A stretch of 64,000 nucleotides of DNA. It comes from an uncultured Chloroflexia bacterium (GTDB lineage: Bacteria > Chloroflexota > Limnocylindria > Limnocylindrales > CSP1-4). Shown here in pieces: positions 1 to 64,000 of this stretch. Within the stretch, counting starts at the first letter, position 1, and every line of letters starts with the position of its first letter. The translations under genes were made by a program, and so were the position numbers. Location of the stretch: contig CAWJBJ010000005.1 of assembly GCA_963841135.1 (NCBI GenBank), forward strand, positions 355,062 to 419,061, read 5' to 3'. The notes under the pieces were generated by a model. That model did no database searches, was not told the origin of the DNA, and saw nothing but the letters and a program-made list of their open reading frames with translations.

Positions 1-1
1 G

Positions 2-121
2 CACTGGGTCCTGATCGACTTCGGGTCGGTGATCGTCCACATCTTCACGCCGCCCGAGCGCGACTACTACGGCCTCGAGAAGCACTGGTCCGAGGCGAAG
101 ACCGTCCTCCGGGTGCAGTGA
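2..121 (+). CDS. rsfS: Ribosome silencing factor RsfS/Iojap, C-terminal part (truncated by window start)
   Basis: Frame from nt 2 reads HWVLIDFGSVIVHIFTPPERDYYGLEKHWSEAKTVLRVQ*, matching the W(V/I)LxDxGxVxVHIF...R.YY.LE.LW signature. Confidence 0.85.
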   Translation, partial: HWVLIDFGSVIVHIFTPPERDYYGLEKHWSEAKTVLRVQ

Positions 122-214
122 CGCCGCTTCGAGAGCAAGGGGGCCTTCTGCCGGAGGAGCAGGGGTACCGTCGGGTCATGCCGGGATACGAGGACCGACC
201 CCCACCATCCACGC

Positions 215-466
215 ATGTCCGCGCTCCGCGATCGTTGCCCCGCCTGTGGCCGCCGGCTCATCACGACCCGGTTCGACACGACGTTCCGGCTGCCCGACCG
301 GAGCGAGCGGCTGTGCTTCGGCATCCCCGGCGGCCTGTGCGAGGACTGCTCGCAGCTCTACATCGATCCGGACCTGATCGAGCTGCTCGACCTGGGCGAG
401 GGCCGCTGCGTCTTCGCCATCGAGAGCGACCTCGTCGTCCAGGAACAGGCCTGGTCCGCGGGCTGA
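215..466 (+). CDS. Small zinc-finger protein (YgiT/MqsA N-terminal-like zinc ribbon)
   Basis: 83 aa with CPAC and CEDC pairs about 30 aa apart; GxxCxxC preceded by IPG resembles YgiT-type fingers. Confidence 0.6.
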   Translation: MSALRDRCPACGRRLITTRFDTTFRLPDRSERLCFGIPGGLCEDCSQLYIDPDLIELLDLGEGRCVFAIESDLVVQEQAWSAG

Positions 467-490
467 CCGACCCGGCCTGACGCGGCCGGT

Positions 491-1569
491 CTAGGCCGTG
501 CGCCGCTCGCGGCGCGTCGTGTGATCCATCACCCAGAGCGTGAACGCCAGCCGACGCTGTGCCGCGTCCGTCCGACGTCCCGGGCGCCCCCTTGACCATC
601 GCGTCGAGCTCGACGAGGCCGTCGAGCGCGTCGGCCAGCTCGTCGGTCGTCCAGTTCCGCGCCTGGGCCGCGAGCGTGCCGGCCCGGTACTCGCTGTTGA
701 TGCCCATCGCCTTGGCCGCGGTCGCGGCAGCGTTGGCGCCGGCGGCCAGCCGATCGCCGAGCTCGAGCAGCTCGCGCACGCGCCGGTGGAGGACCGCGAG
801 CGAGGACCGGCTCCGGCGGTCGCCGTCGAGCAGCCGCTCGAGGAGCCGCCAGCGCCTGACTCGGTCTCGCCGCTCGCCGACGGCGTCGACGAAGCGCCCA
901 GACCGAGCCCGGGCACGGCCTCGGCGACGAGCGCGCGGACGTCGTCGACCGTGACCGGCGCGCGTCTCGCGGTAGAGCGCGAGCTTGTCGAGCTCCATCG
1001 AGGCGATGCGCGTCTGGTACCGCCGCTCGGCGTCGTTCTGCTGGACGAAGCCGCCGACGCGCTCGGCGAGCTCCTTGGCGGCCCCGGGGCCGAGGCGCAG
1101 GCCGCGCTCGCGCGCCTCGCGCTCGATCCAGCCGGCGAGCGCCGCCGCCCTTCGGCGACTGGTAGTCGCCGGACGCGTGCCGCCGGCCGCCTTGACCGCG
1201 TCGGCCAGCGCTTCTGCGACGGGCCCTTGGCGCCCGACTTCGTCGCCTCGACGAAGACCAGCGCGTTCCCGGGCGCGAGCAGACCCGATCGGCTGCGAGC
1301 GACCGCGTCGCGGCCGACCGTCGTGCGCACGAGCGCGCCCGGGTTGGTCACGACCGCCAGCGTCCCGCCACCGAACATGACCGGCGTCGCGATCCGCTCG
1401 TGGAGCTGCGGCGAGCTGCGGCGTCGCGCTGGCCGATCTCGCCGCGCAGGTCCCAGCGCTCGAGCGGCGCGCCGCCCTCGGTCGCGAGCGCGCCGGCGAA
1501 CCGCTCGACGGCGCGCCCGAGCGACAGGTCGTCGTCGCCCCAGAGGTACGCGAGCGGCGAGGTCGTCAT
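491..1569 (-). CDS. holA: DNA polymerase III delta subunit (frameshifted in this sequence)
   Basis: Fragments MTTSPLAYLWGDDDLSLGRAVERF, IATPVMFGGGTLAVV, and ARNWTTDELADALDGLVELDAMVKG; lies downstream of comEC, a conserved synteny. Confidence 0.8.
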
Positions 1570-2214
1570 GCCGCAGCCGCCGCGCGCGCGGCCCGAAGCG
1601 CCGCTCCGGTCCAGGGCAGCCGCCGGACCTCGGCCGGCGTGATCCCGGCCGCCCGGCAGACGTCGGCCTCCAGCCGCGCCGCGCGGGCACGCACCGCCGA
1701 CATCGCTGACTCGTCCCAGGCGCCGACCGTCGCGCGCGGTCCCTCGCGGACCGTCCCGAGCGGGTACCGCCGCCGCCACGAGGCGAACCGGGCGTCCATC
1801 GACTCGAGGCGCTGGCCCGGCGCGCTTGTCGGCGTAGGCCACGATCCGCTCCTCGCGGCTGCGCGAACGCCGCCCAGCGGCGATAGCGCTCGCCGTCGAG
1901 CAGGCGGGTGACCGGGTGGCCGCGACCGCCCGCGCCAGCTCAGGGTGGCCGCGCCGCGTCAGCCAGCCGCCGAGCCGTCGCCGTGGGGGAGCGCCGCGGG
2001 CCGGATCGTCGGCCGGCAGGACCTTGTCGACGTCGTGGAGCAGCGCCGCGGCCTCGACCAGCCGCCGATCGACCGGCGATCCCGCGCGCCGTCGATCCGC
2101 GCCGCCAGGAAGCCCGCGACCTCGGCGACGGCGCGCGCGTGCCGCACGAACCAGGGCGGCGGATCCAGGGAGAGCAGGAGGGAGGCGGCGTCCACGCGCC
2201 CCGGGAACGGTCAT
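1566..2214 (-). CDS. HD-domain phosphohydrolase (frameshifted)
   Basis: Fragments FVRHARAVAEVA, EAAALLHDVDK, REERIVAYADKR; ATG at 2214 preceded by TACCAT-N7. Confidence 0.75.
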
Positions 2215-4792
2215 CGGCTCGATGGTACCCGACGGTCGGCCCGCCGGCCGCGCCGGACGGGCAACGGCGGCTCGATCGGCATGCGGCGGCGTCCGGCTCC
2301 GGCAGCGAGAGCCGTCGACCGGGATCGGCGCACAGGAAGCGCGAGCGATCGGGCGTCGCGTGCCGAACGCCCGGACGGACGCCGCGACCGTCCGCCCGCC
2401 CTCGGCCCGGACGGTCAGCCCGGATCCGCTCGAACGTCGACGGCCACCGTGCCGTCGCGGTCGGTCCGGAAGACGCGCGCCCCCGCCGCGGCCAGTCGAT
2501 CGAGCGTGGCTCGCGCCGGGTGGCCGTACGGGTTGCCGGCCCCCGCCGAGGCGACCGCGATCCGCGGCCGGACGGCATCGACGAACGCCTGCGTCGTCGC
2601 CGTCCGGCTGCCGTGGTGGGCGACCTTGAGGAGGTCGAGCCGCGGCAGGCCGTCGGCGAGGAGGGACGGGTCGATCGTCCTCCTCGACGTCGCCCGCCAG
2701 CAGGAACCGGCAGTCGCCGACGGCGCCGAGCAGCACGACCGACACGTTGTTGATGCCGGTCCCGCCGTCGGTCGGCTCGGCCGGCACCTGGCCGCGGATC
2801 GGCCACAGGACCCGCAGGTCGATGTCGTCGACGTCCAGCCGGTCGCCGGCGGCCAGGCCGAGCCGCATGCGGCGCGCCCGGTCGTCGTCAGGCGCGACGA
2901 GCCAGGCGGCGTAGCCGGGCCCGGGTCCGCGCATGCCGGGCTCGAAGACGCGACGCGACCTCGTAGCGGTCGAGCAGCAGCGCGAGCCCGGCGACATGGT
3001 CCTCGTGCGGGTGGGACAGGATGACGCGCGTCGATCCGCCGGTCCCACGGCGGGATGCGCCGGTCGAGCGCGACCAGCAGCCGGTCCGGGTCCGGGCCGC
3101 CGTCGATGAGGAGCCGGCCGCCGCGCGATCCCTCGACGAGGATCGCGTCGCCCTGCCCGACGTCGAGGACGGTCACCCGGGCGACGCCGGTCGGGCGACT
3201 GACCACCACCGCGCCCGCGACGACGATGGCGATCACGAGCGCCGCGACCGCCGCCCGAGTCGCGCCGCGACGATCGAGGCGTCGCGGGCTCGTACGCGAC
3301 CGCGGCCTCCGGCTCGATGACGTCGGCGGTGGCGCACGCGGCCGGCGAGCGCGGCCACGCCAGCGCGCATGGACGGCGGCCAGCGCGACGAGCGTCGCGA
3401 TCGCCGCGACCGCGGCCGCCGGGCCCGGAAGCGTGACGCTCGCGAACGGCAGCCCGGCCATCGCGTCGACGATCGCGATCATGAGCCGAAGCAGGACCCA
3501 GCCGGGCGCGGCGAGAACGCTGCCGACGACCGGCGGCAGCGCCGATCGCGACGAGGAACCCGCCGAGCATCGCGACGAGGCCGGCCGCCATCGCCGGCGC
3601 GACCAGCGGCACGACGGCAGGTTGACGACCGGCGAGAGGATCGCAAGCCGCCCGAACGACGCCAGCACGATGGGGAGGGTCGCGGCCTGCGCCGCGAGCG
3701 ACACGCCGAGGCTCTCGGCCAGCCAGCGCGGCAGGCGACCTCGCCCGACCCGGTCGAGCCACGCGGTCAGCGGCGTCGCCCAGGCGATCAGGCCGGCGGT
3801 CGCCAGCGGCGGACAGCTGGAAGCCGGCGTCGCGGACGAGCGCCGGGTCGGCGATGAGCAGGAGCACCGCCGCCCAGCCGAGCGCCGCCGCAGCTCGGCC
3901 GGCGCGACCCGATCTCGCGCGCGAGCAGGACGACGCCCGGCCATCGCGCCGGCACGCACGACCGACGGCCGAGGCGCCCGCGAACGCGACGTAGGCGACG
4001 ATCGCGATCATCGTCAGGACCGATCGACGCCGCCGACGCATCCGTCCGGCCAGGGCGGCGATCGCCGCGGCCACGATCGCGATGTTCCAGCCCGAGATCG
4101 CGACCACGTGGCTGACGCCGGCCGTCGTGAAGGCGGCGGCGAGGTCGCGGTCGACCCGATCGCGAAGACCGATCAGGATCCCGGCGGCCAGCCCGGCCTC
4201 CGGTTCGGGGAGGACCGTCGCCAGCGCGGCCGCCGCCGCGAGTCGGGCGGCCCCGATCGCCTGGATCGGACCCGCCGGAGGGTGCTCGACCGACATCGAT
4301 CGCGCGGTCAACGTGCCGATCGCCCCGATCCGCTCGAGGTACTCGCCGTACGGCGAGTCGGGACGCGGTCGGATGGATCCCTCGATCGTCAGGCGGTCGC
4401 CCGGCACGACCTCCGGGTAGCGCGGGCAGCGTCGCGGCGACGCGGATCCGCGCTGGCTCGTCGCCACCGATCGAGCGCAGCGTCGCGGTCTGCTTGCCGT
4501 CGCGCGGCGCCCCGACCGCCTCGACCTCGAACGCCCACGGCCCGCGGCCATCGGGCACGACCTCGGCGGGCGGGGGAGCCGCAGGCCCGATCGCAAGGCG
4601 GACGAGGAGCAGCGCCGACCCCACGAGGACCACGAGCCCGGAGCGGACGGCCCGCCGCGGGGACCACCACCACGTCAACGACAGACAGCATCCCGCAAGG
4701 AGCGCGGTCGCCGCGGCGGTCGACCAGCCGATGACCGGGACCGCCCAGGCGGCGGCGATCGCCCCGACGGCGAGCCAGCCGCTGCGGGGCAC
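2215..4792 (-). CDS. comEC: ComEC/Rec2 DNA uptake channel with metallo-beta-lactamase domain (frameshifted; 3' end approximate)
   Basis: Competence motif AGVSHVVAISGWNIAIV; MBL motifs VLDVGQGDAIL, IDGGPD, LKVAHHGS, NPYGHP, RTDRDG. Confidence 0.85.
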
Positions 4793-4793
4793 G

Positions 4794-5537
4794 TCAGCCG
4801 ACCGTGACGAGGGGCTTCAGCTGCTCGAAGGTCTTCTCGCCGACGAGCTTGCGCGTCCGCAGGTCGTCGACCGTCGCGAACGGCGCCTCCTCGCGCGCGG
4901 CGATGATCTTGCCGCGGTCACGGGCCCGATGCCCGGCAGCGCATCGAGCTCGGCTTCGGTGGCACGGTTCAGGTCGACGAGTCCGCCCGCCGCCGCTCCC
5001 GATCCCGTGCCCGGTTCGCCGGATCCGGGGCCCGCCACCGGCGCGGCGTCGTCGCGGGACGGGACGCGGACCTGGTCGCCGTCCGAGAGGATCGCGGCGA
5101 GGTTCAGCGCCTGAGCGGCTCGCTCCGTGTCGACGCGCGGCCCGTACCCACCCGCCGCGTCGACCAGGTCACCGACACGTGAGCCAGGCGCCAGCTCGAT
5201 AGACGCCGGGACGAGTGACCGCCCCGACGATCTCGACCACGACCAGTCGCGATCCGTCGGGACCCGCCGTTTCGGCTGGACCGCCAGCGCCGGGCCCTGG
5301 CTCGGTCGTCGATGGCGCATCGAGTGGCGTCCCGCCGGCCACCGAGAGGTCGCCCGCGGCCCCCGACCCGAACGCCAGGACGAATGCGCCGACCGCGAGG
5401 AGCACCGCGCCACAGACCGCGGCGATCGCGCCGCGGGACACACGGGGCGGCGTCGGGTCAGCCGAGCCCGTGTCCGGAGGCGGGCCGGCTGACGACGAGG
5501 CCTCGATGACGCGCCACGGCATGGGGTTCGGGTCCAT
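4794..5537 (-). CDS. comEA: ComEA DNA receptor (TM, SLBB domain, helix-hairpin-helix; frameshifted)
   Basis: [13 protein letters not shown] (SLBB), [38 protein letters not shown] (HhH); directly upstream of comEC. Confidence 0.85.
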
Positions 5538-5573
5538 GCTCGCCCTTCCCCGGCGGGAACGACTCGGCGGGTC

Positions 5574-5635
5574 GACGTCGTGTCATGACGCGACGTCTCG
5601 CCACTTCGGGGGCACTACCGACGCGGCGAGACGTC
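5574..5635. promoter_or_regulatory. Two overlapping inverted repeats upstream of comEA
   Basis: 24-nt near-palindrome GACGTCGTGTCATGACGCGACGTC (5574-5597) overlaps the left arm of an 11-bp repeat, GACGTCTCGCC (5592-5602) / GGCGAGACGTC (5625-5635). Confidence 0.4.
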
Positions 5636-5764
5636 TGCTGGGACGGTAGCGAGCGACTCTTAGCTGCGGCTTATCTTGTTGCGCGCCGAACGGCACGGAA
5701 GCGTGACATCCGCTGACCCGGCTCGGTAGCATCGTGGGGTCGCGTCGAACGGAAGGGAGACCGG

Positions 5765-6160
5765 ATGTTCCTGTTCAAGCGCAAGAAGAAGGAAGACGAC
5801 GAGCCGGTCGATCTGAACGCCCGCTCGCCGGTCACGGGGCTCAAGTACAAGGACATCGCGCTGCTGGGCGAGATGATGAAGAACGGCGCGGACCTGACCA
5901 AGCCTCGGCATGCCCTGTACTACTCGTACTTCGACAGTCAAGAGGTCGCCGAGGCCGGGGCGGTCGAGGGCCGGGCGGCCGGCTATACCTGCGAGGTCCG
6001 CGATCCGCTCCCCGAGTACCCGACGCACTGGTCGATGATCTGCGAGAAGCCGGACGCCCTCCTGGACATCGAAGGTGTCAAGGCTGCGGACGACCTGTTC
6101 CAGGGCATCGCCGACCGCCTCGGCGGCGAGTTCGACGGCTGGGAGGCCGCGGTCAGGTGA
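5765..6160 (+). CDS. RraB-like (ribonuclease E inhibitor RraB/DUF695-type) domain protein
   Basis: 131 aa with GADLTKPR...YF and terminal LGGEFDGWEA typical of RraB-domain proteins; RBS GGGAGA. Confidence 0.6.
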   Translation: MFLFKRKKKEDDEPVDLNARSPVTGLKYKDIALLGEMMKNGADLTKPRHALYYSYFDSQEVAEAGAVEGRAAGYTCEVRDPLPEYPTHWSMICEKPDALLDIEGVKAADDLFQGIADRLGGEFDGWEAAVR

Positions 6161-6187
6161 CCCGGCGACTCCCGATCGCCGCGGCGG

Positions 6188-7115
6188 TCAGCCCTTGAGC
6201 GCCCCGCTCAGGCCGTCGCCGCGCAGGAAGAGGCGCTGGAAGAGCAGGAACAGCGCGATCGGGATGACGCTCGAGATCGTCAGCGCGGCGATGAACACGC
6301 CGAGATCGGTCGTGGGCTGGAGGGTCGGCAGCCGGACCGAGAGCGGCTGGATGTCCGGGTCGCGCAGCACGAGCAGCGGCCACAGGTAGTCCTTCCAGGT
6401 CGCGATCACCGCGAACACCGACACGACCCCCACGATCGGGCGCGACATCGGCAGCACGATCGACCAGAAGAGCCGGAACGGCCCGGCGCCGTCGGTCCGG
6501 GCGGCCTCGAAGATCTCGCGCGGCAGGTTGTCGAAGAAGCGCTTCATCAGGAGGATGTTGAGCGCGCTCGCACCCGCGGGCAGCCAGACCGCCCAGTACG
6601 AGTCGATCATCCGCCAGTGCAGGACCGGCACGTCCACGATCGTCAGGTACAGCGGCACGAGCAGCACGATCGGCGGGACGAACAGCGTCGCGATGACGAG
6701 CCCCGTGAGGACGCCGCTGAACCGGGGCCGCAGGACCGAGAGCGCGTAGCCGGCGGTGGTGGCGACCACGATCTGGATCAGCCACGACCCGACCGCGATC
6801 ACGACCGTGTTGATGAGGTAGCGGTCGATGTGCGTGCGCGACCACGCCCTGGCGAGTTGCTCCAGCTCGAACCCGTTCGGCCACAGCGCCATCGGCGCAC
6901 GGAGCGTGTCCTGGGTCGGGGTGATCGACGACTTGATCATCCACAGCAGCGGCCCCAGGCCGGCGATCAGCAGGAAGACCAGCGTCGCGATGTGGAGGAG
7001 CCGGACCGGGCGGCGGATGCGCGCGCTGGCGCCAGTCCGCCGCGGAGATGATCCCGCGATCCGCCCGCGCGGGCGCCGCGGAGCCCCGGGCCGAACCCGC
7101 CCGGCGCAGGCGCAT
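6188..7115 (-). CDS. Carbohydrate ABC transporter permease (MalG-like; frameshifted near N-terminus)
   Basis: EAA loop LPREIFEAARTDGAGPFRLFWSIVLPMSRP; ATG overlaps the upstream stop (ATGA). Confidence 0.9.
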
Positions 7116-8076
7116 CACGACTCCTTGCTCCACGACCGCGTCAGCCGGTAGTAGCCCGCGGTGAACACCGCGAGGAAGGCGGCCAGCATGAGGCTCAGCG
7201 CCGCGGCCATCCCGTAGTCGCCGCCGAGGCTGTTCTGGAAGGCGTAGCGGTAGATGAGCAGCAGCACGGTGAGCGTGGCATTGGCCGGCCCGCCGCCGGT
7301 GAACAGGAGCGGCTCGGTGAAGAGCTGCGCGGTGGCGATGAGCTGCAGGATCAGCGTCACGAACAGGATCGTCCGGAGCTGCGGCAGCGTGATGTGGCGG
7401 ATCTTCTGCCAGATGGAGGCGCCGTCGACCTCGGCCGCGTCGTACAGCTCGGGCGGCACGGCGAGCAGCGCGGCGAGGTAGATGATCACGGTGCCGCCGG
7501 CCGCCGCCCAGGTCGCCTCGATGACGATCGCGGGCATCGCCGTCCCGGAGTCCTGGAGCCACGGCAGTGGCCCGACCCCGACCCAGCCGAGCGACCGTGT
7601 TGAACACCCCGTGCGCCGAGGCGTCGTAGAAGAACCGCCACAGCAGGACCGACACGACCGGCGGGACCACGACCGGCAGGTAGGCGAGGGCGCTGTAGAG
7701 CCCGCGCCAGCGCCGGACCTCGCTCATGAGGACCGCGAGGATGATCGGGATCGGGAACCCGAACACCAGCGCCAGCAGCGCGAACCAGGCGGTGTTTGCG
7801 ACCGCGATCCCGAACTGCGGGTCGGCGAGGACCCGGGCGAAGTTCTCGAGACCGACGAACGTCGGCTCGGAGACGAGATTGGTCTCCTGCACGCTCATGA
7901 CGAACGCCCGCAGCATCGGGAACCAGGAGAACAGCCCGAACACGACGAGGAGCGGCACGAGGAACACGAACGTGCTCAGCCCATCGCGGGTCAGCCGAAG
8001 CCGTGTCGCTCGGCGCCGGGTCGTCCGCTCGGTGGCTCGGCATCGCCTGGTCGATCGCGCTCATGCCGTCCGCCAT
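7115..8076 (-). CDS. Carbohydrate ABC transporter permease (MalF/UgpA-like; frameshifted)
   Basis: FVGLENFARVLADPQF; EAA loop VPPELYDAAEVDGASIWQKIRHITLPQL. Confidence 0.9.
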
Positions 8077-8093
8077 CGGGTGACAAGGAAAGT

Positions 8094-8116
8094 GGGCCCC
8101 GGCGGCGCCGGGGCCC
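8094..8116. terminator. GC-rich hairpin after the solute-binding protein gene (attenuating or mRNA-stabilising)
   Basis: GGGCCCCGGC-GGC-GCCGGGGCCC, a perfect 10-bp stem between the SBP and permease genes. Confidence 0.5.
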
Positions 8117-8132
8117 GATGGTGGAGCGGGGC

Positions 8133-9579
8133 TCAGCCCGCGTCGAGGATGGCCTGGATCTGCTTGTTGGCCGCATCGAGCAGGGCGTCGATGTCGGCGT
8201 TCTTGTCGGTGAGCACGGCCTGCACGACGGGGTCGAGGGCCGCGTAGAGCTCCTGGGTGTGCGCCGTCGGCTCGGTCACGATCGGCTGATCGAAGATCTT
8301 CGAGGTGAACGGCGTCATCTGGGCAACCGGGACGTTGATGAAGTCCTTGATCCACGTCTGCGAGGCGTCGTAGGTCGCCTTGTCGAAGATCGGCAGCGAC
8401 GGGACGCCGACCGGCTGGTTGTTGGCCTTGAGCGCTGCCGCGTCGGCCATGGCGCCTTCCTCGGTCAGCAGCTTCTGCATGTAGTAGAAGTCGATCCAGT
8501 CGACGGCCGCGTCGCGCTCCTCCTCCCGGGTGACGACGTTGACCGCGGCCAGCGTGCCGCCACCGAGGACCCCGGCGGTCGGGGCGTTCTCGAGCGGGAT
8601 GATCGTGACGCCGTAGTCGTCCGGGTTGAGGCTGTTGTTCTGGACCATCGCGGTGTACAGGTCGGAGCCGCCGGTGAACATCCCGATCTGGCCCGACGCG
8701 AATGCCTGGTTGATGCTGCCCCAAGCGTAGTCGAAGGTCGAGCCCATCGAGCCGTCCACCCAGCGCATCGTCCTTGAGGCGCTGGAGCGCGGCCTTGGTC
8801 GCGGCGTTGTCGACGGTCGCGGTGACCTTGCCGTCCGCGCCGACTTCCTGCATCCGTCCGCCGAGCGCGTACGTCGACGTCGTCAGCTGCCAGCCGCCGG
8901 TGTTCTCGGTGGCCATCTCGGCGTAGCCGGCGACGCCGGTCTTCTCGGCGATCGTCTTGGCGGCGGCGCGGACCTCGTCCCACGTCGTGGGGGGCGTGTC
9001 GGGGTCGAGGCCCGCCGCCGTGAACAGCGTGCGGTTGTAGGTGAGGGACATGCCATAGGCCTGGGTCGGGACGGCATGGATCGCGCCGTCAGCATCCTGG
9101 CCGTTGACGAGGACGTTCGGGTTGAACTTGTCGGCGTAGTCCGAGCGCGCGGATGCGGCTGTCGATGTTGACGATCTGGTGCTGGGCGATCAGGCCCTTG
9201 CCGTCGGTGAACGGGATCGTGAAGACGTCCGGCAGCGTGCCGGCGGCGAGGGCCGCCGTGAAGGTCGGCGCCGTCCAGTTGTACTCCTCGGGCTCGACCG
9301 TGATCCAGGGGTACTTGGCCTCGAACTCGCTGATCTGCAGGTTGAGCGCGTCGACGGCCTCCTGGGTCGCGCCCGGGCGAAGCGCGCCGACCGTGATCGT
9401 GACGGGCTCGCGCTCGGCGGCACTCGGCGCGGCGCTGGCCGCGGTGCTCGGGGCGGCGCTGGCCGCCGCCGACTGGGGCGCTACTGGGTGTGGTGCCGCC
9501 ACAGGCGGCGACGATGGTGGCGATGGTGACGGCGAGGACCGCCAGGACCGACGGCGAGCGCCGGGTCGTCGGACCGCAT
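8133..9579 (-). CDS. Sugar ABC transporter solute-binding lipoprotein, family 1 (frameshifted)
   Basis: RBS GAGGAG; lipobox-like IVAAC; fragments FEAKYPWITVEP, LAAGTLPDVF, LTYNRTLFTAAGLDP, FASGQIGMF. Confidence 0.85.
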
Positions 9580-9687
9580 CGCGTGTGCTCCTCTCATCCT
9601 TCCCACGATGGGCGTGCTACTCCAATCCTCCGATGTCGCGGCGACGTTGTCCTCGCCGCCAAACATGCGTCGTCGTTCGTCGTGGTG

Positions 9688-11439
9688 CTACCTCCAGGCT
9701 GGTCCCGCCGGCGCATCGGGGTCCGGGCGCAGCCAGACCGTCGCGTCGGGCGGAAGGTGGCCATCCGAGACATCGGCGCTCGCGAGCAGCACGCCCCGGT
9801 GGGGCGGCAGCGGGACGTCGCGTCTCCGACAGGTTGGTGAGGTTCACGAATCCCGGTCCGCGCGCGAACGCCAGGACGTCGGGCGCGGACTGCGAGCCAC
9901 GCGAACGGGCCGTCGCCCAGACCGCGGCTCGGCGCGGCGGATCGCCAGCGCCGCGCGGTAGAGGTGGAGCATCGAGTCGGGGTCGGCCTCCTCGGCCTCG
10001 ACGGTCAGCGTCGGCCCAGTGGCCCGGCTGGGTCAGCCACGGCTGACGCGGTCGCTCCGGCGGGACTGAACCCGAACGGCGCGGTCGTCGCCGCTCCACG
10101 GCAGCGGGACGCGGCAGCCGTCCCGACCCGGGTCGACGCCGCCGGACCGGTCGTGCATCGGGTCCTGGATCTCGTCGAGCGGGACCTCGACCTCGTCGAG
10201 GCCGAGCTCGTCGCCCTGGTAGATGTAGAGCGAGCCGGGCAGGGCCGCGGTGAGCAGCGCCGCGGCCCGGGCCCGCCGATCGCCGAGCTGCGGATCGCGT
10301 CGGCGACCCCGAAGCGCTTGCGGCCGAACGCGAACGAGGTGTCCGCGCGGCCGTAGCGCGTGACCGGGCGGGTGACGTCGTGGTTCGAGAGGACCCAGGT
10401 CGCGGGCGCCCCGACCGGCGCGTGGGCGGCGAGGGTCGCGTCGATCGACGCGCGCAGGTCCGCGGCCTGCCACGGCCGCGCCATGAAGTCGAAGTTGAAC
10501 GCGGTGTGGAGCTCGTCTGGCCGCAGGTACTTCGCGAACCGCTCGATGTCCTCCAGCCACAGCTCGCCGACGAGCATCCGCGGTGCCCGGGGTAGGAGTC
10601 GGCGACGGCCCGCCAGGCGCGGTAGATGTCGTGGAGCTCGTCGCGGTCCTGCGTCGGGTGGCTCGCCGGGCGCCGGGTCGGTCCGGCACCTCGGGCATCG
10701 ACGGGTCCTTGACGAGGAGCGCCGCCGAATCGATGCGCACGCCGGCCGCGCCGCGGTCGAACCAGAACCGCAGGATCGCCTCGTGCTCGGCGCGGACGTC
10801 CGGGTGGTCCCAGTTGAGGTCCGGCTGCTCCGGCGGTGAACAGGTGCAGGTACCACTCGCCCGGGCTTGCCGTCGGGGTTCGTCGTCCGGCTCCAGGGCG
10901 TGCCCCGGAACTCGGATCGCCAGCCGGTCGGCGGCTCGTCGCCGTCGGCGCCGCGTCCCGGTCGGAACCAGAACCGGTCGCGCTCGGGGGAGCCCGGTGC
11001 CGGCGGCGAGCGCCGCCTGGAACCAGGGGTGCCGGTCCGAGACGTGGTTGGGGACGATGTCGATGATCGTCCGGATCCCCAGCTCGAGCGCCTCGGCGAT
11101 CAGCGCCTCGGCCTCGCCGAGCGTGCCGAAGGCCGGATCGATCGCCCGGTAGTCGGCGACGTCGTAGCCGCCGTCGGCGAGCGGGGACACGTACCAGGGC
11201 GTGAACCAGATGGCGTCGATGCCCAGGTCGCGAAGGTAGGGGAGTCGCGATCGGACGCCGGCCAGGTCGCCGGTGCCGTCGCCGTTGCCGTCGGCGAAGC
11301 TGCGGACGTAGATCTCGTAGATGACGGCGCTGCGCCACCAGGTCGGGTCGTCCGTGAGCGCGGCGACCGCGCTCGGGCCGGTCGACTCGAACGTCGCGGG
11401 GCGGGGATCGACGAGGTCGGCCACGGCCCGGTCGGTCAC
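9688..11439 (-). CDS. GH13 alpha-glucosidase/oligo-1,6-glucosidase (frameshifted)
   Basis: WWRSAVIYEIYVRSFADGNGDGTGDL, DGGYDVADY, DIVPNH, QPDLNW, GVRIDSA (nucleophile region), LSNHD, GRDGCRVPLPWS. Confidence 0.9.
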
Positions 11440-11528
11440 GCTGGTACCTCGTCGGGGGTCGCGGCGCCGTGCCCGAGCGGCAACGGTTCAGCGGCCGGGC
11501 GCGCAACGTAGCGTATCCGACGAAGTAA

Positions 11529-11543
11529 TGCAAGAACTTGACA
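11529..11543. promoter_or_regulatory. Probable LacI (MalR/AglR-type) operator over the GH13-ABC promoter
   Basis: TGCAAGAACTTGACA, an imperfect palindrome containing CTTGCA on the minus strand, overlapping a TTGCAT -35-like hexamer. Confidence 0.5.
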
Positions 11544-11591
11544 GAAACTAGGAGAGACGCGACAGGACGGCGCTCGGATCGAGGTCGCGCC

Positions 11592-12600
11592 TCAGGCAGC
11601 GGCGGACCAGTCGAGCTGCGGACGACGAGCTCGGGCTCGAACAGGAGCTCCTCGTGGGGGACGGCGGTCCCGGCGATCTGCCCGTTCAGCAGCTCGATGA
11701 CCATCCGGCCCATCGCGTCGATCGGCTGGCGGACCGTCGTCAGCGGCGGCTCCGTGCAGTTCATCAGGGCGGAGTCGTCGAAGCCGACCACCGACACATC
11801 GCCGGGCACGTTCATGCCCGGCGCGCCGTGCGGCCCGGATCGCGCCGAGCGCCATCGGGTCGCTGGCACACACGATGCCGGTGATGCCCCGGGCGAGCAG
11901 GCGGACCGCAGCGGCCTGCGCGGCCTCGAGCGAGTACAGGGCGTGGGCGACGTCGTCCGATCCGAGCGTCAGACCGGCCGCCTTCGCGACGACCCGGCCG
12001 CGCTCGAGCTTTCGCTGCGACGGGATGTGGTCGACCGGTCCGAGGAGCATGCCGATCCGCGTGTGGCCGAGCGAGATGAGGTGGCCCATCGCCTGTTCCA
12101 CGGCCACGGCGTCATCGCACGAGACCCGCGGAAAGCCGAGCCCGTCGATCGCCGCGTTGACGAGGACCGTCGGCAGCCCACGCTCCGCCAGCCGCGCGGT
12201 AGTGGCCGTGCGGCGCGGCCGCCTGCGCGTACAGTCCGCCGGCGAACACGACACCCGAGACCTGCTGCTGGAGGAGCAGGTCGACGTAGTCGGCCTCCGA
12301 GACGCCCCCGACCGTCTGCGTGCACAGGACCGGGGTGAAGCCCTGCTGCGCCAGCGCCCCGCAGACGACCTCCGCGAAGGCCGGGAAGATCGGGTTCTGG
12401 AGCTCGGGCAGCACGAGCCCGACGAGGCGGGCCCGCTCGCCGCGCAGCTTGGTCGGACGCTCGTAGCCGAGGACGTCGAGGGCGGTGAGCACCGCCTGGC
12501 GGGTCGACTCGGAGACGCCGGGCTTCTCGTTGAGGACGCGGCTGACGGTCGCCTCGCTGACCCCGACCTTGCGCGCGACGTCCGCGAGTCGTCTTGTCAT
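11592..12600 (-). CDS. LacI-family transcriptional regulator (frameshifted)
   Basis: HTH MTRRLADVARKVGVSEATVSRVLN; C-terminal DVSVVGFDDS...PPLTTVRQP. Confidence 0.9.
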
Positions 12601-12621
12601 GCGGCAATGGTACGCATATCA

Positions 12622-12648
12622 ACGCAAGTCATTGCAAGTCACTTGCGT
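12622..12648. promoter_or_regulatory. Tandem LacI-type operator (autoregulation)
   Basis: ACGCAAGTCATTGCAAGTCACTTGCGT, containing GCAAG-TCA-CTTGC, just upstream of a TACCAT -10 and leaderless ATG. Confidence 0.55.
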
Positions 12649-12669
12649 GATGGCCGTGGCCCTTGGCTA

Positions 12670-13708
12670 CTAGCCGACGAGTCGCCGCTCCTGACCGCCT
12701 GAGTGCTGCCCGCGATAGTGCGTGGCCAGCAGGTCCTCGCCCCAGTCGTTCGTCAGGTCGCGCCACACCGAGTGGATGTGGTTGCCGCCGTTCTGGGTGT
12801 TGTCGTACTCGATGAGGAACTCGGGTCCGCGGATCGCGTAGTAGTGGCCGCGGCCCGGCGCATCCGGACCGGCCCAGGCGAACGTCACGGGCGCCAGCCC
12901 GGCCGAGCGGATCCGCTCCCACTCCGGCGTCGGCGACGTCCGGCCGAGCGCGGCCCAGGTAGTGGCGGATGAGCCGCTCGAGGTCCTGCGCCTGCCCGCT
13001 CTCGAGCTGTTCGTGGCGGATCCCGCTCGCGATCTCCCGGACGTCGGCCCGGCGGCCGTGGCCGCTCAGGATCTCGGGCGGCGCGACGGGATCCACGATG
13101 GCGATCGCGCGCTGCGCGGGCTTCAGGCTCGCGAGCAGGGCTCGCGCCAGGGTCTCCTCGCCATCGATCGTCCGCTCGCCGGCGCGTGGCCCGCTCGGGA
13201 TCGTCGCCGGGTTCGCCCCGAGGAAGGACGGCGCGCTCCCGATCACCAGGCCATCCGCCACGGCGACGGTGATCGCGACGTGGTGGCCGCCGACCCGCCA
13301 GGCCCATGGTGAGTCCCCGCCGGGCTCGCCGAAGACCGCGAACCAGTACAGCTCCGGGTCGCGTCGCGGCCAGCCGGGCTTGCCGCCGTGGCGTTCGAGG
13401 TCACCCAGGACGGTCTCGAGCGCGATGACCGCGCGAACCTCGCGGGCGCCTCGCTCGCTCATCGACGCGGTCACGATCAAGATCGCGGCTTCCCGCTGGG
13501 GCGGTGACATGTCCGCGATCGCGAGGCCCTTGCGCTCGCCCGGCGTGAAGGCCCAGACGAACCGCTCGTCGGTCTCGAAGGGGAAGGTCGCTCGGGCGCG
13601 TTGTGCCGGGTCGAGCCCGTCGATCCACCGCGCGACGGCGTCGGCGATGTCCGCCGCCGGCGGGCGCGCGAAGCCAGGGTCGGCGTGATGGATGGGGTGC
13701 GTTGTCAT
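12670..13708 (-). CDS. DUF3500 domain protein (frameshifted near C-terminus)
   Basis: [41 protein letters not shown] are family motifs. Confidence 0.8.
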
Positions 13709-13743
13709 CGTCCGCAAGGATACGAGCCGAGACACCGGGCGAC

Positions 13744-14163
13744 CTAGCGGGGCAGCCGCTCCCAGTCGACCCAGCGGGTGCCGTCCCACCAGCGATGCCA
13801 GGTGGTCCCGTCACGGCCGGGCGCCCAGACGTCGATCCGATCGGCGCTCCACGACGACGCCGCAGGCGTGCCGGTCAGCTCGCCGCCGAGCGACTCCCAC
13901 GGATGCCACGAGGTGCCGTCCCAATAGCGGTTCCACAAGGCGCCGTCGTCGAAGACCGCGAACACCTGGAGCCGGTCGATGCCCCACGCGGTGGCTGCCG
14001 GCGCGGAGGCCAGCGTCCCGCCGAGCGACTCGGGCTCGGACCAGGTGCCGGACACGAGAAAACGGTGGATCAGCCCACTGGACTCATCCACCGTGAAGAG
14101 GTCGATCCGATCAGGTCCCCACGAGACCGCGGCGGTCCCGATCGGTGTCGGTGTCGTGCTCAT
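13744..14163 (-). CDS. Three-repeat tryptophan-rich beta-propeller lectin-like protein (PLL/fucose-lectin-type blades)
   Basis: 139 aa; three repeats of about 45 aa: WGPDRIDLF, WGIDRLQVF...WESLGG, WSADRIDVW...WHRWWDG. Confidence 0.7.
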   Translation of the reverse strand: MSTTPTPIGTAAVSWGPDRIDLFTVDESSGLIHRFLVSGTWSEPESLGGTLASAPAATAWGIDRLQVFAVFDDGALWNRYWDGTSWHPWESLGGELTGTPAASSWSADRIDVWAPGRDGTTWHRWWDGTRWVDWERLPR

Positions 14164-14173
14164 GGAGCACAGG

Positions 14174-14408
14174 TTACTTGGTCGGGGCGAGGGTCCGGCG
14201 AAGATCGTCCGCGACGTACGAGTCGAGGCGATCGGTCGGCGCCGGCTGACGTGCGGCTCACGAACGCGAACGCGTTCGCGAGGGCCCGACGGGGCCACGA
14301 CGGACGGACCGGCAGACCGGCCTGAACGAGCGCGACGCGCCGCTGGTGATCCATCTCGCGGGTGCGGTCCGCGGCGATGTCGAGGGCGAGAAAGGCGATG
14401 GGATGCAT
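14174..14408 (-). CDS. Small hypothetical protein, about 77 aa (one frameshift)
   Basis: RBS GGAG then MHPIAFLALDIAADRTREMDHQRRVALVQAG...; after a one-base shift it ends RLDSYVADDLRRTLAPTK*. Confidence 0.55.
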
Positions 14409-14467
14409 GGGGAATGTCTCCTGGGTGAGCGATCGGTGGTCGAGGGTTCGCGTGGTCGACATGCGAG

Positions 14468-14584
14468 TTACCGGCGGTGGTCGTCGGTCATGCCGTCGCG
14501 GGAGTCCGCGCCCCAGTTGACCGCGGCGAAGTCCACCACGAGGAAGGCCGCGATGAGGCCGACGAACATCACGATTGGTTCCAT
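14468..14584 (-). CDS. 38-aa small membrane protein
   Basis: RBS AGGAGG then MEPIVMFVGLIAAFLVVDFAAVNWGADSRDGMTDDHRR*; one hydrophobic helix plus WGADSRDG. Confidence 0.65.
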   Translation of the reverse strand: MEPIVMFVGLIAAFLVVDFAAVNWGADSRDGMTDDHRR

Positions 14585-14611
14585 TTCGGACCTCCTTGTC
14601 CTTGCGTCCCG

Positions 14612-14692
14612 ATAACCCTTTAAGAGTTCTTTATCGGTTACTCGTACAGTACCCTCTTGCGCGTAACCTGTCAAGTGGTCTAAAGTGGTTAC
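14612..14692. promoter_or_regulatory. Divergent sigma70 promoters with two TAACC-N18-GGTTA inverted repeats
   Basis: TAACC 14613-17 / GGTTA 14636-40 and GTAACC 14663-68 / GGTTAC 14687-92. Minus promoter TTGACA(14669-74)-17-TACTGT(14646-51); plus promoter TTGCGC-18-TAAAGT(14681-86). Confidence 0.65.
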
Positions 14693-14695
14693 ATC

Positions 14696-15328
14696 ATGCA
14701 ATCGCAAGCCGCCCTCCACGCCCTCGATCCGGGCCACGCCCACGACGTCAACGTGGAGATCACCTTCGACTTCCTGAACACCCTCGACTACGACGATGGT
14801 TTCCCACGCGAGGGTCTGCCGACCCTCGAAGGCGTCCTCGCCTGGTTCGCCGACCACGGCCTGATCCATCGCGAGGGCGCCGATCGCCTGCGGCGTGAGG
14901 CCGTCTCCCGGCCGCGGGTCGCGGCCAAGGACCTCGAACGCGTCCATGCCGTGCGCGCGGCGCTCCGCGAGGTCGCCGATTCGGTCGTCGAGCACCGGGC
15001 TGCGCGCAAGGACGCGCTCGCGACCATCAACAGGGCGCTCCACGCCCGCCAGGTGATCGAGCTCGCGCCGTCGCCCGACGGCGTGCATGTCGACCACCGC
15101 CACGTCGGCGATCCGGTCGACGATGCGCTGGCGCGACTGTCCGAGGCCCTGGTCACCGAGCTGACCGCAGGCGATCCCGAGCGGATCCGCATCTGCGACA
15201 ACGACACGTGCCGCTGGGTCTTCTACGACACCTCACGCACGGGTCGCCGCCGCTGGTGCGACATGGCCACATGCGGCAACCGGGCGAAGGCCGCGCGCCA
15301 CCGCGCGAAGGTGGCCGCCAAGAACTGA
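14696..15328 (+). CDS. ABATE/CGNR zinc-finger putative transcriptional regulator
   Basis: N-terminal FDFLNTL (ABATE); C-terminal RIRICDNDTCRWVFYDTSRTGRRRWCDMATCGNRAKAARHR. Confidence 0.9.
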   Translation: MQSQAALHALDPGHAHDVNVEITFDFLNTLDYDDGFPREGLPTLEGVLAWFADHGLIHREGADRLRREAVSRPRVAAKDLERVHAVRAALREVADSVVEHRAARKDALATINRALHARQVIELAPSPDGVHVDHRHVGDPVDDALARLSEALVTELTAGDPERIRICDNDTCRWVFYDTSRTGRRRWCDMATCGNRAKAARHRAKVAAKN

Positions 15329-15355
15329 CGCCGTGTCGCGGCTCCGGCCGCTCGG

Positions 15356-16299
15356 TCAGCCGGCGCGTTCCAGGATCGGCCGAACCTCCGTCGCGAGCCG
15401 GGTCATCGACTCCTCGTCGTGCGGCGACGGGAAACCGCGCGATGAGGTGGCGGTAGCCGAGCTCGAGGTAGGGGAGCAGACGCTCGGCGACGTCCTCGGG
15501 CGTGCCGACCGGCTGGTCGGTCCAGAGGTCGGCCTTGCCGTTGCGCTCGAAGATGGCCTTCTGGACGCGAGCCGCCTCTTCGCGGGAGTCGCGGATGACG
15601 ACCGAGCCGATGCCGCTCGTTCGCTCGATCTCGGACGGGTCGCGCCCGACGGTCTCGCAGTGCTGGAGGAGGATCGCCTCCTTGCGTTCGCACGTTGGCG
15701 ATCCCGCCGCCGACGTTGTTCGCGTCGCCGTACTTCGCCACGAGCTTGAGCGTGACCTTCTCGCCGCCGCCGCCGATCAGCAGCGGCAGGCGTTCCTGGA
15801 TCGGCGGCGGGTCGTTGCGCACGGCCTTCGCGGAGTAGCGCGGCCCGGCCGCCGTCGGCCGCTCGCCGTGGAGCATGCCGCGCATGATCGGCAGAGCCTC
15901 GCCGAGCCAGCGCAGCCGCTCCGGGAACCCGTCGCCGAACTGGAGGCCGTACGCGACGTGCTCGGTCTCGAACCACGCCCCGCCGATGCCGAGGATTGCC
16001 CGGCCGTTCGAGATGTGGTCGAGCGTCGTCGCCATCTTCGCGGTGAGCGACGGCTCCCGGAACGTGTTCGCCCCGACCATCAGCCCGATCCGGACCTGCT
16101 CGGTCGCCTGCGCCCATGCCGCCAGCGTCAGCCAGCCCTCGAAGATCGGACCCTCGTGGCTGCCGACGATCGGGTAGAGGTGGTCCCAGGTCCAGAGACT
16201 GTCGAAGCCGAGGCGGTCGGCACGCTGCCCGGCTGCCAGCAGGTCGGGCCAGGTCGTGTACTGGTTCCAGCAGAGCGCGCCAAGTCGAACGTCAGTCAC
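15356..16299 (-). CDS. LLM-class (luciferase-like) flavin-dependent oxidoreductase, possibly F420-dependent (frameshifted)
   Basis: GFDSLWTWDHLYP, KMATTLDHISNGRAILGIGGAW, LLIGGGGEKVTLKLVAKY. Confidence 0.85.
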
Positions 16300-16337
16300 A
16301 TGGCCTCCAGGGACGGGTCGCCGCGTCTCGGTCGATT

Positions 16338-16845
16338 CTAGACGAGCCCTCGCCAGCGTTCGGGGAATCGTTCGAGGTCATCCCGAACGTCGTCGGCCGC
16401 AGCCGTGAGGGTCTGTGAAGTCACTGGAAACTCGAGCCACACCGACCCCCAGTCATCCTCACGTCTCCATGGAGGCCGTGCCTCCAGTTCGAACGAGACT
16501 CGGATCGTGATTCCGGTGCGCTGGTCGGAAACCTTCCGAAACGCAAGGTTCGGCTCGATGAAGTGGATTTCGTCGGTGTCGACATTGCCGTCTGCGATGG
16601 CGTCGAACCAGGCGGCCAAGCTTTGGAGCTCCGTGGTGCGTAGGCACGGGTGACGGAACGGACCAATTCCGGTCGCCGTCGACTCGCCGTGACGGCGATG
16701 ACCAGCCAGTTCGCGTCGTGGTCGAACGCAGGCCATCGGCGGCGCAGGATCGAATTCGCACCAGCCGAGTCGCCCCATCCTCCAGAACTCGTAGCCGACA
16801 GGCGCGCATTCGAAGGCACGACCCGTCGGGACCCGCGAAGCGCAC
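16338..16845 (-). CDS. Hypothetical protein resembling WapI-family immunity proteins (frameshifted)
   Basis: Stitched fragments VGYEF, DHDANWLVI, FRHPCLRTTELQSLAAWF, IHFIEPNLAF, FELEARPPW; family resemblance is from memory, not a search. Confidence 0.45.
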
Positions 16846-16858
16846 CGGCGATCGACCG

Positions 16859-19433
16859 TCAGTCGCGGACGACGATGTTGATGAGCTTGCCGCCCGCGTG
16901 GATGACGCGTCGCGGCGTCGCGGCCGGCGAGGGCCGCGACGATCTTCGGGTGGCCAGCGACCAGCTGCCTCGAGCTCGTCCTTGTCGATGTCGAATCGGC
17001 ACGGTCAGCAGCGTCGCGCAGCTTGCCGTTGACCTGGACCGGGACCTCGCGGGTCGACTCCGTCGTGGCGGACTCGTCGACCTCGGGCCACGACTGCGTG
17101 TGGATCGACGCCCACGGCTGCGCCGGCCGCCGCCAGCCGCCGGCTCCACAGCTCCTCGGTGATGTGCGGCGCCGCCGGGGCCAGCATCAGCAGCAGCAGC
17201 CGGATCGCCTCGTCCCACTCGGCGTCCGCCGGCGATCGGCGTCCCGCGATAGCGGAACAGCGTGTTCGACAGCTCCATCAGCTTCGCGATCATCGTGTTG
17301 AAGTGGAACGCCTCGTAGTCCGCGGTGACGTCGCGCAGCGTCCGGTGGGCGGCGCGCGCGGAGCGTCGCCGTGGCAGTCGGCCTCGGTCTCGCCGGCCGG
17401 CCAGCGACGCCGGACTCGGGGTCGCCCGGCTCGCGGCCGTTCGGGTCCAGGGCCAGCGTCCAGACCCGGTTCAGGAAGCGATGGACGCCGCCGATCCCGG
17501 TCGGGCTCCACGGCCCGCCCTGGTCCCACGGGCCCATGAACATCAGGAACAGCCGGACGGTGTCGGCGCCGTAGCGACGGACCAGCTCGTCGGGGTCCTG
17601 GACGTTGCCGCGCGACTTCGACATCCGCTCGCCGTCGGCGCCCAGGATCTGGCCCTGGTTGAACAGCCGCTTGAACGGCTCGCGCTCGGTCGATCAGGCC
17701 GATGTCGCGCCATCGCCTTGGTGAAGAAGCGGCTGTACAGCAGGTGCATCACGGCGTGCTCGGCGCCGCCGGTGTACTGGTCGACCGGCGTCCAGCGCTC
17801 GACCATCGCGCGGTCGACCGGGCCGTCGCTCTTGTGCGGCGACAGGTAGCGGAACCAGTACCACGACGAGTCGACGAACGTGTCCATCGTGTCGGTCTCG
17901 CGCCGCGCCGGCTGGCCGCACGTCGGGCACGTCGACGTTGACGGAACGCCTCGTCGTGGTTGAGCGGGTTGTCGCCGCTGCCGTGGTAGTCGACGGTCTC
18001 GGGCAGCAGGACCGGCAGGTCCTCGTCGGGGACCGGCACGATGCCGTCGCGTCTCGCAGTAGATGACCGGGATCGGCGTGCCCCAGTAGCGCTGGCGGCT
18101 GATCAGCCAGTCGCGCAGGCGGTAGGTGACCTTGGGCTCGGCCCGGCCGGTCTCGGCCAGCCACTCGACGATGGCCTTGCCGCCCTCGTCGGCCGGCAGG
18201 CCGTCGAAGCGGCCGCTGTTGACCAGCCGCTCGCCCGCGGCGTGGGCGACGTAGGCGTCGTCCATCGGCGCGTCGGCGTCCACGCCCGGGCGCGGCCACG
18301 ACGCGCCGGATCGGCAGGCCGAACTGCTGCGCGAACGCGAAGTCGCGCTCGTCGTGGGCGGGCACGGCCATGATCGCGCCCGTGCCGTAGCCGGCCAGCA
18401 CGTAGTCGGCGATGAAGATCGGGATCCGCTCGCCGTTGACCGGGTTGATCGCGTCCGCGCCGAGCGCGACGCCGGTCTTCTCGCGGTCGGTCGACAGGCG
18501 CTCGATCTCGGTCCGGCGGCGGGCCTGCGTCGACGTAGGCCTCGACCTCGGCGCGCCGGTCCGGGTGCGGTCAGCCGCTCGACCAGCGGGTGCTCCGGCG
18601 CCAGGACCATGAACGTGGCGCCGAACAGCGTGTCGGGCCGCGTCGTGAAGACGCGCAGGATCGTCGCCGCCGGGCTGGTGGTCGTCCGGCGCGGTCTCGA
18701 AGTCGATCTCGGCGCCCTCGGACCGGCCGATCCAGTTCGTCTGCTGGATCCGGATCGGCTCCGGCCAGTCGATGCCGTCGAAGTCGCAGCAGCTCGTCGG
18801 CGTACTGCGGTCGTCCGCAGGAACCACTGCTCCAGGTCGCGCTTCTCGACCAGCGCGCCGCAGCGCCAGCAGCGGCGGTCCGGGCCCTCGACCTGCTCGC
18901 GGGCCAGCGTCCCGTCGTTGGGGCACCAGTCGACCGGCGACATCGCGCCGGTAGGCCAGGCCCGGCCTCCAGGAACCGCAGGAACAGCCACTGGTTCCAG
19001 CGGTAGTAGGCCGGGTCGGCGGTGACGACCTCGTGCTCCCAGGCGAACGTCGCGCCCATCGTCCGGAACTGGCGGCGCATCGTTCTCGATGTTCGCCATC
19101 GTCCAGGTGAACGGGTGGCCGCCGCTCTTGATCGCCGCGTTCTCGGCCGGCAGCCCGAACGCATCGAAGCCGATCGGGAAGAACACGTTGTAGCCGTGCA
19201 TCCGGCGGAAGCGCGCCAGCGCGTCGGTCGGCGTCACGATGTACCAGTGGCCGATGTGCAGGTCGCCCGACGGGTACGGGTACATCGTCAGCAGGTAGTA
19301 CTTGGGCTTCGACTCGTCGCGCAGGTCCGTCTCGTCCAGGCCGAGCTCCGCCCAGCGCGCCTGCCAGCGCGGCTCGATCGTCGGTCGGGTCGTAGCGCTC
19401 GATCCTGGTTCGGCTGTCGGCGGTCTCGGTCAC
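16859..19433 (-). CDS. leuS: Leucyl-tRNA synthetase (multiple frameshifts)
   Basis: [13 protein letters not shown] (HIGH), [38 protein letters not shown], terminal KLINIVV. Confidence 0.95.
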
Positions 19434-19498
19434 GGTCGGTCCTCGGGATACGGGTCACCCCCCGCCGCCGGCGAGGGGTGAGGTCGGCGGTCGCGTCA

Positions 19499-19574
19499 TG
19501 GTGGAGCTACGGGGACTCGAACCCCGGACCCCCTGCATGCCATGCAGGTGCTCTTCCAGCTGAGCTATAGCCCC
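19499..19574 (-). tRNA. tRNA-Ala (GGC)
   Basis: GGGGCTATAGCTCAGCTGGAAGAGCACCTGCATGGCATGCAGG...GTTCGAGTCCCCGTAGCTCCACCA; G3:U70 pair and encoded CCA. Confidence 0.97.
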
Positions 19575-19614
19575 ACGGAAGGCGGAGTCTACCAGAGGGC
19601 CACCGTGCGACGGT

Positions 19615-21414
19615 TCAGCGCGGGACGTTCGGGAGGTCGTGGGTCTCGCCCGTGTCGACCGAGATCACCTGCGGCACCGAGACGCCATTGCCGTCCTGGT
19701 CCACGCGGCGGATGAGGAGCCAGCCGGGCGGCAGATTCGAGGACCGGTCGGCCACGACGTGAGTCGACCCCGAGGGCTTGAAGGCATCGAGCGGCACCGT
19801 GCCCATGCCGGTCGTCGGGTCCGCGATCCAGAGCGACTGGCCCGAGCCGTTCACGTCCTGCGTGTACACGAGCCGAGGACCGTCCTTCGTGGGGATCACA
19901 AAGGCATCGAAGCCGTACCCGTTGATGACCGTCCTGGCGGTGCCACCCGTGATCGGCACGACCTGGATCGCGCCGGGGGCGCCGTTGAAGTCGGCCTGGC
20001 AGACGTCGGCTGTGGTGGTGAAGACCTGGCCATCGACGATCCCGATGATCTCGCACACGCTCCGATCGGTCGTGACGGTCACGGTCGTGCTCTTGAGCGT
20101 GGTCGTATCGATGATCGTGAGTTCGCAGCGGCCGGGGTCGACACAGGCCTCGATGACGAAGGCCGAACGGTCTGCGGAGAGTGCGGCACTCATCCCGCCG
20201 AGAGGCGGCCCGTCGATGTCGAACGGCGGCGCCACGGTGGCGACGACGGTGTTGGCCTGATCGCCATCGGTGATCCCGAGCCGGTGGAACGTCAGGCCCG
20301 AGGCGAGCTCCTCGGAACCGACCGAGTAGAAGACCTGACCGTGTCGATCATCCAGCCAGGCGCGGCCGATCCTGTCGCCGGGTTGGGCGTCGACCATGGC
20401 CGTCGGACCGATGGCATCGGGACTCTGGTCCTTGACCGGGTAGACGCTGAGGCGGGAGACGCCGTCGTCGGCGACATATGCGACGTGCTCGCCGTCGACG
20501 CTGGCCGACCGGATGCCCGGGTTCGTCGTGCCCCATCCTCCGTATCCGAACTGCCCGAAGCGGTACAGGTCTCCCTTGACGTGCAGCCAGGCCGTCCGCG
20601 CCAGGTCATCGGGCAGGGACGGAGGCGGGCCGAGGGTGGGCTCGGGCGTCGCGGTGGCGTCGACGACGTCGACGTTGAAGAACGCCTGACTCCACGCCTC
20701 GCCACTGGTCGTCTCGAAGCCCGCGAGGATCCGCACGACCCATGACCCCGCCGGCGGAGGGTTGAAACTGGCCGTGGGTGTGGAAGGCATCGCAAAGCCG
20801 GGTGCCAACGGCAGGGGGTCCCCGTCGAGCTGACCGATCGGCACAGCGTCTGCCTCGAGCGAGATGAGGCAGGCCGCGACGGAGGCTCCGCTCACAAGGA
20901 GCGAGTTCCCGGGGCTGGCGACCATCACGGGCTCGTTGAGTGCGTCCGCGTCGGCGAAGTTGCCGGTGGCGCCCGAGATCCTGTCGCCCATGCGGAACGC
21001 GCTTGCGTTCCCGACGTACACCCTGGATGCGTCGGACGAGGACTGGAGCAGGATGTCGATGCCGTCCGTCATGGTGGACGGGTCGATGGTCGTGCACGAC
21101 GCCGATGGATCCGTCTCAGTGGCGGCCGGCGTCTCGCTGGGCCCCGCGCTGAGGCGCGGGGTCTCCGTCGACGACGGGCTCGCTGTCGCGCCGACGGCCG
21201 GAAGTCGGAGCCAGCCGTTCGACATCCCGGCGATCGCCGCCACGGCCACGAAGGCGATGACGGCCGCGATGAGTGTGAGCGTCCGGCCGCGCGACTGTCG
21301 CTGGCGCACGACGAGCCGGCGCTGGAGCTCGGCGGCGGTGATCGTCATCGACAGCTCATCGCCTTCGGCGCGCAGCGTGGTTCGGAGTCGGTCTTCGAGC
21401 TGGCTGTCATGCAT
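19615..21414 (-). CDS. Membrane-anchored putative anti-sigma factor with large extracytoplasmic region
   Basis: 599 aa: short N-terminal helix (LEDRLRTTLRAE), one TM, S/T/P linker, beta-rich Cys-paired domains; overlaps the ECF sigma stop. Confidence 0.6.
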   Translation of the reverse strand: MHDSQLEDRLRTTLRAEGDELSMTITAAELQRRLVVRQRQSRGRTLTLIAAVIAFVAVAAIAGMSNGWLRLPAVGATASPSSTETPRLSAGPSETPAATETDPSASCTTIDPSTMTDGIDILLQSSSDASRVYVGNASAFRMGDRISGATGNFADADALNEPVMVASPGNSLLVSGASVAACLISLEADAVPIGQLDGDPLPLAPGFAMPSTPTASFNPPPAGSWVVRILAGFETTSGEAWSQAFFNVDVVDATATPEPTLGPPPSLPDDLARTAWLHVKGDLYRFGQFGYGGWGTTNPGIRSASVDGEHVAYVADDGVSRLSVYPVKDQSPDAIGPTAMVDAQPGDRIGRAWLDDRHGQVFYSVGSEELASGLTFHRLGITDGDQANTVVATVAPPFDIDGPPLGGMSAALSADRSAFVIEACVDPGRCELTIIDTTTLKSTTVTVTTDRSVCEIIGIVDGQVFTTTADVCQADFNGAPGAIQVVPITGGTARTVINGYGFDAFVIPTKDGPRLVYTQDVNGSGQSLWIADPTTGMGTVPLDAFKPSGSTHVVADRSSNLPPGWLLIRRVDQDGNGVSVPQVISVDTGETHDLPNVPR

Positions 21415-21977
21415 GGCGGATCTCCACGGGGCTCACGGTCATGGGTTCGGCGAGGTGGACACGGAGTCGGTCGAGCGCGGTCTGGAGCTGCGCCTTGATC
21501 GTGTTGGGGCTCTTGCCCAGAGCCACGGCCACCTCGTCGACCGACAGGTCGGCGTAGTAGCGCAGGACGACCGCGGCACGCATCTGGAGCGGCAGGGTCG
21601 CGACGCCGTCGAGCAGCGTGATGCGAGTCGGTCGCGTCTCTCGCGATGTCGCGTGTGCCCCCGCGATCGGGGACGACATCGAGGCGGAACACTCGACCTT
21701 CGGTCCGCCGGACGCTGAGGGCCTTGTTCGTGGCAACCCGCAGGAGCCAGGCACGGAGCGCGCGATCGTCGCGGACCTGCCCCGCCCGCTCGAATGCGGT
21801 CAGGAGCGTCTCGATGACGACGTCCTCGGCCGCCGGCCGGTCCCGGAGGATCAGGAAGGCCACGGCCTGGAGCTCGCGACCGTGCGCCGCGAGCAACTCG
21901 TCCAGCGTCTCGGGTCTGCGACGGCGCAGAGCCTCGACGGTCATCGATCCATCCTCGGTCCCCTCGTCGGCAGCCAT
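21407..21977 (-). CDS. ECF RNA polymerase sigma factor (one frameshift)
   Basis: Region 2 AEDVVIETLL...AWLLRVATN; region 4 LPLQMRAAVVLRYYADLSVDEVAVALGKSPNTIKAQL. Confidence 0.85.
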
Positions 21978-22112
21978 CGGTCGGCCGCTTCGAAGGATAG
22001 ACGCGCGAACCGGGCGTTCCGGGCTAGTCGCCCGACGGATCGCGCTCGCGCGGCGACGCCCGTGGCGACCGCCTGGGTCGGAGGGGCTGGTCGGACGTGT
22101 CACCATGGCCGA

Positions 22113-23747
22113 ATGACCGGCTTCGACCTGCTCCTCCGCGGCGGGACCGTCATCGATGGCACCGGAGCCCCGGGTCGGCGCGCCGACGTCGGCGTCCTTG
22201 GCGACCGGATCCTCGCCGTCGGCGACCTGTCAGCGTCGTCGCGAGCGGTGAGGTCGCGCTGGAGCTGGATGTCAGCGATCGGGCCGTGGCGCCCGGGCTT
22301 CATCGACCCGCATGGGCACTCGGACGGCTCGCTGTTCGTCGACGGAGCGCTCGTCAGCCACCTCCGCCAGGGCTACACGACCCAGCTCTCGGGGAACTGC
22401 GGCGACACGCTCGCGCCGATCACGCCGGTCGGGCGCGAGCTCGTGGAGCTCTCGCTCCGTCCGAACGCCCTGACCGCGCGCTGGCGCACCTTCGCCGAGT
22501 ACCTCGACGCAGGTCGAGGGCGAGCCGCTCGGTCCGAACGTCGCGTTCCTCGTCGGGCACGGCACGGTCCGCGGCTCGGTCCTCGGAGCCGAGGCCCGGG
22601 CGCCGACGGCCGACGGAGCTGCGCGCGATGGTCGCCGAGGTCGAGGCGGCCATCGAGGCAGGCGCCATCGGTCTCTCGTCGGGGCTCATCTACGCGCCCG
22701 GGCGTGCACGCCGGCCCGATCGAGATGGCCGCCCTCGTGAGTGCCGCGACACGCCACGGCGCGCCTGTACGCGACGCCACATCCGCAACGAGGCCGCCGG
22801 GCTGTTCGACGCCCTCGACGAGGCGCTCACCGCGGTCCGCGCGGCCGGGCGACGGCGCCCGGCTCCAGGTCTCGCACCTCAAGTGCGGGTCGCGCACCGT
22901 CTGGGGTCGGGCCGACGAGGCCGTCGGCGTCCTCGAGGCGGCCCGCGCGGAGGGCCTCGACGTCGCCGCCGACCAGTACCCGTACACGGCCGCGGCGACG
23001 ACGCTGGCCATCGTCCTGCCACCGGCCCTGCTGGGCCTCGGGGTCGAGGAGTGCGTCGCGGCGCTCGGCGACCAGGAGGTCCGCTTCCGGGTCCGCGAGG
23101 AGATGGACCGCGGGCATCTCGGGCTGGGAGAACGTGGCCGCCGACCCCGGCTGGTCCGGGCATCCGCATCTCGCTACGCGGCCAGCCATCCGGACTGGGC
23201 GGGCCGGTCGCTGGCCGACATCGCCGAGGAGCTCGGCGCGGAGCCCGCGGACCTCGCGTTCGATGCGCTGATGGACGACCGGCTCGACGTCTCGGTCGTC
23301 ATCGACTGCATGGACGAGGCCGACGTCGAGACGATCATGGCCGTGCCCTGGATCGCGGTCTGCACCGATGCCGAGGGCCGTCGCCCGGGCCACCCGATCC
23401 TCGACGCCGGGCGACCGCATCCGCGGACCTACGGGTCCACGGCCCGTGTGCTCGGCACGTACGTGCGCGACCGCGGGACGCTGTCGCTCGAGACCGCGGT
23501 CGCCAAGCTGACCTCCGTGCCGGCCGCCCGCGCTCGGCCTGCGCGACCGCGGGATCGTGCGCGACGGGTCGCATCGCCGACCTCGTGGTGTTCGATCCGG
23601 CGACCGTCGCGGACGAGGCGACCTACCTGCGAGCCCGCCCGCCACCCGACCGGCATCGACCACGTCGTCGTCAACGGCCAGCTCGCCGTGCGGGACGGCG
23701 AGGAGACCGGGCAGCGGCCGGGCCGGCTCCTTCGACGGGGCGCGTGA
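22113..23747 (+). CDS. N-acyl-D-amino-acid deacylase family amidohydrolase (frameshifted)
   Basis: LLLRGGTVIDGTGAPGRRADVG, PGFIDPHGHSD, DVAADQYPYTAAAT, HPRTYGSTARVLG. Confidence 0.9.
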   Translation: MTGFDLLLRGGTVIDGTGAPGRRADVGVLGDRILAVGDLSASSRAVRSRWSWMSAIGPWRPGFIDPHGHSDGSLFVDGALVSHLRQGYTTQLSGNCGDTLAPITPVGRELVELSLRPNALTARWRTFAEYLDAGRGRAARSERRVPRRARHGPRLGPRSRGPGADGRRSCARWSPRSRRPSRQAPSVSRRGSSTRPGVHAGPIEMAALVSAATRHGAPVRDATSATRPPGCSTPSTRRSPRSARPGDGARLQVSHLKCGSRTVWGRADEAVGVLEAARAEGLDVAADQYPYTAAATTLAIVLPPALLGLGVEECVAALGDQEVRFRVREEMDRGHLGLGERGRRPRLVRASASRYAASHPDWAGRSLADIAEELGAEPADLAFDALMDDRLDVSVVIDCMDEADVETIMAVPWIAVCTDAEGRRPGHPILDAGRPHPRTYGSTARVLGTYVRDRGTLSLETAVAKLTSVPAARARPARPRDRARRVASPTSWCSIRRPSRTRRPTCEPARHPTGIDHVVVNGQLAVRDGEETGQRPGRLLRRGA

Positions 23748-24568
23748 CCCGCTCCACCCCCGGCGCCACCGAGCAGCCGGCGATCGCGCGCCTCGCCGGG
23801 CGGGCCCGTCCCGTACACGCTGCGTCGCTCGCCGCGCGCCCGGACGCTGCGCGTCGTCATCCACCCGGACCGGGGCGTCGTCGTGACCGTGCCGGCGGCC
23901 GGTCGGCGGGGATGGTCCGACCCGGAGCGCCACGTGACCACGTTCCTCGGCGAACGGGAGCCGATGGCTCCGCCGGCATCTCGCGCGGCACGCCGACGCC
24001 CGCGACGAGCTGGCGGCCCGAGGCGGACTCGAGGACGGCGCCCTGATCCGGTATCGGGGCGACCTGCATCGCCTTCGGATCGTGCCCGCGCGGGCGGGCC
24101 TGAAACGCTCGAGCGTGGAACGGGTCGGCGGCGAGACCGAGGACCAGCTCATCGTCCACCGGGCGCCTGCCGATCGCCGGTCGATCGCGGCCGTGCTCGA
24201 GGCCTGGTTCCGGCCACGGGCGAAGACCGAGATCGAGCGGGCCGTCGCCCGGTACGCGGACGCGTTCGGGACCAAGCCGACCGGTGTGTCCCTGCGCGAC
24301 CCACGCTCGCGCTGGGGGAGTGCCTCGCGTCGACGGGCGCTTGTCGTTCTCCTGGCGGCTCGTCCTCGCCCCGCCCGAGGCGCTCGAGACCGTGGTGATC
24401 CACGAGCTGGCCCACCTGCGGATCTTCGGTCACGGCCCGCGATTCTGGGCGCTCGTCGCCGAGCGTCGGCCCGATCACGTGACGTGGCGTCACTGGCTCC
24501 GCGACCACGCCCTGGAGCTGCACGGCGCCCTCGGTCAGTCGAGCAGCGAGGACGGCTCGTCGTCGTAG
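23744..24568 (+). CDS. YgjP/M48 (SprT-like) zinc metallohydrolase (frameshifted)
   Basis: SLRDPRSRWGSAS, LSFSWRLVLAP, VVIHELAHLRIFGHGPRFWALV (HExxH). Confidence 0.85.
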
Positions 24569-25272
24569 GCCAGGACCGTCGAACCGGTCCAGCGCAGCGG
24601 ATCGATGTCGAGCTCGTCGGAGGAGCCCTCGGCGAAGACCTGCCAGATCGCGACCGCGAGGTCCAGGTCGACCTCGTCGGGAAGGCCGATCAGCGCGTTC
24701 CGGACGGGCGTGAGGAGCGTTCGGGGCTCGTCGCCGAGCATCGGACCGAGGCGATCCGGCGCGAGCACGAGCGCCGACCCCCAGCCCTGGGCCTGGATCA
24801 CGGTCATCGGGGTCCCGCGCCACGTCGCCGACTCGACCACGGGCGGCTCGTCGACCGCGCGGCGCCGGAGGTTCTCGAGCGCGGTGCCGAGGAGCGTTGC
24901 GTCATCGATGCCCCAGCGCGTCTGGAGCTCCCGCGACACGTGCGCCCACATCGGCCCGACGTCGATCCCGAACCCGGTCCAGACGCCGGGCGGCACGCGG
25001 AGGTGGATCGGCGCGGCCGGCGCCGGGAACGGGTGTCGCACGCGTTTGAGCAGCGGCATGATCGACGGCGCGACGCCTTCCCACGGGCCGCTCGGGTCGA
25101 ACCCGATGAACGCCTCTCTGGCGCGCCGCACCATCTCCGGATCGACCGTGCCCGCCAGCGGGAGGATCTCCCAGTCGCCCTCGCCTCCTCGGCGCGACCG
25201 CTCTCTGTCGCTGCGACGGGCACGCCGCTCGGCCTTGGTCGGTTTCGTCGTCCGCTGGGCCTTCGTCTTCAT
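24535..25272 (-). CDS. Hypothetical protein (remote DUF1444/YtpQ-like resemblance)
   Basis: Clean ORF of about 245 aa with basic N-terminus; WGIDDATLLGTALENL and LLTPVRNALI loosely recall DUF1444. Confidence 0.45.
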   Translation of the reverse strand: MKTKAQRTTKPTKAERRARRSDRERSRRGGEGDWEILPLAGTVDPEMVRRAREAFIGFDPSGPWEGVAPSIMPLLKRVRHPFPAPAAPIHLRVPPGVWTGFGIDVGPMWAHVSRELQTRWGIDDATLLGTALENLRRRAVDEPPVVESATWRGTPMTVIQAQGWGSALVLAPDRLGPMLGDEPRTLLTPVRNALIGLPDEVDLDLAVAIWQVFAEGSSDELDIDPLRWTGSTVLAYDDEPSSLLD

Positions 25273-25319
25273 GCCCGGCATCGTGACCACGCCGGCTTAG
25301 CTGCGGCCCATCACCGGCT

Positions 25320-26946
25320 TCACCCGCGATGCTCGTCGGCCATCCCGGAGACGACCGGCTCCGGGCGCCCGAACAGGAACCCCTGACCGAACTCGATCCC
25401 GAGATCGTTCAGGATCCCCGCCTCGGCCTCGGTCTCGACGCCCTCGGCGATCATCGCCGAGCCGGTCTTGCCGGCGAAGTACACGAGCCCCGACACCAGC
25501 GCCTGCCGGACCTGGTCGCTCTCGATCCCGCGCACGATGCTGAGGTCCAGCTTCACGAACGCCGGCCGGAGCTCGAGGATGTGGCGGAGGCTGGCGTACC
25601 CCGCGCCCGCATCGTCGATGGCGAGTCGAACGCCGCTGCCATAGGACGCGAGGGCACTCCGCAGCCCCTCGTAGTCCTCGATCCGCGCGTGCTCGGTGAG
25701 CTCGAGGACGATCGGCTCCTTGGCGAGGGCAAGTGACGCCGCGATCCGGTCGTGGTCCATGACGAGCGCGGGCGAGGCATTGAGGGAGATCGGCGCGCTG
25801 ATCGGGAGGAGGCTCGCCGCCTGCAGCGCCGTGTCGATCGCGGCCGCCTCCAGCTCCACGCCGAGCCCGTACTCGGCGGCCTCGGCGAACCGGATGTCGG
25901 GTGGCGTGCCGTCGGTGAACCGCGTGAGGGCCTCGTAGCCGGTGACGCTCCGGCCGGCCAGATCGACGATCGGCTGGAAGACGGCGTAGAAGGCGCGGGT
26001 CGCGATGACCCGCTCGAGGCGGGCGCGGGTCTCGGTCAGCCGACGGTGCGCGGCGATCGACGGACCCGCGGCGACGCTGAGGATGTTGGCGTAGTCGATG
26101 ACCGCGGCGAGCAGCCTCGACTGGCGAGCCGGCGAGCTCACGGGATCGACCCGGGACTGTCCGGTGACCAGGATCCCGACGACCCTCGTCCCGGCGAAGA
26201 TCGGCGCCCCGGCGGCGAGCTCCACGTTCGGCGCCCAGAACGCAGTCGGCGCTCTCATCCCGCATCCGTGAGCCGACGATCTCGACCCAGGGCCCGTCCC
26301 GCACGCGCGACAGGAAGTACTTTTCGCGATCGGTGGAGATCGTGCCGCCTCGCTGGACGCCGCCCTGCTCGTCGTAGGTCGCGAGGACCGTCAGGTGCCC
26401 GTGCTCGGCCATCTGGAGCACGCCGACGAACTCGCACCCGGCGCTCCGACCGAGCTCCGCGACGAGCGCCGCCGCAGCGTCATCGGAGTCCGCTGAGAGC
26501 GACAGCCCGCCCAGCACGCCGACGAGATCCGCCCGCCCGCGAAGCTCCGCCTCGACCTGGCTGCTCCACGCTTCACCCGTCCGCAAGTGCGCCCGGATCC
26601 GGGCGACCAGTTCGTCGAGCCGGACCGGCTTCGAGACGAAGTCGTCCGCCCCGGCCTCGAGGGCCTGCAGGACCGTCTCGTGGTCTCCGGAGCCCGTGAT
26701 GATCAGGATCGGGAGCGTCGCGGTCTCCGGATCGGCGCGGAGGGCCTTGACGACATCGATCCCGGAGAGGCCGGGCATCGCGACGTCGAGCACGACGGCG
26801 TCGACCGACTGGCGCTTGAGGAGGCTGAGCGCTTCCTCCCCGCTGCCCGCCTGTCGCGTCTCGTAGCCGCCGCGGTGGAGCGCAAGCACCATGAGCTTTC
26901 GAAGATCCGGGTCGTCATCGACGACGAGGATCGTGGGCTCAACCAA
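25320..26946 (-). CDS. Response-regulator receiver + GAF-like + EAL c-di-GMP phosphodiesterase (one frameshift)
   Basis: ILVVDDD...VVLDVAMPG...KP (REC); VFQPIVDL...GYEALTRF, DDAGAGYASL, IAEGVET, FGQGF (EAL). Confidence 0.85.
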
Positions 26947-27022
26947 CGAGCCTATTTCACGCGACACAGGCCTCCCCCGCGGGCCACTCGCCGAGCAGGA
27001 ACGCCGCTCGGCTATCAAGCCA

Positions 27023-27571
27023 TTATAAACCCTGCTTCGCCGCTCCTCCTGCACGCTCAGCCGCGTTCGGATCGACCCCGAGGAAGTCGACGATCCGCTC
27101 GACGATCTCACGTGGCCGACGTCGGTCGACATCGATCGCCAGGTGGGCGATCTCGGCGAACAGCGGCTCGCGCTCGGCCGACACGCGACGGATCCAGTCC
27201 GGCGACAGCGCGTCCTTGCGCCGGCCCTTGCCGGAGCCGGAGCGGATCAGCAGCGTCTCCGGGCTGGCTCGCAGCCAGACGACCCGGCCCGCGTCGCGCA
27301 TCCGGGCCCGGAGCTCGGGATCGGTCACGACCCAGCCCGCGACGCCTACGATGACCGGCGGGTCGAGGGTCAGGGCGTGCCTCAACCCCTCGATCTCGGC
27401 GGCATGGAGGGCGTCCACGCCGCCCTCGGCCTCGAGCTCCGGCGCCGAGCGACCCGTGGCGTCGCGGACCAGCTGGTCGTTGTCGACGTAGGGCCAGCCG
27501 GTGCGTCGCGCCAGGGCGCGCCCGATCGTGGACTTGCCGCTGCCCATGAGTCCGACGATGAAGACCCGCAT
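27023..27571 (-). CDS. Shikimate kinase-like P-loop kinase (AroK/GntK fold)
   Basis: IVGLMGSGKSTIGRALA, YVDND, VVWLRA, REPLF. Confidence 0.75.
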   Translation of the reverse strand: MRVFIVGLMGSGKSTIGRALARRTGWPYVDNDQLVRDATGRSAPELEAEGGVDALHAAEIEGLRHALTLDPPVIVGVAGWVVTDPELRARMRDAGRVVWLRASPETLLIRSGSGKGRRKDALSPDWIRRVSAEREPLFAEIAHLAIDVDRRRPREIVERIVDFLGVDPNAAERAGGAAKQGL

Positions 27572-27583
27572 GAGGTCGGTCGG

Positions 27584-28012
27584 CTAGGCCAGCGCGATGA
27601 TCGCGCAGACGCGCGCCTCGGTCCGCGACGCGACCCAGCCCTGGACCCGGATCAGGCCGTCACCCGACTCGGCGAAGTCCCGCCGGCTGGCCGAGTCGAG
27701 CGCCGCTCGGAGATCGTCGTCGCTGCCCTCCGCGAGGAGTCGCGGGAGGCCCGGGACCGTCTGCCCGAGGGCGGCCAGCAGGACCGCGATGTCCGCCTCG
27801 GACGGACGCGCGCGAAGCACCGCGCGGCCGACCGCGACCGCGCTCTCGCGGTGGGCGACCACGGACGCGAGCCGTTGCGCCGGCGTGGCCGGGCGACCCC
27901 GTCCGAGCAGGCTGCCGCCCGCTGCCGCGGCCAGGCCGGCCGCCGCCGTCAGCCCGACGGCGCCCCGAACGAACGAGCGGCGCGAGATCGCCCGGAACCG
28001 TCGGGGGTTCAT
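27584..28012 (-). CDS. Small twin-arginine signal protein accompanying the GMC oxidoreductase
   Basis: SRRSFV Tat motif plus hydrophobic stretch; C-terminal DFAESG...VQGWVASRTEARVCA; ATGA overlap with the GMC stop. Confidence 0.7.
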   Translation of the reverse strand: MNPRRFRAISRRSFVRGAVGLTAAAGLAAAAGGSLLGRGRPATPAQRLASVVAHRESAVAVGRAVLRARPSEADIAVLLAALGQTVPGLPRLLAEGSDDDLRAALDSASRRDFAESGDGLIRVQGWVASRTEARVCAIIALA

Positions 28013-29718
28013 GCCAGCCGCGTCCGGAGATGGTCGGTGAGGCGCAGGGCCAGCGCGACGATCGTCATGGTCGGCGTGCCGGACCCCGCGGTCGGGAAGA
28101 CCGAGCTCCCCGCGATGTACAGGTTGTCGATGCCGTGGACCCGGCAGTCGCTGTCGACGACGCCCGTGGTCGGATCGTTGCTCATCCGCGTGGTCCCCAT
28201 GTGGTGGTAGCCGCCCTCGAGGTCCGCCGGCCAGGAGTCCGCACCTTCGGTGATGTCGACGCGAAGGCGCCCCAGACCGGTCCGTCCGAGCTCGGCGCCG
28301 AGGAGCTCCAGCGTCCGGATGACGCTGTGCTTGTCGAGGTCCGTGAGGTGCCAGTCGAACTCGACCCTCCGCATACCCATGGCATCACGCTCGGTCCCGA
28401 GGCGGACCCGGCTGTCCGGGTTCGGGATCTGCTCGATGCGTGTCGACATCGAGATCCCGGCGATCGGCAGGCCGCCGGCGAGCTCGCGGTAGCCGATCGT
28501 CGCGATGTCGCCGAGGGCGACCGGGAGGATCGATTCGATGTCGTCGTCGCCGGCATGGCGAACGAGCTCGTCGACCACCTCGGGGAGCGGCACGGGGATG
28601 GGCCCGCCGCCGATGACGGCCTGCTGCCAGGTCATGAGGTCGCCTGCCACGCGCACGAGGTCCTCGCCGAAGCTGCCGGCGCCCCGGCCACGGACGGCAT
28701 CGAGGAGCCCGCGCAGGCTCTCGACCGTGGCGGCGTCGAGCGACGCCTGGACCTCGGGGTCGTAGACCGGCGTCAGGCGGATCTGGACGTCTGCCAGGCG
28801 CTCGGCCTGCGCCGCCTCGTGGCTGAGGCTGAGGTACCCCAGGATCGAGGCGCCGGGCACGTCCTGGACCTGGTAGAACCCGATCTGCAGCCGCCGATCC
28901 GTCGGGAGGATCACCCCGGCGTCGAACCGCGGGTGCTCCAGGAAGTAGCGCCCGACGAGGTCGTTGTCGTTGCCGACGCCGTTCGGCCGGACGCGGTCGG
29001 ACGAGAGCAGGAGCCGCGGGTTCTCGATGCCGCCGGTGGCGACCACGTACTGCCCGGCCGTGACCGCGAATCGTCCGCCCTCGAGGGTGCCGGCGTGGAT
29101 GCGATCGACCCGGGCGCCGGTCGCGTCGGTCTCGATCTCGATGGCGTTGGCGTGGAGGTAGACGGTGACGTTCGACGCGTCCTCGAGGTCCTCGCGGAAC
29201 CGCGGCGCGAAACTCCGCTCGCGTGACTCCACGACCTGGGCGACGACCGTGGCGATCCGCTGGGCGTCGAACGGCAGCATCGGATACCGGCTGCGCTCCC
29301 GCCACTCGTCGAGCGGCCGTTCCGCGACCTTCAGGCCGACCGTCTCGGCCGCCCGCGGGTAGTACGGATCGAGGTCGGCCCGGACGATCGGCCAGCCGCT
29401 GTGCGGGATCCAATCCCGGGTATCGAAGTCGCCGGCCTCCTGGGGCCGGCAGACGCCGCCCCAGTGGTTCGTCGAGCCGCCGAAGAACCGCATCCGCGCG
29501 AACTGGAGGTCGAAGTACGGCAGGCCCACCACGTCGCCGACGTTGAGCTCGCTCGTCGCCTCGTCGAACTCGAGGCCGCCGCTCTCGATGACGGCGACGC
29601 GCACCGCCGATCCGGCGAGCTCCTTGGCGATGGTCATCCCGGCCGCGCCGCACCCGACGATGCACAGGTCGGCCTCGATCACGCTGTCAGCCGGGACCGT
29701 CTGCGCCTCTACGAACAC
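28009..29718 (-). CDS. GMC-family FAD oxidoreductase
   Basis: DLCIVGCGAAG, FFGGSTNHWGG, VGRYFLEHP, HHMGTTRM, NLYIAGSSVFPT...PTMTIVALALRL; GTG start preceded by TACTCT-N6. Confidence 0.9.
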   Translation of the reverse strand: MFVEAQTVPADSVIEADLCIVGCGAAGMTIAKELAGSAVRVAVIESGGLEFDEATSELNVGDVVGLPYFDLQFARMRFFGGSTNHWGGVCRPQEAGDFDTRDWIPHSGWPIVRADLDPYYPRAAETVGLKVAERPLDEWRERSRYPMLPFDAQRIATVVAQVVESRERSFAPRFREDLEDASNVTVYLHANAIEIETDATGARVDRIHAGTLEGGRFAVTAGQYVVATGGIENPRLLLSSDRVRPNGVGNDNDLVGRYFLEHPRFDAGVILPTDRRLQIGFYQVQDVPGASILGYLSLSHEAAQAERLADVQIRLTPVYDPEVQASLDAATVESLRGLLDAVRGRGAGSFGEDLVRVAGDLMTWQQAVIGGGPIPVPLPEVVDELVRHAGDDDIESILPVALGDIATIGYRELAGGLPIAGISMSTRIEQIPNPDSRVRLGTERDAMGMRRVEFDWHLTDLDKHSVIRTLELLGAELGRTGLGRLRVDITEGADSWPADLEGGYHHMGTTRMSNDPTTGVVDSDCRVHGIDNLYIAGSSVFPTAGSGTPTMTIVALALRLTDHLRTRLA

Positions 29719-29800
29719 CGCGACAGAGTACCGGCTGAGAGCGTGCGCGTGGGCAGACCCGGCCGCTATCCTGTTCCCATCCGCAGCACGAGGCACGAGG

Positions 29801-30394
29801 ATGATCGACGACGCCTCCGCTCCCGCGGGGCGCCCGCTCACGCAGCGACAGGAGCAGACGGTCGCGTACGCCGACGCGGCGTCGCGGCTGGTCGCCTATC
29901 TCATCGATGGCGTGCTCGTCGGCATCGTGATCTTCGTCGCGGCGTTCCTCTTGTCACGAGTGCTCGGCTCGACCCTGCCGGCGGCCGACGCGAACGGCGT
30001 CCGGGCGTCGGTCGACCAGGGGCGCGCGCTGATCAACGCCCTCGTGGCGACGGCAATCTCGGGTGTCTACTTCGTTGGCTGCTGGCTCGCGCTCGGCGGG
30101 ACGCTCGGTCAGCGACTGCTCGGGATCGCCGTCCAGCGCGAGGCGGACGGTGGCCGGCTCCGACCGGGCCAGGCGCTGGTCCGTTGGGTCCTGCTGGGGG
30201 CGTGGTGGGGGCTCCTCGGCGCCCTGCTGTTGTCGATCTCGCTCGCGGCCTGGGTGCTCGCCGCGGCGATCGTCGTGTGGGACCTGATCCTCCTCTGGAC
30301 CACGGCCCGGGATGATCGGAAGCAGGGCCTGCACGACCGGCTCGCGGGTTCCGTCGTCCACCGACGAGTCCGACTGGTGCCGTCCGCGTCCTGA
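29801..30394 (+). CDS. RDD-family membrane protein
   Basis: YADAASRLVAYLID, GGTLGQRLLGIAV, KQGLHDRLAGSVV. Confidence 0.85.
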   Translation: MIDDASAPAGRPLTQRQEQTVAYADAASRLVAYLIDGVLVGIVIFVAAFLLSRVLGSTLPAADANGVRASVDQGRALINALVATAISGVYFVGCWLALGGTLGQRLLGIAVQREADGGRLRPGQALVRWVLLGAWWGLLGALLLSISLAAWVLAAAIVVWDLILLWTTARDDRKQGLHDRLAGSVVHRRVRLVPSAS

Positions 30395-30413
30395 CGCCGG
30401 TCGCAGCGAGAGG

Positions 30414-31178
30414 GTGGCAGCCGCGCCGGGGACCGCGATCGAGCGACTCGCGCGCCATCTCTACGAGCGCGACCCTGGCGATCCCATGGCTCAGGAATTG
30501 CTCGGGTGGCTGGCGGGCTCCCCGCGGTTCCGCGACTTCGCGGAGGCGCACCGTGACAAGATCCGGAAGAAGCTCCGCACCGCGAGGGACGTTGAGGCGC
30601 TGCGGGACGTCCGAGCGGAGTTGAGAACCGCGTGGCTCCTGCTGGCGGATCGCCGCATCGAGCTGGCCTTCGAGGCCTACGGTTCGGGGAAGACCGGCCC
30701 GGACTTCACGGTCACCTTCCGTGGCTCGCGGAGCTTCAACCTGGAGGTCACGCGGCCGCACCGCATGCTCGACGCGACCGGACTGGCTTCGTCGTTGCTT
30801 GCCAAGCTGCGACAGCTGCCCCCGAGCGCATCGAACGCGATCCTGATCGCGATCCCAGGAGGCACTGCCGATGCCCTCGACATCGACGCCGCGGCCCGCG
30901 CGCTGCGCTCCCGCGCCGACGCGAAGGACGAAGCGTTCTTCACCACTCGTGGGATGGCGGGTACGCGCGGCTTCTACGAGCGATTCCTGCGGCTCGGCGC
31001 GGTATTCGTGTCGGCTGAGGACGCCAGCGGTGATGCCCGCGCCACCGTCTGGTTCAACCGCTCGGCACGGATCGCCGATGCCGGAGGTCGCCGCGCGGGC
31101 ATGCCTGCACAGCCTTCGAGCCGAGTCTCCGAATCCCGTCAGTCGATGACGGCGATCGCCTCGACCTCGATCAGGTAG
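30414..31178 (+). CDS. Hypothetical protein with possible PD-(D/E)XK nuclease-like core
   Basis: RBS GAGAGG plus GTG; AE...GPDFTVTF...FNLEVT spacing resembles restriction-endonuclease-like folds; 3' end may be frameshifted. Confidence 0.5.
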   Translation: MAAAPGTAIERLARHLYERDPGDPMAQELLGWLAGSPRFRDFAEAHRDKIRKKLRTARDVEALRDVRAELRTAWLLLADRRIELAFEAYGSGKTGPDFTVTFRGSRSFNLEVTRPHRMLDATGLASSLLAKLRQLPPSASNAILIAIPGGTADALDIDAAARALRSRADAKDEAFFTTRGMAGTRGFYERFLRLGAVFVSAEDASGDARATVWFNRSARIADAGGRRAGMPAQPSSRVSESRQSMTAIASTSIR

Positions 31179-31534
31179 CCCGGCTCGGCCAGGGTCTCGA
31201 CACCCAGCAGGGTGTCGGCCGGCTTGTGGTCGCCGAAGACCGCCACCCTGGCCTCCGAGATGGCGTCCAGGTACTCGGGCCGATGGTGGACGACGTAGAT
31301 CGTGATCCTTGCCACCTGTTCCGGGCGGGCGCCGGCGGCGGCGAGGGCGCGACCGACATTCGCGAACGCCTGGCGAGCCTGACCGGCGAGGTCGCCCGGC
31401 GCTACCAGATTCCCCTCGCCATCGTCGGCGACCTGTCCCGAGACGAACACGAGGCGGCTGCCGGTCGCGACCACGACCTGGGTGTAGCTCGCCGGAGTGG
31501 GCAGTTCCGGTGGGTTGATCAGCTCGAGACTCAT
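31139..31534 (-). CDS. RidA/YjgF-family protein
   Basis: YTQVVVATGSRLVFVSGQ, GQARQAFANV, TLLGVETLAEPGYLIEVEAIA. Confidence 0.9.
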   Translation of the reverse strand: MSLELINPPELPTPASYTQVVVATGSRLVFVSGQVADDGEGNLVAPGDLAGQARQAFANVGRALAAAGARPEQVARITIYVVHHRPEYLDAISEARVAVFGDHKPADTLLGVETLAEPGYLIEVEAIAVID

Positions 31535-31547
31535 CGCTCCGCGTCCC

Positions 31548-32153
31548 TCAGCCGGCGTTGCTGAACGTCGCCCGCCCGGCAGGTCGATAGGTCAGGAGAG
31601 TCACGCCGCCCGACGTCGACCGAGACTCGACGAGTGTCAGGTCGTGCGTCTGCCCCTGCTCCGGGAACAGCCGCAGGCCGTCGCCCACGACGACGGGGTA
31701 GAGCCGGATGTTGAGCTCGTCGACGAGGTCGCGGTCGAGCAGCCATCGGAGCAACTCGCCGCTGCCGTGGACCTGGAGCTCGCGCCCGGGCTTCGCCTTG
31801 AGCTCGCGCACCGCCGCCTCGACGTCGCCGTCGATCACGTGGGTGTTCTGCCACGTCGGGTCCTTGAGCGTGGTCGAGGGCACGTACTTGGGCAGGACGT
31901 TGATGCCATGGGAGACCGGATCGCCATCGTCGTGGAGCGGCCAGTACGGCTCCCAGATCTCCCAGGTCTTGCGTCCGAGCAGCAGCGCATCCGCACGCTC
32001 GAACATGGACGTCAGAAAGGGCCACATGTCCGCGTCGGCGTGCGCCGCGGTCCAACCGCCGCGCTCGAACCCGCCGCGCCGGTCCTCATCGGGGCCACCG
32101 GGGCCCTGGTACACGCCGTCCACGGTCAGCATCATCGATGCGGTCAGCTTCAT
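31548..32153 (-). CDS. Dihydrofolate reductase-like (RibD C-terminal) protein
   Basis: MMLTVDGVYQGPG, LLLGRKTWE, PKYVPSTTL, LQVHGSGEL, YPVVVGDGLRLF; RBS GGAGGA. Confidence 0.85.
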   Translation of the reverse strand: MKLTASMMLTVDGVYQGPGGPDEDRRGGFERGGWTAAHADADMWPFLTSMFERADALLLGRKTWEIWEPYWPLHDDGDPVSHGINVLPKYVPSTTLKDPTWQNTHVIDGDVEAAVRELKAKPGRELQVHGSGELLRWLLDRDLVDELNIRLYPVVVGDGLRLFPEQGQTHDLTLVESRSTSGGVTLLTYRPAGRATFSNAG

Positions 32154-32253
32154 GGTCATCCTCCTTCGCTTCGGGTCGACGTTGGTTAGACCATCGGACG
32201 AGCCGCAACTCATCGGCCTGCGCGCGCGCAGACCGAACGTCAGGTGACGGAAG

Positions 32254-32329
32254 TGGTGGAGATGAGGGGACTCGAACCCCTGACCCCCGCGATGCGAACG
32301 CGGTGCTCTTCCAGCTGAGCTACATCCCC
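32254..32329 (-). tRNA. tRNA-Ala (CGC)
   Basis: GGGGATGTAGCTCAGCTGGAAGAGCACCGCGTTCGCATCGCGG...GTTCGAGTCCCCTCATCTCCACCA; G3:U70 pair and encoded CCA. Confidence 0.97.
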
Positions 32330-32477
32330 ACGGGCGTCGGTCTCGCACGTGGGGCCGGACCGGTGGCAGAGTCTAGCACGCGACGCTCGCGCGATCGGAC
32401 GGGCGACCCCCGTGCACCTCGACGCGGTAGGCGGAACCACGGACCGGCCGGGGAGACGCGCCCCGTAGGCTGCGTCG

Positions 32478-33380
32478 ATGCCCTTCGGACTGCTGACCGG
32501 TCTCGGTGCCGCCCTGTCGTGGGGCACCCTCGACGTCATCACGGCCCTCGCGAGCCGGCGTCATCGGCAGCCTCCGGGTCACGGCCGGCATGCAGTTCGT
32601 CGAGCGCGATCATGTTCGTCGCGCTCGCGCTCATCACCGGCACGCCATCTGCCGACCGACCCGGGCGTCGTTCGTGCTGGCCGCGCTCCTCGGGTTCATC
32701 GGCGCCGGCGCGTACCTCGCCTACTTCACCGGGCTGCGGATCGGGCCGATCTCGGTCGTCAGCGGCGTGGTCGCGGCGTACGGCGGCCTGACGGTCGTCC
32801 TGTCGGTCGTCTTCCGCGGCGAGACCTGACCACCGCTCCAGGCGCTCGGCGCCACGATCGCGACGATCGGCGTCGTCCTGACCGGCGTCGCGTTCGAAGG
32901 CGGCTGGCGGGCGACGCGGTTCGCCGGGCCGGGCGTGGTCTTCTCGATCGTCGCGCTCGTCCTCTTCGCGTTGATGACGATGGTCACCGACATCGCTCTC
33001 GAGACGATGGAGTGGCTCCAGGTGTACTGCACTGGCCCGCGGCATCAATGCAGCGACGTCGATCGTCGGTGCTCGTCGTGCTGCGCGCGGACGGCCAGCG
33101 GTCGAGGACGACGACCGGTCGATGGGCCCGCCTGGTCGAGCGCCGCGGATCGTCGGCGCGATCGTGGTGGCCGGCGTGCTCGACGTGCTCGGGCCTCATC
33201 GCGTTCGCGATCGGCCTCGAGATCCGCCCCGACCTGGATGGTCGGCCTGGCCGCGTCGTTCGGTCCGGCGGTCACGATCCTCGTCGCGGTCGCGTTCCTC
33301 GGCGAGCGGCTCAAGCCGATCCAGTGGGTCGGGCTCGTCGGCGTGGCGGTCGGGATGATCGCGATCGGGCTGCCCGTGAC
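32478..33380 (+). CDS. DMT/EamA-family transporter (frameshifted; end approximate)
   Basis: GLGAALSWG, YFTGLRIGPISVVSGVVAAYG, VAFLGERLKPIQWVGL. Confidence 0.8.
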
Positions 33381-33384
33381 GGCG

Positions 33385-34460
33385 TCAGGCCGGGAGGCTG
33401 AACCAGAACCGGGTCTGGCCGTCGCCGCGACTCGGCGCCGACCCGGCCGCCGGCCGCCTCGACGAGCTGCTTGACGATCGCCAGGCCGATCCCGGCGCCG
33501 CCGCGCGCCCGGTCGCGCGACTTCTCGACGCGGTAGAAGCGCTCGAACACGCGCTCGAGGTCGTCCGGCGGGATCCCGTCGCCGGTGTTGACGACCGAGA
33601 CGAGGAGGTCGGCCGGGCCGTCGCTCGGCGCGGACCGTGACCGTGCCGCCGGCCGGCGTGTAGCGCGCCGCGTTCGAGAGCAGGTTGGCCAGCACCTGGG
33701 CCAGGTGGTCCGGGTTCGGCCCGCGCCGGCAGCGCGGTCCGGGACCTCGAGCGCGACCGTCGAGCCCGGCCCGCTCGAGCGACGGGCTGCGCGAGGTCGA
33801 GCGCCGATCCGGACGGCCGCCGCGAGGTCGATCTCGATCGCCGCGGGCGGCGCCGACGGCGGCGTCGCCCTCGGCCAGCGCATCGAGCGAGCGCGACAGC
33901 CGGACCAGCCGATCGGCCTCCTCGTGGAGCGATTCGTAGGTCGCCCGGTCGGCCGTGATGACGCCGTCGCGCAGCGCCTCGAGGTAGCCCTGCAGGTTGG
34001 TCAGCGGCGTGCGCAGCTCGTGCGCGGCGTTGGCGATGAAGTCGCGGCGCATCGCCTCCTGGCGCTCGAGGCTGGCGGCCATCTGGTTGAACGAATCGGC
34101 GAGGCGAGGCGAGCTCCTCGGGGCCTTCGCGCGGGACGCGGGCCGCGTAGTCGCCCTCGGCGATCGCGCCGGGCGGCGCGCGCCGACCTCGGCGAGCGGC
34201 CGGGCCAGCATCCGCGCGAGCACGACCGCGAGGACGACGCTCGCCAGCGCCGCCAGCGACGAACGCGGCGACGACCACGGCCGTGACCGACTCGTCGTAC
34301 ATCGCCCGCGCGTGATCGGCCGAGTCGCCGGCCTCGACCATCAGCGCGGTGAAGACGTCGGCGCCGACGACGGCCACGCCGACCGCGAGGATCACCAGCC
34401 CGACCGCCGCCGACGCGAGCGCCGCGAGCGCGATCCGGACCGCGATCCCGCGGCCGATCA
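33385..34460 (-). CDS. HAMP-HisKA-HATPase sensor histidine kinase (BaeS-like; frameshifted; start approximate)
   Basis: FIANAAHELRTPLT, QVLANLLSNAARYT, NTGDGIP, FERFYRVEKSR, GAGIGLAIVK. Confidence 0.85.
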
Positions 34461-35230
34461 GGTCGCCGGATCGACGCGCGCGGCCCGATAGCCGACGCCG
34501 CGGACCGTGGCCACGTAGCGCGGGCGCTCGGCGTCGTCGCCGAGCTTGTCGCGCAGCCGGCCGATGTGGACGTCGATGGTCCGGTCGAGGACCTCGGCGC
34601 CGTCGTGGCCGTAGACCGCGTCGAGCAGCTGGTCGCGCGACAGGACCCGGCCGTCGGCCGCGAGGATCGTCTGCGAGCAGCCGGAACTCGACGCGGGTCA
34701 GGTCGATCGGCCGGTCGGCCGCGGCGGACCTCGTGGCGGTCGGGGTCGAGGACGAGGTCGCCGTGGCGGATGATCGGCTCGGGCGCGCGGCGGTCGGCGG
34801 CGGCGCCGCTCGAGGCGCGGCCGTGGCCGCGGCGTCGCGCGCCGCAGGATCGACTTCACGCGGAGGACGAGCTCGGCCGGCGAGAACGGCTTGGGCAGGT
34901 AGTCGTCGGCGCCGTCCTCGAGGCCGGCGATCCGGTCGATGGTCGAGCCGCGCGCCGACAGGATGAGGATCGGCGTCGCGGCCGCCTCGTCGTCGCGGCG
35001 GACGGCGCGGATGACGGCCCGCCCGTCCAGCTCGGGGAGCATCAGGTCGAGCACGACGAGCGCCGGCTGGTGGGTCTCGATGGCGTCGAGCGCGGCCGGC
35101 CCGTCGGCGGCGGTCACGACCGCGAACCCGTCGCGCTCGAGGTAGGTCCGCACGAGCCGGACGATCTTCGCGTCGTCGTCGACGACGAGGATCGGTCGCT
35201 CGGGACGCGGCTCGGTCGGGGAGCGGGCAT
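34458..35230 (-). CDS. OmpR-family response regulator (frameshifted)
   Basis: ILVVDDDAKIV, LVVLDLMLPELDG, GADDYLPKPFSPAEL, and winged-helix fragments DRTIDVHIGRLRDKL. Confidence 0.9.
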
Positions 35231-35322
35231 CGGCAGCATGGTAGGGGAGCGACGCTAGGCCCCGGCCGTGATCGGACGCGGTGACGACGCCGCGAGACTT
35301 GCGTCTACGGGTCTTGTCTGAC

Positions 35323-35338
35323 TAGAACAGATGTTCTA
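35323..35338. promoter_or_regulatory. LexA (SOS) box, GAAC-N4-GTTC type, upstream of imuA
   Basis: TAGAACAGATGTTCTA abutting a TAATCT -10 hexamer (35337-42). Confidence 0.85.
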
Positions 35339-35351
35339 ATCTAGACGTCCG

Positions 35352-36250
35352 ATGTCGACCGCTCGTGGAGATGTGGACGCCGCTGTCGCGGGCCTCCGGG
35401 CTCGATGGGGTGCCGCAGCTCCGCGGGTCATGGGGGCACTGGCCCTGGCGCCTGAGCCGGCGGTCGCATCGGACCACGCTCGAAGCCGCCACGGTACGAG
35501 CCCGCCGCCACCTCGACGACGACCGCGTCATCCACACCGGCTTCGCCGCGCTCGACGCGATCCTCGGGCCGGGCGGCCTCCCGAAGTCGGCCAGCGTCGC
35601 GATCCGCGGCGACGGCTCCAGCGGCCGGACGACCCTCTCGCTCCGGGTCGCCGCGGAGGCCCAGGCGCAGGGCTCGGTCGTGGCCTGGCTCGACCTGTCG
35701 CGCAGCTTCGACCCGGTCGAGGCGGTCGCCCGCGGCGTCCGGCTCGAGTGGCTCGTCGTCATCACGCCCGGCCAGCCTGGACGAGGGCCTCTCGATCGCG
35801 GGCTGCGCTGCTCGCCGGGCGCTCGGTCGACCTGCTCGTCCTCGACCTGCCCGGCGGCCGGCTGGCGAAGACCGACAAGCCGGCCAAGGATCGCCGACCG
35901 CCTCCATCGACTCGCCGCGCTCGCCCGTCGGGCGGAGACCCTGCTCCTGATCCTCGATGCGCCCGGGCTCTCCGGCGGCCTCGCGACCGCCGTCGCCGAG
36001 TCGACCGGCATCCGGCTCGAGCTCGCCCGCCGGTCGTGGATCCGGCTCGGGCGCGACATCGTCGGCCAGCGGACGGAGGCGCTGGTCGCGCGCAATCGAT
36101 ACGGCCCGCCGGGGCGGCGGGCGACGCTCCGGATCCTCTACGCGGAGGGCGGCGAGCGCGACGCCTGCCTCCGCCGGGACGACCTCCTCCTCGAGGCGAT
36201 CCCCACCGCCGACAAGGCCCCCGCCACCGATTCGAACGGACCGACCGCGA
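35352..36250 (+). CDS. imuA: ImuA-like RecA-fold mutasome protein (frameshifted; end uncertain)
   Basis: IHTGFAALDAILGPGGLP, degenerate Walker A GDGSSGRTTL, VAWLDLSRSFDP; LexA box upstream and imuB downstream. Confidence 0.75.
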
Positions 36251-37526
36251 TGCGACTGCTCCACCTCTACCGGCCGCATCTCCCGCTCGAACTGGCGCTG
36301 GCCCGCGCCTCCGAGCCCTTCCCGCCGGCCCGCTCGTGCTGGGCGGCCGGCCGTGGGATCCGGGCCCGGTCATCGACGCGAACCCGGACGCCCGGGCGCT
36401 CGGCGTCCGGCGGGGGATCCCGCTGGGAGCGCCCATCGACTCGTCCCTGAGGCGACCTTCATCGATCCGGATCCCGACGCGGACCGGGCGGCGGCCGAGG
36501 CCGCCTTCGAGGCGCTCGCCGCGTTCAGCCCGGGACTCGCCGGGAGCGACCGATCCGGCGCGACGCGGCGTTCGGGCTGTTCGAGGTCCAGATCGACGGC
36601 CTCGAGCCGTTGTGGGGTCCCGAACCGGTCCTCATCGAGCGGCTGACCGCCGCGCTGGCCACGAGCCTCCCGGGCGGTGCCGGGACCTCGTTCCGGGCCG
36701 GGATCGCCGGCACGCGCTTCGCGGCGACCATCGCCGCGGTCCACGCCCGCGCCGGATCGCCCGATCGTCGTCGCGCCCGGTGGCGAGGCCGCGTTCCTCG
36801 CCCCGTATCCGTCCGGCCTGCTCACCACGGACCCCGACGTCCGGGCCCGGCTCACCCGGTTCGGCCTGCGCCGGATCGGGGCCGTGGCGGAGCTCGCCCG
36901 GTCCGCGCTGTCGCCCGGTTCGGGCGAGGAGGGCGCGCGGCTCCACGCCCGGGCGCGTGGCGAGGAGACCGAGCCGTTCCGGCCGCGCCGGACGCCCGGA
37001 GCGCCTGGCCCTGCACCTGCCGATCGAGCCGCCGTCGAGGAGCTCGAGCCGCTCCGGTTCGTCCTCCACCGGCTCGCCGGCGCGCTCACCGGCCAGCTCG
37101 CTGGCGCGCGGCCTGGCCGCGGCCCGGGCGCAACCTGCGCCTGGAGCTGGACCTCGCGTTCGCCCGCGCCGGGACGGCGCCGCGAGCTGACCGTCGAGCA
37201 GCGCTTCCCCGAACCGACCGCCGACGCCGAGGCGATCGAGCGCCTGCTGTTCGCCCGCCTGGAGCGCGACCCGCCGCCGGCCGCGGTGGCCCGCCTGGAC
37301 CTGGAGCTGGCCGGCACGGCGCCGGCGGCCGGTCAGCAGCTCCCGTTGTTCGTGCCACAGGCCGCCCGCGACGCGCGGCTCGGCTGGCAGCTGGCCCGGC
37401 TCGCCCTGACGTTCGGGGAGGACCGCGTCCGGCGGGTCGCGCTGCACCGACCCCGAGGCGCCGCTGCCCGAGGCGCGCTGGACGTGGCGCTCGGTCGGTC
37501 TCGGCGAGCCGGGGACCGGCGGATGA
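36250..37526 (+). CDS. imuB: ImuB, inactive Y-family polymerase homologue (frameshifted)
   Basis: VIDANPDARALGVRRG, LTRFGLRRIGAVAEL, ELEPLRFVLHRL, QQLPLF (clamp-binding motif), FGEDRV, DPEAPLPEARW. Confidence 0.8.
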
Positions 37527-37771
37527 CCCGGCTGCTGCGCGAGCACCCGGCGATCGAGGTCGAGACTCGATGCGACGGGGCAGCCCGTCGTCATCGCTGG
37601 AACGGCCGGCGCGAGCCGGTCGAGGTCTGCAACCGCTGGCGGGTGGAGGAGGCGTGGTGGCGCGACCCGATCGCCCGCGACTACGTCAAGGTCGTCGGCG
37701 AGCGCTGGCTCGCGCTCGTCTACCTCGACCGCATCGACGGGACGTGGCACCTGGAACGGCTCTACGACTGA
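37523..37771 (+). CDS. Small protein resembling the ImuB C-terminal domain (DUF6504-like)
   Basis: 82 aa: RWNGRREPV...WRVEEAWWRDPIARDYVKV...WHLERLYD; ATGA overlap with the inferred imuB stop. Confidence 0.65.
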   Translation: MTRLLREHPAIEVETRCDGAARRHRWNGRREPVEVCNRWRVEEAWWRDPIARDYVKVVGERWLALVYLDRIDGTWHLERLYD

Positions 37772-37779
37772 CATGGAAA

Positions 37780-37805
37780 GGACCGGACGCCGCGGCGTCC
37801 GGTCC
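37780..37805. terminator. Bidirectional intrinsic terminator-like hairpin
   Basis: GGACCGGACGCC-GC-GGCGTCCGGTCC, a perfect inverted repeat between convergent genes. Confidence 0.7.
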
Positions 37806-37822
37806 GATTGCACGAGGGTTGG

Positions 37823-38266
37823 TCAGCGATCGCGACCGATCCGACCCAGGTGCGTGTCCTTGAACGAGCTCGGGAGCTTCAGGCCGTAGCCGGCCATCCG
37901 GTCCATGCCGCTGTGGGCGACGAGGATCGCGCCGGCCGCGGCGATCGGCACGGACCCGACGGCCAGGCCGATGCCCGCGACCGCGATGCCGGCGGCCAGA
38001 TCATGGACGAGGTTGTAGACGATGGCCCCGACCCGCGGTCCGCGCAGATAGCCGATCGCCGACGCGTCCGGGATGAGCAGGACCAGCGGGAACAGGTACC
38101 AGGGGATCCCGAGCCAGAGGAAGCCCGCGAGACCGGCCGCGAAGGTCGCCGCGCCCTCGGCGCGGAGCCAAGGCTTGATCCAGGCCGAGACCGTCATCGT
38201 CGTCCCGGACGTCTCGGCGGCGGAGGCTCGATGCGCCTCATGCATCGTGGCTGTCAGTGCGGTCAT
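37823..38266 (-). CDS. DUF4260-family membrane protein
   Basis: LRAEGAA, LLIPDASAIGYLRGPRVGAIVYNLVH, HSGMDRMAGYGLK...FKDTHLGRIG. Confidence 0.85.
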   Translation of the reverse strand: MTALTATMHEAHRASAAETSGTTMTVSAWIKPWLRAEGAATFAAGLAGFLWLGIPWYLFPLVLLIPDASAIGYLRGPRVGAIVYNLVHDLAAGIAVAGIGLAVGSVPIAAAGAILVAHSGMDRMAGYGLKLPSSFKDTHLGRIGRDR

Positions 38267-38311
38267 CGTGGCCTCCTCGGCGTTCCCTGGGTCGGCTCCG
38301 TCCGACTCGAT

Positions 38312-38356
38312 GGCTACACTCTATAGCCTTCATGGCTAATGTCAATAGGCTATTAT
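38312..38356. promoter_or_regulatory. Divergent promoter with probable TetR operator
   Basis: TAGCC-TTCAT-GGCTA palindrome (38324-38338); further GGCTA at 38312 and 38348; TATTAT -10 at 38351-56. Confidence 0.5.
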
Positions 38357-38363
38357 CGAGCGC

Positions 38364-38942
38364 ATGAGTCCCGCGCCAGCACGAACCTCACGCGACGCCA
38401 TCCTCGCCGCCGCCCGGGAGATCCTCGAGGCGGACGGGCTGGACGCGGTCACGATGACCCGCGTCGGCGATCGGGTCGGCGTCCGCGGCCCGTCGCTCTA
38501 CAAGCACGTGCCGAACCGCGCGGCGCTGATCCGCGCCGTGGCCGACGCGGTCACCGCCGATCTGGGCAGGACGCTGGCCGGGAGGCCCACCGACGACGCG
38601 AAGGCCGATCTCCGGGCGCTCGCGACCCGCTACCGGCGCTTCGTCCGGGCGAATCCCAACGGCTACGGACTGCTGTTCGCGCACCTGCCGCCCGACTTCC
38701 AGCCGGACCAGGCTGCGGCCGCGGCGGTCGGGCTGCCGATCGTGGAAGCGATGGCTCGGCTGGGCGGGGAGGCCGGCGCGCTCGCGGCGGCGCGGACGGT
38801 CGCCGCGTGGGCGCATGGGTTCGTGAGCATGGAGCTCGCCGGCGCATTCCGGCTGGGCGGCGACGTCGACGACGCCTACGACGCGGGGATCGAGGTGATC
38901 CTCGCGGGGGTCAGCGAGCGGGCGTCCCCAGCGTCAGCGTGA
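38364..38942 (+). CDS. TetR/AcrR regulator with WHG-type C-terminal domain
   Basis: ILAAAREILEADGLDAVTMTRVGDRVGVRGPSLYKHV; AAWAHGFVSMELAG. Confidence 0.9.
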   Translation: MSPAPARTSRDAILAAAREILEADGLDAVTMTRVGDRVGVRGPSLYKHVPNRAALIRAVADAVTADLGRTLAGRPTDDAKADLRALATRYRRFVRANPNGYGLLFAHLPPDFQPDQAAAAAVGLPIVEAMARLGGEAGALAAARTVAAWAHGFVSMELAGAFRLGGDVDDAYDAGIEVILAGVSERASPASA

Positions 38943-39015
38943 CGACGAAGAGGATCAGGAACAGGCCCACGACAAGGACGAGGGCGCCGATATCTTGCGG
39001 TCGAGCTCTCTGCAC
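38911..39015 (-). CDS. 34-aa small membrane peptide (not in the ORF track)
   Basis: RBS GGGGAGG then GTG: MQRARPQDIGALVLVVGLFLILFVVTLTLGTPAR*. Confidence 0.5.
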   Translation of the reverse strand: MQRARPQDIGALVLVVGLFLILFVVTLTLGTPAR

Positions 39016-39113
39016 GGTGCGCCTCCCCCAGGCTCTCCGGATCGTCCCCGCGGCGATCTGCGGTCAGGATACGCGGCTTTGGCCGTTGTTGTCGCCGCGC
39101 ACCATCATGGGCC

Positions 39114-39662
39114 TCAGTCGTGCGGACAGGCAGCTCCGTATAGGACCGTCAGTGTCGTCGTTCCGCCCAGCGGCGCGATCGTCACCGACAGCCGGCAGCG
39201 CGGATCCTGCCCGGTCGAATCGATGACGTAGCCGCCGTCCTCCAGAGGCCCCGAGAGCGCCTCCGTGCTGAAGGCCGCCATCTCCAGCTCACCCTGGTAC
39301 CACGTCGCGATCTCCGCCGGCTCGCCACCCTCGACCGAATAGACGGCGCTCGCCGGGCCGGTCACGGTCTCCTCTGAGAGGACTGCGCCTGGGTACTTCG
39401 GGAACCCGGTCGGCAGCGTGTCCCAGATCCGTCCCCACTCGGTCTCGGTCTGACCCTCGAGCGGCGGCCCGCCCGTCTCCCCGGGCAGCGTCTCGACCGG
39501 TTCGGCCGTGTCAACCGGCGCCGAGGCGCGTGCGACCGGGCTCGATGACGCTTGTGTCGCGGTCGCCGAAGGAGACAACGTGGGTGCCGCCAAACCGCAT
39601 GCAGCCGCCACCGACACGACGAGCAGGAGGGAGCCGGCGAGGCGGATCGCGCGGACGGTCAC
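39114..39662 (-). CDS. Hypothetical lipoprotein
   Basis: Lipobox VAAAC after a hydrophobic leader, S/P/T linker, acidic globular domain; TAGCCT-N6-GTG. Confidence 0.7.
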   Translation of the reverse strand: MTVRAIRLAGSLLLVVSVAAACGLAAPTLSPSATATQASSSPVARASAPVDTAEPVETLPGETGGPPLEGQTETEWGRIWDTLPTGFPKYPGAVLSEETVTGPASAVYSVEGGEPAEIATWYQGELEMAAFSTEALSGPLEDGGYVIDSTGQDPRCRLSVTIAPLGGTTTLTVLYGAACPHD

Positions 39663-39671
39663 CGATGAAGG

Positions 39672-39998
39672 CTAGCTGCCCGGCGCCTTGTACTTGATCG
39701 ACTGCGCCCTGCCGAGGGCCGAAAGCGTCTCTTCGACGCTGAGCAGCACGGTGGTCTCCGCCGACCTGAGCGCGCCCCCGGCGCCGATCGCCAACGCGAC
39801 GGCAGCCATCGACACGTTGTCGGGAGCCTCGAAGAGGTTGTAGCCGTCGTGCTCTCCGAACGCGTACCAGAAGCCGTGCAGCTTGCCGCCGACGGACTCG
39901 ATGTACTGCTCTGCGGCAGCCCGCCGATCCTCGGGGTTCTTGATGAGCCGGGCCCAGGTCTCGGGCGTGTAGCTGAACCGTGTCAGATAGAGCGGCAT
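39672..39998 (-). CDS. GYD-domain protein
   Basis: MPLYLTRFSYTPETWARL...VGGKLHGFWYAFGEHDGY...AETTVLL; RBS GGAGGAG. Confidence 0.85.
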   Translation of the reverse strand: MPLYLTRFSYTPETWARLIKNPEDRRAAAEQYIESVGGKLHGFWYAFGEHDGYNLFEAPDNVSMAAVALAIGAGGALRSAETTVLLSVEETLSALGRAQSIKYKAPGS

Positions 39999-40227
39999 GA
40001 CGTCTCCTCCAGCGATGACGATGAAGTGTAAGGGAGGCCCCTTCCGTCCGGAGCCTCCCGGTTCGCCTGCCGAGAACATGACAGGACCCCGTCGCCCCCA
40101 AGCGACGGGGTCCTGTAGGTCGGGCGAGTCGCTCACCGGCTCCCCGACGGGTCAGCGTGTCGACCATCGCAGTCGACCGCCGCCGATCGTCCCGAGGCCC
40201 CCAGGCACCGAGACGTTGTGTGGTGAC

Positions 40228-40353
40228 CTAGGTCTGTGACGCCTGCACGGAAAGCGCCGCCGGCAGCAGGACCAGGATCAGCATCATCGCCAACGCGACC
40301 AGCACGGCACTCCGAAGAGCGATGCCTGCGATCGGTCGAATGGGCGTGTGCAT
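40228..40353 (-). CDS. 41-aa small hydrophobic or signal-peptide-like protein (not in the ORF track)
   Basis: MHTPIRPIAGIALRSAVLVALAMMLILVLLPAALSVQASQT*. Confidence 0.5.
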   Translation of the reverse strand: MHTPIRPIAGIALRSAVLVALAMMLILVLLPAALSVQASQT

Positions 40354-40431
40354 GGCCGTGAGACGCCAGATGGTGCCCAGATGTTGCGAGTTCTCGTGAG
40401 ATCTTTTCCCGGATTTCGTCCGGGGCTGGGC

Positions 40432-41958
40432 TCAGTACGGTTGGCGGAACTCGATGGCCGGTGAACGCCACGTCGTCTTCGACTGGATGAAGCGGACGCG
40501 GAGGATGTAGGTGCCGGCCTTCAGGCTGCTGGCGAGGCCGAGCCTCAGGCGCACGGTGTGCTTGACGAGGCGGCCCGGAAGCAGCGTCTGCTTCTTGTAG
40601 ACGCCCGACTTGATGAGCTTTCCCGCCTGATCGCGGATGGTCCACTTCCAGGAGCCACGCTCGGGGACGGTCCCGGTCACGCGGGCCCTGACGCGCACGT
40701 TGGCGAAGACCGCGCCGGCGCTGCGGGCGATCGTCCCGACCTTGCCGCCGACCTTCACCGCGTGGACGGGCGCGTAGAACTTGTCGCGAAGGACGTTCCA
40801 CAGCGGGTCGTAGCCGCGGTCGTTGTCGAGGGTCCAGATGCCGACCCCGCCGAGCCCGCTCGTGAGCGCGTAGTCGTACTTCTCGCCCAGGCTGCGTTCG
40901 TCATCGAAGTAGACCTGGCGGTAGGTCTTGTACTTGGTCGACCAGTACGTGTAATAGGCGCTGCCCTCGAGCGCGTCGTAGCGCCGCTTCACCGTGGGAT
41001 GCGCCGCGAGGAAGGCCCGCGCGGTGGCGTACGTGACGCTCTTGACGGCACCGAACTTCTTCTTGTTCGTCTGCACGGCCGCGTTCGCGGCCTTGCTCGT
41101 GACCGGCCAGTTGTATCCGTAGTACGGGACGCCGAGGAGCACCTTGGCCGGCGGGGCCCACTGCAGGATCCGGGCCATGTGGATCTTCACGTTGCGACTG
41201 GCATGGTCGAGCGGCGCGACGGCGCCGGCGATCGACGAGCCCGAGTAGCGGTAGTTGTAGGTCATCACCATCTGGTAGTCGACCAGCGGGACGAGGCCCT
41301 TGATGATCCGCTCGCTCGCGCCGGCCGAGGTCGCGTTGACCAGGGTCGAGTCGGGGAACCGCTCCTTCATCGCCGCGCGGAACTTGGCCACGAACGGGAT
41401 GTAGTACTTGCCCAGCGGGTTGAGGGCGGGGACCCCTTCGAAGTCGAGGCCGGCGCCGTCGGCCTTGCGCTCGGCCATCAGGTCGAGCGCCTCGGCGATG
41501 AACCGGTCCTGGGCCGCGGGGCTCTTGAGGAACTTGGTCATCTTTGGGTAACCGGCGGCGGAGTCGAAGAGCTGGAAGGTCGGCACGACCCGCACGCCGC
41601 GATCGTGGGCGGCGTTGGTGACGGCCGCGGCCGGCTCGCCGACGTACTCCTTGTACCCGACCCAGTTGCGGTCGATGGCCCCGGTCGACTTGATGCCGAG
41701 TCCGAAGAACGCGATCGTCGAGACGAGGTCGTAGCGGATCCGGTCGACGGTCCCCGCATCGAGGCGCCAGTAGGGCAGGTAGCCGTAGACCTCGTGGCTG
41801 AGCGGCTTGATGCCGGTGACGCGTGGCCGGATCTCGGTCGCGGCACGGACCTGCACGACGCCTCCGACGAGTCCGGCGGATGGCAGGAGCGTGACCGCGA
41901 ATGCGGCGGCGAGCCAGAGGGGGGCGAGTCGGCGGAGCGGCGGTCGGGCGAATCGCAT
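40432..41958 (-). CDS. Secreted GH18-family glycoside hydrolase with C-terminal beta-rich domain
   Basis: Signal peptide ending VRA; EVYGYLPYW, ADGAGLDFE (catalytic motif variant), VMTYNY, VLLGVPYYG, GGVGIWTLDND. Confidence 0.85.
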   Translation of the reverse strand: MRFARPPLRRLAPLWLAAAFAVTLLPSAGLVGGVVQVRAATEIRPRVTGIKPLSHEVYGYLPYWRLDAGTVDRIRYDLVSTIAFFGLGIKSTGAIDRNWVGYKEYVGEPAAAVTNAAHDRGVRVVPTFQLFDSAAGYPKMTKFLKSPAAQDRFIAEALDLMAERKADGAGLDFEGVPALNPLGKYYIPFVAKFRAAMKERFPDSTLVNATSAGASERIIKGLVPLVDYQMVMTYNYRYSGSSIAGAVAPLDHASRNVKIHMARILQWAPPAKVLLGVPYYGYNWPVTSKAANAAVQTNKKKFGAVKSVTYATARAFLAAHPTVKRRYDALEGSAYYTYWSTKYKTYRQVYFDDERSLGEKYDYALTSGLGGVGIWTLDNDRGYDPLWNVLRDKFYAPVHAVKVGGKVGTIARSAGAVFANVRVRARVTGTVPERGSWKWTIRDQAGKLIKSGVYKKQTLLPGRLVKHTVRLRLGLASSLKAGTYILRVRFIQSKTTWRSPAIEFRQPY

Positions 41959-42035
41959 CTGCGAAGGAAACTCCCTTCGAGCGCGGATGTCCATCCGACG
42001 TTCGTCCCGGGCCGCGACCGGACGGCCTGTCAGAC

Positions 42036-42051
42036 TAGAACAGATGTTCTA
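42036..42051. promoter_or_regulatory. LexA (SOS) box upstream of dnaE2
   Basis: TAGAACAGATGTTCTA, identical to the imuA box, followed by a TATACT -10 (42050-55). Confidence 0.85.
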
Positions 42052-42096
42052 TACTGACCAGCCCCCAGTCAGCCGGCCCATCGAGCGGAGCGACCC

Positions 42097-45000
42097 GTGG
42101 CACCCACCCCGTACGCCGAACTCCACTGCCACACCAACTTCTCGTTCCTCGATGGCGCCTCGCCCGCGGACGACCTGGTCGAGCGGGCCGTCGAGCTGGG
42201 GCTGACCGGGCTGGCCGTCACCGACCATGCGCGGGCTGTACGGCGCGGTCCGCTTCGTCGGGGCGGCCGAGGCGGTCGGCCTGCACCCGGTCATCGGGCT
42301 GGAGATCGAGCTGCTCGACCCGGCCGTCGCGGATCCGGGCAGGATCGTCGTCGCGCCGCGCCGGGCACGGCGCCGGCCGCGCCGGCGCGAGGATGGGACG
42401 TCGCCGCTTGCCGATCCGGTGGCGGAGGGCGTGCCGACGCGGCCGCGGCCGGAGCGGATGCGGCTGCCCGGTCATCGCGAGCCGGTCAAGGAGGACCTGC
42501 GCGGGATCGGCGAGCGCGGCCGCGGGACCGCATCTCGTGCTGCTCGCCCGGTCCGCGATCGGGTGGCGGAGCCTGTGCCGGCTGATCTCGCGGGCGAACA
42601 TGGCCGGGACCAAGGGCGTGCCGCGGTTCAGCCAGGCGCTCCTGGCCGAGCATACGGAGGGCCTCGTCGCCCTGTCCGGCTGTCGCGACGGGGAGCTCGC
42701 GCGCCGCCTGCGGGTGGGCGACCGGCCGGGCGCGCGCGCCGTCGCGGAGCGGTACGCGATCGATCTTCGGGCGGGGCGAGGCGGCAGCGACCAGCGGCTT
42801 CTTCATCGAGCTCTCGCACCACCTGCTCGCCGACGACGACTGGCTCGTCGCCGAGGCCGTGGCGCTCGCGGACGAGCTCGGCCTGCCGGTCGTCGTCACC
42901 AACGACGTCCACTACGCCCGGCCCGAGGACCGCGAGCTGGCCGACGTCCTGACCGCCATCCGCCACGGCCGGACCCTCGACACGCTCGGCGACCTGCGCC
43001 GCCCGGACGGCGAATCGTTCCTGAAGTCCGGGCGAGGAGCTGGCGGCGATGCCGCCGGGCGTCGGGGAGGGGCGGACGGCCCGGGCGTGGGCGGAGGGGA
43101 TCGCGACGTCGGTGGAGCTCGCGGCGTCGTGCTCGGTCGATCTCGGGTTCGAGCAGTACCGCTTCCCGGGCTTCCCGGTCCCGGACGGGGAGACGCCGTT
43201 CTCGTATCTCGTCGGAGCTGTGCTAGGCCGGCGCCCGGAGGCGCTATCACCCGCTGACCTCGGCCGTCGTCAAGCGGCTCGCCCACGAGCTCGATGTGAT
43301 CGAGCGGGCCGGGCTCGCCGAGTTCTTCCTGATCTGCTGGGACCTGATGCGATTCGCCAGGGAGCAGGGGATCCCGGCCCAGGGTCGGGGCAGCGCGGCG
43401 AGCTCGATCGTCGCCTACACCCTCGGGATCAGCCGGGTCGAGCCGATCGGCCACAACCTCCTGTTCGAGCGGTTCATCAACGAGGGCCGGACGACCTACC
43501 CCGACGTCGACATCGACTTCAGCTCGGCGCGGCGGGAGGAGGTCATCCAGTACGTCTACAACCGCTACGGACCGGAGCACACCGGGATGGTCTGCAACCT
43601 CGTCACCTACCGGGCGCGCTCGGCGGTGCGCGAGGTGGGCTATGCGCTGGGGTTCCCGCGGCCGCTCGTGGACCGGGTGGCGAAGGCGCTCGAGACGTAC
43701 GACAGCGTGATGGTCCGACGCGACCTCGAGGCCGACGGCGGGTTCGCCGAGTTCTTCCGACGGACGGGAGAGGAACTCCCCGTCGAGGCCGCGCGGCCGA
43801 GGCCGCCGAGGCGCTTGGCCTGGTCGACGGGATGGGCCAGCTGAACACGCGGATCCCGCTCGTCGGGAAGGTGCCGCCCTGGCGCCAGCCACCGGAGCCG
43901 GAGGACCCGAACGCACCGCGACCGTTCGCATGGCTCAGGGACGATGAACACACCGCCGAGCAGACCGCCGAGCAGGCGGAGGCGGCAACGCCGGTCGGCG
44001 CCGTCCGGCGCGGCGGTGGGGCAATACTCCCGGACCAGCTGGCGCCACGGACCGCGCTTCGCGGCGGCGGCAGGACGGACGACGAGGGGGGTCCCGGGGA
44101 CACGCCCGCGAGCGTCGCCTGGCTGCGAGCGGGGAAGGGGACGGGCTACGCCGCGGAGCGCGACCGGCTCGTCCCGCCGGCGATGGTGGCCGGCCGGCTG
44201 ATCGATCCGGAGAGCGGCCAGGCTCGAGCCGCCGCCGCGACGGACCGACAAGCTGGGACGGCCGAACCACTGGGATCCACCTGCCCCGTCGACGTCGACG
44301 ATGGGTCGTGGCGGGTCAGCGGGCCACTCGTCGGTCGCCCGCGTGGAGCCGGAGCCGCCGCCCGCAGGCCCGCGGCGGCTCGACGGTCGGGATGAGCGAC
44401 TGGGAGCGCTGGCTGGAGTTCTGTGCCCGGATCGACGGCTTCCCCCGCCACCTCAGCATCCACTCGGGCGGCATGCTCGTGACGGCCGCGCCGCTCATCG
44501 ACATCGCGCCGATCGAGCGGGCCACGATGGTCGATCGGGTCGTCGTCCAGTTCGACAAGCGCGACGTCGAGACGTTGAAGCTCATCAAGCTCGACCTGCT
44601 GGGACTCGGGATGCTGGCCGCGATGGACGAGACGCTCCAGCTCATCGAGCACGACTGCGCGGTGTGCCTCGACCTGGACCGCCTGCCCGAGGACGTCCCG
44701 GAGGTGTTCGAGATGCTCCAGGCGGCCGACACCGTGGGCGTCTTCCAGGTCGAGAGCCGGGCGCAGATGCAGACCCTCCCGAAGTCGCGGCCGCAGAACC
44801 TCGACGACCTGGTCGTGGAGGTGGCGATCATCCGGCCGGGTCCGATCCAGGGCAATGCCGTCCACCCCTTCCTGCGCCGGAAGCAGGGCCTGGAGCCGGT
44901 GACGTACCTCCATCCCAGCCTCGAGCCGGTCCTCAACGACTCGATGGGCGTGATCCTCTACCAGGAGCAGGTCATGCGCGTCGCCATCGAGGTCGCAGGC

Positions 45001-46335
45001 TTCAGCCCGGCCGAATCGGACGGGTTCCGGCGGGCGATGGGCACGTGGCGCTCCAGCCACGAGATGGAGAAGCTCCATCGCCAGTTCGTCGAGGGCGCCA
45101 TGCGCCAGCCCGGGATGGAGGAGGCGACCGCCGAGGAGCTGTTCCGCCAGGTCGCCGCCTTCGCCAGCTTCGGGTTCGCCAAGTCGCATGCGGCGGCGTT
45201 CGCCCGGACGGCCTACGAATCGGCCTTCCTCAAGCTCTTCTATCCGGCCCAGTTCCTGGTCGGGCTCATCAACGCCCAGCCGATGGGCTTCTACCCGGTG
45301 GAGGTCCTCGTCAACGACGCGAAGCGCCACGGCGTCTCGGTGCTGCCCGTGGACATCAACGCGTCCTCGTACAAGACCACGACCGAGTGGGTGGGACGGC
45401 ACGGCGAGCCGTTGCCCGAGGGGACCGGCATCGAGGCGCGACCGGAGCCGATCCGCTCGCCGGCCTGCGTCGTCCCGGCCGCGGCCGCGCGCGATCGCTG
45501 GACGCCCGAGCTCACCGCCGGATGGGGCGTCCGGCTGGGCCTCCACCTGGTCAAGGGGATCGGCGAGCAGCACGAGGCGCCCCTCGACGGGGAGCTGGCA
45601 CGCGGCCCGTACGGGTCGCTGGTCGATGTCGTCGAACGGACCGGGCTGCCCGAGGAGGTGCTGGAGCGGCTCATCCGGACCGGTGGCCTGGACTCGCTCG
45701 GGCGGCCCCGTCGCGAGCTGTTGTGGCAACTCCGCGAGGTGGCCGGGGCGTCACGCGGTCGGGTCGACGGACAGGCGCTGCGCGCCCTGGGCCGGGCAGC
45801 CGGCAAGCGTGGCGCGGCCGCCGGCCGGCCGCTGGACCTGCGATTGCCCGCCACCGAGGCGCCCGAGCTGCCGCCGCTGACCGAATCGGAGCGGATCGGC
45901 GATGCCTACGCGGTGATCGGGCTCGACGCGAAGCGCCAGGTCGTGGGGCTGTTCCGCGGCGCGCTCGACCGGCTGGGCGCGGTGACCAACGGGGCGCTCG
46001 CGGAACGCCGGCCGGGGCCGGTCCGCATCGGTGGCCTGGTCGTGACCCGCCAGCATCCGATGACCGCGAAGGGGACCGTCTTCCTCGCGATGGAGGACGA
46101 GACCGGGATGGCCAACGTCACGCTCTGGCCCGACACCTGGGCACGGCTGCGGTCGGTGGTGCGCCGGCACGCGCTCCTGCTCGTCGACGGGGAGCTGCAA
46201 CGCGAGGGCTCGGTCGTGAACGTGATCGCGCACCATGTCCAGCCACTCCCCGAGGTGGCCGCCGCGGCCGGTGGCCCGGAACGCCCGGACGGCGTCCGTC
46301 AGACCGGCTATGCCGGCATGCGTCGTCTCGGCTGA
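42097..46335 (+). CDS. dnaE2: Error-prone DNA polymerase III alpha subunit DnaE2/ImuC (frameshifts in 5' half; large insertions)
   Basis: [78 protein letters not shown]. Confidence 0.92.
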
Positions 46336-46360
46336 CGTCTCACCCGTTTCGACGGCGCGG

Positions 46361-47152
46361 TCAGCGGGTCTTCGCTGTCCCCGAGGACCGGGATCGACCC
46401 GCACCGCTCCCGCCGCGGCGTGGCGCCTGCCGGCCGCGGTTGGGGTTCGAGAGCTGGAGGAACCGTCGGTACCAGGCCGCCCCTGCGGCGAACAGGGCCC
46501 CCGCAACGGTCGAGGTGACGAACCACTGAACGATGGTCACCGGGTACAGATTCGCGGGGATCGTCGCGTCGACTGGCGTCGGTGTGGCGCCGATGATCGT
46601 CGCGATCGACTGGTTGTAGACGCCGCTGACCAGGAGGATCGTGAACAACAGCGACGCCAGGATGCCCAGCACGACGCCGATGAGCCAGCTGGATCGCGGC
46701 GCGAGGAACCCTCCGATGAACACGGCGGCGATCGGCGGCGCCCAGAGGAAGTACTGCATCAGGAGATACGAGAACTGGTTCGGCGTCGCCGCGAACAGGA
46801 CTGCCGCGATCAGCGTGAGGAGAGCCGGAACCCAGACCGCCTTGTGCGTCACAAGACCCGGGAAGGTCGCGAGATCGTCGCGGACGTTCAGCGGGTGGAT
46901 CGACTGGCGAAACGCCGCCCGGATCCCGATGCGACCGGTCTGGACGGGCTGCGTCGTCTGCTTCCCGGCAGAGGGTCGTCCTCGCCCGGCTTGCGACGGG
47001 GGAGCGGCCTCTTCGGCTTCGGTCCCCTCGTCGTCCAGGCCGTCGGGGCCGGCCAACTCGGCGCGATAGCGTCGTCGCGCCTCGGCGCGATCGGTCCTCT
47101 TGGCGCGGGCCACGGTCTCTCCTGTGAACTCGGCGTCGGCGGTGCGGCCCAT
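46361..47152 (-). CDS. Hypothetical membrane protein (about 4 TM, charged termini)
   Basis: Clean 263-aa ORF with hydrophobic segments and Arg-rich ends. Confidence 0.7.
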   Translation of the reverse strand: MGRTADAEFTGETVARAKRTDRAEARRRYRAELAGPDGLDDEGTEAEEAAPPSQAGRGRPSAGKQTTQPVQTGRIGIRAAFRQSIHPLNVRDDLATFPGLVTHKAVWVPALLTLIAAVLFAATPNQFSYLLMQYFLWAPPIAAVFIGGFLAPRSSWLIGVVLGILASLLFTILLVSGVYNQSIATIIGATPTPVDATIPANLYPVTIVQWFVTSTVAGALFAAGAAWYRRFLQLSNPNRGRQAPRRGGSGAGRSRSSGTAKTR

Positions 47153-47283
47153 CGTAGTCGATAGCTGCCCGGTGAGCGGCCGGTGAGGGTGGAGTGAGCG
47201 CGTGGTGAGTCGGCGTGAAGGACGGCCTGCTACAACGGGTCTCTCGCCATGCGTGCCGCCCGAGTCCCGCCGGGAGGTCAGTC

Positions 47284-50200
47284 ATGGATCGTGCCCGGTC
47301 GGGACGCATCGCGTCGGCCCTCGTCGTGCTCATGGTGGGAGCGTTGTCGGCAGCCGCCGTGCCGTTCGCGGCCGCCGCGGCCGTGGCCTGGCCCACCTCG
47401 AGGCTCGTCGTCAGCGAGCTCCAGACCGGTGGCGCCTCCGCGTCCGACGAGTTCGTCGAGGTCGCCAACCAGGGACCCGGGCCGGTCGATCTCAACGGCC
47501 TCGAGGTGGTCTATGCGACCTCCTCCGGATCCACTGTCACGCGCAAGGCGACCTGGACGACGCCGACGATCCTCGAGTCGGGACGGCGGGTCCTGCTCGC
47601 CAACGCCGCGGGCTTGCATGCCGCGTCCGCCGACCTGACCTACACCGGCGGCTTCGCCGCGACGGGCGGGGCCCTGGCAGTGCGGCCCGTGGGTGGCACA
47701 CCGATCGATGCGGTCGGATGGGGCGACGCGGCGAGCGGGTTCGTCGAAGGGACCAGCGCCCTCGCGCCGCCGGCGGGGTCGAGCCTGGAGCGCGCGCCTG
47801 GTGGCCCGGCCGGCAACGGCTGGGACACGAATGACAACGCACTCGACTGGTTCGTCCAGGCGGCACCGACGCCGCAGGGGCTTGGTGCAGCGCCGGTCCC
47901 GGCGCCCGGGCCGACGCCCACGGTCGAACCCACGCCCACGCCCACGGCTGTCCCGACGCCCACGCCGACCGCCGTGCCCACCGCGTCCCCGACCGAGACG
48001 CCGGGGCCGACTGTGTCGACGCCGGGCCCGACGGCCACGCCCGCGCCGACCGCCACGCCGAGCCCGACACCGATCCCAGCTGCGATCTCGGTCGCGGCCG
48101 CCCGTGCCCTGCCGGATGACGCCGAGGCAACGATCGAGGGCACGCTCACGACGGCGCTCGGCGCGCTCGAGGCGGGGCGCACGGCGTTCGTCCAGGACAC
48201 GACCGGCGGGATCGGCGTGTACCTCGACACCGCGGTCGTGTCGGCCGTGCCTGCCGGCACGACGGTGCGCATCGCCGGGACCCTCGGCACGCGGTTCGCG
48301 CAGCGCGTCCTCCGTGCCGATGAGGCCGACGTCGTCGCCGGTCCGATCGCCGAGCTCCCGAGCGCGACCTCGGTGGCGACCGGCTCGGCCGGCGAATCCC
48401 ACGAAGGCTCGCTCGTCACGATCAGCGGCACCGTCGATGCGGCGCCCGATGCCCTGAGCGATGGGCTCGGCCTTACGGTCGATGACGGCAGCGGCCCGGT
48501 CCGGGCCGTGATCAGTCCGGCGGCGCTCGGCGCTCTGAGCCCGGTCTCCGGCGACATCGTCACCGTCCGTGGGCCGCTCGGCCAGCGTGACAGCTCCGGG
48601 ACGGGGATCGGGGGCTACCGCGTGCACGCGACGCTCGACGGTGACTTCACGATCGAGACGCCGCCGCCGAGCCCGTCGCCCTCTCCGACCCCGACCGCGA
48701 CACCGCGCCCGACGACCAGTCCGCCGCCGAGCGCCGGCCCGACTCCGACGCCTCCACCCGGCACGAGTCCCTCCCCGCCACCGAGCGCAACCCCGACCGC
48801 GACCGCGAACCCGCCCTCGCTGGCGGCGATCCGCTCCCACGCAGTCGGGACCGTGGTCACGGCACGAGGGGTGGTGACCGCCGAGGCCGGACGCACGGGC
48901 ACGCCGCTGCTCCTCACGATCGGGGACGCGACCGCGGGCATCGCCGTCCGTCTCCCGACCGGAACCGTCGCGCCGGCGCGCAGGACCGTCATCGTGGTCC
49001 ATGGCCCGCTCGCGGCTCCGTACGGGCAGCTGGAGATCCGCCCGGCCGCTGACGGCATCTCGACCGACGGCGCGGACGTGCTGCCGACCCCGGTCGTCCT
49101 GGGCTCGCCCGGTCTCGGTGAGGACACCGATGGGCGACTGCTCGTCGTCACTGGTCGACTCGCGACCAGGCCGAGCAAGGCGGCCAGCGGCGACCTCAGC
49201 CTGGTGCTCGAGCGGCCGGGCATGTCCTCCGTCAAGGTGATGACCGATTCATCGAGCGGCGTGACGCTCGACGCGTTCCAGGTCGGTGCGACCTACCAGG
49301 TCATCGGCATCGGCGGCCAGCGTGCCACGAGGGCCGGCGCGCTCGACGGCTACCGGCTGTGGGCGCGCGACGCGGCCGACCTCGTTCGCACCGCGGGCCC
49401 CGATCCGGGCCCGAGCGGCACGCCCGGCTCGAGTCACTCGCCGAAGCCGTCCGGCTCGCACTCGCCGACTCCGAAGCCGACCGCCAGCCTTCCGACGACC
49501 ACGATCGCCAAGGCCCGCGGCCTGATCGACCGCACGGTCGCCATCGTCGGCATCGTGACGGCGCCGGTCACGCTGCTCGATGGGTCCGGGCGGCTCATCG
49601 TCGTCCAGGACGCGACCGGCGGCGATCGAGATCCGCCTGCCGGAGAAGAGCGCGCCCGCCGTCGGATCACGGGTCCGCGTCGAGGGCAAGGTCGGTCGTG
49701 CCTACGGCGCCCCGCGCATCTCGGCCGACGCCGTCAAGCGGCTGGGTTCGTCGCCGGTGCCGGCGCCGATGACCCTCTATGCGTCGCCCAAGGAGAGCCA
49801 TGAGTGGCGCCTCGTCGTCGTGCGCGGCCGCATCGACACGGTCCACAAGCTCGGCGACCGCTGGCGGGCAGAGCTCGTCGTGGGCGGCGACCGCGTCGTG
49901 GTCGTGGGGCAGTCCGGTGCCCGGATCCCGGTCGGATCGGTGGTGAGCGGGCGTCTTGCCACCGTGACCGGGATCGTCCGCCGGCCGTATCCATCGGCCA
50001 CGGACCGCCGGTTCTCGATCTTGCCCCGTGGGCGCGGCGATCTGCGCGTGGACTCGTCCGGTTCGGCCGGGGCAGCCTCGAAGCCCGCGAGCGGCGCCGG
50101 CTCGACCAAGCCGGGCGCCGTTCCGGGTCGCCCCGGGACCGTCGCGAACGGCGCCGGGAGTGCGCTCGCCACGGCCCCGGATGCGAACCTCGCCGATCTC

Positions 50201-50797
50201 GCGACGCTCGCCGGGCGGACCGTCCGGGTGGGCGGGCTCGTCGGCGACCTGGTGCCGGGCGGGTTCCTGCTCGACGACGGCACCGCGACGGGCCCGATCA
50301 GCCTCGACGGCGCCGCCGCCGACCTCCTGCCGCTCATCGCGCCGGGCGATGCGATCAACGTCGTCGGTCGCGTGGAGTCGACGGACCGCGGCTGGACCGT
50401 CATCGTCACGGATCCCGCCGGCGTCGCCCTTGCCGGAGACCCGATCGCCCCCGACCCCACCGGTGGCCCCGACACGTCGCCGGCGGCAGCGTCCGACGCC
50501 GGTGCGAACGGCGACACCACCTCCGCAGGCCTGGGTGACCTGCCCGGTCTGGACGCGGGTCTCGCGGGCCTGGGGACGGTCGTCCTCGTGACCGTCGCAT
50601 CGCTGGCCGTCACGGTCCTCCGGCGGCGGCATCTGCAAGGTCGACTGGCCACCCGGATGGCCTCGCGACTGGCCACGTTCGTCGGCGGTCAGGCCGGATC
50701 GGAGGGCCCAGCAGCGGCCGCGCCGGGGACCGGCCGGGGAGGCCCGCCGTCGTCACGCACGGCCACGCACGATCCACGCACGATCGACTCCGCTTGA
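47284..50797 (+). CDS. Large cell-surface protein: signal peptide, lamin-tail domain, about 7 OB-fold-like repeats, Pro/Thr linkers, C-terminal TM anchor (one frameshift near 49620)
   Basis: RBS GGGAGG; LVVSELQTGGASASDEFVEVAN (LTD); repeated units such as TIEGTLT..FVQDTTGGIGVY and TVAIVGIVT..VVQDAT..IEIRL; TM AGLAGLGTVVLVTVASLAVTVL followed by RRR. Confidence 0.8.
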
Positions 50798-50810
50798 CGC
50801 TCGTGAGAGC

Positions 50811-50877
50811 GCAGGACTATCCTCGGCCGAGTTTCGCGCTTGCGGAACAGCAAACTGAGCGTGAGGATAGGTCTTGC
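50811..50877 (+). promoter_or_regulatory. Candidate structured 5' leader sequestering the udp RBS and start codon
   Basis: GCAGGACTATCCTC (50811-24) pairs with GAGGATA-G-GTCTTGC (50863-77), enclosing CGCGCT/AGCGTG and TTGC/GCAA inner helices. Confidence 0.45.
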
Positions 50878-51740
50878 CGAACGCGGAAACCCGCGTCGAA
50901 AGTCCCTCGGATCGCCGCATTGCGATCCCCGAAGGCGAACGGCAATACCACATCGGTCTCGGCCCGGGGGAACTGGCCGAGTACATCCTCCTCCCCGGTG
51001 ACCCCGATCGGACCGCCCGCATCGCGACGCGATTCGATTCGATCGAGCTGGAGCGGAGGCATCGCGAGTTCTCCACGGTCACCGGCCGATATCGCGGTCA
51101 ACGCGTGTCGGTCGTGGCCACGGGTATCGGAACGGACAACGTCGAGATCGTGGTGGCGGAGATCCTGGCCATCACGACCCGCCCGACCTTCATCCGGGTC
51201 GGCTCCTGCGGGGCGCTCCAGCCGGAGATGCAGCTCGGCGATCTCGCCATCACGACCGGAGCCGTCCGCCTCGAGGCGACCACGAGCTTCTTCGTCCACG
51301 ATGGCTACCCGGCGGTCGCCGATTACGAGGCGGTCGCGGCACTGATCGAGGCGGCGGCTCGGCTGGGCTACCGCTACCACGTCGGGGTGACGGCCACGGC
51401 TCCGGGCTTCTTTGGTGCGCAAGGGCGCCCGATCCCGCAGCTACCTATCCGCTACCCTGACCTTGCAGAGGAGATGGCGCGCCAGCGCGTCATGAACTTC
51501 GAAATGGAGGCGTCGGCACTCCTCGTGCTCGCCACCCTTGCGCGCTGTCGAGCCGGTGTCGTCTGTGCGGTGTATGCCAATCGGACGACAGGCGAGTTCG
51601 TCAGCGGTGATGCCAAGGACGCGGCCGAGGCGGCGTGTGTCGAGACCGGGCTCGAGAGCCTGCTCGTCCTCGCCGAGATGGATCGCCAGAAGCAAGACGC
51701 CGGGACGGATCGCTGGCGACCGTCCCTCTGGCACGGTTGA
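50874..51740 (+). CDS. udp: Uridine/nucleoside phosphorylase
   Basis: QYHIGLGPGE, LLPGDPDR, ATGIGTDN, FIRVGSCGALQ, FFGAQGR, NFEMEASAL. Confidence 0.85.
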   Translation: MPNAETRVESPSDRRIAIPEGERQYHIGLGPGELAEYILLPGDPDRTARIATRFDSIELERRHREFSTVTGRYRGQRVSVVATGIGTDNVEIVVAEILAITTRPTFIRVGSCGALQPEMQLGDLAITTGAVRLEATTSFFVHDGYPAVADYEAVAALIEAAARLGYRYHVGVTATAPGFFGAQGRPIPQLPIRYPDLAEEMARQRVMNFEMEASALLVLATLARCRAGVVCAVYANRTTGEFVSGDAKDAAEAACVETGLESLLVLAEMDRQKQDAGTDRWRPSLWHG

Positions 51741-51835
51741 ACACTCGGAGCCCAAGCGAACCCAACCCACGCGAACACCGGTAGCCCAGGGCGGATGCGA
51801 GACGAAGGCTCTCGTGACGCTCCAACAGGACTTAG

Positions 51836-53284
<1,449 letters not shown>

Positions 53285-53290
53285 CCCGAC

Positions 53291-56799
<3,509 letters not shown>

Positions 56800-56803
<4 letters not shown>

Positions 56804-57537
56804 GGTGGGCCGTCGCGATCCTCCTCGGGGGGCTGGTGTGTGGCGCGTGCGGCTCGTCCGGGGCTGCTGATGACCCGAGCGACTTCGTCGAGCTCCCCGG
56901 GCTCGGCTCGACGAGGATCGACATCCCGCGTCCCACGAGCCCGTCGACGTCGACCTGCGCAGCCGACGGCATGCCCACGAAGTCGGACGACTCCGTGGCG
57001 GAACGGGTCGCGGCGCTTCGTGCCACCGGCTGGTTCGCCGATCGAGCCGCTGCGACGGACGAAGCCGTCGCAGCCGATGTCATGGCCTCGATCGAGGAGG
57101 CGTGGGGGAGCCAGGTCACCCCGGACGATCCGCTGATCGACCTGTTCGTCGCCGAGCAGGACCATGACCGCGTCTGGTGGCGGGACCTCGAAGCCGACGT
57201 GACCGAGGACAACCGCGTCTATGAGACGACCATCGCGGAATGGGGTGCGATCTCGGTGGGATCGTTCGATCCGACGGACATCACCGAGGCATGGGATTCG
57301 TTCGACGGGCCGGTGACCGTGACCTTCGAGATCGATGGGGTCGAGCGGACGCTGCGACCTGCCGTTCTCGAGGACTGGATCGACCTCGGCATCCTGGTCG
57401 GCATCAATGACCTGATCGCGTCATCGGGCCGCCGGTTCGAGTCATACCGGGCATTCGACCAGACGGCCTTCGTCGTCGCGGTCACGGCCGATGAACGTCG
57501 CGCCCTCGAGAGCGAACGCGGGTGGTGCTTCGAGTAG
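56800..57537 (+). CDS. Hypothetical acidic lipoprotein
   Basis: GTG start overlapping the upstream stop; lipobox VCGAC-GSS; acidic Trp-rich domain. Confidence 0.65.
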
Positions 57538-57545
57538 GAATCCGA

Positions 57546-57569
57546 ACGCCCCGGCCGTGACCGGGGCGT
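57546..57569. terminator. Hairpin between convergent genes
   Basis: ACGCCCCGG-CCGTGA-CCGGGGCGT. Confidence 0.6.
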
Positions 57570-57592
57570 CGAGGTTCGCGCGGGCGTGTCGG

Positions 57593-58279
57593 CTACTTGG
57601 CGGTCGCCTTCTTCGCCTTCGGGGCCGCCTTCGCGGTCGCCTTCGGCGGGGTCTTGGCGGCGGTTGCGGCCTTCTTCGGGGCTGCCTTCGTCGCGCCCTT
57701 CTTGGCCGCGGCGCCCTTCGTTGCGGCGCCCTTGGCTGCGCCCGCCTTCGCGGGAGCGGCCTTGGCCGGCGCTGTCTCGGCGGCGCTCGACGCCGCGGCC
57801 TTCGCGGCGGCGGCCTCGGCGCGAGCCGTCTTGCTCAGCGCGGCGCGGGCCTTGCCGGCGGCGGTCTGGGCGCCCTTGGCCTTGCCGGCCTTGCCGGCGG
57901 CGATGCGGGCCTTCGCGGCCTTCTGGGCGGCCATCTTGCCGGTGGACTTCGTCACGTGGCCGCCGGCCTGGACCTGCGCGCCCCCGAGGGCGGCATTGAT
58001 CTTGCGGGTGAGGCGCGACTTGCGGCGGGCTGCGGCGTTCGCATGGATCGCGCCCGCCTTCGAGGCGCGATCGAGCGCGCTGAGGGCGTCGATGAGCGCG
58101 GCTGTCGCATCGTCCGCGGACGCGGCGGGACCGGCGGCGACGGCGAGCGCCTTCGCGACGAACGTCTTCGCGGCACTGCGGCGCGGCTGGAGGACTTCGT
58201 GGCGGCTCGCGGCCTGGCGGACTCGCTTGAGTCCTGACGGCGTGCGAGCTCCCGTCCAGGTGCGGGGCGTCTTGGCCAA
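57593..58279 (-). CDS. rpsT: 30S ribosomal protein S20 with about 130-aa Lys/Ala-rich C-terminal tail
   Basis: SGLKRVRQAASRH..RRSAAKTFVAK, ALDRASKAGAIHANAAARRKSRL (S20 signature), then low-complexity tail; located near lepA and holA, as commonly seen. Confidence 0.85.
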   Translation of the reverse strand: MAKTPRTWTGARTPSGLKRVRQAASRHEVLQPRRSAAKTFVAKALAVAAGPAASADDATAALIDALSALDRASKAGAIHANAAARRKSRLTRKINAALGGAQVQAGGHVTKSTGKMAAQKAAKARIAAGKAGKAKGAQTAAGKARAALSKTARAEAAAAKAAASSAAETAPAKAAPAKAGAAKGAATKGAAAKKGATKAAPKKAATAAKTPPKATAKAAPKAKKATAK

Positions 58280-58419
58280 GGTGGGCTGACCTCAGGTGTT
58301 CGGATGATCGACGGCATGGCGGCGCTGGGATGGGCGCCTGGCGCGAAGCGGGATGGTAGCACAGCTCGGTCGGCGGACTCCTCCCGCGGTCGAGGCCCGG
58401 ACCCGCCACACTGCCCCGC

Positions 58420-59349
58420 GTGACCGCGATCCTGGGGGGCCTGGCCGCCGCCGCACTGTGGGGCGCCGCCACGCTCGCCTCCTCCCGTTCGAGCCGGATG
58501 CTCGGGTCGCGCGTCGTGCTGGCCTGGGTGATGGTCATCGGCTGCCTGGTCGGGCTGCCGCTCGCCTTCCTGGAGCCGCCGCCGACAACGGTCGAGCCAG
58601 GCACGGTCGTGCTGGTGCTCGTGGCCGGGTCGTGCTACGTCGCCGGCCTGGGCCTCGTGTATGCCGCCCTCCAGATCGGCAAGGCCTCGATCGTCGCACC
58701 CATCGTCGCGACCGAGGGGGCCATTGCAGCGCTCATCGCGGTCCTCCTCGGCGACCCGATCGGCCTCGCTGCCGGGGCGATGCTCGCGGTGATCGCCGTC
58801 GGCGTCGTGCTCTCGTCCTTCGATCGGGGAACGACCGACGTCGCCGCCGGCGACACGGGTCTCGTCGCTGACGCGCTCGACGGGCCGCCGGTCCCCTCGG
58901 CGATGTCGCACACGCCGCCGGTCCTACCCGGCGACGCCCGGAAGAGCGCGTTGCTGGCGATCGCCGCGGCGCTCGTCTTCGGCGTCGGCCTCTACTGCAG
59001 CGGCCGGTCGGCGGCCGTGCTGCCGGTCGCCTGGGTAGCGCTGAGCGCCCGCGTCGTCGGCGTGGTCGTCATCGCCCTGCCGCTCCTGCTCAGTGGTCGG
59101 CTCCGGCTCACGCGCGCCGTCTTCCCGCTGGTGGTCATCTCGGGCGTCGGCGAGATCCTCGGCTCGATGGCGTCGGCCTGGGGCGCCCGCGAAAGCATCG
59201 CGATCGTCGCCGTCCTCGGCTCACAGTTCGCGGTGATCGTCGCGGTCGTCGCGTTCCTGCTGTTCGGCGAGCGACTGGGCCGGGCCCAGGTGGTCGGTGT
59301 CGCCCTGGTCGTGATCGGCGTCAGCGCACTCGGGGCGATCCAGGCCTGA
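58420..59349 (+). CDS. DMT/EamA-family transporter
   Basis: AAALWG, YAALQIGKASIVAPIVATEG, FLLFGERLGRAQVVG. Confidence 0.85.
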   Translation: MTAILGGLAAAALWGAATLASSRSSRMLGSRVVLAWVMVIGCLVGLPLAFLEPPPTTVEPGTVVLVLVAGSCYVAGLGLVYAALQIGKASIVAPIVATEGAIAALIAVLLGDPIGLAAGAMLAVIAVGVVLSSFDRGTTDVAAGDTGLVADALDGPPVPSAMSHTPPVLPGDARKSALLAIAAALVFGVGLYCSGRSAAVLPVAWVALSARVVGVVVIALPLLLSGRLRLTRAVFPLVVISGVGEILGSMASAWGARESIAIVAVLGSQFAVIVAVVAFLLFGERLGRAQVVGVALVVIGVSALGAIQA

Positions 59350-59388
59350 CCGCCTCCCGGTCATCCATCCCCGCTACACTCCCGCCCC

Positions 59389-59439
59389 GTGACCATCCCG
59401 CAGGACCGCCTGCGCTTCCGTCCACATCGATCATCGCCC
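59389..59439 (+). pseudogene. Degenerate duplicate of the lepA 5' end
   Basis: GTGACCATCCCGCAGGACCGC matches lepA 59941-61 at 19/21 nt; TCGATCATCGCCC (59427-39) is identical to lepA 59974-86; preceded by TACACT-N8. Confidence 0.6.
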
Positions 59440-59512
59440 CGGCCCGGGCGGCGATCAGGCCCGATTCCCGGCATGATCCGAACGAGGCCGAACAGGGCCT
59501 GGAGGCTCCAAC

Positions 59513-59944
59513 GTGCACATCCGACGACTGTCCTTCATGGGCGTACAGGCCAATTCCTTCGATGCGATGGCGGTCTTCGTGCGAGATGTCCTGGGGCTGA
59601 AGACCGGACATCGGGATGACGGCTGGGCGGTCTTCCACCTCGAATCAGGGGACCGAGACCTGGTCGAGGTCTACCGTCCCGGTCGATACGACGAGCGTCT
59701 TCTCCCCGCCACCGTGACCGGACCCACTGTCGCATTCGCCGTCGACGACCTGCCTGCTGCCCGAGACGAGCTCGTCGCTGCGGACATCGAGATCGTGGCG
59801 GATATCGTCTGGGCGGCCGACGCATTCGACGACCCGCAGCTCGATGGCTTCGGCTGGCTGTTCTTCCGCGCTCCCGACGGCCACGTCTACGCGCTTCAGC
59901 AGGACCATGGCCCAACGGCCCCGACGGACCGAGGCGACGCTTGA
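59513..59944 (+). CDS. VOC/glyoxalase-family protein
   Basis: RBS GGAGG; [40 protein letters not shown]. Confidence 0.85.
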
Positions 59945-61752
59945 CGATCCCGCAGGACCGCTTCCGCAACTTCTCGATCATCGCCCACATCGACCACGGC
60001 AAGTCGACCCTCGCGGACCGGCTGCTGGAGATGACCCACACGATCGATGCCCGGCAGATGACGAGCCAGGTCCTCGATTCGATGGACCTCGAGCGCGAGA
60101 AGGGCATCACGATCAAGGCCCGCTCCGCCCGGCTCGAGTACACCGCGAACGACGGCCTCGTCTACGGGCTCAACCTCATCGACACGCCCGGTCACGTGGA
60201 CTTCGCCTATGAGGTCAGCCACAGCCTGCAGGCCTGTGAGGGCGCGATCCTCGTGATCGATGCGACCCAGGGCATCGAGGCGCAGACGCTGGCGAACGTG
60301 CATCTCGCCATGCGCGAGAACCTCACCCTGATCCCGGTCCTCAACAAGATCGACCTGCCCTCGGCCGACCCGGCCACGATCATCGATGAGCTCGAGAACG
60401 TCCTGGCGATCCCTCGCGAGGAGGTCATCCTCGCCTCGGCGAAGGACGGGACGGGTGTCCCCGAGATCCTCGAGGCGATCGTCGCGCGGATCCCGGCGCC
60501 GAAGGGCGACCCCAAGGGACCGCTGCAGGGCCTGATCTTCGACAGCCACTACGACGCCTACAAGGGCGTGATCGTCTACGTCCGCCTCGCGCAGGGAACG
60601 ATCCGCGACGGCGAGCCGATCCGGCTCATGGGGAGCGGGGTCACCGCCGAACCGCTCGAGCTCGGCGTCTTCCGCCCGCAGCTCGTCCCGGTCAGACAGC
60701 TGGTTGCGGGCGAGGTCGGCTACGTCGCGACGGGACTCAAGAACGTCCGGGAGGCCCAGGTCGGCGACACCGTGACGAGCGCGACCCGGCCCGCCGCGAC
60801 CGCGCTGCCGGGCTACCAGCCCGCGAAGAGTCTCGTCTTCGCGGGCATCTATCCGGTGTCGGGCGAGGACTACCCGCTGATGCGCGACGCACTCGAGAAG
60901 CTGCACCTCAACGACGCGAGCTTCACGTACGAGCCCGAGAGCTCGGTGGCCCTCGGCTTCGGGTTCCGCTGCGGGTTCCTCGGCATGCTCCACATGGAGA
61001 TCGTCCAGGAGCGCCTCGAGCGGGAGTTCGACCTCGACTTGATCGCCTCGGCGCCGTCGGTCGAGTACCACGTCATCCTGACCAACGGCCGCGGCCAGGT
61101 CGTGGTCGACAACCCGGCCCTCCTCCCGAATCCGAGCGAGATCGAGGTGATCGAGGAGCCGTGGGTCACGCTCAGCGTCGTGACGCCGTCGGGCTACATC
61201 GGGCCGCTGATGGAGCTCTCGACGAACCGGCGCGGCACGTTCGTGAACATGGAATACCTCGATCCGACGCGCGTCGTGCTGCACTTCGAGATGCCGCTCG
61301 CGGAGCTGATCGTCGACTACTTCGACCAGCTCAAGAGCCGCAGCCAGGGCTACGCGTCGATGGACTACGAGGAGCTCGGCTACCGGCCGGCGAACCTCGT
61401 CAAGGTCGACATCCTGGTCAACGGCGAGCCGGTCGACGCGCTCTCGCTCATCGTCCATCGCGAGCGGGCACCCTCCATCGGGCGGCAGCTCGCCGAGCGC
61501 CTCAAGGAGCTCATCCCGCGCCAGATGTTCGAGATCCCGATCCAGGCGGCGATCGGCTCGAATGTCGTGGCGCGCGAAACCGTCCGCGCGATGCGAAAGA
61601 ACGTGCTCGCCAAGTGCTACGGTGGCGACATCACGCGCAAGCGCAAGCTGCTGGAGAAGCAGAAAGAGGGCAAGCAGCGCATGAAGCGGGTGGGTTCCGT
61701 GGAGATCCCCCAGGAAGCGTTCCTGGCGATGCTCCGGATGGGCGAGGGGTAG
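59941..61752 (+). CDS. lepA: Translation elongation factor 4
   Basis: [60 protein letters not shown]. Confidence 0.98.
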
Positions 61753-61761
61753 ACGCCGGCC

Positions 61762-62517
61762 GTGGACGACTTCTTCGGCTGGGCCCGCGGCCTCATCACG
61801 ATCGGACTGACGCTGCTCCTGGCGATGCTGCGCCTCGACGCCGAACGCTTCGGGACGGCCGAGTACTACGAAGCGACGCGCGATGGCGAGCGACCCAAGG
61901 TCCGCCGCCGGATGGCCTGGTACGCACTGGGCATCGGCATCGCCATCGCGATCCTGTTCGTCCACCCCGCTCCGCAGCGCGACCTCTTCCTCGGCTCGGG
62001 CGACCGGCTCGGGGCGGTCATGGGCGGGCTCGCCTACGGCCTCGCCGGCGTCGCATTCGCGATCGCCTTCGCCACCGTGCGCTACCACCGGATCCGCTTC
62101 CCGGAGACGTGGTCGTACCCGGGCGCGCTCCTGAACTCGACGACCACGGCATTCATCGACGAGGCCGCGTTTCGCGGCGCCCTCTTCGGCCTGCTGCTCA
62201 GCACGGGCCTCGACCCGACCGTCTCGAACCTGGTCCAGGCGCTCCTGTACACGCTCACGACGCGGCTCGGGGCTCCGGGCCGGGACCGCTATCTGTTGCT
62301 GATGGCGCTCGCGACCGGGCTGGTCGGCGGCTGGCTGACCGCTGCGACGGGCGGGATCGCGGCGGCGTTCCTCGGCCACGCCATCACCCGATTCGCGGTG
62401 TTCCTGTGCACCGGGCATGCCGGGCAGACGAAGCCGCGCGGCCGCGAGGAGGAGGAGATCGAGAAGCGCCGCCGGACGCCAGAGGGCTGGCGGGTCATCG
62501 GGTCGCGAGAGCGATGA
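61762..62517 (+). CDS. CPBP (CAAX/Abi) intramembrane protease-like protein
   Basis: Multi-TM; FIDEAAFRGALF (EExxxR variant with DE), GIAAAFLGHAITRF. Confidence 0.65.
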   Translation: MDDFFGWARGLITIGLTLLLAMLRLDAERFGTAEYYEATRDGERPKVRRRMAWYALGIGIAIAILFVHPAPQRDLFLGSGDRLGAVMGGLAYGLAGVAFAIAFATVRYHRIRFPETWSYPGALLNSTTTAFIDEAAFRGALFGLLLSTGLDPTVSNLVQALLYTLTTRLGAPGRDRYLLLMALATGLVGGWLTAATGGIAAAFLGHAITRFAVFLCTGHAGQTKPRGREEEEIEKRRRTPEGWRVIGSRER

Positions 62518-63761
62518 ACGGCGCGGGGCGCAGCGGGGTCACGGCCACCACCCGGCCGCCCGTCGCGCTCTACGTCCACATCCCGTTCTGCGTCTCGCTC
62601 TGTCCGTACTGCGACTTCGTGGTCTATGCGGGCTCGGCCGCGCGCGGACCGCGCGCCCGGGTGGACGCGTTCGTCCCGGCCCTCGAGGCCGAGCTGGACC
62701 TGCGGGCCGATGCCCTCGACGCGTCCTACGGCCGGGCGCGACCCGCCCTCGAGACGCTGTACCTCGGCGGCGGGACGCCGTCGCTCCTCGAGACCGACGT
62801 CATCGCCTCGCTCGTCGACCGGATCCGCAGGCGCTACGGCCTCGCCGACGATGCCGAGGTCACGCTGGAGGCCAATCCTGGCCCCGACGAACGCGGCGAT
62901 GCCGCCGGCTGGGCGAAGGCCGGGATCACGCGCCTGTCCATCGGGGCGCAGTCGCTCGATGACGGGCAGCTCCGTCGCCTCGGCCGTCGCCATCAGTCGC
63001 GCGACGTCGCCGATGCGGTCGCCGAAGCCCGGCGGGCGGGGATCGGGTCGGTCAGCCTCGACCTGCTGTACGACGTGCCGGATCAGAGTGTCGCCGGCTG
63101 GATGGCGACGCTGGACGCGGCGCTCGATCTCACGCCGGACCACCTCTCGCTGTACGCCTTGACCCTCGACGACCCCGACGCCGAGGGCTTGACAGGCCCG
63201 GATGGCGACCACCTGCCGACCGCGGTCGGCGCGCGTCGCTGGCGCGAGATCGCCGCCCCGGCGCAGAACGAGGACCGCGCGGCGGCGCAGTACCACCACG
63301 CGGTGGTCCGTCTGGCGGAGGCCGGCTTCCGGGGGTACGAGATCAGCAACTGGGCGCGGCCGGGGCACGAGAGCCGGCACAACCTGACCTACTGGGAGCG
63401 ACGGTCGCACGAGGCGGTCGGCCCGGGGGCTCATGCCTTCGACGGGGCGACGAGGCGCTGGAACGCGGCCCGGCTCGACGGGTACGTCGGCGCTCTCACG
63501 CCGCCCGACGGCTCTGCCCCACAGCTCCCGCCGGGCGGTTCCGAGCCCATCGATCTCGGCGCCGCGGCCGCCGAGCAGCTCATCCTGGGCCTGCGGCTCG
63601 ACACGGGCATCCCGTTGGCCGCGTCACGGGAGCCGCCCCTCGCGGAGGTGTTCGGCTGGGCGCTGGCGGCGGAGCTGCTCGATGTCACGACCGACGAGCG
63701 GGTCATCCTCACGACCCGCGGGCGTCTGCTGTCCAACGAGCTCTTCGCCCGCCTGGTCTGA
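62514..63761 (+). CDS. hemW: Radical SAM heme chaperone HemW (HemN-like)
   Basis: LYVHIPFCVSLCPYCDF, YLGGGTPS, RLSIGAQS, YEISNWARPGHESRHN; lepA-hemW-hrcA synteny. Confidence 0.9.
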   Translation: MNGAGRSGVTATTRPPVALYVHIPFCVSLCPYCDFVVYAGSAARGPRARVDAFVPALEAELDLRADALDASYGRARPALETLYLGGGTPSLLETDVIASLVDRIRRRYGLADDAEVTLEANPGPDERGDAAGWAKAGITRLSIGAQSLDDGQLRRLGRRHQSRDVADAVAEARRAGIGSVSLDLLYDVPDQSVAGWMATLDAALDLTPDHLSLYALTLDDPDAEGLTGPDGDHLPTAVGARRWREIAAPAQNEDRAAAQYHHAVVRLAEAGFRGYEISNWARPGHESRHNLTYWERRSHEAVGPGAHAFDGATRRWNAARLDGYVGALTPPDGSAPQLPPGGSEPIDLGAAAAEQLILGLRLDTGIPLAASREPPLAEVFGWALAAELLDVTTDERVILTTRGRLLSNELFARLV

Positions 63762-63855
63762 TCCCCCGGACGCAGGGCTGCCCTGGACGCCGCGCCGGCA
63801 CCCCGCCACCGCGTCACTTCGTGCTCACGGACGGTCCGTCTCGGCCCAGGCGACG

Positions 63856-63885
63856 TTGACACTCGGGAGGGCTCGCTGCTACGAT
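63856..63885 (+). promoter_or_regulatory. Sigma70 promoter of the hrcA heat-shock operon
   Basis: TTGACA (63856-61), 18 nt, TACGAT (63880-85). Confidence 0.8.
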
Positions 63886-63897
63886 GCCAGCACCTCG

Positions 63898-63924
63898 TTA
63901 GCACTCTCCGGGTGAGAGTGCTAA
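63898..63924. promoter_or_regulatory. CIRCE element (HrcA operator)
   Basis: Perfect TTAGCACTC-N9-GAGTGCTAA. Confidence 0.97.
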
Positions 63925-63946
63925 CCACGTTGGGAGACCGACCCTG

Positions 63947-64000
63947 GTGCGACGCAGCCGCCCTATCGGCCCCCTGGACCTTCGCGCACAGGCGATCCTT
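63947..64000 (+). CDS. hrcA: Heat-inducible repressor HrcA, N-terminus (truncated by window end)
   Basis: GTG frame VRRSRPIGPLDLRAQAIL follows CIRCE; L..R...IL resembles the HrcA start. Confidence 0.7.
   Translation, partial: MRRSRPIGPLDLRAQAIL

Follow-up and report, generated by a model that had tools for sequence, protein, structure and literature searches.

A candidate autoregulated CGNR/ABATE zinc-finger module with two micro-proteins and a facultative lectin in an uncultured soil Chloroflexota bacterium

In the 3.46-Mb genome of an uncultured soil Chloroflexota bacterium of the order Limnocylindrales, a gene for a CGNR/ABATE zinc-finger protein on the plus strand diverges from three minus-strand genes encoding a membrane peptide, a small protein and a lectin. 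On comparative sequence grounds we consider it probable that this locus is an autoregulated local repressor circuit, in which the CGNR protein would bind two shared palindromes and repress both its own gene and the opposing operon until a signal arrives. Judged by conservation, the module has a fixed core made up of the regulator, its operators, the peptide and the small protein, to which the lectin is a facultative addition. The original prediction of a compact divergent unit with shared operators, flanked by DUF3500 and LLM oxidoreductase genes, was borne out: every part that it described was recovered where it had been placed, and both flanking genes (the oxidoreductase being of the F420 type) are present in the window, by which we mean the whole 64-kb stretch of DNA analysed. 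The features of the locus are as follows.

14696..15328, plus strand: CGNR/ABATE zinc-finger regulator gene, 210 aa (Pfam PF07336 and PF11706)
14664..14691, no strand: operator site 2, TAACCTGTCAAGTGGTCTAAAGTGGTTA (invariant half-sites)
14657..14686, plus strand: CGNR gene promoter (consensus across 59 loci)
14646..14674, minus strand: peptide-operon promoter (TTGACA-N17-TAnnnT, kept in 59/59 loci)
14613..14640, no strand: operator site 1, TAACCCTTTAAGAGTTCTTTATCGGTTA (invariant half-sites, varying spacer)
14468..14584, minus strand: 38-aa membrane peptide, MEPIVMFVGLIAAFLVVDFAAVNWGADSRDGMTDDHRR (open reading frame and conservation)
14174..14408, minus strand: small protein of about 77 aa, MHPIAFLALDIAADR...RRLDSYVADDLRRTLAPTK (DNA alignment with intact relatives)
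14053..14094, minus strand: hairpin and T-run within the lectin ORF, ACGGTGGAT...ATCCACCGTTTTCTCGTG (terminator scan)
13744..14163, minus strand: three-blade PLL/PHL-type lectin homologue, 139 aa (PF03984)

Pfam assigns to the regulator an N-terminal ABATE domain (PF07336, residues 24-158, E = 1.5e-14) and a C-terminal zinc finger (PF11706, residues 163-205, E = 8.5e-21). The latter is a treble-clef finger with four Cys and the CGNR motif that reads ICDNDTCRWVFYDTSRTGRRRWCDMATCGNRAKA and aligns to PDB entry 3H0N, which the protein matches at E = 9e-10. This entry is Jann_2411 from Jannaschia sp. CCS1, the founding structure of the ABATE plus zf-CGNR architecture, which its authors proposed to be a dimeric, ligand-responsive DNA-binding regulator (PMC2954205). 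The two proteins share both domains, the four zinc cysteines and the CGNR motif, but outside the zinc finger they are of low sequence identity, and whereas Jann_2411 is without a known DNA site, target gene or ligand, a palindrome and a fixed operon can here be read from comparative data. We found no published operator, target or ligand for the CGNR/ABATE family, for which the literature gave one crystal structure. Orthologues of the regulator are present in 19 of the 24 genomes of the genus, and zf-CGNR was found in none of 14 control genomes. Family scans also returned DpdH for this protein, an identity that we rejected since the 16.6-bit match is not meaningful.

The peptide and CGNR genes are separated by 111 bp (14585-14695), a gap in which two divergent promoters overlap and the TAACC-N18-GGTTA palindrome occurs twice. 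The operon promoter consists of a -35 TTGACA (14674-14669), a 17-nt spacer and a -10 TACTGT (14651-14646), and the CGNR promoter of a -35 TTGCGC (14657-14662), an 18-nt spacer and a -10 TAAAGT (14681-14686), its consensus over 59 loci being CTTGCGCgTAACCTGTCAA..Ggt.TA.aGTGGTTA. Both were read from the alignment; a generic promoter scan found no promoter, and the operon promoter was missed because the -10 rule of that scan is too strict. No Shine-Dalgarno sequence precedes the CGNR gene, and 9-10 nt separate the -10 element from its ATG, so that the mRNA of this gene is probably leaderless. Operator site 2 covers the spacer, the -10 element and the start of the CGNR promoter, contains the operon -35 TTGACA, and lies at about -52 to -25 relative to the operon promoter. 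A site at this position could also serve activation, which counts against the repressor reading. Operator site 1 begins 5 nt past the operon -10 element (most often 7 nt among the 59 loci), and would thus cover about the first 28 nt of the operon transcript (+1 to +28). The starts of the two palindromes are about 51-54 bp apart, or five helical turns, and the half-site centres within a palindrome are 23 bp apart, or about 2.2 turns. This half-site spacing is unusually wide and counts against a simple dimer.

The palindrome is rare and its spacing is exact. TAACC-N18-GGTTA occurs three times in the whole 3.46-Mb genome, the third copy lying upstream of gdh, and the same half-sites at any other spacer of 10-17 or 19-29 occur nowhere in it. 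At all 19 aligned genus loci, and at 59/59 unique loci, the half-sites are invariant and the spacers vary; the spacer of site 1 is N18 in 57 of the 59 and N17 in the other two, and in the 19 genus loci spacers of fixed length vary in their letters without compensatory pairing. Both palindromes are present at the locus in each of the 12 CGNR-positive genomes searched, and none was found in four CGNR-less genomes of the genus (0/4) or in nine genomes of the sister family (0/9), with a reversed-pattern control giving 0-1 per genome. Distant CGNR genes (on L082-L085, L089 and L090) likewise have an adjacent palindrome with TTGACA inside, and, by way of a natural control, where the peptide, with or without the small protein, adjoins GntR- or MocR-type regulators (L068, L075 and L077-L081) there is no palindrome at any locus. 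From this co-occurrence we infer that the CGNR protein binds the palindrome. Some sister genomes carry extra N18 sites, upstream of a class-III aminotransferase gene or of an EamA transporter gene divergent from an Ada/Ogt gene. Because none of these, nor the gdh site, recurs across genomes, a wider regulon was rejected and the extra sites are not counted in the module. A riboswitch or other RNA reading of the TAACC/GGTTA pairs was also dropped, after an Rfam scan that gave no match at the locus or at two loci with extra operator sites.

The CGNR gene, both operators, the peptide and the small protein stand together in all 59 distinct loci examined, and the same arrangement extends to more distant metagenomic contigs. 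Comparative genomics, proposed at the outset as a way to find which genes travel with the regulator and its operator, thus points to the peptide and the small protein; the three-output module that had been predicted stands for these two, but not for the lectin, which is found in only 40 of the 59 loci. On the CGNR side, synteny with the LLM gene and leuS is common across many species, the LLM gene being convergent and without an operator. Neighbours beyond the far end of the operon differ from locus to locus, DUF3500 adjoining it only in the four closest relatives.

A Shine-Dalgarno sequence AGGAGG (14590-14595) precedes the peptide, which combines a single transmembrane helix, with Asp18 conserved in it, and a tail that is likewise conserved, G-x-D-S-R-[DE]...D-D-H-x-R, and has G25, D27, S28 and R29 invariant. 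This tail (GxDSRD..DDHRR) is probably cytoplasmic, and its divergence by codon position is 0.24/0.26/0.50. Across the loci the peptide is 37-41 aa long and mostly exactly 38 (an intact copy was called in 55/59), and an exhaustive search of representative sequences placed the family at 994 clusters at 50% identity. Neither the peptide nor the small protein has a match in Pfam, NCBIfam, PHROG or PADLOC. The peptide recurs beside three unrelated regulator families, namely CGNR, MocR-like GntR and a 338-aa GntR, which suggests that it has a general, so far undescribed role; one copy (on L088) lies near no regulator. Among the small regulatory membrane proteins known from bacteria are MgrB, AcrZ, KdpF and Prli42. 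These resemble the peptide in size (about 30-50 aa), in their single transmembrane helix and in their short conserved soluble tail, but they have no sequence relationship to it.

The small protein starts at 14408 on the minus strand and has its own Shine-Dalgarno sequence, AGGAGA. Its frame is broken by a 1-nt insertion near 14232, and the assembled ORF ends at a TGA at 14160-14162; in truth the protein ends in ...RRLDSYVADDLRRTLAPTK with a stop at 14174-14176, which leaves 10 nt ahead of the lectin ATG, so that the overlap with the lectin start in the original prediction was an effect of the frameshift. A real insertion would leave the small-protein gene frameshifted, and hence perhaps a damaged module, in this host. 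The assembly is indel-prone, since DUF3500, LLM, leuS and further genes in the window are frameshifted as well. At least 1,315 homologues of the small protein exist, none of them named or with a Pfam domain, and its AlphaFold2 model is a two-helix hairpin (pLDDT 82) for which Foldseek found no match in the PDB. Loci where the regulator is the 338-aa GntR have no small-protein gene.

The lectin is built of three DUF346/PF03984 W-motif repeats and has no signal peptide, its orthologues being 133-148 aa long. It matches the Photorhabdus lectin PHL (5mxe) with a summed E = 1e-46 over six aligned stretches, and RSL with E = 2e-6; the expectation that all three outputs would be of unknown function therefore fails for this gene, which belongs to the PLL family. 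The W-motif repeat and the conserved Trp and Gly positions are common to this lectin and that family, and aromatic positions are conserved in the alignment with PHL. Members of the PLL/PHL family have sugar-binding sites between their blades, which accept L-fucose and O-methylated sugars (PMC6943638). PLL/PHL lectins have seven blades in one chain, whereas the 139-aa chain in the window has three, and a closed propeller would thus need oligomerisation. Also unlike the PLL/PHL lectins, it is found in a free-living soil Chloroflexota and is encoded in an operon with micro-proteins. Within the genus the lectin is single-copy and always in the same position in 17 of 19 CGNR-positive relatives. Across the 59 loci it is partial in two and absent in 16, with at least seven independent changes or losses on the CGNR tree.

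Co-transcription of the operon genes is plausible from their layout, the gap between peptide and small protein being 13-57 nt in 47 of the 48 loci where both were called (223 nt in the remaining one) and the short gaps showing no strong hairpin. An internal terminator, which the original prediction had set against a common transcript, is not seen in the short gaps between the first two genes. A terminator-like hairpin lies between the small protein and the lectin in 10 loci, and one clade has a terminator ahead of the lectin. Moreover, the hairpin and T-run inside the lectin ORF of the host have a folding energy of -23.3 kcal/mol and align to loci L029/L031; in close relatives without the lectin, the remnant of this hairpin is the terminator after the small protein, and loci without the lectin have an intrinsic terminator directly 3' of the small protein. 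Owing to the hairpin ahead of the lectin in the 10 loci and that within its ORF, lectin expression may be uncoupled or attenuated. Together with its patchy distribution, the hairpin ahead of the lectin agrees with an early caution that its membership could be incidental.

In the reading that we favour, a CGNR/ABATE protein, probably a dimer like Jann_2411, would bind the two palindromes, at site 2 blocking its own leaderless promoter and at site 1 covering the transcription start of the operon. It is this position of the operators over both promoters that argues for repression of the regulator gene and the operon alike. A signal sensed by the ABATE domain would then release the regulator, and the outputs would be the single-pass membrane peptide with its intramembrane Asp and the 77-aa two-helix partner protein, with the lectin gene joining the same transcript as a third, accessory member in roughly two thirds of lineages, the host included. 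The comparative data establish the genes, operators and promoters, how well these are conserved and that they accompany the regulator; that the regulator represses rather than activates, that there is a ligand, and that the outputs have a role related to the envelope or to glycans are all things that we infer. The ligand or stress response suggested at the outset, with membrane-stress or carbohydrate sensing as its examples, is so far conjecture. The layout recalls TetR/TetA modules, with back-to-back genes, overlapping promoters, two palindromic operators in the gap, and autoregulation coupled to target repression; the shared 111-bp gap and the palindromes over core promoter elements are those of a divergent repressor. 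On the other hand, TetR uses a helix-turn-helix where a treble-clef zinc finger is found here, the half-sites here are much further apart (5 bp + N18 + 5 bp), and the target is a pair of micro-proteins rather than a pump or enzyme.

Other readings of the same data have to be weighed against this one. The peptide and small protein might together form a signalling loop, the tail and helical partner sequestering or modulating the regulator as a device for anti-repression or feedback that is tethered to the membrane, with a logic like that of MgrB acting on PhoQ. The size of the peptide family, its placement beside three unrelated one-component regulator families, the strict conservation of the tail motif, and the bare helical hairpin of the small protein, devoid of enzyme-like features, all speak for such a loop. 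We nevertheless think it unlikely, as a plain target gene would show equal adjacency, one peptide copy has no nearby regulator, and the 338-aa GntR loci have no small protein. It is improbable, in our judgement, that CGNR activates the operon from site 2 and represses only itself, with site 1 being modulatory. Class II activators can bind at positions such as that of site 2, but in 59/59 loci the operon has a near-consensus promoter already, which should make an activator unnecessary, and site 1 over the transcription start is a classic repressor position.

Tiny single-pass peptides behind a consensus promoter, a strong Shine-Dalgarno sequence and apparently tight double-operator control also bring to mind a membrane micro-protein with toxic action, akin to type I toxins or holins, silenced by the repressor and neutralised by the small helical protein with which it is paired. 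This we regard as highly improbable: inheritance is apparently vertical, with the stable leuS/LLM synteny described above, no mobile-element context was seen, neither protein is matched in PADLOC or PHROG, searches gave neither an antisense RNA nor an Rfam family, and the peptide also occurs without the small protein. Least credible to us is the reading that the genes keep their order without any regulatory tie, another factor binding the palindromes or these acting as structural elements in RNA or DNA. TAACC and GGTTA could indeed pair in RNA as a 5-bp stem, but it is the CGNR gene rather than the peptide that the palindrome accompanies, most of site 2 falls in untranscribed promoter DNA, the spacer is constant in length with no sign of compensatory pairing, and Rfam is silent at the locus.

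A local repressor circuit remains the reading that we prefer, and the locus has wider implications. CGNR/ABATE proteins are a very large family of predicted regulators, for which the locus supplies a candidate operator and a fixed target operon across dozens of species. The peptide and small-protein families both lack a name or a Pfam model and are often missed by gene callers, and the three-blade PLL-type lectin is a minimal version of a lectin family whose only known source is insect-pathogenic Photorhabdus. Although speculative and, in our estimate, rather doubtful, it is also conceivable that the LDxAALRWGxDSRD peptide and its helical partner relay the state of the membrane or envelope to cytoplasmic one-component regulators of at least three unrelated families, and so are part of a sensor and not only an output. 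Were this true, the peptide would be an unrecognised, widespread membrane micro-protein of about 1,000 clusters at 50% identity, and the CGNR/ABATE family would gain its first operator (TAACC-N18-GGTTA), regulon and signalling partner together.

The genome that carries the module comprises 3.46 Mb in five contigs with a GC content of 71%, and within it the module region spans 13744-15328. Its genes and control elements are listed here by window position.

Features of the module and its control region
14696-15328, plus strand: CGNR/ABATE regulator, 210 aa (PF07336, ABATE, 1.5e-14; PF11706, CGNR zinc finger, 8.5e-21)
14468-14584, minus strand: 38-aa peptide ORF with an AGGAGG ribosome-binding site upstream
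Start at 14408, minus strand: small protein ORF (MHPIAF...)
13744-14163, minus strand: lectin, 139 aa, three DUF346 repeats
Flanks: DUF3500 gene to the left, F420-type LLM oxidoreductase gene to the right
14674-14669 and 14651-14646, minus strand: operon promoter, TTGACA, 17 nt, TACTGT (TTGACA-N17-TAnnnT kept in 59/59 loci)
14657-14662 and 14681-14686, plus strand: regulator promoter, TTGCGC, 18 nt, TAAAGT (read from the locus comparison)
14613-14640 (site 1) and 14664-14691 (site 2): TAACC-N18-GGTTA palindromes, half-sites invariant, spacer sequence variable

The layout described in the original prediction, namely a regulator divergent from three small genes between DUF3500 and LLM flanks, was found as and where it had been placed. 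The regulator is homologous to Jann_2411 (PDB ID 3H0N; E = 9e-10), the sole solved member of its family. Reading frames are split in leuS, the LLM oxidoreductase, DUF3500, a LacI-type regulator gene and an alpha-glucosidase (window 10033-19433), and since leuS is an essential gene the assembly is evidently indel-prone, so that single frameshifts here are not to be taken as pseudogenes. In the small protein gene, comparison with four intact relatives revealed one surplus base near 14232; without it the product is 77 aa long with the C-terminal end ...RRLDSYVADDLRRTLAPTK, and its TAA at 14174-14176 lies 10 nt from the lectin ATG. In the assembly the frame instead continues to a TGA overlapping that ATG.

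An orthologue of the CGNR gene was found in 19 of 24 genus relatives, with identities of 64-81% where intact and lower values for two broken copies. The small protein divergently adjoins it in all 19, and a recognisable peptide is present in all of these genomes except G019, at whose locus (L005) the first ORF past the operators is an unrelated 64-aa frame instead of the membrane peptide, probably another assembly frameshift. A motif scan for the small protein, taking one genome per species, gave 48 loci, 46 of which possess the CGNR gene and the operators, the other two being MocR-linked pairs. The peptide is 37-41 aa long, usually exactly 38, and always preceded by a Shine-Dalgarno sequence (55 of 59 loci have an intact called copy), and the small protein, called in 48 loci, measures 75-91 aa in 47 of them, again usually with a Shine-Dalgarno sequence. 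The gap between the two is 13-57 nt in 47 of 48 loci, and no strong hairpin was seen in these short gaps. Beyond the operon end distal to the regulator the neighbours vary, and DUF3500 is confined to the four closest relatives; beyond the regulator LLM and leuS are often close by in convergent orientation, and a single contig has the module in the opposite orientation with respect to LLM. The regulator, its operators, the peptide and the small protein are thus conserved together, which answers the comparative question attached to the original prediction in favour of a real, conserved module, whose core by gene content is made up of these four elements.

The 111-bp gap between the divergent genes was aligned over 19 same-genus loci and then compared over 59 non-identical loci. 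The regulator ATG lies 9-10 nt past TAAAGT and has no Shine-Dalgarno sequence, and this proximity to the -10 element together with the missing Shine-Dalgarno suggests that the regulator mRNA is leaderless. Site 1 has an N18 spacer in 57 of the 59 loci and N17 in the remaining two, and the sites are mostly 51-54 bp apart, start-to-start. Site 2 overlies the spacer, -10 and start of the regulator promoter and also contains the operon promoter's -35. In the 59 loci site 1 most commonly starts 7 nt past the operon -10, which would place it at the transcription start. The shared operators that had been proposed accordingly correspond to two conserved palindromes across both promoters.

Throughout the genome TAACC-N18-GGTTA occurs three times, twice at the module and once at C5:910957, and TAACC/GGTTA with any other spacer of 10-29 occurs nowhere in it. 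Both sites lie at the CGNR locus in all 12 CGNR-positive genomes searched, with 0-2 sites elsewhere; the motif was absent from four CGNR-less genomes of the genus, two of which have peptide/small-protein pairs, and from nine sister-family genomes, and a reversed-pattern control gave 0-1 matches. On metagenomic contigs three sites adjoin a 259-aa distant CGNR protein (L082/L083), and two sites each lie by distant CGNR genes at L084, L085, L089 and L090, with TTGACA inside one site on L082-L085, L089 and L090. The peptide family also adjoins a MocR-like GntR regulator (L068, L075) and a 338-aa GntR regulator (L077-L081), and the motif is absent at every one of these peptide loci. This co-occurrence of motif and regulator, like the anatomy of the module and its conservation, is directly observed. 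On the sequences compared, the motif tracks the regulator rather than the target, which is the strongest available argument for the CGNR protein as the binder.

Several further loci were recorded. The third genomic copy (C5:910957-910984, outside the window), a candidate operator, is situated in the gap preceding a possible leaderless ORF of 48 codons; the stop codon of this ORF and the start codon of glutamate dehydrogenase overlap as ATGA. Sister genomes contain extra N18 sites (L021-L024 in G001, G008, G004 and G009; L025-L027 in G001, G008 and G012), some of them directly behind the TTGACG-N17-GATACT promoter that precedes a class-III aminotransferase gene, others covering the promoter of an EamA transporter gene whose divergent neighbour is an Ada/Ogt gene; these may be lineage-specific regulon additions. 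The genome encodes a second zf-CGNR protein (C4:613667-614227), in which CGTA replaces CGNR; its gene is divergent from that of a small 93-aa protein that has a membrane helix at its N-terminus and no Pfam match, and the N18 palindrome is absent from the upstream gap of this zf-CGNR gene. At both the 338-aa GntR loci and the MocR-like loci the peptide gene is divergent from the regulator. The former adjoin alpha-glucan genes (GlgE, GH57, isoamylase), and their peptide gene is monocistronic and followed by a clear terminator; the latter also include the small protein and a DinB-family gene.

The peptide possesses a single hydrophobic helix, a conserved Asp18 and a conserved tail in which G25, D27, S28 and R29 are invariant and D34, H36 and R38 almost invariant. 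At codon positions 1/2/3 the tail diverges by 0.24/0.26/0.50, as expected of a translated gene. An exhaustive profile search gave 994 clusters at 50% identity, mostly of 38-50 aa and with the core LDxAALRWGxDSR[DE]; none of the ten clusters examined carried an informative name. For the small protein, 1,315 relatives scored above threshold among the candidates, those listed being all hypothetical and without a Pfam domain. According to AlphaFold2 (mean pLDDT 82), residues 3-30 and 38-76 would each form a long helix, and no structural neighbour was found in the PDB. The lectin aligns repeat by repeat with the Photorhabdus PHL, PLL, PLL2 and PLL3 (E 1e-46 to 2e-30) and more weakly with RSL. Members of the PHL/PLL family bind L-fucose and O-methylated sugars between blades (PMC6943638). 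Whereas the Photorhabdus proteins are seven-bladed, the window's lectin has three blades and no signal peptide, and would therefore need to oligomerise to close the propeller.

Across the 59 loci the lectin is present in 40, partial in 2 and absent in 16, one contig being too short to tell, and on a maximum-likelihood regulator tree its presence and absence require approximately 10 changes, at least 7 of them forced by well-supported branches. By this distribution the lectin is an accessory gene, an optional rider on the module, and the caution that its membership could be incidental was well placed. The lectin-less close relatives L029 and L031 retain a remnant of about 45 nt of its first blade, where a hairpin and T-run directly after the small protein form an intrinsic terminator; the same hairpin and T-run lie within the window's intact lectin ORF (14053-14094, minus strand) and were flagged by a terminator scan. 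In these two relatives the gene remnant has thus been reused as a terminator. In ten loci from other clades (L010, L011, L012, L046, L053, L054, L063, L064, L065, L070), the 71-111-nt gap between small protein and lectin contains a strong terminator-like hairpin (e.g. GAGCGCCTGCC...GGCAGGCGCTC then TTCGATTC), and in these loci the lectin may be expressed by read-through or from a promoter of its own. For the window, because the gap is only 10 nt, co-transcription of small protein and lectin is the simplest reading.

The most economical model, and in our judgement a probable one, is that the module is a local autoregulated repressor released by a signal at the ABATE domain. Two regulator dimers would occupy sites 1 and 2, five helical turns apart, where they would obstruct both the promoter of their own gene and the start of an otherwise constitutively strong operon promoter; both dimers would be freed once the ABATE domain senses a signal. 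We infer here that the regulator binds the DNA and acts negatively, that a signal exists, and what part the outputs play. The study of 3H0N proposed a dimer that has a cavity for a ligand and whose DNA binding is under allosteric control, and gave no DNA site (PMC2954205); a full-text literature search found no later work defining an operator, target or ligand for the regulator family. The main alternative, in which the regulator receives feedback from the peptide and the small protein, draws on the recurrence of the peptide beside three unrelated regulator families and is in our view unlikely, and readings in which the regulator is an activator, a toxin is involved or there is no link are less likely still.

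The interpretation in the original prediction is therefore upheld in part: the conserved module and its core stand, with the lectin as an optional addition. Regulatory logic of this kind is known, but the regulator family and the outputs are both uncharacterised, and the module makes this orphan family directly testable.

Follow-up and report, generated by a model that had tools for sequence, protein, structure and literature searches.

Twin inverted repeats as candidate operators of CGNR/ABATE zinc-finger regulators across bacterial phyla

Which protein would bind a pair of identical, widely spaced inverted repeats in the gap between two divergent genes, and what would it control? The question arises in the window, by which we mean the whole 64,000-nt stretch analysed here (C5:355062-419061 of a Chloroflexota genome of 3.46 Mb in 5 contigs, 70.8 % G+C), where such repeats lie directly upstream of a gene for a CGNR/ABATE zinc-finger protein. 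The authors of the first structure of this family, that of Jann_2411, predicted a DNA-binding treble-clef finger, a putative ligand cavity and ligand-controlled DNA binding (PMC2954205). The searchable literature since that 2009 structure, comprising the structure paper and incidental mentions only, gives no DNA site, target or ligand for ABATE/CGNR proteins; the half-site strings led to unrelated operators only, and the PDB holds no DNA complex and no newer structure for the CGNR family. These searches agree with an earlier, sequence-only reading of this DNA, which knew of no established CGNR binding site and proposed the repeats as a candidate.

Two inverted repeats between a CGNR/ABATE gene and a micropeptide operon

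The locus contains the following repeats and genes:

14613..14640, no strand: IR1, candidate distal operator; exact match to TAACC-N18-GGTTA; reads cgaTAACCctttaagagttctttatcGGTTAc
14664..14691, no strand: IR2, candidate proximal operator; exact match to (G)TAACC-TGTCAA-N12-GGTTA(C); reads gcgGTAACCtgtcaagtggtctaaagtGGTTACatcATG
14696..15328, plus strand: CGNR/ABATE regulator gene, 210 aa; Pfam PF11706 and PF07336
14468..14584, minus strand: gene for a 38-aa transmembrane micropeptide (MEPIVMFVGLIAAFLVVDFAAVNWGADSRDGMTDDHRR); an unannotated ORF with an AAGGAGG RBS, first gene of the operon
14160..14408, minus strand: second small gene, 82 aa, helical (MHPIAFLALDIAADRTREM...); likely start ATG 14408 behind AGGAGA
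13744..14163, minus strand: DUF346 repeat (lectin-like) gene; Pfam PF03984, 7.5e-8

IR1 and IR2 are the only exact matches to TAACC-N18-GGTTA in the window, and 100 dinucleotide-preserving shuffles of the window yielded none. Each repeat has a geometry of 5 + 18 + 5 bp, which places the half-site centres 23 bp apart (~78 Å, 2.2 turns), and the arms of IR2 lengthen to GTAACC/GGTTAC (14663-14692). Across the whole 3.46-Mb genome TAACC occurs 120 times and GGTTA 97 times; when TAACC-Nx-GGTTA was counted for every spacing from x = 8 to x = 29, only x = 18 gave matches, three in all for an expectation of 0.0034 per spacing, and permitting one mismatch added just two sites genome-wide. Both repeats fall within the 111 nt that separate the ATG of the 38-aa ORF (14584, minus strand) from the CGNR ATG (14696), and this gap has a G+C content of 47-50 % vs ~71 % in its flanks. 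The twin repeats are real, correctly located and far beyond chance; the sequence-only reading had described two inverted repeats with identical 18-nt spacing in an AT-rich gap of about 110 nt, and this description holds.

The neighbouring protein had been read as a CGNR/ABATE zinc-finger regulator, and domain searches and structure prediction bear this out. The window protein matches zf-CGNR (PF11706; E 8.5e-21, 73.9 bits against a cut-off of 24) and, over residues 24-158, ABATE (PF07336; E 1.5e-14, 55.1 bits against a cut-off of 24.4); these were the only two domains found in a Pfam scan, with neither a TetR_N helix-turn-helix nor a MerR domain present, and all five local proteins went unnamed by NCBIfam. 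An AF2 model built from a 64-sequence alignment (pLDDT 86.3, pTM 0.79) retrieved 3H0N, the structure of Jann_2411, as the sole Foldseek match in the PDB below 1e-3 (E 2.8e-8, TM 0.56/0.63), and the same entry is the sole PDB sequence match, with 25 % identity. The zinc ligands are C167, C172, C188 and C193, and the motif C193-G-N195-R-A-K198 stands at the start of the C-terminal helix (193-209) of the model; C167, C172, C188 and C193-G-N-R are invariant in the 64-sequence cross-phylum alignment. With both domains and the 3H0N fold, the window protein is a member of the ABATE/CGNR zinc-finger family. This family is large: one search returned 3,870 protein clusters related to the window protein, and single actinomycete genomes carry 6-16 paralogues. 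PF11706 is absent from all 14 named control genomes, and E. coli is without the CGNR family.

On the other side of the gap, the micropeptide gene has no Pfam or NCBIfam match, and is kept in all 30 orthologous loci that we compared, that is, the window and 29 congeneric genomes whose intergenic regions were aligned after reverse-complementing minus-strand matches. The stop codon of the second small gene overlaps the ATG of the DUF346 gene (ATGA), and the DUF346 gene is translationally coupled to it and probably part of the same operon.

Conservation within the genus and the predicted promoters

In the 29 congeners, the regulator orthologues are 62-82 % identical to the window protein, and the repeats beside them show a distinctive pattern of constraint. 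The arms of IR1 are 99 % and those of IR2 100 % conserved over the 30 orthologous loci, the IR1 spacer is 60 % conserved, and the spacer length is 18 nt in 30/30. Short conserved arms about an IR1 spacer that varies in sequence but never in length are characteristic of a site that a protein contacts at two short stretches, a set distance apart. A pattern search of 61 relatives found the site only where the orthologue is present, usually in exactly two copies and at the orthologue's locus; it was absent from the six congeners without the orthologue and from 24 sister-family genomes. Because the sites sit at the regulator gene itself, this co-occurrence within the genus is partly trivial. Seven congeners have one additional single site, located at +1 of another conserved promoter.

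The gap also contains four hexamers that we read by eye as promoter elements, a reading backed by their conservation:

14657..14662, plus strand: predicted CGNR -35, TTGCGC; by eye; 18 nt from the -10; CTTGCGC invariant or conserved at 90 % or more across the 30 orthologous loci
14681..14686, plus strand: predicted CGNR -10, TAAAGT; by eye; right arm GGTTA directly after
14670..14675, minus strand: predicted divergent -35, TTGACA; inside IR2; TGTCAA invariant in the 30 orthologous loci
14647..14652, minus strand: predicted divergent -10, TACTGT; by eye; 17 nt from the -35

Across the 30 orthologous loci, the key bases of all four hexamers show little or no variation: T147, A148 and T152 of the CGNR -10 (alignment A2) are invariant, and the TA and the last T of the divergent -10 (TAnnnT) are either invariant or conserved at 90 % or above. 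A simple promoter/terminator scanner run over 14400-14800 called nothing; it missed both promoters because it demands at least four matches per hexamer and TACTGT agrees with TATAAT at 3/6. The CGNR ATG lies 9 nt past the -10 hexamer with no Shine-Dalgarno sequence, so that the CGNR mRNA is predicted to be leaderless or nearly so, and the divergent start is predicted near 14640. Set against these promoters, IR2 stretches over the CGNR spacer and -10 and on over positions -6 to -2, and IR1 spans about +1 to +28 of the predicted divergent transcript. The sequence-only reading was correct in having one repeat cover the CGNR spacer and -10 and the other lie just downstream of the divergent -10; its statement that the former abuts the divergent -35 needs correction, since IR2 contains that element (TTGACA, 14675 to 14670).

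This overlap invites the reading that there is no operator at all, and that the conserved bases simply belong to the promoters or to a repeat that arose by chance in AT-rich sequence. Part of the spacer of the proximal repeat is indeed promoter sequence (TGTCAA, TAnnnT), but the TAACC/GGTTA arms fall outside every one of the four hexamers and exceed them in conservation, and the distal repeat plays no part in either promoter. The chance expectation is 0.003 per genome, and the linkage to CGNR genes holds across phyla, as described below. We give this reading next to no credence.

Another reading would have the repeats act as RNA, by folding into a hairpin within the 5′ leader of the mRNA for the micropeptide, possibly with the protein bound. 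It draws on the location of the distal repeat within the predicted leader, on the predicted fold of that leader in the window's genome, which is somewhat more stable than that of shuffles (-15.1 kcal/mol, z = -2.08), and on the name of COG5516, 'predicted RNA-binding Zn ribbon-like protein'. However, the leader fold uses an offset pairing, CCGATAA with TTATCGG, that comes partly from spacer bases which vary between species; the conserved arms provide only 5-6 bp around an 18-nt loop and never show a compensatory change; and the proximal repeat shows no folding advantage over shuffles (z = 0.18 and -1.13) and is expected in no transcript, because it lies upstream of both predicted starts. Rfam gave no match at E up to 1. 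An RNA role for the repeats is thus very improbable, and we return to DNA operators.

If the CGNR protein binds these operators, it might do so as an activator or dual regulator, for example like MerR, acting in an over-long spacer and remodelling the promoter on ligand binding. The proximal site is centred in the 18-nt spacer of a CGNR promoter with a weak -35 (TTGCGC), and placement in a promoter spacer recalls MerR-type operators. Against this, the 28-bp site outgrows the spacer, taking in the whole -10 and reaching down to -2; it also sits on the -35 of a near-consensus divergent promoter (TTGACA-17-TACTGT), and the distal site covers +1 to +28, which are classical repressor positions; and the protein has no MerR-like domain. 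The MerR activator class itself was rejected for want of a MerR HTH, with a spacer of 18 nt and not 19-20 and a site that overruns it. Activation by the CGNR protein therefore appears unlikely, and repression is the reading we carry forward.

Linkage of the twin site to CGNR genes and to a residue of the zinc finger

Beyond the genus, the same DNA pattern can be asked for without reference to any gene. As a single site, GTAACC-N18-GGTTAC is no commoner across 401 Chloroflexota genomes than its backward-pattern control. Outside the window's genus, 30 of these genomes have a match and 10 of the 30 have a PF11706 gene, which the site immediately precedes in 8 of the 10. It is only adjacency to a CGNR gene that separates real single sites from chance ones. 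Three of these loci, which we read in detail, have the same twin layout, the divergent partner being a micropeptide in one lineage and only the small helical protein in another. Genome G284 has a twin site ahead of a gene for a small transmembrane protein with no regulator alongside, and its lone CGNR gene lies on a different contig next to a twin site of its own; a second twin site away from the CGNR gene is the pattern expected of a trans-acting factor.

We then searched one genome for each of 185,579 species with the twin pattern TAACC-N18-GGTTA-N15..35-TAAC-N19-GGTTA, scoring a locus as adjacent when a CGNR gene lay at most 150 nt from the site; the zinc-finger HMM was built from the matches and run on six-frame segments. 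The scan returned at least 120 twin loci. Among the matches listed, a CGNR gene adjoins 94 of the 109 that could be assessed, 11 more being too near the end of the locus and 15 having no adjacent CGNR gene. Of these 15, four are chance repeats in low-G+C sequence and two have a broken CGNR frame ~300 nt off; the remainder is unsurprising, since up to ~90 chance matches are expected in 596 Gb under uniform base composition. The 94 adjacent loci among the matches listed comprise 92 from at least 12 named phyla and two with no phylum label. Cultured carriers of the site include Streptomyces, Nonomuraea and Rossellomorea (loci L105, L114 and L123). Counts of loci, again among the matches listed, were as follows:

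Acidobacteriota, 28 loci
Chloroflexota, 22 loci
Actinomycetota, 18 loci
Pseudomonadota, 9 loci
Gemmatimonadota, 5 loci
Bacillota, 3 loci
Bacteroidota, 2 loci
Dormiibacterota, 2 loci
Thermodesulfobacteriota, 1 locus
Spirochaetota, 1 locus
Atribacterota, 1 locus

The check that the sequence-only reading had proposed, motif enrichment upstream of CGNR homologues, is thus strongly positive, in the 30 orthologous loci, in other Chloroflexota families and across phyla (94/109).

What lies on the far side of the twin site differs by lineage. Among the matches listed, the divergent partner is an alpha/beta hydrolase (Abhydrolase_1) at 13 actinomycete loci, an EamA transporter at 14 loci and a '..WGxDSR' micropeptide at 12, 11 of which are in Chloroflexota (11/22); other partners include DinB-like (DinB_2), ABM, MFS (MFS_1) and AzlC proteins, a Peripla_BP_6 binding protein and small helical proteins, for at least 8 unrelated partner classes among the matches listed. 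Because the partners are mutually unrelated, the CGNR gene is the only constant gene of the adjacent loci, and for this reason the CGNR protein is by far the best candidate for the protein that binds the twin sites. The site is co-inherited with the regulator regardless of the target gene (94/109 among the matches listed), and the divergent arrangement of regulator and target, with palindromes overlapping both predicted promoters, is kept in the 30 orthologous loci and in the 94 cross-phylum loci among the matches listed.

These comparisons bear on the reading in which the repeats are the operator of some other transcription factor, encoded elsewhere or by one of the small divergent genes, and the CGNR gene is merely a regulated neighbour. 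The small helical protein is a frequent neighbour too in Chloroflexota and in some other lineages, as this reading would have it. Yet no micropeptide is present in Actinomycetota, Acidobacteriota, Pseudomonadota and Bacillota, where an enzyme or transporter is the partner and CGNR is left as the only constant, and the half-site variant changes in step with a residue within the CGNR motif (see below). We consider a foreign regulator quite improbable, and take the CGNR protein as the binder in what follows. One such candidate, a LacI-family operator (a LacI-like gene lies near 12100-12600), was rejected on geometry; LacI-family factors need a contiguous palindrome, not N18 spacing.

The cross-phylum consensus of IR1 is TAACCnnnnAAnnnnnnnTnnnnGGTTA and that of IR2, over the 94 loci among the matches listed, is TAACCTGTCAAnnnnnTTnnnnnGGTTA. 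In nearly all listed loci the proximal site reads TAAC(C/T)-TGTCAA-N12-GGTTA, the right arm being immediately preceded by a TAnnnT-like hexamer, and each base of TGTCAA is 80-98 % conserved (94 loci in 12 named phyla, among the matches listed). That TGTCAA and the TAnnnT-like hexamer are kept across loci indicates that the whole promoter-operator cassette is conserved, beyond the arms alone. The start-to-start distance of the twin sites is less constrained: in the cross-phylum loci among the matches listed it ranges over 45-59 bp, with modes at 47-48 and 51-54, so the two sites do not keep a strict helical phase, and a cooperative tetramer on one face of the DNA becomes harder to argue. Outside Chloroflexota the regulators are 23-33 % identical to the window protein, and in these distant proteins C167, C172, D178, W187-C188, M190, C193-G-N195 and K198 are invariant.

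Not every family member has such a site. The second CGNR-family paralogue of the window's genome (C4:613667-614227), whose motif is CGTA, has no TAACC-type site, and such a site is likewise missing from roughly 20 of the 30 paralogues in six other genomes; a generic inverted-repeat search upstream of those paralogues found no spacing preference vs a coding-sequence control. With so many paralogues lacking it, the TAACC-type site is a trait of one clade and not of all PF11706 proteins. Two of the 30 paralogues have TTACC/GGTAA-type repeats, and these two read CGAR, not CGNR.

We then searched metagenome contigs for twin sites of this pattern whose arms are TTACC and GGTAA. Among the matches, 26 adjoin a family member, and the residue after the glycine of the motif can be read in 24: GSR in 16, GAR in 7 and GAQ in 1, with GN in 0/24. 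In the TAACC set, GN is found in 92 of 93 readable cases. Both sets were picked by DNA pattern alone, which keeps the comparison free of circularity. A maximum-likelihood tree of 117 proteins shows four switches of site type; well-supported branches provide two independent pairs (four on the best tree), both in the expected direction and too few for a sign test. The pairing is chemically sensible, asparagine going with adenine and serine or alanine with thymine. In the AF2 model, Asn195 lies in the first helix turn past the last zinc ligands, the helix position at which nuclear-receptor and GATA fingers read DNA. This correlation between residue and base is good, but not conclusive, evidence of direct read-out. 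Building on it, we lean towards a broader proposal, that the CGNR zinc finger reads specific DNA sequences by a simple rule that can be transferred, in which Asn reads A2 of TAACC and Ser or Ala switches the site to TTACC, and that it forms part of a two-operator module, used by a large clade in at least 12 named phyla, that can be attached to many target genes.

Proposed mechanism and related systems

Taken with the positions of the repeats, these results have mechanistic implications. We consider it likely that IR1 and IR2 are operators of the adjacent CGNR/ABATE protein, and that this protein is a dimeric, ligand-responsive repressor of itself and of the micropeptide operon; the operator assignment put forward in the sequence-only reading gains support from conservation in the genus, from cross-phylum adjacency and from the residue-base correlation. 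The dimer, its physical binding, the sign of regulation and the ligand are all points that we infer. Repression is suggested by the site positions relative to the predicted promoters. The dimer is suggested by the fixed spacing and by Jann_2411, which is a dimer by PISA and SEC/SLS (PMC2954205). Against the proposed geometry stands the description in that paper of both Jann_2411 monomers as making up one putative DNA site, and a dimer that spans ~78 Å may have to bend the DNA.

In this mechanism, a homodimer would set its two C-terminal treble-clef fingers on TAACC and GGTTA. With half-sites 23 bp from centre to centre, or about two helical turns, both would be met on roughly one face of the DNA; such a site fits any two-fold symmetric dimer. 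The helix that opens with Cys-Gly-Asn-Arg would read the half-site, with the Asn pairing with base 2. At the proximal site the dimer would lie over the spacer and -10 of its own leaderless promoter, as well as over positions -6 to -2, and would at the same time sit on the -35 of the overlapping divergent promoter, and at the distal site it would cover +1 to +28 of the divergent transcript. The predicted outcome is autorepression together with repression of the operon for the micropeptide, the small helical protein and the DUF346 protein. By analogy, a signal sensed by the ABATE domain presumably frees the protein from DNA; as a matter of speculation, the signal may be toxic small molecules, given the partners found elsewhere (exporters, hydrolases, DinB-type and ABM-type enzymes).

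Several known systems resemble parts of this arrangement. Jann_2411 (Jannaschia sp. CCS1, PDB 3H0N), the founding structure with an ABATE domain and a CGNR zinc finger, has the same two Pfam domains; it differs in having the motif CQNR in place of CGNR, at the 25 % identity given above, and in having no reported DNA site, target gene or ligand. TetR/TetA modules share the logic, with a divergent regulator, two operators over both promoters (here predicted), likely autoregulation, and partners that are often exporters or detoxifying enzymes (here EamA, MFS and hydrolases). They differ in their reading head, which is a helix-turn-helix where the CGNR protein has a C4 treble-clef zinc finger, and in their site, a compact ~15-bp palindrome as opposed to 5-bp half-sites 18 bp apart. 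The TetR family proper was rejected because the protein has no TetR_N domain; the locus has TetR-like logic without membership.

A similar geometry is that of NikR, a ribbon-helix-helix tetramer that senses nickel and whose 28-bp operator, GTATGA-N16-TCATAC, likewise has short inverted half-sites about two helical turns apart. This likeness suggests DNA-binding domains at both ends of a central ligand-binding core, although NikR has no relation to the CGNR protein in sequence or fold. Zinc-finger dimers with very short inverted half-sites and a fixed spacer are also known among Gal4-type, nuclear-receptor and GATA proteins; the Gal4-type Zn2Cys6 dimers bind CGG-N11-CCG, with the spacer fixed by the dimer scaffold. 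In these proteins the recognition helix begins at the last pair of zinc ligands, as the CGNR helix does in the AF2 model, but they are eukaryotic, unrelated in sequence, and different in zinc stoichiometry and spacing.

The regulatory logic proposed here is classical, and what is new is the candidate operator, the architecture of the cassette and the candidate specificity residue for a widespread family. If true, an uncharacterised family of bacterial regulators with a wide distribution would gain its first operator, regulons and specificity determinant. The 28-bp site, the candidate recognition residue and the lists of partners make the ABATE/CGNR family testable, and the site permits regulon prediction in thousands of genomes.

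The third TAACC-N18-GGTTA site of the window's genome, at C5:910957, is located upstream of a glutamate-type dehydrogenase gene. This site, together with the GTAAC/GTTAC arms, had prompted a reading of the repeats as a GlnR box (gTnAc-n6-GaAAc, period 22), which was rejected on an arm offset of 25 and the absence of a GaAAc b-site.

For the Limnocylindria-like lineage of Chloroflexota, what the site suggests to be under control is a micropeptide operon that is conserved and entirely unstudied. Proteins similar to the small helical protein of this operon directly partner the twin site elsewhere, at loci L109, L121, L124, L127, L138 and L195.

Exact sites away from the regulator locus

The only exact copy of TAACC-N18-GGTTA, the candidate operator of the CGNR zinc-finger regulator, that the genome carries besides the CGNR-locus pair lies outside the window, at C5:910957-910984, about 180 nt upstream of a dehydrogenase gene:

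911166-912431 of contig C5, + strand: Glu/Leu/Phe/Val dehydrogenase gene

Because the nearest congeners contain this sequence at the CGNR locus only, in two copies, this third site may belong to the regulon in this lineage alone, or it may be a rare match that arose by chance (p about 0.003).

In seven congeners (loci L061-L067), one exact site is found at approximately +1 to +28 of a conserved predicted promoter, TTGACG-N17-(C/G)ATACT:

2501-2528 in L061, L062, L063, L066 and L067: single TAACC-N18-GGTTA site

Downstream of this site is a conserved Cys4 zinc-ribbon ORF of 62-66 aa (MMSRSTTSSVTGR...LYCSTNGC...CHVCGxVRR), which is adjoined by a class-III aminotransferase gene. The window's own genome retains the zinc-ribbon ORF and the promoter at C4:1151818-1152260, and the site there is degenerate (TCACC-N18-AGGTC).

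Twin sites away from a regulator gene and at paralogous regulators

In the lower-G+C Chloroflexota genome G284, a twin site (L086, C1:86635-86664) lies upstream of a small transmembrane-protein gene, which is followed by a terminator-like hairpin; no regulator gene is present beside it. The single CGNR gene of this genome (L372) is on a separate contig, C3, and has a twin site of its own. In the Acidobacteriaceae genome G459, two CGNR paralogues (L226 and L232) each have TAACC-type twin sites, and thus cross-talk between these paralogous regulators is possible.

Distal repeat and divergent small genes

A second inverted repeat of 7 nt, CCGATAA/TTATCGG, is present at window positions 14609-14637, its centre offset by 3.5 bp from the distal TAACC/GGTTA dyad. 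It gives a modest predicted leader-RNA hairpin in the window's own genome (z = -2.08), and its conservation among congeners is only partial. The divergent predicted operon includes two small genes:

14468-14584, - strand: transmembrane micropeptide of 38 aa, without annotation; its ..WGxDSR.. tail is conserved
14160-14408, - strand: 82-aa helical protein, after the micropeptide gene

Neither product has a Pfam or NCBIfam match; one or both types recur as predicted regulated partners across Chloroflexota and Dormiibacterota, and also in a small number of further lineages.

Neighbouring genes and assembly quality

Three other window genes are each split across at least two reading frames:

17187-19433, - strand: leucyl-tRNA synthetase
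12629-13789, - strand: DUF3500
15403-16299, - strand: luciferase-like monooxygenase

Because their frames are split and their Pfam matches end midway, the pattern points to assembly indel errors or pseudogenes. The assembly comprises 5 contigs, with completeness rated 79 %. A solitary WapI-like immunity protein gene (16341-16778, - strand; PF24716, 1.4e-19) lies downstream of the regulator locus.

Follow-up and report, generated by a model that had tools for sequence, protein, structure and literature searches.

An enlarged ribosomal protein bS20 with a conserved helical module and a histone H1-like tail in Limnocylindria

The gene at 57593..58279 on the minus strand of the window (the whole 64,000-nucleotide stretch analyzed, C5:355062-419061) is a genuine bS20 gene, rpsT, whose 228-residue product carries, after a canonical core, a conserved helical module and a variable Lys/Ala/Pro/Thr tail. 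bS20 is a primary 16S-binding assembly protein that is normally constant in size. The extended form described here comes from an uncultured soil bacterium of the CSP1-4-like family of Limnocylindria (Chloroflexota), represented by a metagenome-assembled genome (MAG) of 3.46 Mb in five contigs, with 71% GC and an estimated completeness of 79%. The reading we favor, with a probability of roughly 0.6, is that rpsT is functional and encodes a composite bS20 in which the core anchors the protein on the 30S subunit, the module docks, and the H1-like tail contacts RNA, and that the same build arose on bL21.

The assignment to the bS20 family rests on a whole-model sequence match, a three-helix fold, and a single gene. 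Pfam Ribosomal_S20p (PF01649) matches residues 11-95 over its entire length (profile positions 1-83 of 83) at 57.5 bits and TIGR00029 matches at 57.2 bits, against curated cut-offs of 29.5 and 33 bits, respectively. Because the genome has no other S20 match, rpsT is taken to be the functional copy and not a paralogue, a second copy being conceivable given that the MAG is 79% complete; each relative with any match likewise has one. The frame ends in a stop codon at 57593-57595 and begins with TTG, 10 nt downstream of a Shine-Dalgarno-like GAGG (58290..58293, minus strand), both read from the sequence. GAGGT occupies the equivalent site ahead of a TTG or GTG start in 20 genomes of the genus, and both the ribosome-binding motif and the non-ATG start are conserved among relatives. 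The E. coli rpsT gene, which is autoregulated, also has a non-ATG start. The pattern of synonymous changes fits the annotated frame and a codon-usage model chooses the minus strand at this locus, favoring it over antisense open reading frames, which were rejected as genes and are ordinary high-GC artifacts. Downstream of rpsT, on the other strand, lie lepA, a hemW-like gene, and the start of hrcA; gap-pgk-eno lies upstream. A GC-rich hairpin with an 8-bp stem and 6-nt loop (CGCCCCGG / CCGGGGCG) occurs 25 nt past the stop codon (57547-57568, minus strand); it has no T-run and was not called by the terminator scan.

Because the PF01649 match starts at residue 11, about 10 residues precede the bS20 core and about 130 follow it, so that the sequence-only reading of a 228-residue S20 with a short N-terminal extension and a long tail was correct; solved bS20 chains run from 76 to 108 residues. 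The N-terminal extension (residues 1-10, MAKTPRTWTG; 58250..58279, minus strand, as are all parts of rpsT) belongs to a peptide that reads AKTPRTW, GKTPRTY, or ARKARTW across the class. Structure prediction with AlphaFold2, using 101 sequences, gave the canonical core (residues 11-98; 57986..58249) three helices at residues 14-49, 55-75, and 80-99 with pLDDT of 84-97. A variable Gly-rich linker with low column conservation and pLDDT of 54-60 (residues 99-112; 57944..57985) leads to the Ala/Lys-rich two-helix module (residues 113-163, GKMAAQKAAKARIAAGKAGKAKGAQTAAGKARAALSKTARAEAAAAKAAA; 57791..57943), for which helices were predicted at residues 115-138 and 140-165 with pLDDT of 58-77. The tertiary arrangement of the module is predicted with only moderate confidence. 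From about residue 166 the chain is predicted to be disordered, with pLDDT below 50 from residue 168 onward, in the variable H1-like tail (residues 164-228; 57596..57790). A helical AAxKA segment followed by disordered repeats, as proposed from the letters of the sequence, is therefore what the model shows. The best 50 Foldseek hits were all bS20 chains aligned over the core only, with TM scores of 0.6-0.83 normalized to the target. Searches of the PDB by sequence and by fold for a structural precedent of the module or tail likewise returned bS20 cores only, and no solved bS20 chain, including the plastid forms that are longer at the N terminus, aligns past profile position 99.

The extension is far from what chance would produce in this genome. 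Residues 101-228 contain 26 Lys, 3 Arg, 55 Ala, and 2 acidic residues (net charge +27). Lys makes up about 20% of this stretch; across the proteome (3319 genes of the codon-usage gene model), Lys accounts for 1.77% and Arg for 8.39% of residues. At the proteome frequency, the probability of 26 Lys in 128 residues is approximately 5e-20. The Lys-rich extension runs counter to the compositional drift of a 71% GC genome. Within it, the 65 residues from 164 to 228 comprise 16 Lys, no Arg, 29 Ala, 6 Pro, 7 Thr, and 1 Glu (net +15), and the corresponding DNA contains weak tandem repeats of 12, 15, and 30 nt. In a proteome so poor in Lys and rich in Arg, an unusually large part of the cell's lysine resides in the tails of two abundant ribosomal proteins.

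Selection divides the extension into parts of different character. The module has a dN/dS of 0.165, compared with 0.217 for the core, 0.26 for the N-terminal extension, 0.58 for the linker, and about 0.5 for the variable tail, the last value being only indicative because the tail alignment is unreliable. Across 81 sequences, 12 columns of the module are invariant and a further 17 nearly so, and its most conserved stretch, K-AKGAQTAAGKARAA, lies where the two helices join. Purifying selection constrains the module no less strongly than the core. The variable tail differs in length and sequence between species and keeps its composition, and the far C terminus (KATAKAAPK.KK) is moderately conserved. 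Residues 164-228 have the Lys/Ala/Pro composition, disorder, and rapid length change of H1- and PAKKA-type tails; the module (residues 113-163) keeps its residues column by column, so that membership in that class is limited to the variable tail and does not apply to the extension as a whole.

All S20 proteins examined from Limnocylindria have the extension, 86 of them from the CSP1-4-like family, 10 from Limnocylindraceae, and 8 from a sister order, and it is thus not a one-off; absence from close relatives, which would have spoken against the sequence-only reading, was not what we found. S20 of the CSP1-4-like family is 208-269 residues long (median 223, n = 86), and the same architecture was found in all 20 readable genomes of the genus. 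In the sister order (173-184 residues, n = 8) the module is recognizable, reading TAAGKAKVAVTRASRESAAA and also …RTAAGKAKVAVTRASRESAAA…, without the long variable tail, and in Limnocylindraceae (126-169 residues, n = 10) only a short AKKP tail and module remnants persist. The latter family, a sister to CSP1-4, has 1.3-Mb genomes of 63% GC and is described as almost exclusively freshwater (PMC13212565). In the CSP1-4-like family, whose genomes are larger, bS20 tails exceed in length those of this streamlined relative. Because the streamlined Limnocylindraceae have largely lost the module, it must be dispensable. Among species-representative genomes, 458 loci carried the N-terminal and core motifs typical of this protein, and all of the 80 fetched belong to this clade. 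In a large protein database, over 3500 metagenomic homologues fell into the long size class, and the best 120 listed measure 213-394 residues.

Outside Limnocylindria the picture differs. In a survey of 151 sampled Chloroflexota genomes, using an HMM built from S20 cores, most S20 proteins from outside the class ended within 12 residues of the core. Separately evolved tails of 31-105 residues occur in at least four other Chloroflexota families, indicating that the S20 C terminus is permissive. A profile of the module by itself matched 77 of 1.84 billion representative proteins. Of these, 56 contained an S20 core, and the remaining 21 resemble N-terminally truncated gene calls, frameshifted copies, and a few apparent assembly chimeras. 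On this basis we rejected the idea that the module stands alone or is widely reused as a domain, and judging from these matches it appears to occur essentially only on S20.

Several known systems resemble parts of this protein. Like canonical bS20 of Thermus thermophilus, it has a three-helix core (40% identity, TM score 0.75 normalized to the target), and like canonical bS20 it is the product of a single-copy gene with a non-ATG start; it differs in being 2.2- to 2.6-fold longer than the Thermus (99-106 residues) and E. coli (87 residues) proteins and in its 10-residue N-terminal extension, conserved 51-residue helical module, and 65-residue polycationic tail. Plastid bS20c (PDB 5mmj, 4v61, and 28jw) is also enlarged, to 166-202 residues in the chains as deposited, but there the extra sequence is N-terminal, with the core at residues 50-178, and unrelated. 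Lys-rich low-complexity regions are frequent on bacterial ribosomal proteins according to Ntountoumi et al. (2019; PMC6821194), who surveyed over 1500 proteomes, took these regions to bind nucleic acids, and classed 34 of 45 low-complexity regions on bL21 as Lys-rich. The terminal Ala/Lys-rich extension of an abundant ribosomal protein described here is of the same kind, and the bL21 tail of this genome matches; however, S20 is not listed in that survey as a frequent carrier, and the low-complexity tail here is preceded by a conserved module under strong purifying selection, which in evolutionary terms does not count as low complexity. The tail also shares Lys/Ala/Pro composition, disorder, and rapid length evolution with the PAKKA tails of actinobacterial and Deinococcus Ku, Hlp/HupB, HU, and topoisomerase I, although in bS20 Thr residues are common and strict PAKKA units seldom occur. 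The PAKKA tails of Ku and Hlp are confined to free-living or soil species (PMC3553676), and lineages that are free-living or inhabit soil have tails of both kinds more often than reduced lineages do; the shorter tails of Limnocylindraceae may parallel the absence of PAKKA tails from obligately parasitic mycobacteria. Lastly, mosquito RpS6 and RpL23a, as cited in PMC11764897, have H1-like Lys/Ala/Pro extensions that evolved independently in a lineage on conserved ribosomal proteins, as here, but these are eukaryotic cytosolic proteins not homologous to bS20 and without a conserved helical module. Basic low-complexity tails on bacterial ribosomal proteins are thus already known. In the literature searched we found neither an S20 so large and with a conserved module fused to it nor any account of an extended bS20 from Chloroflexota or another group, and a recent genomics paper on Limnocylindria that compiled 236 MAGs (PMC13212565) makes no mention of ribosomal proteins.

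How might such a protein work? In the composite reading, the canonical core would anchor bS20 at its normal site in the body of the 30S subunit, and the module may dock on a defined surface beside the bS20 C terminus, either 16S rRNA or a neighboring protein, making it a lineage-specific ribosomal element. This placement follows what we take to be the position of the bS20 C terminus on the 30S subunit. The 16S rRNA of this genome is of ordinary length (1500 nt against a 1533-position model), and the part of its alignment displayed, to about position 720, contains no 5′-domain insertion that could partner the module; a 16S expansion segment in that role was rejected for this part of the alignment. 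The variable tail would be a flexible Lys-based polycation making nonspecific and dynamic contacts with RNA phosphates, as do histone H1 and PAKKA tails, and its effect may be charge neutralization, subunit stabilization, or RNA chaperoning during 30S assembly. We infer nonspecific nucleic acid binding from the composition of the tail and from the literature on Ku and Hlp, whose PAKKA tails interact with DNA, modulate binding, and promote end joining (PMC3553676). Because the carrier here is a ribosomal protein, the ligand is likely RNA and not DNA. bL21 would have acquired the same build of globular core, conserved helical module, and variable AKPT tail, and the tails of phosphoglycerate kinase (PGK) and an RlmB-like methylase would be sporadic, slippage-driven expansions of similar sequence.

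The comparison with other proteins draws on a scan for Lys/Ala/Pro/Thr-rich segments in one genome (3.46 Mb), covering both the 3319 called genes and all six frames. The sequence-only reading had proposed a lineage-wide tendency to append basic tails and a proteome-wide scan by which to see it. Such tails do exist, class-wide on S20 and order-wide on bL21, but the tendency is narrow: long basic Ala/Lys/Pro/Thr tails occur on about 8 of the 3319 proteins (~0.25%), almost all of them nucleic acid associated. The carriers are bS20, bL21, PGK, an RlmB-like SpoU methylase, and probably Ku; NusA and uL15 have tails of a related sort, one uncharacterized protein has an N-terminal tail, and a 768-residue enzyme has a tail of 40 residues. 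The tail of bL21 (236 residues; C4:84052-84762) is always present in relatives, throughout the order; in it a conserved helical module (…AKTERQRLEEAAAAQAAKDAELAAKLA) leads into a variable AKPT segment, and PKRxRATKKDE forms the conserved end. Within the genus, its length does not covary significantly with that of the S20 tail (rho 0.32, p 0.31). The methylase (445 residues; C5:993475-994812) has a disordered C-terminal tail of 60-230 residues in every member of the genus, with a conserved (D/E)DLLPG and a basic end, KPRKPRxPR..HA, but Lys/Ala/Pro expansions are inserted into it in only 5 of the 23. The tail of Ku (C5:863430-864296) is broken by a frameshift; NusA (C4:1902747-1904168) has a net-neutral tail with three copies of KPKRxTKK; and uL15 (C5:1022042-1022923) has an acidic extension, with a Lys-rich end in another frame. 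Both the Ku and uL15 genes of this genome appear to be affected by frameshifts. Stable tails are thus found on two ribosomal proteins, bS20 and bL21, and labile ones on several others.

Several observations concern other low-complexity sequences. NusA tails in the genus contain two to four copies of KPKR[VTA]TKK separated by Ala-rich or acidic spacers and end in EEVAS. An NYN-domain protein (C4:212063-213970) has RGG/RGR repeats followed by three copies of APKRRTTRK at its end, so that a short basic motif is common to three RNA-associated proteins, namely NusA, bL21 (in its conserved end), and the NYN protein. A plus-strand open reading frame that is absent from the gene model (C5:207367-208167) encodes an N-terminal Lys/Ala/Ser/Thr-rich tail, ..QGGIG.. 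repeats, and a hydrophobic C terminus. A separate class of Lys-containing low-complexity sequence, unrelated to the cytoplasmic Ala/Lys tails, consists of the Pro/Thr/Lys linkers of (T)PKPT type in secreted or membrane proteins (C2:6974-8602, C4:704725-706407, C4:809796-811295, C4:1578614-1579387, and C5:820340-821233).

PGK had been singled out from the sequence as a second housekeeping protein with the same kind of tail, and the resemblance is real. The pgk gene (523 residues; 53291..54862, plus strand) ends 2.7 kb from rpsT, and its PGK domain (residues 11-390) is followed by a repetitive C-terminal tail (residues 402-523; 54494..54859, plus strand) of about 122 residues, including 26 Lys, 45 Ala, 22 Pro, and 17 Thr, with a net charge of +31. 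As a lineage trait, however, the PGK tail did not hold up: among 18 species of the genus it is at least 90 residues long in three, 30-40 residues in two, and a stub of 5-16 residues in the rest, and its DNA is a tandem repeat with a period of 12, 24, or 36 nt in four to seven copies. Inverted repeats between the S20 and PGK tails reach 70-82% identity. Recent copying of DNA between the two was rejected; identity at synonymous codons was 15 against 14.1 expected and 14 against 14.4 expected, and because the codons agree no more than expected, the likeness is compositional only. The PGK tail is a young DNA tandem repeat that, on this sequence comparison, was not copied from rpsT. A correlation between S20 and PGK tail lengths within the genus (rho -0.73) is phylogenetically confounded because it is driven by one subclade of three genomes. 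The gene order is gap-pgk-eno (52265-56234), with the enolase gene (54876) directly after pgk, where tpiA usually sits; the NCBIfam model for a bifunctional PGK/TIM matched in its PGK part only. In at least 9 of 12 Limnocylindraceae genomes, PGK instead has an N-terminal extension of 150-200 residues that starts with a conserved M(P/A)EKKG(L/I)(L/F)SRL(I/F)G, followed by variable AKP repeats, two copies of SRPANRPQVKP, and the PGK core. The N-terminal motif resembles the amphipathic membrane-targeting helix of MinD; it is absent from all six frames of the genome studied here.

These data bear on whether the tails need any function at all. Slippage expansions could be tolerated at exposed termini and kept by mutational dynamics, in which case the bS20 variable tail and the PGK tail would be neutral, and the tandem repeats in DNA (clear in PGK and weaker in S20), the fast length variation between species, the variable-tail dN/dS of about 0.5, and the independent origin of S20 tails in other Chloroflexota families are all consistent with this. 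For the PGK tail alone neutrality remains a good explanation. Drift in a 71% GC, Lys-poor, Arg-rich genome, however, should not keep 20-25% Lys and almost no Arg in every one of about 100 species, KATAKAAPK.KK at the far C terminus is moderately conserved, and the module with its dN/dS of 0.165 is beyond what neutrality can explain; neutrality of both tails therefore seems to us unlikely.

A second alternative, raised by the sequence-only reading, is that basic tails are a shared address label that colocalizes ribosomes, glycolysis, and the nucleoid in a condensate or compartment of polyanions (RNA, DNA, or polyphosphate). Tails of similar composition do occur on bS20, bL21, PGK, the RlmB-like methylase, and probably Ku of one genome, but their likeness is compositional, with no motif common to them, and they are restricted to about 8 of 3319 proteins. 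Nor are they found consistently on the proposed clients, being constant on S20 and L21 and absent or nearly so from most congeners on PGK (long in 3 of 18) and, as Lys-rich expansions, from most methylases (present in 5 of 23), and the S20 and L21 tail lengths do not covary. In favor of the idea, an H1-like protein, AlgP, is reported to organize polyphosphate granules in Pseudomonas (PMC9239181), and the conserved amphipathic motif (EKKGLLSRLIG) and AKP-rich linker of Limnocylindraceae PGK suggest that placement of this enzyme matters in the order. The basic bS20 tail does not amount to evidence of a proteome-wide signal, and we regard the address label as quite improbable. We hold out equally little hope for a related proposal, that Lys/Ala/Pro tails mark a small set of clients (bS20, bL21, the rRNA methylase, Ku, and some PGK) drawn to a common polyanionic phase of rRNA, nucleoid, or polyphosphate, in which PGK placement would be selected order-wide, by a C-terminal tail in some CSP1-4-like species and by an N-terminal amphipathic helix and AKP linker in Limnocylindraceae, and the S20 module would position the polycation at the foot of the 30S subunit.

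Moonlighting of free bS20 as an H1-like nucleoid- or RNA-binding protein, in which the tail serves a second role and might modify rpsT autoregulation, is very improbable. The tail composition matches that of DNA-binding PAKKA and H1 tails and rpsT keeps a non-ATG start, like the autoregulated E. coli gene, but the module is found only fused to S20, and because bL21 shares the architecture of bS20, an explanation at the level of the ribosome is indicated. That a frameshift, a missed stop, or a fused neighboring open reading frame created a falsely long S20 is scarcely credible, since, although several long-read MAGs of the genus are frameshifted in the repeats (five S20 and four L21 loci among them), the frameshifted copies give Arg/Pro-rich nonsense and are exceptions, the synonymous-change pattern fits the rpsT frame, and the same uninterrupted frame and module recur in about 100 independent species genomes and thousands of metagenomic proteins. 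Repeat frameshifts are common in these MAGs, affecting a further rplU locus as well, and can fuse rplU to rpmA.

A whole class of globally abundant soil and freshwater bacteria has a bS20 more than twice the usual length, and some of the added sequence is under constraint equal to that on the original protein. This suggests that ribosomes of an uncultured lineage contain an architectural element not described before. The extension also provides a practical marker for Limnocylindria and a caveat for annotation, as long-read MAGs often contain frameshifts in the repeats. The comparison of tails tempers condensate-style readings drawn from a single genome and illustrates how such tails evolve, being stable on two ribosomal proteins and switched on and off by repeat slippage on enzymes like PGK.
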